From a virus (lineage: Duplodnaviria; Caudoviricetes), in the IMG/VR virus record IMGVR_UViG_3300005512_000183, positions 1 through 32,998 of that record: a stretch of 32,998 nt of DNA. One strand, written 5' to 3'. The notes under the pieces are model-generated. The model did no database searches. It was not told the origin of the DNA and worked only from the letters and a program-made list of their open reading frames with translations. A program made the translations under genes and the position numbers. Shown piece after piece: positions 1-32,998 of the stretch (within the stretch, counting starts at the first letter, position 1; the number at the start of each line of letters is the position of its first letter).

Positions 1-1
1 A

Positions 2-115
2 ACGAGAAATTTCTACGCCATCACGCTCGATGATTGTAGCAGTTCTCACTTGAATATGCTTGAACTCGCCTACGACTTCAATCTTATCCTGTTCTGTTCT
101 TTCTGTAAGTGCCAT
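2..115 (-). CDS. Partial small tail-fibre-associated protein (N-terminus only, runs off the window)
   Basis: ATG at 115 with AGGAGA RBS; translates MALTERTEQDKIEVVGEFKHIQVRTATIIERDGVEISR..., resembling small proteins that follow fibre genes in marine phages; not in the ORF track. Confidence 0.8.
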   Translation of the reverse strand, partial: MALTERTEQDKIEVVGEFKHIQVRTATIIERDGVEISR

Positions 116-138
116 TTTATTTCTCCTATTTTAGTATC

Positions 139-182
139 GTGACTTGACTTGTCACCTGTCCGCCTCTAGTTTCCCCTAGAGG
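139..182 (-). promoter_or_regulatory. Two-hairpin leader upstream of the small fibre-associated gene
   Basis: Minus strand CCTCTAG-GGGAAA-CTAGAGG (163-182), linker CGGACAG, then GTGAC-AAGTCAA-GTCAC (139-155); lies between an AATAAATA element (191-198) and the RBS. Confidence 0.5.
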
Positions 183-196
183 TATAAAGTTATTTA

Positions 197-1345
197 TTAT
201 GAAACTCTATATACAAAAGTAAGTCCAATTCCATAAGTGCCGCCATTAGTTACAGTGGATTGATTGTTGCCATAAGTAAAACCATATGAACCATTTGCTC
301 CAATATTCAAATTAGCATTCCATGTCTCTCCAGTTGCATACCATTCTCTAGAAACAATAGTAGCATAGTTCTGTCCAAAAACAGTAAATGGAAGACCACC
401 AAGAGTGCCAGTTGATGTTCCAGAATTAACCCACTGAAGAGTAATCTGACAGTGAACAATTCTACCTACCTTTGTATAAAACCCTTGTTGCGCTACATAA
501 GAACTCGCTGTAGACATTGTTGGAGTGAATGTGCCTTCTTCATAATCGTCAAGGATATTAGCAGCAGTTTTATCTACACCACTACCAAGTTCAATACCTT
601 GAGGAATTGAAATGACTCCATCGCTATGTATTCTTTGTGCATGAACTGATGAATTAATATAAGTATCAATTCTATTACTGTTATGGTCGTATTCTATATA
701 ACCATGATATGTTCCAGCACCAGATGTTGCATTTGCAAACAATAAAGAACCAGCACCAGTTGCACTACTTAATATTGCAATTCCTCTTGCACCAGAAGTA
801 TCACCGACAACAAGTCCAGGCCGTCCATTTGATGCTTGAATAGTGCTTGAACTGGTATTCCGAATCCCCACTGTATTACTGGATGAATCTACTTTTAATG
901 TATTTGTGTCTACTGTTAAGTCACCAGTAATCGCAATATTAGTATCCAGTTTTGCAGAAGTCACTGCACCACTAGCAAGTTCTGTTGTATCAACAGCTCC
1001 TGCAGCAATCTTTGCAGTTGTTACAGCATCATTTGCCAACTGACTTGTATTAACAGAACCAGCACTAGGTACACCGATATCCAGTGTATCACCAAGTGCA
1101 ATAATAAAGTCAATAACATCAGCACTTGTCAATGCAGAGTCAAAGATAATCTGTGAACCACTGACTGTGAATGAATCTTGTGGAGCCTGAATAACACCAT
1201 TAAGTGAAACCAACAGATGATTAGCACTTTGAGGATAGTATGCACCACTATCAAGTGTCAAGTTATAGGTAGCAGTAGCTGAAGTCGTAATCGAATCCAA
1301 CTTTGAATATGCACCAGCCTGTGGTTGTTTTCCGATAAATGGCAT
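197..1345 (-). CDS. Tail fibre / receptor-binding protein
   Basis: MPFIG..P N-terminus, adaptor domain (LLVSLNGVIQAP..FTVSGSQIIF), AVTxAKI spacer repeats, C-terminal DDYEEGTFTP..YTKVGRIVH head domain. Confidence 0.8.
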   Translation of the reverse strand: MPFIGKQPQAGAYSKLDSITTSATATYNLTLDSGAYYPQSANHLLVSLNGVIQAPQDSFTVSGSQIIFDSALTSADVIDFIIALGDTLDIGVPSAGSVNTSQLANDAVTTAKIAAGAVDTTELASGAVTSAKLDTNIAITGDLTVDTNTLKVDSSSNTVGIRNTSSSTIQASNGRPGLVVGDTSGARGIAILSSATGAGSLLFANATSGAGTYHGYIEYDHNSNRIDTYINSSVHAQRIHSDGVISIPQGIELGSGVDKTAANILDDYEEGTFTPTMSTASSYVAQQGFYTKVGRIVHCQITLQWVNSGTSTGTLGGLPFTVFGQNYATIVSREWYATGETWNANLNIGANGSYGFTYGNNQSTVTNGGTYGIGLTFVYRVS

Positions 1346-1370
1346 TATTTACTTTCCTCTATCACTATAT

Positions 1371-1574
1371 TTAGTCTGCATCTGCAATTGTTAAATCACC
1401 AGATTCTACTTGTCTCATAACTTCTAGATAATCTGTGTTTTGTGGTTGTGTTTCATCACTTGTTATTGGAACAATCATCCCACCAATATCAGTATCAATT
1501 TTAATTGCAATATTTTCGTTTGTAAGTTCGTCTAAAATATATTGTGCTGAAATAATATTATATCTATTTTCCAT
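1371..1574 (-). CDS. Small acidic fibre-associated protein (putative chaperone or tip)
   Basis: 67 aa, immediately after the fibre gene; VP..NTDYLEV..GDLTIADAD C-terminus. Confidence 0.7.
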   Translation of the reverse strand: MENRYNIISAQYILDELTNENIAIKIDTDIGGMIVPITSDETQPQNTDYLEVMRQVESGDLTIADAD

Positions 1575-1575
1575 G

Positions 1576-2751
1576 TTATAACTCCGCTATTAGTAGAGGT
1601 GTGCCTACTACATCAACATTATATGCAACCTCATCCGAAACACTATGTCCTGTATCTCTTAAAGCAATTATATTTTTGTATTGTTCATAACTTGCAATAA
1701 TAATAGAATTCGCCGTGCTATTAACATTTCCGTTTCTATGGGTAGAGTGACCACTATTAGGAATAGTAGGAGTTGTTCTCATAGGAGCGCCTAAAGGATA
1801 ACCAAACTGAATGGATGAACTACCAACTCCATTTCCAGCAAGATAACCAGACCCTAATTTTTGACAATACCTTTGACAAAGATAGAGTTCAGCAGCATAT
1901 GTGCTATGCTCGAATGTGGTAGCCTCAGTGCCTTCTTCAAGTTGTAATTGTGCAAATTGAATTTTATCATTGGTGTTATGACAATTACCAAATGCCCAAT
2001 ATATCTGCAATCCTTTGTCAAAGTTTGTCAAAGAAGTAGCAGAAGTTCTTGTAATCGTAAAATAATACCATGTATCTACTGAAGTAAGTGTGAGTGTTCC
2101 ATTGTTAGCAGCTGTTCCGTCACCAGAAATTGTTGCAGAAGTAAACGCAGCACCATGTGTAGTGTATCCAGCAAAGTTATCTGTTGCAGTGGGACAAATG
2201 ATGTTAGTTGAAATTGCTTGGTTTACACTACCACTTCTTTTAATATAACCACTGATAGTAAATGAATTTTTTGCTCTAATACCAGCAAGAGATGAGGACT
2301 CTACTCTTTGTCCAAAGTAACCACCACCATTTCCACTGTTTGCACTTGTTGGGCCTCTTACCTCTGCAAATTTATTGTTTGCATCTGAAGTTGGGCCTCC
2401 ATCAAATACATGATGTGTAGCACCAGTAGGACTCTGATCAAAATGCCCCATCCACCTGTCTGGAGAAAGATATTGCCAAATACCACCAGTATACGTTGCT
2501 GATGTGCCTCTTTGAGATATTCTGAAATTGCCATTGATAAAGACATTTCTTCTACCAGTTTCAATGCCAAGTTTACTTCCAGTAACAGCATCATCAGCAA
2601 TTTTTGCAGAAGAAACAGAACCGTCAGCAAACTTTGCAGAAGAAACAGAACCGTCAGCAATCTTTGCCTGTGTAACAGAACCATCAGCAATGTCAGTGTT
2701 TACAACTGTACTGTCTGGTATTGCCCTTGAATTTAGTTTAATAAGTGCCAT
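1576..2751 (-). CDS. Tail fibre with putative carbohydrate-binding-like head
   Basis: IADGSVxSAK repeats followed by GRRNVFINGNFRISQRG..DRW and QLEEGTEATTFEH..ELYLCQRY motifs typical of phage fibre domains. Confidence 0.8.
   Translation of the reverse strand: MALIKLNSRAIPDSTVVNTDIADGSVTQAKIADGSVSSAKFADGSVSSAKIADDAVTGSKLGIETGRRNVFINGNFRISQRGTSATYTGGIWQYLSPDRWMGHFDQSPTGATHHVFDGGPTSDANNKFAEVRGPTSANSGNGGGYFGQRVESSSLAGIRAKNSFTISGYIKRSGSVNQAISTNIICPTATDNFAGYTTHGAAFTSATISGDGTAANNGTLTLTSVDTWYYFTITRTSATSLTNFDKGLQIYWAFGNCHNTNDKIQFAQLQLEEGTEATTFEHSTYAAELYLCQRYCQKLGSGYLAGNGVGSSSIQFGYPLGAPMRTTPTIPNSGHSTHRNGNVNSTANSIIIASYEQYKNIIALRDTGHSVSDEVAYNVDVVGTPLLIAEL
2593..2691. repeat. 30-bp coding tandem repeat (~3.3 copies; 10-aa IADGSVSSAK)
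   Basis: tcagcaatttttgcagaagaaacagaaccg / tcagcaaactttgcagaagaaacagaaccg / tcagcaatctttgcctgtgtaacagaacca. Confidence 0.9.
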
Positions 2752-2780
2752 TCTGTTCTTTTCCTATTAATCTCTTTTAT

Positions 2781-3056
2781 TTATTCGGTTGGTAGTGCTG
2801 CTTCCATTGCAGTCTTTCGTGCTGCAGCAGTTTCCACTACACCCAAATCAAAGGCCTGAGTAATTTGTGCATCTTCACCTGTTGCAATTGCAATCTCATT
2901 TGCATTGCAATGTTTTACAAGAAGGTCAATAATTTCTTCTTTTGCAACTCGTGCTCTGTTTGTCAAAGCATTATCTGCCCAATCTTGAACAGAAACAGCA
3001 CAATACTCCATACACTTATTTTCTGTGTCTGAAAGTGTCACTGTAATATCTGGCAT
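2781..3056 (-). CDS. Small fibre-associated protein, paralog of 5256..5531
   Basis: 91 aa; shared W..N..NR...AK.EI...L..HCN.NEI.IA.G...Q..QA..LG.V.TAA pattern; follows a C1q-type fibre. Confidence 0.8.
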   Translation of the reverse strand: MPDITVTLSDTENKCMEYCAVSVQDWADNALTNRARVAKEEIIDLLVKHCNANEIAIATGEDAQITQAFDLGVVETAAARKTAMEAALPTE

Positions 3057-3072
3057 TATATTCTCCTGTTAA

Positions 3073-4224
3073 TTATCCTAGTAGGTATCCACCCACAAAA
3101 CTTCTGTTTGCATATATTTGTGAGTTGTTATCGTTGTCAAAAATTAGATAAACTGGTTTTAGTGTATCGTTTGCATTTAGATTAAATACTTTAGAAACGA
3201 AAACATGGTCTTGGTCTGACGAACCTTCATTACCTAAACCTGTCTGAAGCCAAGGGTCACCGCCTGAGTTTCCTTGTGATGTTGTTCCACCACCACCGTT
3301 AATATAGAAACCAGCGTGTATTCTGTTTGCACCACTTGTGAAAGACATAGCAAGGTAAATAAGATATTTACCAGCAACAGGAGCAGTAAATGTTCCAGCA
3401 CTATCCCATCCACTACCAATATTCCAACCAACAGTGCCAAATGCATTTCCATATTGAACTGAGCCATACCCGCCAGCATTTGAAGTTGTTGTCCAACCAG
3501 CAAAGAATGATATTTGATTTGGTTTAGTTACATAACCTTCAGAAGTAAATTCAATTGCATTTGTTCCAGCAGTTCCAGCATCATTTAGCATTCTCATGTT
3601 TGCTTTGTCACCACTCATATAAAAATTCAAGGTTCTTTTGTCAGCAGTCATGTCTGTGTTTGTCAAAGAAATCTCTGCACCACTAGCATTATTACCATAT
3701 ACGACAAATTTTCTATTTGGAGTTAGTGTTCCAATACCAAATTGAGGAGTTGCCCCACCAATGAATTTTAAGTCATCCGAAACATTAAGAGTTCCATCAA
3801 CATCTAAGTTTCCAGCGATATCAATATTCGTATCTAGTTTCGCAGAAGTCACTGCACCACTAGCAAGTTCTGTTGTATCAACAGCCCCAGCAGCAATCTT
3901 TGCACTAGTGACAGCATTGTTTACTAGTTTTGCAGTTCCAATAGAACCGTCTGGTGGAACGACTGAACTTTCAATTGTTCCAGCAATATGAAGAACATAG
4001 AAATTAACACCAGTTGCTGGTGCAGCACTCATCGTCAAAGTTGTTCCATTAACTGTATAAGCGTCTGTAGGTTCTTGGCGAACATTACCTACATAGACAG
4101 CAATATCATTTACAGTTGCAACTTGTTTTGATAACGTAAATACTGTGGTTGAACCGTCTGCTGTAAAATCATCCTTGACGATTGTAGCAAAACCAGCGGT
4201 TGGATTTTTTCCAATAAATGGCAT
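3073..4224 (-). CDS. Tail fibre with C-terminal C1q/TNF-like domain
   Basis: MPFIG..P start, FTADGSTTVFTL adaptor domain, spacer repeats, C1q-like FTAPVAGKYLI..LNANDTL..SFVGGYLLG. Confidence 0.8.
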   Translation of the reverse strand: MPFIGKNPTAGFATIVKDDFTADGSTTVFTLSKQVATVNDIAVYVGNVRQEPTDAYTVNGTTLTMSAAPATGVNFYVLHIAGTIESSVVPPDGSIGTAKLVNNAVTSAKIAAGAVDTTELASGAVTSAKLDTNIDIAGNLDVDGTLNVSDDLKFIGGATPQFGIGTLTPNRKFVVYGNNASGAEISLTNTDMTADKRTLNFYMSGDKANMRMLNDAGTAGTNAIEFTSEGYVTKPNQISFFAGWTTTSNAGGYGSVQYGNAFGTVGWNIGSGWDSAGTFTAPVAGKYLIYLAMSFTSGANRIHAGFYINGGGGTTSQGNSGGDPWLQTGLGNEGSSDQDHVFVSKVFNLNANDTLKPVYLIFDNDNNSQIYANRSFVGGYLLG

Positions 4225-4238
4225 ATTACACTATCCTC

Positions 4239-4571
4239 TTAGGTTTTTTCCATAATACCCAAAACAACATCAAGTGCAGAACCAGTGCCTGCCTGAACCT
4301 TGAGAATGTCTGCGGCCTCTAAAATATATTTTTGTCCAGCAAGAGTTTCCAATGTAGTATTTGCTGGAATACTTACATCCTCTAGTAATTGGTGTGTTGT
4401 ACTCGCAGAATTATCTGTGAATTGAACCTTAACTGTCACCGCTGAAGTTGTTTTATTAGCGATGGCAAGTCCAAGAACAACAACTTGTGTAGCAGCAGGC
4501 GCAGTGTATAGAGTATCATATGAACCTGTTGATACATCAGCAAGAGCCGCATTTTTGAAAGTGTTCGCCAT
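4239..4571 (-). CDS. Small virion beta-sandwich connector protein, paralog of 7729..8073
   Basis: MANTFKNA..LYTAP..IAN..IP..TL..GQK..L..D.LKV pattern shared with 7729..8073. Confidence 0.8.
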   Translation of the reverse strand: MANTFKNAALADVSTGSYDTLYTAPAATQVVVLGLAIANKTTSAVTVKVQFTDNSASTTHQLLEDVSIPANTTLETLAGQKYILEAADILKVQAGTGSALDVVLGIMEKT

Positions 4572-4585
4572 TTTATTTTCCTATA

Positions 4586-5221
4586 TTATCCTAAAGCAAT
4601 CGCAAGTGCAGTTGCATCATCTTCTGGATCAAATGCGAGATCAACTCTTGCAATTGAACCATCTTGAATTTTTGCAGAAGTAACTGTATTATCTGCAATA
4701 GTATTTAGAGTGTTAATGTTATTAAGTTGATAAACTTGAATATTGTTTGTTCCACTTGCTGGAGCACCTGTGAATGTAAGTGTCTGTCCAGTTACAGTAA
4801 ATGCATATGAAGAGCCTTCTCTTTGATAGACATTATCTACAAAGACAATGAAGTTTCTTGCATCATTGGTTACTGGTGTTCTTGTAAGTGTAAACGCAAC
4901 AGTAGAACCATCTCCATTGAATATATCAACGAAAGATTCAGATTGACTAACAGATGCCTGTAGTAGTTGTCTACCCAAATATGTGATAAAGACTCTACCA
5001 GATGCATCTGGTGCTTCAGAAAAGTTAATAACTCCCTGTCCTGTCGAAGTAGATACAGTATAAGAGTAATCTGGCTCCTGTATAACACCGTCCAAAGAAA
5101 CCAACAGTTGTGACGATGTTGATACTGGATAGTCTAGATTAAATTGTGTAGTCGAACCATCACCAGTGAGCACCTGTTTGTCAAATACTCCGTAGGACGG
5201 TTCTGCGCCAATATAACTCAT
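4586..5221 (-). CDS. Tail-fibre adaptor/branching protein (two GDGSTT domains, C-terminal ALAIALG)
   Basis: MSYIG..P start; two GDGST..F..V..DGV.Q..YT..F..AP modules. Confidence 0.75.
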   Translation of the reverse strand: MSYIGAEPSYGVFDKQVLTGDGSTTQFNLDYPVSTSSQLLVSLDGVIQEPDYSYTVSTSTGQGVINFSEAPDASGRVFITYLGRQLLQASVSQSESFVDIFNGDGSTVAFTLTRTPVTNDARNFIVFVDNVYQREGSSYAFTVTGQTLTFTGAPASGTNNIQVYQLNNINTLNTIADNTVTSAKIQDGSIARVDLAFDPEDDATALAIALG

Positions 5222-5255
5222 TGTTGTCTACCTTTATAATTCATACTATTATTTA

Positions 5256-5531
5256 TTACACTTCTTCAGCAGCTTCAGCATCTGCCTGTCTCTGTGCGGC
5301 AGTTTTAACCAAACCAAGACTATATGCCTGATTGACTTGACCGTTTAGACCTAGTGCAATTTGAATCTCGTTTTCATTACAATGTTGAATAAGAATGTCT
5401 GCAATTTCTTTTTTTGCATGATGAGATCTATTAGAAACAACATCTGCTACCCACTGTGTTGGATCAACAACAGCAAATTCTAATGCATCCATATCATAAT
5501 CTTCAACCGTAATTGTAATTGTTTGTGACAT
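5256..5531 (-). CDS. Small fibre-associated protein, paralog of 2781..3056
   Basis: 91 aa, same motif set as 2781..3056; follows the C1q-type fibre 5547..6905. Confidence 0.8.
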   Translation of the reverse strand: MSQTITITVEDYDMDALEFAVVDPTQWVADVVSNRSHHAKKEIADILIQHCNENEIQIALGLNGQVNQAYSLGLVKTAAQRQADAEAAEEV

Positions 5532-5546
5532 AATATTATTTTCTCC

Positions 5547-6905
5547 TTAATTGATTAGTGCGCCCAAAAAGAATGTGTGATGGAAATTAGCAAAAACTGT
5601 TGATGTAGTTCCACTGTTAGCATATGGACACACTCCAATAGTATCGTTTGCACTGCATCGTATTACTACACTTCCAACAACCCTATCTCCAGTAGTTCCA
5701 TTATTGGGGAAACCTACTGTTATACTTCTTCCGCCGGCCTTTACCAACCAAATTTGTTCAACAGAAGTGACACCTACATAAACACCAACGGTAAAAATAT
5801 ACTCACCAGCAACTGGACAAGTAAATAATCCATTACTAGTATTGAAGTTCCCCCCAATGTCGTGATATTCTGCATTAAATGGAACTACTTGTGTCTGGTT
5901 ATTTGGTGTCCACCCTGTCCAGTTTCCACTAAGATATGCCCAAAACGCTGGTTGATGTGGAACAGTGTGATTTCCAAATTTATCAAGACGCATTACTTCT
6001 CTATGGTAATTTCCTGTATAATGAGTCTCAAATGCTATTTCTTGTGATCCAGCAGTATCATGGAATGCGATAGCAGCACCACCAGATACGCCTAAATTAT
6101 AGTTACCAGTGCTATTATAATATTGAATGCGAGTGGGATTAGTTCCACTTTGCAATCTTATATTGCCATTGACTGATAATTTTTCAGCTGGATTATTAGT
6201 GGAAATGCCCACTTGGCCGTTGCTGTCGATACGCATACGTTCTGTGCCACCATTTGTATGAAATGTAAAAGCATTTGATGCGTGTTGGTAGTTTACTTGC
6301 CCAGTTGTTGTGCTATCAGTATCAGCAAAGAATATAGCACTGTTAGATGAGTTATCTGCGTATATGGTAATACCCTCTGAGCCACTACCAGTTCCAACTA
6401 CAAGATTATTTGCACCACCATTAAATGAAGAAGGACTACTAGTACCAATGCCCACGTGGCCTGAGCTGTCAATACGCATACGTTCTGTTGGAACAGAATC
6501 TGATGTTCCACTTCTTGTAGAAAAGAATAAATCACCTTCAGTAGCACCAGTGCCACTTGTTACATCAAAACCTATTACTGCTGCATTTGTATTAGCAACA
6601 CCACCACCCAATCCAAATCCAATATTTAATTTCCTGCCAGTAACTGCGTCTGTAGTTAGATGCAACGCACTATCAGTCATACTACCAGTTGATGAAACTG
6701 TATTTTTGATTTCAAGTTTTGCTACGCCTGAAGTTGTGCCGATGCCCACTCTATTGTTTGTACTGTCTAGATAAAGTGTTCCAGAATCATAGTTAAAGTT
6801 ATTTGATAATTTCGCACCAGTGACAGCTCCAGTTGCAATGTCAACAGCTTCAATAGTTACATCACCATTTAAAAGTTCTGCAATATTTTTTGAATTACTA
6901 GCCAT
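5547..6905 (-). CDS. Tail fibre with ERMRIDS.G.VGIGT shaft repeats and C1q-like head
   Basis: Repeated TERMRIDSSGHVGIGT / TERMRIDSNGQVGIS; C-terminal FNTSNGLFTCPVAGEYIF..HTFFLGALI. Confidence 0.85.
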   Translation of the reverse strand: MASNSKNIAELLNGDVTIEAVDIATGAVTGAKLSNNFNYDSGTLYLDSTNNRVGIGTTSGVAKLEIKNTVSSTGSMTDSALHLTTDAVTGRKLNIGFGLGGGVANTNAAVIGFDVTSGTGATEGDLFFSTRSGTSDSVPTERMRIDSSGHVGIGTSSPSSFNGGANNLVVGTGSGSEGITIYADNSSNSAIFFADTDSTTTGQVNYQHASNAFTFHTNGGTERMRIDSNGQVGISTNNPAEKLSVNGNIRLQSGTNPTRIQYYNSTGNYNLGVSGGAAIAFHDTAGSQEIAFETHYTGNYHREVMRLDKFGNHTVPHQPAFWAYLSGNWTGWTPNNQTQVVPFNAEYHDIGGNFNTSNGLFTCPVAGEYIFTVGVYVGVTSVEQIWLVKAGGRSITVGFPNNGTTGDRVVGSVVIRCSANDTIGVCPYANSGTTSTVFANFHHTFFLGALIN

Positions 6906-7714
6906 TATAGTTGATACCTTACTTGAATGTCAGATGATACTACTGGAGCAAAAGTTATTGTTAGTGTTTGTCCACTAATTGTATAATCTGTTGTTGGTTT
7001 TAAACAAATACCATTATAATATACAAATGCACTATTAGTAGGAATACCAGAGTGTGTTAGTGTAAATGCAGTTGTCGAACCATCACCAGTAAATGTGTCT
7101 AGTTGATAATCGGTTGATCTACGAACCACACCACGAACACCCAAGTGTTTTACTTCAATCTCTGCACTCGCAACAGGAGCGCCAGTAAATGTCAAACTAC
7201 TTCCAGATAGTGTGTAGTTTGTTGTTACCTTTTGAATAATACCATCAACGGCAACCAATAGAGAATTAGCGTTTGGTGGTGTTTCTGACAATGCATAAGA
7301 AGTTGTCGAACCATCACCAGTAAATGTATCTGTCGTAAATGATTTTAAATTTGCAGCAAGTTCTACACTACCAACCGAACCGCCTGGCGGTTTCATGTTA
7401 TAAGAACCAATACCTCTATGAACAACATAAATTGATGCTGTTGAAGAAGGAGATTCAGAGAAATTTAAAATTGTTGGTTGATTAGACGAATTCTCGTGAA
7501 CTGTATAAGCGACATCTGGTTCTTGAACAATATTATCTAGAACTACTAAAATATTCTCTGTATTGGCTCCCGGCACCTCAACAGACAATTCTATTGCGTT
7601 AGAATATGTTGCATAGGCTCCTGTTACGCTACCAAATTGCGATCCAGTGAAATCCTCTTTGGGAAAACTTGGAGACACTTGATTAACATATGGAACACCA
7701 ATATAATTAGACAT
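6905..7714 (-). CDS. Tail-fibre adaptor protein with three GDGSTT-type domains
   Basis: MSNYIG start; two FTGDGSTT modules plus one divergent module; DNA repeat gttgtcgaaccatcaccagtaaatgt near 7071 and 7301. Confidence 0.75.
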   Translation of the reverse strand: MSNYIGVPYVNQVSPSFPKEDFTGSQFGSVTGAYATYSNAIELSVEVPGANTENILVVLDNIVQEPDVAYTVHENSSNQPTILNFSESPSSTASIYVVHRGIGSYNMKPPGGSVGSVELAANLKSFTTDTFTGDGSTTSYALSETPPNANSLLVAVDGIIQKVTTNYTLSGSSLTFTGAPVASAEIEVKHLGVRGVVRRSTDYQLDTFTGDGSTTAFTLTHSGIPTNSAFVYYNGICLKPTTDYTISGQTLTITFAPVVSSDIQVRYQL

Positions 7715-7728
7715 TTAGTTACCCCTTA

Positions 7729-8073
7729 TTATGTAACATCTTCTAGAATTGATGCAACAACATCTACTGTTGCCGCACTTGCATATACACGAATTTCATC
7801 GTCACCGTTCAACACAATCTTTTGACCTGACACAACCTTCAAAGACGAGCCCGAAGGAATAGGTGCGTTCTTTACGATATGATAAGATGCTGTTCCAGAA
7901 CTATCATACACAAGAACAGTTGCAGAAACAGCAGAAGTTCCTGTGTTTGCAACATCAAGTTCAATCAGAATTGAGTTAACGGCAGAACCATTGTTCGCAG
8001 TGTATACAGTAGTAGGTGAACCACTAGATGTCGATACACTTGTTGCGAATGCATTTTTAAAATTATTTGCCAT
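7729..8073 (-). CDS. Small virion connector protein, paralog of 4239..4571
   Basis: MANNFKNA..VYTA..VAN..IP.GSSL..GQKIVL..D.I.V. Confidence 0.8.
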   Translation of the reverse strand: MANNFKNAFATSVSTSSGSPTTVYTANNGSAVNSILIELDVANTGTSAVSATVLVYDSSGTASYHIVKNAPIPSGSSLKVVSGQKIVLNGDDEIRVYASAATVDVVASILEDVT

Positions 8074-8097
8074 TCTGATTTCTTCCTTTGTTTATCC

Positions 8098-8105
8098 TAT
8101 TTATA
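8098..8105 (-). promoter_or_regulatory. T4-type late promoter TATAAATA
   Basis: Exact consensus in the intergenic gap upstream of 7729..8073. Confidence 0.8.
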
Positions 8106-8109
8106 ATGA

Positions 8110-8673
8110 TTACCCAAGAGCAACTGCAAGTGCAATTGCAAAACCTTCAACTGCAATGTTACCACCAACTGATGGGAATGTTAATGAACCTGTCATGCCA
8201 CCACTCAAGTCTGTAATACTGTTATTAATTGCAATACCTGTATTAGTAGTTGACATCTTTACATCATTGTCATAATACAAATCGACAGAACCATCTGCTG
8301 TGCCAAGAATCATAGTTTCATTTGCAGCTGCGTTTTGGACTTTAAATAAATCTGCACTTAGTTGTAATTCACCAGTTGTATTATCGATCCTAGAATTTGT
8401 TCCGTCATGGTAGATTTGTAAATCGTCATCATCGCCAAACTTAATTCTTTCGCTTGCAGGCCCAGTAGAATCATCAAAGTCAATGACTGTAGGAAACATA
8501 ACAGAACTTAAAGCTCCCTCAAGTTCTGAGATTGCTTCAATTACATCTGTTACTGCATTACCATTGACAGTAGATGGAAGATTAGCAATATCACCCACAT
8601 CAACTGCAAGTTCATTGAATTCTACTCTCCACTCTTCAAAAGTGAAACTAGCTGGTGCGTTACGATCTGCCAT
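8110..8673 (-). CDS. Virion structural / fibre-anchor protein (C-terminal IALAVALG)
   Basis: N-terminal TFEEWRVEFNEL..DVGD motif seen in T4-like marine phage structural proteins; FGDDDDLQIYHDG fibre repeat. Confidence 0.7.
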   Translation of the reverse strand: MADRNAPASFTFEEWRVEFNELAVDVGDIANLPSTVNGNAVTDVIEAISELEGALSSVMFPTVIDFDDSTGPASERIKFGDDDDLQIYHDGTNSRIDNTTGELQLSADLFKVQNAAANETMILGTADGSVDLYYDNDVKMSTTNTGIAINNSITDLSGGMTGSLTFPSVGGNIAVEGFAIALAVALG

Positions 8674-8900
8674 TATTTCTTATCCATCATTTGCATTAAT
8701 AGAGATTTTATTTCATGCATCTCTGACTTTAAACTATTTATGTCTCTTACCGCATCCCTCAACTCATCCTTTTGCTTTTGAACAGAACGAGATCTTTTAA
8801 TTGCAGCTTCGTATGCAGCAACATTTGTATTTACAATAGCACGAGAATTAGTATCTCTTACTAAGTCTGGATGATTTTCTACTTTTACATATTCACTCAT
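8673..8900 (-). CDS. Conserved small coiled-coil virion-module protein
   Basis: Likely start MSEYVKVENHPDLVRD at 8900, just after the VrlC stop; C-terminal heptads. Confidence 0.75.
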   Translation of the reverse strand: MSEYVKVENHPDLVRDTNSRAIVNTNVAAYEAAIKRSRSVQKQKDELRDAVRDINSLKSEMHEIKSLLMQMMDKK

Positions 8901-8901
8901 A

Positions 8902-11900
8902 TTATGTCGCCAATGCAATTGCTCTTAGGTCTTTAATATATGGAACTTCACAAGAGTTTGTTCCTTGCATTCTAATTTTGATTGCAAAGGAAATGAACTC
9001 TTCTAGTCCTTCAGCAGAATATTTTCTTTCGATAAAATCAGTTTCATTAATAGAAGCATTTACATTAGTGTCTGGTTGTCCATCACTATTAAAATATTGC
9101 CAACCAATTTCATCAAAGTCAGATGCGTCATCAGAACGAAGTATCTTATACATTGCCTGAATTTCTGCACTATCAAACTGAACTGCATCAATATAAAGTC
9201 TGATAGCAGTAGCAGGGTTTTGCAACGATACCTTACGAGTTACATAAATGGCCTCGTTGTTATCACCTTCTGGTTCAGTTGGAGATACATAATCAGATGT
9301 AGGATATACATCAGAAGAATTATCAATATTATTAAGTCTATTAGATACTGCGATAACACTCTTTCTATCCAAGTCTAAGATTGGAGATAGATTTTCTCTA
9401 TCAGTTGTCAAATTAAGAATACACTTGAACGATTTATTTCCAGACAACTCTAGCGTTTCGTTAATTGGAGAAGCGATAAGTTTTGGATTAGAAAAGATAT
9501 AGTTATCATTCGTAGGAATATTCTCACCAACTGTTGATTGAGTAAATGAAGTCTGATTTCCACTTGGAGATGTTCCAGTTGTTGTAATAACAGAAGTAGA
9601 AATATTTGTATCTGGTAGTTCAACTGTTGGAATAAGAGTATGGATTTGATCCATTTGTGCATTCTCTGAAGCGAACACAGATTCACCACCACCAGTTCCA
9701 TCAGCATTTGCAGCTGTGGTTGTAGTAACAGTATAAGAGTCAATTCCAATATTCGCAATAGCGTTATGAGTTTTATTCACCTCAGTCAGTGGAATACCAT
9801 TTAGTTGATACAACTGAACTGAAGCACCGTTAGAGTGTGTAACATCAGAACCTTCAACTGCACGAGTAATGGAAGAGATCGAAGTTCCAGAAATAGTTCC
9901 AGACATAACTTCATTACCAATTTTTACATGAACTGTTCCAGAAGACGGCCATCCGTTTGAAGAACTCAATGTAAGTGAAGTTGCACCAGCGTTTAGAGTA
10001 CCACTTAGAGTTGCACCAATTCCAGAAGCAACACCAGAGATAGTTACATTATTTGCAGACGAATACATATGGTGATCCGTGTGACTTACCTTTACTAGTG
10101 TTTGTCCATTAATTGTTCTAATTGGATTTGCAGCCAATTGTTTATTAGGAACATCCTCATTAACTAGAGTTACAACAGAAGTTTTAGATGTATCAAAAGA
10201 TGCACGATACAATGTAAACTTCAAGTCTTCTAGATCATATGCAGTCCAAGTTGTATTGTTCTGTGATTTGAAAAGAACACCCAAGTATGGTTGTTCAGAA
10301 ATTTGTCTACCAGCGGTATCAATCTCACCCATGCGAGAAATCCAAGCAGTATAGTGTGGACTGTCTGTAAACAGAACAATAGCATATTCTACACCATCTT
10401 TAACATAAACTGGTGCATCAAATAAGAAGGTAGTTTTTGCATCACCTGTGTCTGGAGCAGTATTTACAAGACTATACCACTTACCACTACCAGAACTTCC
10501 TGGCACACCACCAGTAAAGGTATATCCATTCGGGCCGGATCCACCAGAGATAGTGAAAGCAGTATCAGATTCAACACTTACAACATTACACAAACAATCT
10601 TGACCACTTGCACCAATATTTTGAATGGTAACTTGCATCCCAGCCCTCAAGTCTGTTAGGAATTGAGTTCCAGCTCCAGTAATTGTTGTGCTACCATTAG
10701 TATAACCAACAGTTCCATCATGGTAAGGTTCTAGTGTCTTAGATGCAAAAGGAAGAACTTTTGTAGTAGGATAACCATTAGACATTTCACGAATCTGACA
10801 TGATACTGGAAGTGTTTCATCTCTGTGTCCAAAATAAACCTCAACCTTAGTAATGAACTCGCCACCTTTTGCCTGTGGCATAAAGGACTGTGCAAGCGGA
10901 TCCCACCAACCCACGACATCTTCACGAGTTTCTTGTCTCGTTACATTCTGTGTTTGGTTTACTTCACGAACTTCAAATCTTGCGTTACGAGTTGCAATGA
11001 TTGTTTCTTGAATATTATTGAGAGTTCCCTTTGCAGTATAAATTGCCTGTGCGAAAGTTTCTACACTCTCAATTCCATTGTTTGGATCAGATGTGAGTCT
11101 GAACTGTCTTTCACCAGTTCTAAATCTTGGATTACCTCTGACAGCTGGATTAGGTATAGAGAATACACCAACAACTCTACCACCAGCAGAGGTTACGAGA
11201 GCGCCACCCAAAGAGCCTCCTTGTGGGGTGCAATATTGACTTACATTTGTTTTATCAAAGAATGGATAAACTCTTGTTCTTGGTTTCATACCAGTTGCGT
11301 TGAATGTAACATTTTTAGATCTAATAAATGGAATAACTGCCTGTGAAACTACTCTATCGCCCTGTGACTCATGGTCGATTTGAGCGACAATAGATGTTTG
11401 AATACCACTTCTAGAAGAAGTTCCTTCTCTAGTAGAAATTGTTCTTTCAATGATAGCACGACCTCTAAATCTACCACCAGCAAGTTGAATTGATCTTTGG
11501 AATGAATGTTCAAAGAATCTATCAGTTGTAGAAGATGTTACACCACCCCACTGTGTTTGCCATGCATTCCAGACTGTTCCAATAGCATTTTGATTTTGTG
11601 CAACAAAAGTATCAAAGTTACCTTCTTGGTTGACAATCAAATCTGGAAGTCTATTTACCTCAAACCACTCATCACCAGATGGTGTGAGTTTACAAATACC
11701 AGCCCACGCAAAGTTAAGAACAGGGTTTAGGTTTTCAACACGAGTTCCGTATGGTTGATCCACAACAACTGTATCAGAATATGGAAGAGTAATTACATCA
11801 CCAGTTCTTTGGTAATTGTCTACAGATCTTTCTGCATTTGTTGTGTTTTCTTCCTCTAGAGAAACGCCCTTCATATAATACTTTGGACGAAGAATACCAT

Positions 11901-14900
11901 CTTGCATATCAATAGCAACACGATAGTCTGGGTGTTTTACATCACCAGTTGCGTGTCCAGCAAAGTTGTCTACAACAAAACCAGATTTAAATCTATCAAG
12001 TCCGTTTGCATCTTGAATTTGAAGTGATGCAGCGTCCTTCTCAAGTAGATTCAATGCAGTATAGTATTCCATGTTTTGAATACGAGTTTCAAGTCTACCA
12101 ATATCTCTCATAGTATATCTACGATTATTTGTCTTAACAAAATTGACATCATTAATATCAATTACATAAGGTGGCAGATTGATGTGTGCAAGTTTCATTG
12201 CATCATCTAGAGCTTTTGGTTGAATTGGAATCTCAGCAGCAGTTCCACTTACAACTTTAAATTCTCCAGCTGGAGTGAGGTATAATTGATCTACTCTTCC
12301 AATGTAATATTCAAAATCATATACAAAGTTAGAGTTATCTTTTGGAATACCAATCGTTGAAGAACCAGTTCCAGAGAATGAACGATCTTCAAAGTTGAAT
12401 GACATAGATGTTACTTTATGAACTGTTTGTGCCTGAATAGTTTGCGTTGTTCTTGTCGCATCAGCAACACGAGGTCTGAAATCAACTGCATCACGCAAGT
12501 CGTATTCACCAGTAGGTTCAGCAACCTCTGGATCTACACGAGTAGCTGTGTAGGTTGGAATGTCTTTATAATTGATTGAACTGTAAGAGTCAACAGTAAA
12601 GAAGTCTCCAGTTCCATGAGAGAAGTAATCACAAACAACTAATAGTCTTCCAGCTGGAGCAATAGCAGCGGGTTTACGAACTATCTTACCAATGTCATAG
12701 AAGTTATCTCTCTGTCCATTGTCTAATGTAAAGTCATTAGTAATAACACGAGAACCAGCAGTAAACGTATCTAGTGTTGCGGTTTCTCCACTTTCAGAAC
12801 CAGTGATAGTTTCACCAGAAGAGAAATTTACATCATTAACAGTGACATATGTAATTGGTGAAATTGGATTAATAACTCTTGCAATAGCACCAGAGGTTGC
12901 ACCAGTGATAAGTTCACCACTTGTGAATGTTCCAGTTGCGCCAGTAATTGTCCACTGAGGAAGAACAGGATCAGCAGCAGAATCTTCTGAATCAAATACT
13001 GCCCAAAGTCTATGAATATCAGCAACACCTAGTGAAATATCTCTGTGATGAGCCGATGTTCCATATTCTGCACCACCAGCAATACCATCATTGTCCACTA
13101 GAACTTGATACATACGAGTTCTTGTTTTAGATTTTTCAGATACAACAGTTCTAGTGATTGTAGCAATAAGTCTTACTTCAGCACCATTACCTAGAATAGA
13201 AGAAGATGTGATTGTTAGTGTTCCAGTTCCAGCACCGCCAATAGTAACATTAGAACTATTAAGGTTTACAACTTGTCCAGCAGTTGCAGAACCACCAGAA
13301 CCAGCAGTGATAACAGTTAGAACATAATCTGTATTATCTACTGCACCAAAGATTTCATTAGAACCAGCGGTGAATGATACAACGCCAGATGCAGAGGATG
13401 TATCTGTAAATGATCTTCTGATAGTAACTTGTGTGTCTGATACTCCAAGATTTGCTTCAGTTTTAAGAGTCTTAACAGTTTGTTTTTGTAACTTACGAAG
13501 AAGAATATTTTTCTGTTGATCTGTAAGTTGAGCTCTCTTTCTTGTTGCAGTAACAGATGTGACTGCATTGGTAAGAGAACTGTCGATTGTAATTGTTGTT
13601 GAATTTGTTACAGCAGTAACTCTTCTAAATTCAATAGCACCAGCAGCACCAGTTGGGAAACCAACAATGTCTCCAACTCTCAATTCAGCAGTGAAGTTTG
13701 TTTGGAAACCATTAACTGTCGTACCACTAGTATAAGATACTAGTCCACTCAAATCTAAAGAATTTTCTAGAACAATATCACCAGTAAAATCTGGATCACC
13801 TACATCTGGATCATTCATGTAAGTTTGTTTTACATGGCTGAAATCAAATGAGTCAATAGAACTGATTGTAAGATCAGTATTACCACTATCCTCTAGAATT
13901 TCATCTGTTTCTGTAGAAGATGTTGACTTTACCTTTTCACCAGTTACGAATGAACCTGTAACTGTTGTGAGAACAATTGTGCTACCAGTGGTGTCAGATT
14001 GAACAAAACCTGTCGCACCAGAAGTAACACCAGTAATTTTTGCACCTGTGGTTACACCAGCAGATGGAGTAGCAGACATTGTAAGTTTTGTAAACATACG
14101 AATGTCAAAAAGATACAACTTAAATTCTGCATCAGATGTCATAACATCCACACCAGAACCAGTATCATTTGCAGAATGTTCAAAGGCTCTTGCACGAGCA
14201 AGTCCAACCTTATTACCAGCTGGAGTTCCTAAAGAAGAAGTTTGTTGGTCATACAATGCAATCTGACGATATGGTTCATCAATCTCACCAGAGATAAATG
14301 GTGAAATTTCTGGAGAACCATTAATATTTTCAATCTTAACGAAGTTACCAACTTCAACTGGAGTAACAGCAGCATTGAAATCTTCAAAACTTCTAGGTTT
14401 AGCAATATCAACAAACTTTGGAGAGATTGTTTCAATCTCATATCCACGAACATATGCCTTTCCAGGCGAAACTTGAACAGTAATAAAATCATCAGAAGCA
14501 ATATTATTACTATCTGTAGTATTTCCAGTATTATATACTCCGTTGTTTAGTCCATCATTTAGAGTTTCACGAATATCCAAATCAAAAGAACGAACAGTAT
14601 AATCACCAGACTCATCATAAGTTCTACGAGCAAGTGTTTCCCCCAAAACTGAGTACTGAGTGTTTCTTGCCTTTTCTAAAAGAGCACCATTCTTAATTCT
14701 AAGAAGTTCAACAAAGTTTGTATCTTCAGTAGAATCAAGAGCTACCTTAGAAAGTGTTAGACTAAACTTTAGTCTGTGAGCGCCCTTTGCGTTAAAGTTT
14801 GAAGTTCCAGCAGCATTGTCCAAAAGAGAAGTGTCTTCCTCTGGTGTTTCTAATCCTTCAACAATAGAAAGTCCAACACGATAGTTTGGAGTGTTTGTAT

Positions 14901-15504
14901 ATTTGTCTAGAATAATTCTTTGTTTTGCAACACGAACAAAATGTCCACGAACAAAGTATACACCCTCTTCAATGTTTGCAGAAGAACCAGTTGCAGTTGC
15001 ACTAACAGCAATAAGTTGAGCAGAGTCAATACCAGAACCAAAAGAACCTACAGTTCCATCAGCTGAAATTCTTTCTCCGTCTGAAAATCTTACTGTAGTA
15101 TTATCTGTTCCAGTATTAATGTATTTAACATAAAGAGTAATAGGATCGTCAGTTGTTGCCGCAACTGCTTGAATAACTTCTGCAACAACACCAGAGGTTG
15201 TTCCAGTAATTCTTTTTCCAACATAGTCTTGAATTTGTGAAGAAATATCAGAACCACTCAATGTAGATTCAATTTTAACGGCATAGTATTCATCAGTGTA
15301 ACCAACTGCGCCAGGAATAACCACTGTTCCTTCTTTGAACATATGGCGTCCATGTCTTTCGATTTGATTTTGAAGAATGCTCTGAAGTTGTGTTAGTTCT
15401 CTTGCCTGCACTGCAAAGCCAGGACGAAATAGAACTCTATGAAAATCTTTACTTTCAGCAAAGTCATCATAGTATGGGGCTACATTAAGATTGGTTTTTT
15501 CCAT
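8902..15504 (-). CDS. Large virion structural protein, VrlC / DUF4815-like (2200 aa)
   Basis: TNLNVAPYYDDF..HRVLFRPGFAVQARELTQLQSILQNQIE start, LARRTYDESGDY, DPLAQSF, DLRAIAL end; sits after gp8 as in marine T4-like phages. Confidence 0.85.
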   Translation of the reverse strand: MEKTNLNVAPYYDDFAESKDFHRVLFRPGFAVQARELTQLQSILQNQIERHGRHMFKEGTVVIPGAVGYTDEYYAVKIESTLSGSDISSQIQDYVGKRITGTTSGVVAEVIQAVAATTDDPITLYVKYINTGTDNTTVRFSDGERISADGTVGSFGSGIDSAQLIAVSATATGSSANIEEGVYFVRGHFVRVAKQRIILDKYTNTPNYRVGLSIVEGLETPEEDTSLLDNAAGTSNFNAKGAHRLKFSLTLSKVALDSTEDTNFVELLRIKNGALLEKARNTQYSVLGETLARRTYDESGDYTVRSFDLDIRETLNDGLNNGVYNTGNTTDSNNIASDDFITVQVSPGKAYVRGYEIETISPKFVDIAKPRSFEDFNAAVTPVEVGNFVKIENINGSPEISPFISGEIDEPYRQIALYDQQTSSLGTPAGNKVGLARARAFEHSANDTGSGVDVMTSDAEFKLYLFDIRMFTKLTMSATPSAGVTTGAKITGVTSGATGFVQSDTTGSTIVLTTVTGSFVTGEKVKSTSSTETDEILEDSGNTDLTISSIDSFDFSHVKQTYMNDPDVGDPDFTGDIVLENSLDLSGLVSYTSGTTVNGFQTNFTAELRVGDIVGFPTGAAGAIEFRRVTAVTNSTTITIDSSLTNAVTSVTATRKRAQLTDQQKNILLRKLQKQTVKTLKTEANLGVSDTQVTIRRSFTDTSSASGVVSFTAGSNEIFGAVDNTDYVLTVITAGSGGSATAGQVVNLNSSNVTIGGAGTGTLTITSSSILGNGAEVRLIATITRTVVSEKSKTRTRMYQVLVDNDGIAGGAEYGTSAHHRDISLGVADIHRLWAVFDSEDSAADPVLPQWTITGATGTFTSGELITGATSGAIARVINPISPITYVTVNDVNFSSGETITGSESGETATLDTFTAGSRVITNDFTLDNGQRDNFYDIGKIVRKPAAIAPAGRLLVVCDYFSHGTGDFFTVDSYSSINYKDIPTYTATRVDPEVAEPTGEYDLRDAVDFRPRVADATRTTQTIQAQTVHKVTSMSFNFEDRSFSGTGSSTIGIPKDNSNFVYDFEYYIGRVDQLYLTPAGEFKVVSGTAAEIPIQPKALDDAMKLAHINLPPYVIDINDVNFVKTNNRRYTMRDIGRLETRIQNMEYYTALNLLEKDAASLQIQDANGLDRFKSGFVVDNFAGHATGDVKHPDYRVAIDMQDGILRPKYYMKGVSLEEENTTNAERSVDNYQRTGDVITLPYSDTVVVDQPYGTRVENLNPVLNFAWAGICKLTPSGDEWFEVNRLPDLIVNQEGNFDTFVAQNQNAIGTVWNAWQTQWGGVTSSTTDRFFEHSFQRSIQLAGGRFRGRAIIERTISTREGTSSRSGIQTSIVAQIDHESQGDRVVSQAVIPFIRSKNVTFNATGMKPRTRVYPFFDKTNVSQYCTPQGGSLGGALVTSAGGRVVGVFSIPNPAVRGNPRFRTGERQFRLTSDPNNGIESVETFAQAIYTAKGTLNNIQETIIATRNARFEVREVNQTQNVTRQETREDVVGWWDPLAQSFMPQAKGGEFITKVEVYFGHRDETLPVSCQIREMSNGYPTTKVLPFASKTLEPYHDGTVGYTNGSTTITGAGTQFLTDLRAGMQVTIQNIGASGQDCLCNVVSVESDTAFTISGGSGPNGYTFTGGVPGSSGSGKWYSLVNTAPDTGDAKTTFLFDAPVYVKDGVEYAIVLFTDSPHYTAWISRMGEIDTAGRQISEQPYLGVLFKSQNNTTWTAYDLEDLKFTLYRASFDTSKTSVVTLVNEDVPNKQLAANPIRTINGQTLVKVSHTDHHMYSSANNVTISGVASGIGATLSGTLNAGATSLTLSSSNGWPSSGTVHVKIGNEVMSGTISGTSISSITRAVEGSDVTHSNGASVQLYQLNGIPLTEVNKTHNAIANIGIDSYTVTTTTAANADGTGGGESVFASENAQMDQIHTLIPTVELPDTNISTSVITTTGTSPSGNQTSFTQSTVGENIPTNDNYIFSNPKLIASPINETLELSGNKSFKCILNLTTDRENLSPILDLDRKSVIAVSNRLNNIDNSSDVYPTSDYVSPTEPEGDNNEAIYVTRKVSLQNPATAIRLYIDAVQFDSAEIQAMYKILRSDDASDFDEIGWQYFNSDGQPDTNVNASINETDFIERKYSAEGLEEFISFAIKIRMQGTNSCEVPYIKDLRAIALAT

Positions 15505-15507
15505 TGT

Positions 15508-16974
15508 TTAGAATTCCACTACGATTTTAATATCTTCAGTTTGGTCAGATGCACGAGAAATTGGGCGTCTGTTTTCGACATATAGAATATGTCCACTATC
15601 TGGTTCAAGTTCTGGATTAGCATATCCAGAAGTAAATGTCAAAGTTGTTCCACCAGCAAGAGTTACATTTTCTGAAGCAGTTGTAGAAGGAATTGCAGCT
15701 GCACCAGATGTTGCACCTGTTACAGTATTTGTACCAGAAAATGCTACATAGTTTCCAGCAGTATTGATTCCGTAATCAGAAAATCTTTCTTGAACATAGT
15801 AAAGAATATTTCTTGATGCATCCCACTCAACAACTCTACCAACTGCACCAGTTGTGGTTTGAGTAATCTTTTCATCAATGATATAGTCTGTTGAAGGAGC
15901 TGCAGTCATTTTAATAGCATATGATTGTCTGCGAGTAGATGCAGTAGAAACAGTTGTTGTTCCAAAGTTATATGGGTCTTTTACAATACCAACTTCTCTA
16001 AAGTCGTTTGCAACTGTGACATCATCACCCTCTGCCTGTTCTAGTTTAGTGTTCATCATAACATAGTGAGCACCAAGTTCTTCAACAGCATTGAAACCAT
16101 GTCCACCTCTAGGTGAAATAATAGGAGTTATAGATCCAGCAACACCAGCACCAATTGAAGATGATAGTGTCAAAGCACTATCAGAATATGTGTCTGTCAA
16201 ATCTACAGTAGCAAATGTATATCCTGTTCCAGCAGCAAATACGTTTGTTCCACTAGAACCTTGTGGTTGAATTGCACCACCACTTACTACAATCTCAACA
16301 ATACCACTAGAACCATCACCATCAATTGGTGAATAATAAGTTCCATCAGTATAACCAGAACCAGCAGCTACCCGAACTACATCAATAGAACCATCAACAG
16401 CGGCAGCTGAAACTGTGGAATCTGTAGTAACTGGAATGAAGTCAGATGTTAGAAACTTATCAATTTCTGAAACTGAGAGGGTATACATATACTGTAAAGT
16501 ATATCCACCAAGTTCAAATGGAATTGCAGAAATCGTTGTTGGTTCAACACCAGAATATGCAGTTCCACCATTGTTGTCCAGAACTTTGTATACTTTATAC
16601 TCAGAGGTCATAAAGAAGAAAGTTCCATCCCAAAGATTTGTTGCGGCTGATGTTGTTGGGTTTGATGTCGAAACATCATGTTCATACATATCATATGTTG
16701 TATTATTTGCCCAATCTCTGCGAGGAGCGACATATGAAACATCTGAAGTAGAGATAATCTTTGCCGCAAGCATAGAATCCCACTTATGATATTCTACAAC
16801 AACATCGTCATTCGGTGTTGGAGGAGAGTTATCATCGCCACCAGAAGTATTCACACTAAAGGGTGAACTCTTTCCGATAAACAAATAATATGTTGATGCA
16901 GAAGCTTCAGAGAATGACTCAAAGAACTGTTCTGCGTTATGTTGCCTGAACTTTTCAGTAATAATTGCTGCCAT
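15508..16974 (-). CDS. gp8: Baseplate wedge subunit gp8
   Basis: YYLFIGK..PPTP..PRRDW..YKVYKVLDN..YVENRRPISRASDQTEDIKIVVEF, the characteristic gp8 C-terminus. Confidence 0.9.
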   Translation of the reverse strand: MAAIITEKFRQHNAEQFFESFSEASASTYYLFIGKSSPFSVNTSGGDDNSPPTPNDDVVVEYHKWDSMLAAKIISTSDVSYVAPRRDWANNTTYDMYEHDVSTSNPTTSAATNLWDGTFFFMTSEYKVYKVLDNNGGTAYSGVEPTTISAIPFELGGYTLQYMYTLSVSEIDKFLTSDFIPVTTDSTVSAAAVDGSIDVVRVAAGSGYTDGTYYSPIDGDGSSGIVEIVVSGGAIQPQGSSGTNVFAAGTGYTFATVDLTDTYSDSALTLSSSIGAGVAGSITPIISPRGGHGFNAVEELGAHYVMMNTKLEQAEGDDVTVANDFREVGIVKDPYNFGTTTVSTASTRRQSYAIKMTAAPSTDYIIDEKITQTTTGAVGRVVEWDASRNILYYVQERFSDYGINTAGNYVAFSGTNTVTGATSGAAAIPSTTASENVTLAGGTTLTFTSGYANPELEPDSGHILYVENRRPISRASDQTEDIKIVVEF

Positions 16975-16992
16975 TGTTTTTTCCTATAATCT

Positions 16993-17000
16993 TATTTATT
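16993..17000 (-). promoter_or_regulatory. Late promoter variant AATAAATA upstream of gp8
   Basis: One mismatch to TATAAATA, intergenic; similar variants near 191, 1368, 2778 and 5250. Confidence 0.6.
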
Positions 17001-17007
17001 CAGTAAC

Positions 17008-17919
17008 TTAGTTCGCATAATAATGAACTGTTCCTACTATTCTTGTGCCATTCCCAAATACAGACAGAGCATTTCCAATATTTCCAGTTGCAACTGTGTG
17101 TCCAGTAAAGTAAACATAGGTTTGGCCATTAATAGCATACATATCTAATGAATAAACATTCTGTGCGAGACTAGAATAAAATGAAATATGTCCAGAATGA
17201 ACTCCCAATACAGGCGTGACACCGTTATTTACCGTAAATGGAAGACCAAACATCTGGGCAGTTGAACCAGAGTTTCTAGCATTAATTGTTATATCAAAAG
17301 CTGCTGAAACATATCTACCTATTTTTGTATATATTCCTTGTTGATTAGTATAAGTTGCATCGGCACCAATATTTGGAGTCCATGAGCCTTCTTCATAATC
17401 TTCTAAATTATTTGCAGCAACATAACCAGAGCTTTCTGCTACCCCCAAAGTGATGCCATATGGTGCAACCACTCTGCCCAAATAATCTACTTTTACTCCA
17501 GTGTATGTTGTCCCACTATATGTGGATCTCAGTGCAAGATAGTCAGCAGCCCCAGCAAAGGATTTAATATCAAAATCAACAGATGCAGATGGTATGTTTA
17601 TTTCTTGATTTACTGCAAGATTTATATTGCCAGCGACTGATACATTACTATCAGCAGTTAGTGTTCCAGTAACATCCAGTGTTCCTGCCACATCAATATT
17701 AGTATCCAGTTTTGCAGAAGTGACAGCATCATCAGCAAGTTCTGTTGTATCAACAGCCCCAGCGGCAATCTTTGCAGAAGTGACTGCACCACTAGCAAGT
17801 TCTGTTGTATCAACAGCCCCAGCGGCAATCTTTGCAGTTGTTACAGCATCATCAGCAATATCAGCTGTTGTTACCCCACCATCCAATAGTGCCGTTGCGT
17901 TGATTCTATCTAGTGCCAT
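17008..17919 (-). CDS. Short tail fibre-like protein
   Basis: AVTxAKIAAGAVDTTELA repeats; C-terminal EDYEEGSWTP..YTKIGRYV head similar to that of 197..1345. Confidence 0.8.
   Translation of the reverse strand: MALDRINATALLDGGVTTADIADDAVTTAKIAAGAVDTTELASGAVTSAKIAAGAVDTTELADDAVTSAKLDTNIDVAGTLDVTGTLTADSNVSVAGNINLAVNQEINIPSASVDFDIKSFAGAADYLALRSTYSGTTYTGVKVDYLGRVVAPYGITLGVAESSGYVAANNLEDYEEGSWTPNIGADATYTNQQGIYTKIGRYVSAAFDITINARNSGSTAQMFGLPFTVNNGVTPVLGVHSGHISFYSSLAQNVYSLDMYAINGQTYVYFTGHTVATGNIGNALSVFGNGTRIVGTVHYYAN
17711..17837. repeat. 60-bp coding tandem duplication, also shared with two other fibre genes
   Basis: tttgcagaagtgac..gcaagttctgttgtatcaacagccccagcggcaatc occurs twice; near-identical copies at ~934-1032 and ~3822-3904. 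Confidence 0.9.
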
Positions 17920-17931
17920 ACTTTTTTATCC

Positions 17932-19140
17932 TTATGCGATTGTTACGCCGTTTTGTCCTACAACTGCCCATCCAGCATTTGTATAAACAAGAGTTACAGA
18001 ATCACCCAAGTCAGTGAAAGTAATAGTTGTTCCGCCGAGGAAAGTTGTTGGAGTGAGAATTGCAGTATCAGAACCAGCACCCTCTGCAACATATGAAATA
18101 ATCTTTACTTGTCCAGCCTGTCCATTAACAAGAGTAAGTGCATCACCAGTTCCAGTTGTCGTAATCTCAGTAATAAGGTCTGTAGCATTTACAGCATTAG
18201 GCCCAGAGATTTGTTCCAAAGAACCAGTAAAGGAAGTCAATCCATTTACATCTGGAGATGTCAAAGTTTTATTTGTTAGTGTCTCTGTTCCAGCAAGTGT
18301 TGCAAAGTCACCGTCAGACAGTGCAGTATTAAACTCAGCAGTTGTTCCAGTTACAGTTGCTGTAGAAAGATCAACGGTAAGAGTGTTATTTGCAGAATCC
18401 ACAGTCTTGTTAGTAAGTGTCTGTGTTGCAACCTCTGAAACAAGAGTAGAGTTTGCACCAGCAGGAAGCAACATTTCGTTAGTTACTGCCGCACTATGTG
18501 GTTGTGGTTTAATTGTCTGTCCGTGTGCATTAGTTTCACAGTTAAGAACAATTGCACCTTCTGTTGTAGAACCGTCACCACGAACCTCAACGATTTGAGT
18601 TGCAGCGTTAAGTTGCAAGTTACCAGATGATGTTGAAATATTACCAACCAAGTTTCCAGTAATATTACCAGAAGAATTGACTGTAGTAAATGTTCCAGAA
18701 GATGGAGTTGTAGTACCAATTGCACCGTCAACATTACCAGTTACATTACCAGTTACATCTCCAGTAATATCACCAACAAAGTTTGTTGAGGTAACACTGG
18801 TTAGTCCAGCAAGAGTTGTAGATGAAGCACCAAGTGCGATTGCAGTAGTTCCAACTGTTACATCATTGTTAGCAAGATTAGCATTTGTAATACCAGCTGT
18901 TCCACTCAACATTGCATTTGTAATGTTTGAGATTGTGTTGCTAGATGCATCAATTGTTTTGTTAGTTAAAGTTTGACTTGCAGTGTTTAGTGTCACTGTG
19001 TCAGAAGTTAGTGTAGAACCGTCACCAAGTTTGGTATAGATTTCTACGAAGTTGGCGTTGATTTTCCCTGCGCCGGTGCGAAGGTCGTCACCTGTTCCGT
19101 CATTCGCAGAAGTTCCACGCCCGATTGCTTGATATGCCAT
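17932..19140 (-). CDS. Baseplate gp9/gp10-like fibre connector
   Basis: N-terminal IGRGTSANDGTGDDLRTGAGKINANFVEIY (T4 gp9/gp10 N-domain motif); TQTLTNKT repeats. Confidence 0.8.
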   Translation of the reverse strand: MAYQAIGRGTSANDGTGDDLRTGAGKINANFVEIYTKLGDGSTLTSDTVTLNTASQTLTNKTIDASSNTISNITNAMLSGTAGITNANLANNDVTVGTTAIALGASSTTLAGLTSVTSTNFVGDITGDVTGNVTGNVDGAIGTTTPSSGTFTTVNSSGNITGNLVGNISTSSGNLQLNAATQIVEVRGDGSTTEGAIVLNCETNAHGQTIKPQPHSAAVTNEMLLPAGANSTLVSEVATQTLTNKTVDSANNTLTVDLSTATVTGTTAEFNTALSDGDFATLAGTETLTNKTLTSPDVNGLTSFTGSLEQISGPNAVNATDLITEITTTGTGDALTLVNGQAGQVKIISYVAEGAGSDTAILTPTTFLGGTTITFTDLGDSVTLVYTNAGWAVVGQNGVTIA

Positions 19141-19174
19141 GTTGGGTTCTCCTAAAAAATATCCCTTATACCTT

Positions 19175-19182
19175 TATTTATA
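19175..19182 (-). promoter_or_regulatory. T4-type late promoter TATAAATA
   Basis: Exact consensus overlapping the gp7 stop codon, upstream of the gp9/10-like gene. Confidence 0.75.
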
Positions 19183-22100
19183 CATCTTTGTCAAAGGTAT
19201 TCGTAGTTTCATCGAATGAATCTCCCAATCCATCAAAAGTAGATGAGAGAATTCCATATTCCGTGTTAAATGTTATGTTGTTTGAATCAAATCTGATTTC
19301 ATCAATTCTACTAAACTTAATTGGTAGAGTTCCATCTGGTGTAGCTCTATCGAATGTATGTTCAGTAGCATCAAATCCAACATCATTTTCATCAAACTTC
19401 TTCAGTTCATAATCTTGTTCGTTTCCAGATGCAACATCAAATGATACAGTAGATTGATCGAAACCTACACCGAATGTTCCACTCTGATCAAACGATGTTG
19501 TAAATCTTCCTTCTGTATCTCTATCAATTCCAACACCAGCAGTTTCATCAAATGCATTGATGCCGTCATCAAATGTGATGTAGTCATTATCAAATGCATT
19601 AATCAAACCACCACGAGATATAATACTAATCTGTGAAGGTGGTGGAACATTGATACGAGTTGCATATGCCGTATCTGGTATATTTAGTTCTTCTCCTTGA
19701 AGGTATCCAGAACCAATAGCAGTAGCTGTTTCCAATACAATTTTATCACCGTCACCATCTAGTCCATCATCCTGTCTTAAATAGAAATAATCTGATACAG
19801 ACTTGATTGTTATATGACCAAACTGATCAATAGTATATTGATCGGAAGTGAAATTTCTTCCTGTCTTAGTTCTTCTTCCAGCTGGATCAAGATAGTTTGA
19901 AGCAATTTCGTCTGTCAATATTGGTTGAACAGCAAAAGCATATATTGGAAGATTTGCAAGAGAGGTGTGTCCTGTCCAATGCGAACCTCTTCCCACATTC
20001 ATTTTAACAGTAACAGTTTGTGTTAATGTTAAATCTCTCTCTGAACTATCTAAGTCTTCAATATTATTAACACCAACCTTTGGACTTGCATTAAGAGCCT
20101 TCTGCGTAGATGTGGCCAACCTTCTTCCAAAGATTGTGGTGAAGATGTTCGTAAATGTAGATGCAAGTTCTGGAGTGAATGTATCTGGTGAACCACTATC
20201 ACCAACACTACCAGCAGCAGGAACTTGAATTGCAGCACTTACTTGTGATGCAAAAGAAACTTCACCAAAGACATTCCAACCAGCTGGATGAACAGACCTA
20301 CGAATAGATTCTCTCCATTGGTTGATTGATTCACCAATACGAACAACATAAGAGTAATCTTGATAATAGAAACTATCTTGAATTCTCATCGTGTCAACCG
20401 ACACCTTACCTTTGTCAGATACAAATCCAGCAACAGTATTTCCAATAATACCGATTGTTGAAACTCCTCTAGCAGTATCAGATTGTCTAATCGTTGCAGT
20501 AGCTCCAGTTGCAGAAGTAATAATATCACCATCATTGTAGATGACATCAGACTGAAGTTCTAGAATGTTTGTATTTGAATCAAAAGATATGACTGTTGCT
20601 TGATGAGATGTTAGAGTATCTCCAGCGATGAAACTTCCTGTTACATTTGTAATGAGAACATTCTTATTAAATGTAAGTGTTGGTGCAGTATTGTAATCTA
20701 AACCAAAATTAGAAATACTGATTCCTTCAACATGACCAATTCTTGGTTCAATTATAGAAGAACCAAATAGACTTGCGCTACTTCCTGTGCTTGAAGTAAC
20801 TGTGATGGTTGGAAGTTTAGTGAAACCATTGCCAGGGTTTATAATTCTAACAGAAGTAATCTCACCAATCTCTGAAGAAACTCCTAAGTCATTAAAGGTT
20901 TCTTCTTCAATTATAATATTACTACCATCTTCTAATATTAAATAGTCATCATCACCAATTGTTGTTTCTTGATGAAGGAACAAAGCATCTTCAGTAATGA
21001 TTGGATCATTATCTTCAGTAATAAAATGATCTGGAGAAGTAATACCTTCTAAAACAAATGCCCCGCCAACAATAGCGATTTCGGCCGAAACGTCAGAACC
21101 ACCAGTATCAGTAGTATTAAACAGAATAGTATCACCAATAGTATATCCACTACCACCATTTTCAATAATAATTTTATCTACTGAACCAGTTCCAGCAGAT
21201 TCTACTTTAGCAACAGCAGCATCATTACCGCCAGAACCAACAACAATGTTATCACCAGTTCTATAGTATGCTCCACCAGAAGTTACTGTAGCAGAAGTAA
21301 GAATACTTTTTACAGTAGCAGAAATTTCTAAATCAAGTTCCACATCTGTTGTGGTGATTGTTTCCCCACTAGCAAATGTTCCAGTTATTGAATCAGTATC
21401 TAGGTTTAGTTCTGCAATTTGAACTGCACCCTCTCTAAACTTAATAACTGTTCCAATAAGTGCTGTTGCACCAGAAGTTGAACCAGTAATTCTTTGTCCA
21501 ATAGCTTTATTGAAATCAGATGTAGAAGATTCAACAACACGCATAATTGAATCTCTAGACCATTGACCATCAGATGGACGAAGAAGATTGTCTCTAGGGT
21601 AAACGATTGTTGGTTCTTCATTGAAAAGAATTCTAAAGAATAGTTTGTGTCCGTCTGCTGTTCCTTTTGCAGAATACATATCCTTAATATTCTTTATAAG
21701 TTTTCTTTTTGCAAGTCCATCAGCAAGTGTGCTTGGAAGAGACTCCATAAAAGAATCTCTAAACTTATCTAAGAATGCATAGACAGTATTATCAACATCA
21801 GCATATGCAAGAAGTTGTTGAATGTTTTGAACAGGGTTTGCACGATAAGACACAACCGTTGTGGTTGCACCAGAAGTATTACCAGTTACCGTTTCACCAT
21901 TTTGAAATCTTTGTTGAGAAGAGATGAATAATCTTTTATTATCATCAAAGTCGTCTACTAGAATTTTGGCTGTAGCGCCAGAGGTTGCACCAGTAATAGT
22001 TTCACCAGCAACAAACTTACCAACCGAATCTTCAAGGACAACTCTTTCTGAATCTTCATCAGTAATATAGTTTATACTAATCGTTTCTTCAATGAGATAA

Positions 22101-22261
22101 TTATTAGAACCAGATACAACTAGTTCACCAGCCTCAAGAAACTCATAATAGTATTTGAGAAAGAGTGGAAATAAAGGATGATCAGACTGCACAAATTCAG
22201 GCAGTTGATTCTGAATATGTGGAGATACTTTATTTTTTAATGTTGGTTCATGTCCAGACAT
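19178..22261 (-). CDS. gp7: Baseplate wedge initiator gp7
   Basis: QLPEFV..FLKYYYEFLE, IKDMYSAKGT, QDSFYYQDYSYV..VHPAGW motifs; synteny between gp6 and gp8. Confidence 0.85.
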   Translation of the reverse strand: MSGHEPTLKNKVSPHIQNQLPEFVQSDHPLFPLFLKYYYEFLEAGELVVSGSNNYLIEETISINYITDEDSERVVLEDSVGKFVAGETITGATSGATAKILVDDFDDNKRLFISSQQRFQNGETVTGNTSGATTTVVSYRANPVQNIQQLLAYADVDNTVYAFLDKFRDSFMESLPSTLADGLAKRKLIKNIKDMYSAKGTADGHKLFFRILFNEEPTIVYPRDNLLRPSDGQWSRDSIMRVVESSTSDFNKAIGQRITGSTSGATALIGTVIKFREGAVQIAELNLDTDSITGTFASGETITTTDVELDLEISATVKSILTSATVTSGGAYYRTGDNIVVGSGGNDAAVAKVESAGTGSVDKIIIENGGSGYTIGDTILFNTTDTGGSDVSAEIAIVGGAFVLEGITSPDHFITEDNDPIITEDALFLHQETTIGDDDYLILEDGSNIIIEEETFNDLGVSSEIGEITSVRIINPGNGFTKLPTITVTSSTGSSASLFGSSIIEPRIGHVEGISISNFGLDYNTAPTLTFNKNVLITNVTGSFIAGDTLTSHQATVISFDSNTNILELQSDVIYNDGDIITSATGATATIRQSDTARGVSTIGIIGNTVAGFVSDKGKVSVDTMRIQDSFYYQDYSYVVRIGESINQWRESIRRSVHPAGWNVFGEVSFASQVSAAIQVPAAGSVGDSGSPDTFTPELASTFTNIFTTIFGRRLATSTQKALNASPKVGVNNIEDLDSSERDLTLTQTVTVKMNVGRGSHWTGHTSLANLPIYAFAVQPILTDEIASNYLDPAGRRTKTGRNFTSDQYTIDQFGHITIKSVSDYFYLRQDDGLDGDGDKIVLETATAIGSGYLQGEELNIPDTAYATRINVPPPSQISIISRGGLINAFDNDYITFDDGINAFDETAGVGIDRDTEGRFTTSFDQSGTFGVGFDQSTVSFDVASGNEQDYELKKFDENDVGFDATEHTFDRATPDGTLPIKFSRIDEIRFDSNNITFNTEYGILSSTFDGLGDSFDETTNTFDKDV

Positions 22262-22272
22262 TCAAACTTACC

Positions 22273-24114
22273 TTAATATGAAGATGCGGTATTATAACCA
22301 GTTCCAGCAGAAGAGCCACCAGATTCGATAGTATCATTTTCTCCAGTAATATTACTGTTAGTCAAATCAATATTCAACAACTGGTTTCTTACTGGAACAA
22401 CATCATTTGAACGAGGTTGAACTATAATTGTAATTGTTCCGTCAGAGTTAGAAACCCCTGTAGGGTTGAGGGATGGAATAGTAATTGTTCCAGTAACATA
22501 ATCAATAGTTCCGATATTATTATTTACATATGTTCTTGTTGTTCCAGCTTCAAAATAGTAGGAACGAATGTTTCCATTACCATCATCATCCAGATAGATT
22601 GTGTTTGTGTTTCCACTAATAGTAAATCCAGTTGAAGACACAATACCACCAAACATAGCATTGTGACCAGCGTGTGGATTATATAATCTATTAGAGAAGT
22701 TAATAATATACTGATTGGTAGCATTAAGTGTTGGAGTAAAGTTCTTTGAAATTCTAACAGATGTAATATTAGACAAAACAGCTGTGTCACTATTATCAAT
22801 CAAACGAGACAACTTGGAATATCTAAACACACCGTCAAACTTAGACAAGTCTGAAGTATTATACGATGTAATAGTATTTCTTACAATCGTTTCTAGATCG
22901 GATGCAGACTTTGTTGTAATATTAGAACTATATTTAAAGTTTACAGTCAATCTTATATTAGTAGTTTCTGGATCAATAATAGTTGGTCGAACAGATGCAA
23001 TATTATATTTGTCTAGTAATGCAGCAATGTTTAACTTTTGTGCTTGTGTTAGATTAATTCCAGATTTTGTTTTGAGAGAAATATATACTTGTCCATATCT
23101 AGGCGGATCATTATCTTCACCACCCCACACTTGAACGGCTTCTGCATCAGCATAAACTTGAGGAACAATTGTTTTGTAATCCTCTGTAGTAACAGCTCTT
23201 CCTTGTGAAGAATAATCTAGCGGAGCATTATATTTAATTGATTCGATTGTCTCTGGTTCTGCACCGCCAGTTGCGGTCAATATAGTTGTAGTGGTGTAAT
23301 TTGAAACTGCACCAAAAGAAGAACCACTAAATGATGAAGCACCATTTGCAGCAGTTTTATTTGTAACAATATATTCTAGGATTACAATGTTTCCATCAGT
23401 GGGTTTTTTACCAACAACATCATCACCAAAGTAAACCTCAAACTTACCGTCTTCAATCTCTTGTAAGAAGTAAACCTTTGATATAGCATTAACTTGTGTA
23501 ATGTCGGTTGCAAGAGTGTATACTTCTGTTGTTGAATCTGCAGCTGATGTTTGAATAGAAACCTTTAGAGTTGTTGTATCAGCACGATTGTCTGTTATCA
23601 CATATCTCTTCTCTATATTGTTGCTGTCAACTGTATACTTTGCAGTGACAAGAGTTCCTTCATAGATAGGAACATTCTGAAATCTTACAACATCATTCGT
23701 TTTAATAGTTGTTATATCAGCATTAACAACAAACCCATATGTAGTTCCATCTACTTGTGTTGTAAACTTAGTTCCCTTTGGTAGAGTTACCGAACCTAGA
23801 TTAGTCGTATCATTTACAAATAAATCGACATATGCAATAGGAGCTCTAGCAGAACGAGGAGTATAACCCAAAGTCTTTGCGTGAGAGACTACCGAAGAAC
23901 GAAGGGTTGCAGAATCCAAAAACGCCTCATTTAATGCCATGTTGGCATTCATAGCAAGGTAATGAGTGTTATATGCAAGCATATCAATGAGAACAGAAAG
24001 TCCAGAACCCTCAAAGTCATAGTCAGTAAACTCTGTCTGGTTTTTCATATATTTTTTTAGATTAGTTTTGATGTCATCGAAATCTAGTTCTGTGACTTGA
24101 AGTTTTGTTGCCAT
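22273..24114 (-). CDS. gp6: Baseplate wedge subunit gp6
   Basis: ELDFDDIK..FTDYDFEGSGLS..LAYNTHY..EAFLDSA.LRSSVVSHAK.LGY.PRS; QGRAVT.EDY. Confidence 0.95.
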   Translation of the reverse strand: MATKLQVTELDFDDIKTNLKKYMKNQTEFTDYDFEGSGLSVLIDMLAYNTHYLAMNANMALNEAFLDSATLRSSVVSHAKTLGYTPRSARAPIAYVDLFVNDTTNLGSVTLPKGTKFTTQVDGTTYGFVVNADITTIKTNDVVRFQNVPIYEGTLVTAKYTVDSNNIEKRYVITDNRADTTTLKVSIQTSAADSTTEVYTLATDITQVNAISKVYFLQEIEDGKFEVYFGDDVVGKKPTDGNIVILEYIVTNKTAANGASSFSGSSFGAVSNYTTTTILTATGGAEPETIESIKYNAPLDYSSQGRAVTTEDYKTIVPQVYADAEAVQVWGGEDNDPPRYGQVYISLKTKSGINLTQAQKLNIAALLDKYNIASVRPTIIDPETTNIRLTVNFKYSSNITTKSASDLETIVRNTITSYNTSDLSKFDGVFRYSKLSRLIDNSDTAVLSNITSVRISKNFTPTLNATNQYIINFSNRLYNPHAGHNAMFGGIVSSTGFTISGNTNTIYLDDDGNGNIRSYYFEAGTTRTYVNNNIGTIDYVTGTITIPSLNPTGVSNSDGTITIIVQPRSNDVVPVRNQLLNIDLTNSNITGENDTIESGGSSAGTGYNTASSY

Positions 24115-24555
24115 TTATCTTAGTCTCTCTAAAAATAAGTTTACAGTCTGCAATCCATCTGGAGAGTTCCGTAAGTAAAATTCTATAACCAAATCATAAG
24201 CATTTGAATCTGGTGTTGCGATACTAGTAACATTGATGAGTTCAGCTCTTGGTTCAAAGTTATTAATTACATCTTCTACTTTTCTTTTAAGAACATCAGC
24301 AACAATTGGTGTCACTGGTTCAAAGAGAATTCTACGAATGTCTGAACCGATCTCTGGATGAAAAGGTCTTTCATAAAAGTTTGTGTTGATCAAGTTGCGA
24401 ACACTACGCTTAACTGCCTCTGCATCAGTCAACTTACTAATGTCTTTAGTTACAGGATGCTTAGAAAAGTTCAGATTAAAATCTTTATAGATCTGAGAAC
24501 TTCTACTCTCGTTAGTAGCTTCAGCGTCCTTGAATGCAGATGGATTAACAGCCAT
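24115..24555 (-). CDS. gp25: Baseplate protein gp25
   Basis: YKDFNLNF..AVKRSVRNLI.TN.YERPFHPEIGS..FEPRA. Confidence 0.95.
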   Translation of the reverse strand: MAVNPSAFKDAEATNESRSSQIYKDFNLNFSKHPVTKDISKLTDAEAVKRSVRNLINTNFYERPFHPEIGSDIRRILFEPVTPIVADVLKRKVEDVINNFEPRAELINVTSIATPDSNAYDLVIEFYLRNSPDGLQTVNLFLERLR

Positions 24556-24572
24556 TTATTATCTCCTCAATC

Positions 24573-24580
24573 TATTTATA
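24573..24580 (-). promoter_or_regulatory. T4-type late promoter TATAAATA
   Basis: Exact consensus followed by GAGGAG RBS and the gp25 ATG. Confidence 0.85.
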
Positions 24581-24587
24581 ACGAAAA

Positions 24588-24998
24588 TCAAAGATTGTGA
24601 AACTCTCTATTCTTGATATGTTGTTCTTCAATCTCTTCTTTCGATTGTCCATAGTAAGGAACAGCATGACGCTTTTCAACCATGTAATCATTGATTGATT
24701 TATCTGCATAGTCTGTGGTTCTCCACAACTCGCCTAGAATTCTACCAAACTTACCCTCTGCATCCTTATGTGTTTTAAGAACAACTCCACCATCATCATC
24801 TAGCATTTGTGTGATGAATTCTTTTGCAGCAAGTCCATACTTCTTTTCTTCCAAATCTCTGGTGCGACTTTCTGGTGTGTCGATACCATAAAGACGAATG
24901 CGTTCTTTCTTTAACCAAACACCAAACCCTAAGTCAATATCTACATCAACCGTATCGCCGTCCACAATATGAACTACTTTACATCTATACTCATACAT
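24588..24998 (-). CDS. Thermonuclease (SNase)-like nuclease
   Basis: VDGDTVD..RIRLYGIDTPE..GKFGRILG catalytic motifs. Confidence 0.9.
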   Translation of the reverse strand: MYEYRCKVVHIVDGDTVDVDIDLGFGVWLKKERIRLYGIDTPESRTRDLEEKKYGLAAKEFITQMLDDDGGVVLKTHKDAEGKFGRILGELWRTTDYADKSINDYMVEKRHAVPYYGQSKEEIEEQHIKNREFHNL

Positions 24999-25000
24999 TG

Positions 25001-25291
25001 TTATCCTCCAGCGAATACATTAGGAGAACCAGCGGCAACTGAAGTGCAACCACTAATACCATCTCCTACTCTTCCCGCTCCTTTTCCATTTACTTTTACT
25101 GTTGAAGAACCAGAAGCGATAGGTGCAGAATGAGATGGACAAGGAACTCCTGGCAAAAGGTGTCCAGTATTATTATCTCCTTGTCTACTCCAAGGTATTC
25201 CGTTTACAAATACATTCGGACTTCCAGCTGCTCTTGTCATTCCAGAGCAGTGTGCTACATCTGCATCTCCTATTCTAGTTGCTGCCGGCAT
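25001..25291 (-). CDS. PAAR spike-tip protein (gp5.4-like)
   Basis: PAATRIGD / PWSRQGD / GAGRVGD repeats, His/Cys metal ligands, GSPNVF. Confidence 0.95.
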   Translation of the reverse strand: MPAATRIGDADVAHCSGMTRAAGSPNVFVNGIPWSRQGDNNTGHLLPGVPCPSHSAPIASGSSTVKVNGKGAGRVGDGISGCTSVAAGSPNVFAGG

Positions 25292-25487
25292 ATTTTCTTT
25301 CTCTCTTCATTAGTTCTTGTAACTTATCGTTATATGATTCCATGATCTCATGTTCTTCTTCCGTATGAGGATCTGGAATAATTGCTGGTTCAAATCTTAT
25401 AAGATTATCAAACTCCATAGGAATGTCATTCCAATCATGGAACTCCATATAACTTACACCTTCTCTTATTAAATATAAACCTTTCAT
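25275..25487 (-). CDS. Conserved small protein between gp5 and PAAR
   Basis: 70 aa; DIP..FDNLIRFEP..PDPHTEEEHE; AAGGA RBS; overlaps the PAAR start. Confidence 0.7.
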   Translation of the reverse strand: MKGLYLIREGVSYMEFHDWNDIPMEFDNLIRFEPAIIPDPHTEEEHEIMESYNDKLQELMKRERKYAGSN

Positions 25488-25496
25488 AATCGTTCC

Positions 25497-27431
25497 TTAT
25501 GCCAATTGATAAAACTTACCGTAGTCTCTATATCTACTGTGATTCCAGAATGTAGCAATCTCAGTTCTGTTTCCAGAATCTTTACAAGATAGATGTATCC
25601 ATGGCAGTCCTGTTCCTGTGTTTTTAAATTCTAATAGTAACTGATCGTGTGGAACATTTGCTCTAATCCACTGTGCAATTTCATAATACTCAGACTTACT
25701 TACTCCAGTAAATTGCATATCAGCTGCCTGTCCTCTTTCATGCTGAGACGTTCCTCTGGCTGGACGGAATGCATTAGTGACAAACATATTTGGATATTGA
25801 TTCTTGATAGGATCAAGAGCATGAACCGCAAGTGTTTTAAGGTTATCAATAATTTTCTGTTGCGTCAAACCATGTTGTCCACCAGTAGGTATTGCAGTCT
25901 TAGAAACAACTGAATACTTAGATAGTTGTCCAAGATTAAAGTGAGTAGACAATTGAAGATTGTAGTTCACTCCACCAATATAGTCACCGTTTGCATCATA
26001 GTTTTCTGGTGGCGATTCTTCTAGTGAAGAAGAAGCAGAAGATGCTTCTGGTTCTGCAACATAGGTATTCTCTTGAGTATTATGTTCACCAACTTCATCT
26101 GGAAGTCTTGGTTGTGCGGTTAGTCTTCTTGTTGCAGCGGTAGCATTAATTGAACCATTGATAGAATTGTATGAGTAATCGGCAAAAGAAGTTGGACGAA
26201 TTTGACCAGACTGAACTGCAGCAGCAATTTCCTCTGCGGTTTTTTCAACATCATCTCCAGCAAAGAATGCTCCGTCATCTGGTAAGTCTACAAATACTTT
26301 AGCGTCTAGAACCTCTGCTTCTTTTGGTGCATCAATTGTTTCTGCAAATCCATCTGTATCATATTCATCCTCTTGAATAGACCATGCCTTGATACCAGAA
26401 GCAAGAGTCCCACTATCTAGATAAACCATTGCGGGCGCAATCTTTACATCCGCTGTAGAGCGAGGAACGATAGGAGATATAGTTACCGCCTGTCTTCCAT
26501 TCGTATTCAAATCAATAGTTGGGCCGTCAAGGTTCATTGCACCACCAGAACCAGCATTGAATGCAGCTGCGGTATCTAGTTTCATTGCACCAGTAGATGC
26601 GTGAGTATATGTTCCTTCTGTGTTCAGAGCAACATTACCAGTAATATTTGTTGATAGTGTTCCAGCGATTTCTTTAAGAACGTCACCATCAACAACCGTA
26701 TCTTGATTACCTCTTACCACTGTGTTGAAGTTTGCGTTAGTAATGATCTGCATATCTGCGTCAGATTGTTGTAAGAACTTTCCAACAGAGATTTGAGACA
26801 TAGTTGTTTGTGCTGTCATCTCAATAGATTGATTTGCAAACATACGAATATTTTGTCCAGCATGGAAATCAATATTCTTTCCAACATTGAACTTTAAGTT
26901 CTCATCTATCTGTCCATACATATTTCCACGAACATATAGATTAGTATCTCCATCAACATACACATTAACATTACCACGAACACGAACCTGTTTGTTTTTG
27001 TGAACAATCTCATAGTCCTCACCAACAATCTTAGTTACCTTTGTTCCGTCTGGATGAATCTCATAAAATGTGCCTGCACGATGATACTCATGTATTCTTT
27101 CAAATCCTGGCGTATCATCAAACTCTTGAATGTGCCCACTCTCAGTTTCCCTTACATGATTGAATGGATACTTTGGATTAGCAGGACTTTTAGGCTCTCC
27201 TGTCAAATCATCTACCGCACCCTGTTTTGCTTTAATAACAGGATGCTGATTCGTTGCGTCATTTACCGCAAGTCTATTTGTGTCTACCTCATTAACCCTA
27301 CGAGGATAGAATGAGTTAGGATCGGAAAACCCCTGTAGACTATTTTCCGTAGATACAATAATTTCAATTTCGTCTGTCGCAGCTGGTGGGGTATCAAATA
27401 CGATTCTATTTGCTTCTATAGTATATGCCAT
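25497..27431 (-). CDS. gp5: gp5 C-terminal part (beta-helix spike) fused to an M15A-type Zn peptidase
   Basis: YPFNHVRETESGHIQEFDDTPGFERIHEYHRAGTFYEIHPDG (gp5), 8-aa V.G repeats; C-terminal FR..SQHERGQAAD..WIHLS. Confidence 0.9.
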   Translation of the reverse strand: MAYTIEANRIVFDTPPAATDEIEIIVSTENSLQGFSDPNSFYPRRVNEVDTNRLAVNDATNQHPVIKAKQGAVDDLTGEPKSPANPKYPFNHVRETESGHIQEFDDTPGFERIHEYHRAGTFYEIHPDGTKVTKIVGEDYEIVHKNKQVRVRGNVNVYVDGDTNLYVRGNMYGQIDENLKFNVGKNIDFHAGQNIRMFANQSIEMTAQTTMSQISVGKFLQQSDADMQIITNANFNTVVRGNQDTVVDGDVLKEIAGTLSTNITGNVALNTEGTYTHASTGAMKLDTAAAFNAGSGGAMNLDGPTIDLNTNGRQAVTISPIVPRSTADVKIAPAMVYLDSGTLASGIKAWSIQEDEYDTDGFAETIDAPKEAEVLDAKVFVDLPDDGAFFAGDDVEKTAEEIAAAVQSGQIRPTSFADYSYNSINGSINATAATRRLTAQPRLPDEVGEHNTQENTYVAEPEASSASSSLEESPPENYDANGDYIGGVNYNLQLSTHFNLGQLSKYSVVSKTAIPTGGQHGLTQQKIIDNLKTLAVHALDPIKNQYPNMFVTNAFRPARGTSQHERGQAADMQFTGVSKSEYYEIAQWIRANVPHDQLLLEFKNTGTGLPWIHLSCKDSGNRTEIATFWNHSRYRDYGKFYQLA

Positions 27432-28489
27432 TATGCAATCCCTTTTTCTGCAGCGTATTCTGCAAGAGTAACAGTTCCGTTCTTTAATTTAGCGGGCGGT
27501 GATTTACCAAATGCTGCTGGGTAGAAGTGTCCACTGTCATTATCAATTTCATTTTCCAAACCATATGGAGCAAACGCTGCTCGTGCGACACCAGTGTAGT
27601 TAGATGTTCCTCTACTACCATCATCGTATCTACCGTCAACATAAATTGTTAAATCAATAGCGGATGCGTAGTTATGCCAAGATGAACCAGGCCGTGCAGC
27701 CTTTGGGCCTCCTGCTTGATAGTTACGATAGAGTTCTCTTTGTTGTGCAATACTTCTATATGAAAATGCGATATTACAATCATATCCATTTTCTGAATTG
27801 TCTGCGATAAACTTTTTAACCCCATCTGCAAACTTTGATCTAACACTAGGAGCAATTTGATTAATCTTATTTGCAATGTTAGATGCAAACCTAGAACCAG
27901 AGAAATCATTTGCGGTATATGTTGTTCCACCACCATAATCATTTGTATCTGTTTCAACATTGTTTGGTGAAGATGGAGCTTGATTTGATGGTTGTTGAAC
28001 TTCACCATTAATCTTTACAAGAACAACTGCATCAGTTGTATCTGTTGGGGTCGAGAAGGAAGTTCTAGAACCGTCACCTTGAACCGTGACTGTGTTTATT
28101 TGTGGTGGTGGTAGAACTTGTTCGTCAGAATAATCAAATGGTGATTGTCCTTGCGGTGCTTGTGATGCAGTCTTTGTGCCAGGCAAAGTTCCCCATATCA
28201 TTGGTTCTTGCATATAATCTGGATCACGCCAGAAACCAACAACCCAAGTTCCCTCAATCGGGCCTGTAGGAGATGAACCAATACCACCAGAAGAAGCAGA
28301 GTTCGCTGGTTGAATACAAAATGCCCATGGCAAATCTCTAGTGGGAATCTTTGTCTTATCTTCTGTGTGGTGTCCGAACACACGAACACGAACACGACCT
28401 AATGCCTTAGGGTCGTTGCGATCTTCAACTACACCAATCCACCAAATGAATCCATCTCTTCCCAAAGAATATACATTGTTTTGCGCCAT
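27431..28489 (-). CDS. gp5: gp5 N-terminal OB-fold fused to an M15B/C-type peptidoglycan peptidase
   Basis: WWIGVVEDRNDP..LGRVRVRVFGHHT..LPWA..EGTWVVGFWRD (gp5 OB); YRS..QQ.ELY..ARPGSSWHNY..AIDL..DSGHF. Confidence 0.9.
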   Translation of the reverse strand: MAQNNVYSLGRDGFIWWIGVVEDRNDPKALGRVRVRVFGHHTEDKTKIPTRDLPWAFCIQPANSASSGGIGSSPTGPIEGTWVVGFWRDPDYMQEPMIWGTLPGTKTASQAPQGQSPFDYSDEQVLPPPQINTVTVQGDGSRTSFSTPTDTTDAVVLVKINGEVQQPSNQAPSSPNNVETDTNDYGGGTTYTANDFSGSRFASNIANKINQIAPSVRSKFADGVKKFIADNSENGYDCNIAFSYRSIAQQRELYRNYQAGGPKAARPGSSWHNYASAIDLTIYVDGRYDDGSRGTSNYTGVARAAFAPYGLENEIDNDSGHFYPAAFGKSPPAKLKNGTVTLAEYAAEKGIA

Positions 28490-28529
28490 AAAGAAAAACC
28501 CCTTTCCAGTATTTATACCGAAAAGGGGT
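28490..28529 (-). terminator. Rho-independent terminator ending the early operon
   Basis: ACCCCTTTTCGGTA-TAAA-TACTGGAAAGGGGT stem-loop running into TTTTCTTT. Confidence 0.8.
28510..28517 (-). promoter_or_regulatory. T4-type late promoter TATAAATA at the hairpin apex
   Basis: Exact consensus 20 nt upstream of the gp5 ATG. Confidence 0.85.
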
Positions 28530-28549
28530 CAGTTGAGAGAGAATGAAAC

Positions 28550-28621
28550 TTACTTATTCATTACATACATTGTAACTTCAAACCCGAAACGCATTTCTTC
28601 AAAAGTTGGTTTAGTCCACAT
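28550..28621 (-). CDS. pqqA: PqqA, pyrroloquinoline quinone precursor peptide (23 aa)
   Basis: Hand translation MWTKPTFEEMRFGFEVTMYVMNK*; W.KP....R.GFEVT.Y with the E-x3-Y cross-link motif; GAAAGGAGA RBS 6 nt upstream; below the ORF-track cutoff. Confidence 0.95.
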   Translation of the reverse strand: MWTKPTFEEMRFGFEVTMYVMNK

Positions 28622-28701
28622 AATGATTCTCCTTTCATATAATACTTAGATGATAGGAGCAATAATTCGTCTAGTGATTATCATTATTATTGGGTAATGG
28701 T

Positions 28702-28778
28702 TGGTCGGAGATGTAGGATTTGAACCTACGACCCCTACATCCCAAATGTAGTGCGCTACCAGACTGCGCTAATCTCCG
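28702..28778 (-). tRNA. tRNA-Pro(UGG) with encoded CCA
   Basis: CGGAGATTAGCGCAGTCTGGTAGCGCA-CTACA-TTTGGGA-TGTAG-GGGTC-GTAGGTTCAAATCCTAC-ATCTCCG-ACCA; C1:G72 and A73 match tRNA-Pro identity. Confidence 0.97.
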
Positions 28779-28990
28779 GCAATAAACTCTTCTAGTGTGG
28801 GCCGTTCTCGTTTACCCAAAGTATATGCACGAAACTCAGACATAATCTTTTCTTTAGTTGCATTACCATATGCAAGGTTATACAACCGAGTCTGATTGTC
28901 TGAACCAGCTCTCCATACACGATGATCGTCAGAGTAGTCATAGAACCAATCGTGCCTAGATGCTTCATTAAAGAACTGTTCGATATTCAT
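28769..28990 (-). CDS. Hypothetical early protein
   Basis: 73 aa with HDWFYDYSDDHRVWRAG motif; TAATG-coupled to the upstream ORF; stop codon lies inside the tRNA. Confidence 0.75.
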   Translation of the reverse strand: MNIEQFFNEASRHDWFYDYSDDHRVWRAGSDNQTRLYNLAYGNATKEKIMSEFRAYTLGKRERPTLEEFIAGD

Positions 28991-29289
28991 TACACTGTTC
29001 CTGGCAGGTTTCTAGTTGTGTCGATAATATCCTCGACTTCTTCTTTCGTAAGGAAACCCTTTACGGTATCTCCTTCTTCAGTAATAGGTGGGAACGAGCA
29101 TGGCTGTCCATTACGAACCAGCATGATTTCAAACAATCCCCTATCGCCGCCATAAGAACTCTTATGCGATACGATGGATAGACCGTAACCATTATCAAAA
29201 TCAATTTCACCAGCATACTCGTTCCCTTTCAGACTACCATCAAATTGTAGGTAGTCGGAAACTTTACATTCTTTCACACCTTCAAACAT
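28990..29289 (-). CDS. Hypothetical early protein
   Basis: Likely start MFEGVKE at 29289 (TAATG coupling); FDNGYGLSIV..SYGG..GLFEI..VKGFLT..EV motif common in small phage early proteins. Confidence 0.8.
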   Translation of the reverse strand: MFEGVKECKVSDYLQFDGSLKGNEYAGEIDFDNGYGLSIVSHKSSYGGDRGLFEIMLVRNGQPCSFPPITEEGDTVKGFLTKEEVEDIIDTTRNLPGTV

Positions 29290-29555
29290 TAGAAGCACAT
29301 TACCTTTTGTTTCATGTTACCGTTACCGTCATACCAAGTCTTCACCCAGCACTTAGTCATCCGTCCAGTGGTGGTAGCGATACCAGTGTCAATCTGAACC
29401 TTGTCGCCAATCTTCACAGTTTGTCCTAAGACTTGTCCGATAACTTGTTTAAGAATTTGATGTTCGATAGCTGCACTGTTTGTTTGGAACTCAAACGCAT
29501 TCGCATTACCAGTGACACCAACAACCATCATCATTGCAATTAAAAGTTTTTTCAT
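29289..29555 (-). CDS. Secreted/periplasmic hypothetical protein
   Basis: MKKLLIAMMMVVGVTGNANA|F signal peptide with AxA site; GAGGTG RBS; two C-terminal Cys. Confidence 0.75.
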   Translation of the reverse strand: MKKLLIAMMMVVGVTGNANAFEFQTNSAAIEHQILKQVIGQVLGQTVKIGDKVQIDTGIATTTGRMTKCWVKTWYDGNGNMKQKVMCF

Positions 29556-29586
29556 ATTTCACCTCTTTTTCTCAACTTACATATAC

Positions 29587-29615
29587 ATTATATGTTATAA
29601 GAACAGGAATGTCAA
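29587..29615 (-). promoter_or_regulatory. Sigma70-type early promoter (perfect consensus)
   Basis: TTGACA-17nt-TATAAT with T-tracts upstream. Confidence 0.9.
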
Positions 29616-29660
29616 GCATTTATGCTAAAAAAATGCCAAAAAAATAATCAATAGAATCAA

Positions 29661-29915
29661 TCACTTATCAATTAAGTCAGAATATTTTTTAAGTTTTTCA
29701 CGTTTTTCGTTTGCGTAAACACCAATTGACACCGAATCAATACCAAGGTGATTCGCTGTAAGGTTAATCATAAATTGTAGATCACCTAGTTCCTTTGTCA
29801 GTTTGGATGTGTCATTACCAAACCTCATAATCTTAGATGCTTCTTGAATAACCTCACCACACTCTTCCATGAGTATCGTGAGGCATTCTTCTTTTCTATT
29901 GAGTAGAGGCTTCAT
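29661..29915 (-). CDS. Short MazG-like NTP pyrophosphohydrolase-fold protein
   Basis: LMEECGEVIQEASK..L.KELGDL motif. Confidence 0.75.
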   Translation of the reverse strand: MKPLLNRKEECLTILMEECGEVIQEASKIMRFGNDTSKLTKELGDLQFMINLTANHLGIDSVSIGVYANEKREKLKKYSDLIDK

Positions 29916-30081
29916 CTAGTTCATTCTCCAACTCAGTCTTGAGAGTCTTCAATCGACTATTCATCCATCCAATTGCAGTATTGATATGTCCAGTGTCATG
30001 CGGCTGCAATTGACTTTCTGCATATTCAATCTCTTCTTTTAACATCCATAGTTTATCAAACTTCTGCTTCGGTGTTGTCAT
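29896..30081 (-). CDS. Hypothetical protein
   Basis: 61 aa, [13 protein letters not shown] motif; overlaps both neighbours in an operon-like way. Confidence 0.7.
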
Positions 30082-31117
30082 CTTCTAGTTCCACTTCTTC
30101 TTTGTGATTTCCATACTTGAATTCTTTACTTGCGACTTCATCCAATTGAGCCATGACTTCTTCCGTAAAGAACTTTTCTGGATTGTTGTTAATTGTTTTA
30201 CCAAACGTCTTAGTACCATCAGGCAACTCGATACGAGTAGAGACAGACTTAAAGACACCATACTTCAGCGCCAAGTCCAACAGTCCATAGTAACGATCCA
30301 AACCTTTATCATAGGACAATCGCACATCAACCATTTTGTTTTCAATCGTCAATCGACTCTTAGCATTCTTACAGTGAACGATATTACCGATCACTTCAGT
30401 ACCATCCTTCTCTTTCTTCTTAGAGAGATATACGATACTACTTGCAGCATACTTTAGACCTGACCCGCCTCCCATTTCTTTCGTAGGGAACATCGACCCG
30501 ACCACATCATAGGTATGGTTCGTCACCACCATCGGCACTTTCGCCTTACCAAGTTTCAGAGTTAATACTCTGAACGCCGCTTTGAGAACTTGGGCTCTTG
30601 TCATATCCCTCGTCTCCTTGCCCTCCGCAGTATCCTCTACTTCTTTGGTAGTTGACAACATACCAAGAGAATCAAGACACATCATCAGAGGTTTACGATC
30701 TGCTTCGTTCTGAGTCAGATAGGAGTCCAACACTTTAATCGCTTGAGTTCTGAACTCTTGCACAGTTGTTACTGGTAGGATAACCATGCGAGAGGGGTCG
30801 ATACCACGATCAATCACCATCTGTTTAGTGATTGCAGATTCACTCTCAAAGTATAATACTCCAGCATCTGGGTTTGCATCAAGAAAACTCTTTACCATTC
30901 CCATGACAAAGAATGTCTTACCTGTTGCACTTTCCCCAGCCACCGCAGTAATCTTATTCGCAGGCAACCCACCATAGATACTACCAGACAATAGTGCGTT
31001 AAAGATATAAGAACCAGTGTCGATAAACGAATCAACATCTCCTGCCTCTACACCTTCCGAAACTAATGCTGCGTATTCATTCCCTGCTGTCTTTGCAATG
31101 TCTTTTAGAAAATCCAC
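30056..31117 (-). CDS. uvsX: UvsX RecA-like recombinase
   Basis: Walker [29 protein letters not shown]; GTG start abutting the MazG stop. Confidence 0.95.
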
Positions 31118-31528
31118 TTATACATCTCCTTCATCTCTATTGTTAGAACGAAATGCCTCAAAACCATCTGGGTATCTCGCTTCCAACTTTTCAATATTCA
31201 TGTAGATAATATCTTCTATACTAGTATCTAGTGCGATACAGGCCTGAGAGATATACCACATGATATCTCCAAGTTCTCTTTTCAGATGAAAGATAGTATG
31301 TTCATCCATCGCCTTGCCTTGGAAGATACACTTCTTCACTACCTCAGTAAACTCACCACCTTCTGCACATATACCTAGTGCAGCGGTAATCAATCGCTCT
31401 GGGGGAACTTCAGAAGTCTCCTCAATAATATCCAATGCCTCTATAAAGGATTCACTATCCTTAGATGCATCAGATGTAACCTCATCTACAAATCGAGTGT
31501 AGTCAAGTAATAGTTCAGTGTCGCTCAT
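31118..31528 (-). CDS. mazG: MazG nucleotide pyrophosphohydrolase
   Basis: AALGICAEGGEFTEVVKK..FQGK..HLKRELGDIMWY..NIEKLEARYP; start at 31528 favoured by GGAG RBS. Confidence 0.9.
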   Translation of the reverse strand: MSDTELLLDYTRFVDEVTSDASKDSESFIEALDIIEETSEVPPERLITAALGICAEGGEFTEVVKKCIFQGKAMDEHTIFHLKRELGDIMWYISQACIALDTSIEDIIYMNIEKLEARYPDGFEAFRSNNRDEGDV

Positions 31529-31552
31529 AGCATTCTCCATTTAATAAACATC

Positions 31553-31581
31553 AGTATAACAGAAGTACAGGGAAGTGTCAA
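31553..31581 (-). promoter_or_regulatory. Sigma70-type promoter for mazG-uvsX
   Basis: TTGACA-17nt-TATACT with extended TG. Confidence 0.85.
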
Positions 31582-31589
31582 TAGATTTC

Positions 31590-31740
31590 TCTCAGTTTTA
31601 GGGGGGAGGGGCTTATACGATGTAACGCATAAAAGCAAAATATGTGCTACATCAGATAAAGTATTGTGAAATATTTGTCTGTATCTTTATTGCATTTATA
31701 GATTACCAAACGGTTCTCAGTTTTGGGGGTATACCAATAG
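31590..31740 (-). other. Structured non-coding element (candidate sRNA or replication origin)
   Basis: No ORF on the coding strand; direct repeat CCCCC(T)AAAACTGAGA at 31590-31606 and 31715-31729; hairpin at 31619-31653. Confidence 0.45.
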
Positions 31741-31744
31741 ACGC

Positions 31745-31773
31745 AGTATACCACAGAACGCCTCAGATGTCAA
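31745..31773 (-). promoter_or_regulatory. Sigma70-type promoter facing the non-coding element
   Basis: TTGACA-17nt-TATACT with TGTG extension. Confidence 0.85.
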
Positions 31774-31778
31774 GCACT

Positions 31779-32123
31779 TTATTCACCCATCATGTAATAT
31801 CCCTTAGCGAATACTTTGAACTGGTTATCCACTTGTTCTAAGACCATCAACTCAGTACCAGTAAAGTATTCCACTGCCGCTCTCATAGGGTTCAGTAATG
31901 CAATTGGAATCAATGACTTAATAGGGCCTTTCCAATCAGACATACCATCAGTAATCATATTGAAGTAATGTGTAAGGCATTCCTTCTCTACTGTATACCG
32001 AACAGCATCAGGCAGTCTCTTGAACTCCTCAGTCTGCATAAACTTCCACTTAGTAAACGCATTGCCTTTGTCAAACTCTTTATTCAACTCAGCAATCTCA
32101 GTAGCGGTAAACTCTTTAGACAT
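31779..32123 (-). CDS. Hypothetical early protein
   Basis: 114 aa; GAGGAG RBS; DWKGPI..AAVEYFTG..V.AKGY motif. Confidence 0.75.
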   Translation of the reverse strand: MSKEFTATEIAELNKEFDKGNAFTKWKFMQTEEFKRLPDAVRYTVEKECLTHYFNMITDGMSDWKGPIKSLIPIALLNPMRAAVEYFTGTELMVLEQVDNQFKVFAKGYYMMGE

Positions 32124-32383
32124 TAAGCAACTCCTCTTACTAGTCTCATTAAATCCTTATCAGCATAGTCACCACGAGCACACCAATTCCTCATTGCAGA
32201 ACACTCAGTAGCATTCTTTAAACAAGTATCGAACATAGGACAGGTATCGCAAGGACACTCTCTCTTGTTCTCAGGCCCTAAGTGAATCTCAGTGGTGTTG
32301 TAGATAGGAGCTTTATTATCCTCATCTAACCACTTAGTTCCTTTACCCATGTAAACTTCAGAATCATACCAAACTTCATTCAT
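32123..32383 (-). CDS. Cys-rich putative metal-binding early protein
   Basis: C-x-C-x2-C-x5-C-x6-C-x6-C; GAGAGG RBS. Confidence 0.7.
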   Translation of the reverse strand: MNEVWYDSEVYMGKGTKWLDEDNKAPIYNTTEIHLGPENKRECPCDTCPMFDTCLKNATECSAMRNWCARGDYADKDLMRLVRGVA

Positions 32384-32415
32384 ATTTAAACCTCTCTTTC
32401 AAACCCAACATAGCT

Positions 32416-32444
32416 AATATAATCATTATCAAAGCGAATGTCAA
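32416..32444 (-). promoter_or_regulatory. Sigma70-type early promoter
   Basis: TTGACA-17nt-TATATT. Confidence 0.8.
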
Positions 32445-32496
32445 GGCCTTTTTGCCATTTTTTTCAACATTCGCTAACCCTTGACCCATAAGGGTT

Positions 32497-32898
32497 TCAG
32501 ACTGCCTGATATGGTTTATCCCACTTACCAACACCCACACTCATGTAATATGCAGTGTGAAAGTAGTCAGTCATGGCGTCCGATTCGTCAAACCACAAAT
32601 CACCTACACCAGCCTTGAATGGGGCAGTCTTAATGATCTCCACAATCTTATCAAAGAAACCTTGATACTTACCATACCAATCTGTGTGATAATGGTTAAT
32701 AGAAGTTTCCTCGTTGATATTAATCACACGATCCTCACCCTTCATCCATTGAGTAAAGACTTCAAACGCAGGGCCTTTCATTATATTCACACAAACCTCA
32801 TGGTGATGCCTCTTAGTAACGCTGAACTTATACTCTGGAAACTCCTTCTTGAGTTCCTTGCGAATCGCAGCGACTTCTTCTGTTGAAATATATGCCAT
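32497..32898 (-). CDS. LPD29-like (large polyvalent protein-associated) domain protein
   Basis: IRKELKKEFP..KFSV N-terminus and DAMTDYFH C-terminal motif; AAGGAG RBS. Confidence 0.65.
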   Translation of the reverse strand: MAYISTEEVAAIRKELKKEFPEYKFSVTKRHHHEVCVNIMKGPAFEVFTQWMKGEDRVININEETSINHYHTDWYGKYQGFFDKIVEIIKTAPFKAGVGDLWFDESDAMTDYFHTAYYMSVGVGKWDKPYQAV

Positions 32899-32931
32899 GT
32901 AACTCTCTCCTTAATTTCTCACTATACCTAT

Positions 32932-32960
32932 ATGTTACCAGAACAAATCGGCATTGTCAA
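32932..32960 (-). promoter_or_regulatory. Sigma70-type early promoter
   Basis: TTGACA-17nt-TAACAT with extended TG. Confidence 0.8.
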
Positions 32961-32998
32961 GCAGAAAAAAGCAATAAAAAAACCCTTGAAAATCAAGG

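Follow-up and report, generated by a model that had tools for sequence, protein, structure and literature searches.

Within the window, by which we mean the whole 32,998-nucleotide stretch of phage DNA analysed here, two adjacent genes on the minus strand together encode the gp5 central spike, an arrangement shared by a set of T4-like phages of marine origin. Gene A (27431..28489, 352 aa) carries an OB barrel, the first half of a small beta module and an M15 peptidase, and gene B (25497..27431, 644 aa) carries the second half of that module, the gp5 arm, a beta-helix needle, an acidic linker and a second M15-type peptidase. According to their coordinates, the two open reading frames share a single base at an overlapping TAATG stop/start, and a Shine-Dalgarno-like AAAGGGA lies at 27439-27445, 7 nt ahead of the ATG of B, the whole junction occupying 27429..27445 on the minus strand, just as a preliminary description of this DNA had reported. 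The pairing energy of the B site with the anti-Shine-Dalgarno sequence (-5.1 kcal/mol) is mid-range for the 16 starts of the window, which extend from -3.3 to -9.3. At 28510..28517 on the same strand, 20 nt upstream of A, lies TATAAATA, which we take to be a T4-type late-promoter motif; this motif has 4 matches in the window versus 2.2 expected, and the scan of the window found none inside A. The gene that follows B encodes a PAAR tip protein (25001..25291, minus strand; Pfam PAAR_motif, E 1.4e-11), and after it come a nuclease gene and then the gp25, gp6, gp7-like, gp9-like and gp8 baseplate genes of a T4-like phage.

The protein encoded by A begins with the OB barrel (A 12-104, 28178..28456, minus strand), which is the hub-binding part in T4 and is recognised by Pfam Gp5_OB at E 2e-16. 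The first half of the module comes next (A 133-168, 27986..28093, minus strand) and, as judged from the profile, hhalign and intact-module model described below, comprises strands 1-3 and a short hairpin strand. The chain closes with a zinc peptidase (A 193-345, 27455..27913, minus strand; Pfam VanY, E 1e-6) whose best Foldseek matches are Ply500 and LysB4 (2vo9, E 2.3e-6; 6akv, E 3e-5), with VanY/LdcB carboxypeptidases also matching, more weakly. Its residues H272, D279, D318 and H321 are kept in 58/58 relatives and R245 in 57/58; from the M15 motifs, we take these to be the His-Asp-His zinc ligands, the catalytic Asp and the Arg. By residues and by fold, A therefore carries an M15 zinc peptidase of the Ply500-like kind, whose predicted activity is that of an L-Ala-D-Glu endopeptidase cutting the cell wall. 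With the peptidase occupying residues 193-345 of 352, the anatomy of A agrees with the earlier proposal that the hydrolase sits on a free C-terminus. Other spike proteins (L231, L233) end in a peptidase of the same subfamily and have a similar C-terminal helix, which suggests that the enzyme entered A as a C-terminal cassette complete with stop. In a structure model of A built from a 14-sequence alignment, the peptidase is confident and residues 1-186, including the OB barrel, have pLDDT values below 50; half 1 adopts no confident fold in this model of A alone, which is uninformative given that the OB barrel is equally below 50.

In B, the second half of the module (B 1-27, 27351..27431, minus strand; strands 4-6, profile positions 42-65) is followed by the gp5 arm (B 30-66, 27234..27344, minus strand; Pfam Gp5_OB positions 75-108), which in T4 is the C-terminal portion of the OB domain. 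About 25 residues span the step from the arm to the triple beta-helix needle (B 76-310, 26502..27206, minus strand), which matches phrog_430 at E 1.5e-64 and aligns to T4 gp5 376-575 at E 9e-21, in the segments 376-478 and 495-575. Beyond the needle tip, on an acidic linker of ~170 aa, sits the second M15-type peptidase (B 488-640, 25512..25970, minus strand), which the preliminary description had missed. It matches the phrog_894 endolysin at E 2e-13, falls below the cut-off against Pfam Peptidase_M15_3 (E 0.049) and has H564, D571 and H613 invariant in 57 sequences. A Pfam search returned no lysozyme match in A or B.

The two-gene gp5 is genuine, and its break is conserved across relatives. 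A sequencing indel at 27425-27490 had been raised as a way in which the two frames might really be one; this interval is bridged by one gap-free contig in each of 4/4 DNA runs and by another in a fifth run, one of which may be the source of the window, and the bridging contigs of the five runs hold no indel there. The bridging contig of the fifth run (depth <3) alters the stop of A, and frame A stops again five codons later. None of the listed contigs from 3 RNA runs bridges the junction; RNA-run contigs cover parts of A and B and cannot show transcription. Five joints were seen among the DNA-run contigs, one skipping the A/B junction (27320-27518, 24-base side) and another leaving out the peptidase and most of half 1 (27533-28177, 36-base side); given their short sides at 85% likeness, we provisionally treat all five as coming from other organisms.

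The same split recurs in relatives. Among the 254 loci examined, 160 have a peptidase match of at least 40 bits, of which 144 are split with half 2 at the start of the next gene, 4 end at a contig edge and none is a fusion of A and B; the remaining 12, which have a related peptidase and neither an OB domain nor a half, do not enter the split count. The break thus lies at the same place in 144/144 informative loci, many of which are duplicate or near-identical and amount to 59 distinct half pairs and 52 distinct junctions. Half 1 is in the frame of the peptidase in 140 of the 144, is cut by the contig end in 3 and precedes an internal stop in the remaining one. The offset from stop to start is -1 in 128/144 loci, giving the one-base overlap, and +1 (6), -4 (5) or +3 (5) in the others. 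Eight further loci from a more distant subgroup (~45% identity in B) show the same split, and four genomes of the cultured Methylophilales phage Melnitz carry both genes at 65% identity, the one Melnitz genome inspected having the same TAATG junction and both halves. In a tree of OB domains from 52 selected proteins, a single branch (100/98) unites the 11 half-module proteins and two other split groups form one separate branch each, with no resolution of the deeper forks. Two further split gp5 types, both lacking the module, were present among the loci examined, and the gp5 of Pelagibacter phage Mosig is an ordinary single chain with no cargo.

The intact form of the module is found in the window as 7 copies, picked by eye, in four genes: three copies in a reference protein (6905..7714, minus strand) and the others in 197-1345, 3073-4224 and 4586-5221. 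Its repetition in fibre adaptors, as originally described, is thus upheld, and the length of ~60 residues assigned to it has to be revised to 68 profile positions. Pfam Phage_T7_tail and DUF4183 match the intact copies. A model of two of them (the last two of the 6905..7714 protein) has a pLDDT of 91 and places strands at 3-7, 14-16, 27-31, a further short strand, 42-45, 48-51 and 60-65, with three main strands on either side of the break at ~40. By Foldseek, the model resembles CBA120 TSP4-N (E 1e-4) as well as a large number of tailspike N-termini, and it matches T7-type fibre N-domains at 2.2-2.8 A over ~70 columns; matches to antibody light chains were disregarded as a short motif coincidence. 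We infer that the intact module has the jelly-roll fold of gp10/TSP4 XD2-XD3 and of the T7 fibre N-domain, the XD2/XD3 assignment being drawn from size. In the portions of the TSP4 report available, the XD2/XD3 domains of TSP4 and the XD domains of T4 gp10 are described as jelly rolls that have adjacent N- and C-terminal strands and dock trimeric partners (PMC8825819). The gp10, TSP4 and T7 gp17 domains matched by the model are single-chain, whereas here each of two gene products carries a part of the domain, and an enzyme sits where it is broken.

Against the profile, A 135-168 corresponds to positions 6-40 (3.0 bits, equalled by 7/1000 shuffles) and B 2-25 to positions 42-65 (9.7 bits, equalled by 1/1000 shuffles), and hhalign places both in the same registers with weak scores (E 1.2e-4 and probability 55% for A; E 0.011 and probability 4% for B). 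The claim that gp5 is broken in the middle of a beta domain, leaving the first half on A and the second on B, is supported by these positions. Each half is weak alone, and we consider the exact abutment of the two, repeated in relatives, to be the strong part of the case; the complementary registers, with their individually weak scores, indicate that both gp5 halves derive from the jelly-roll module. Among 14 relatives compared with the profile, the best A match never extends past position 41 and the matches of 11 B proteins begin at 42, three B proteins and one A having no positive score. A positive score is obtained for 53 of 58 full-length A relatives, 44 of them with matches ending at positions 38-41. 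Half 2 is N-terminal in 102/102 carriers among the best 120 of 591 B relatives and in 6/6 carriers among the best 150 of 1291 cluster representatives. In the second split clade, 6/6 proteins gave no positive score against the module profile, and half 1 as a query in an atlas search gave no usable match.

The halves differ in how well they are kept. In an alignment of 57 sequences, 8/12 scored core hydrophobic columns of the two halves are kept at a level of at least 80%, versus 4/49 non-core columns. Half 2 keeps 6/6 of its core hydrophobic columns, and its length too, in sequences down to 47% identity. Half 1 keeps 2/6 at the 80% level (two more reach 0.79 and 0.69), its first-strand Phe is not kept and one subgroup has charged residues in its hairpin. 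Over 42-44 disjoint pairs, dN/dS is 0.26 for half 1 and 0.18 for half 2, compared with 0.088 for the OB domain, 0.056 for the arm, 0.16-0.23 for the linkers and 0.22 and 0.11 for the two peptidases. Both halves are thus under purifying selection, not above the level of the linkers.

Comparison with T4 locates the break. In the available text of the sources, T4 gp5 is divided into an OB domain (1-129), a lysozyme (174-339) and a needle (389-575) (PMC7650644) and is cleaved at Ser351/Ala352 to give gp5* and gp5C (PMC3004832, PMC7650644). A 14-114 aligns to T4 gp5 8-110, B 27-54 to 106-132 and B 78-178 to 377-477. These alignments put the break within the OB domain, near T4 residue ~105, and the peptidase at a site upstream of the arm; B supplies the remainder of the OB domain, and the T4 lysozyme site is empty. 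The suggestion that the 352-residue length of A is the counterpart of the T4 cleavage at 351/352 is accordingly abandoned as a coincidence.

The OB-arm junction is a cargo site in gp5. Among the best 150 of 1291 representatives, it is shorter than 40 residues in 73 and at least 40 residues long in 53, with 22 lacking an OB domain and 2 an arm match, and the matches in 16 long proteins scanned from this set include lysozyme, GH19 and VgrG3-like hydrolases. One-chain gp5 proteins with such hydrolases between OB barrel and arm use the same site, and many of them also end in an M15 peptidase; they have neither a chain break nor the module (150 representatives, 120 B relatives).

With respect to T4 gp5 itself, which is a trimer seated on the gp27 hub and capped by PAAR, A and B have a homologous OB domain, arm and triple beta-helix, a PAAR gene follows and the hydrolase is likewise at the C-terminus of the OB-bearing chain, which would here too be joined non-covalently to the needle. 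T4 gp5 is the product of one gene that is proteolysed at 351, whereas here there are two genes, no proteolysis would be needed and the break lies at ~105. The single polypeptide, the lysozyme between arm and needle and the cleavage at 351 are all absent here; an M15 peptidase at another site takes the place of the lysozyme, and the split jelly-roll module and the second peptidase after the needle have no counterpart in T4. Two-gene gp5 was already published, a point that the preliminary description had overlooked: in the Sinorhizobium phage PhiM9 and the Rhizobium phage P10VF, the OB domain and beta-helix are likewise in separate proteins, and the available text mentions no split accessory domain or peptidase, so that these phages are set apart by their description rather than by sequence (PMC4621102). 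In Melnitz, the 65% identical orthologues with the same junction and both halves are genes 154/155 (MZ577097), whose annotations go no further than 'OB domain protein' for one and 'baseplate hub subunit/tail lysozyme' for the other; the available main text of the Melnitz report contains neither 'peptidase' nor 'spike' and reports no lysin-like genes besides gp67 (PMC9004378). The literature found, in which subscription papers are poorly covered, contains no description of a split module.

Given their complementarity, their co-occurrence and the conserved core residues, the two halves probably rebuild one small beta-sandwich non-covalently and so clasp A to B. According to this view, translational coupling would yield A and B in matched amounts, three B chains would trimerise through the beta-helix, and three A OB barrels would bind the hub and take the arm of B, so that an OB domain of the T4 type is restored in trans. 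A may then interlock its strands 1-3 with strands 4-6 of B into a jelly roll, because the first and last strands are adjacent in this fold; the halves would thus contribute neighbouring strands, and neither would be expected to fold alone. The peptidase would hang from the mid-loop of the module on its free C-terminus and would not need proteolysis to separate from the needle, resembling T4 gp5* in this role while differing in break point and enzyme. The likely origin of the arrangement is an ancestral gp5 with an intact module at the OB-arm junction; the loop of this module would then have received a C-terminal peptidase cassette together with its stop. No gp5 with an intact module was found in the best 150 of 1291 representatives, in the best 120 of 591 B relatives (327-1133 aa) or among 135 longer candidates, the last being weak evidence, and the proposed ancestor is therefore unobserved. 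A more tentative extension, which we regard as possible and rather less than probable, is that the jelly roll rebuilt from two genes is a joint that can be released without any protease, letting the OB-peptidase chain come off the needle during penetration, and that the halves make up a self-assembling tag pair of ~35 + 27 residues.

The most serious alternative, which we judge unlikely, is that the insertion of the peptidase and its stop simply broke the module, leaving the halves as a spacer in A and a translation-start leader in B, with A and B held together solely by the inherited contacts between OB barrel, arm and needle. Selection on the halves at the level of linkers, far weaker than that on the arm and OB domain, fits this reading, as do the partial degeneration of half 1 and the existence of split gp5 types without the module, from which it follows that OB-arm contacts may suffice. 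It fits poorly with the retention by half 2 of all six core hydrophobic positions and of its length, and with the fact that no informative locus has lost either half. More doubtful still is the possibility that the halves have other partners, be it half 2 as a homotrimeric needle cap, pairing of the halves with other tail proteins or a rebuilt module whose main function is to dock another trimeric tail protein rather than to act as a clasp. The XD2/XD3 modules serve as trimer-docking platforms in T4 gp10 and TSP4, according to the available text (PMC8825819), seven intact copies of the module are encoded in the window and half 2 is the better conserved half; against this, the halves are exactly complementary and always occur together on adjacent genes, and the intact copies lack no strand that a half could supply. 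That A and B are one protein after all, through an assembly error, a programmed frameshift or stop read-through, is largely refuted: B follows the stop in frame at 3/52 distinct junctions, a slippery-type heptamer occurs at 3/52 and one low-depth contig has a changed stop, yet no heptamer is present at 49/52, B starts with Met at every locus, the four differing offsets fit no single recoding event, the stop-loss contig soon meets another stop in frame A, and gap-free contigs in five runs and the cultured Melnitz all have the split.

Taken together, the arrangement is a real and conserved variant of the gp5 spike, in which a clasp formed by the two half-modules is plausible. If the clasp reading is correct, the insertion of a gene cut a domain in two, and the pieces were retained to fasten one chain to the other within a part of the injection apparatus that bears load. 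The finding bears on how hydrolases may be carried on the spike and released from it without the proteolytic cleavage used by T4, and halves of such small size might find use as a split tag. It also adds two overlooked predicted virion peptidases to Melnitz, a cultured phage of abundant marine bacteria.

The second gp5 chain, gene B, carries more than its beta-helix needle: within window positions 25512-26489 it encodes an acidic linker of ~170 aa and a second M15-type peptidase, both lying past the needle tip. The tip is the putative PAAR-binding place, and the extension beyond it recalls the C-terminal extensions of VgrG proteins. The PAAR gene that follows B (25001-25291 in the window; also in L002-L012 and L256-L263 among the relative loci) occurs as several sequence types that change between close relatives, as in L009 versus L010 and L257 versus L261. 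The peptidase subfamily of gene A, the first gp5 chain, also forms the C-terminus of unrelated spike proteins (L231:5472-8036 and L233:2380-4734) whose genes stand immediately ahead of gp25. In L188 (2435-3154) the A peptidase is interrupted by a premature stop and is intact in the near-identical L187; the stop may reflect either an assembly error or a dead variant.

Division of gp5 takes other forms among the relatives. A second split group (L013-L018, L020-L026 and L029; for example, L013:4992-8302) lacks the module and breaks at the same junction as A and B. Its first protein joins the OB barrel to a VgrG3-like hydrolase (PF21277 was found on protein P0234), a cargo also present in the one-chain proteins P0041, P0042 and P0068, and the next runs from a ~220-aa predicted-helical N-terminal region through arm and needle to an M15 peptidase. 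L036 (4998-7868), L044, L065, L070 and L078 apparently have gp5 in three pieces: an OB-only gene (99-103 aa), a small gene plus a middle gene (312-439 aa) and a beta-helix gene (300-336 aa). OB proteins of ~573 aa (L040:4995-6716; L067:1316-3034) end in a domain whose start motif we take to be Hint/intein-like.

Directly upstream of the putative gp5 late promoter lies a tRNA-Pro(TGG) gene (28702-28778); the cultured phage Melnitz has a tRNA-Leu in the corresponding place. Elsewhere in the window, a cluster of short fibre-like genes (197-7714) is interspersed with small genes (67-114 aa) that come in paralogous pairs. Several of the fibre-like genes bear C1q-like or other C-terminal heads, and four contain one to three intact copies each of the beta module that is halved between A and B.
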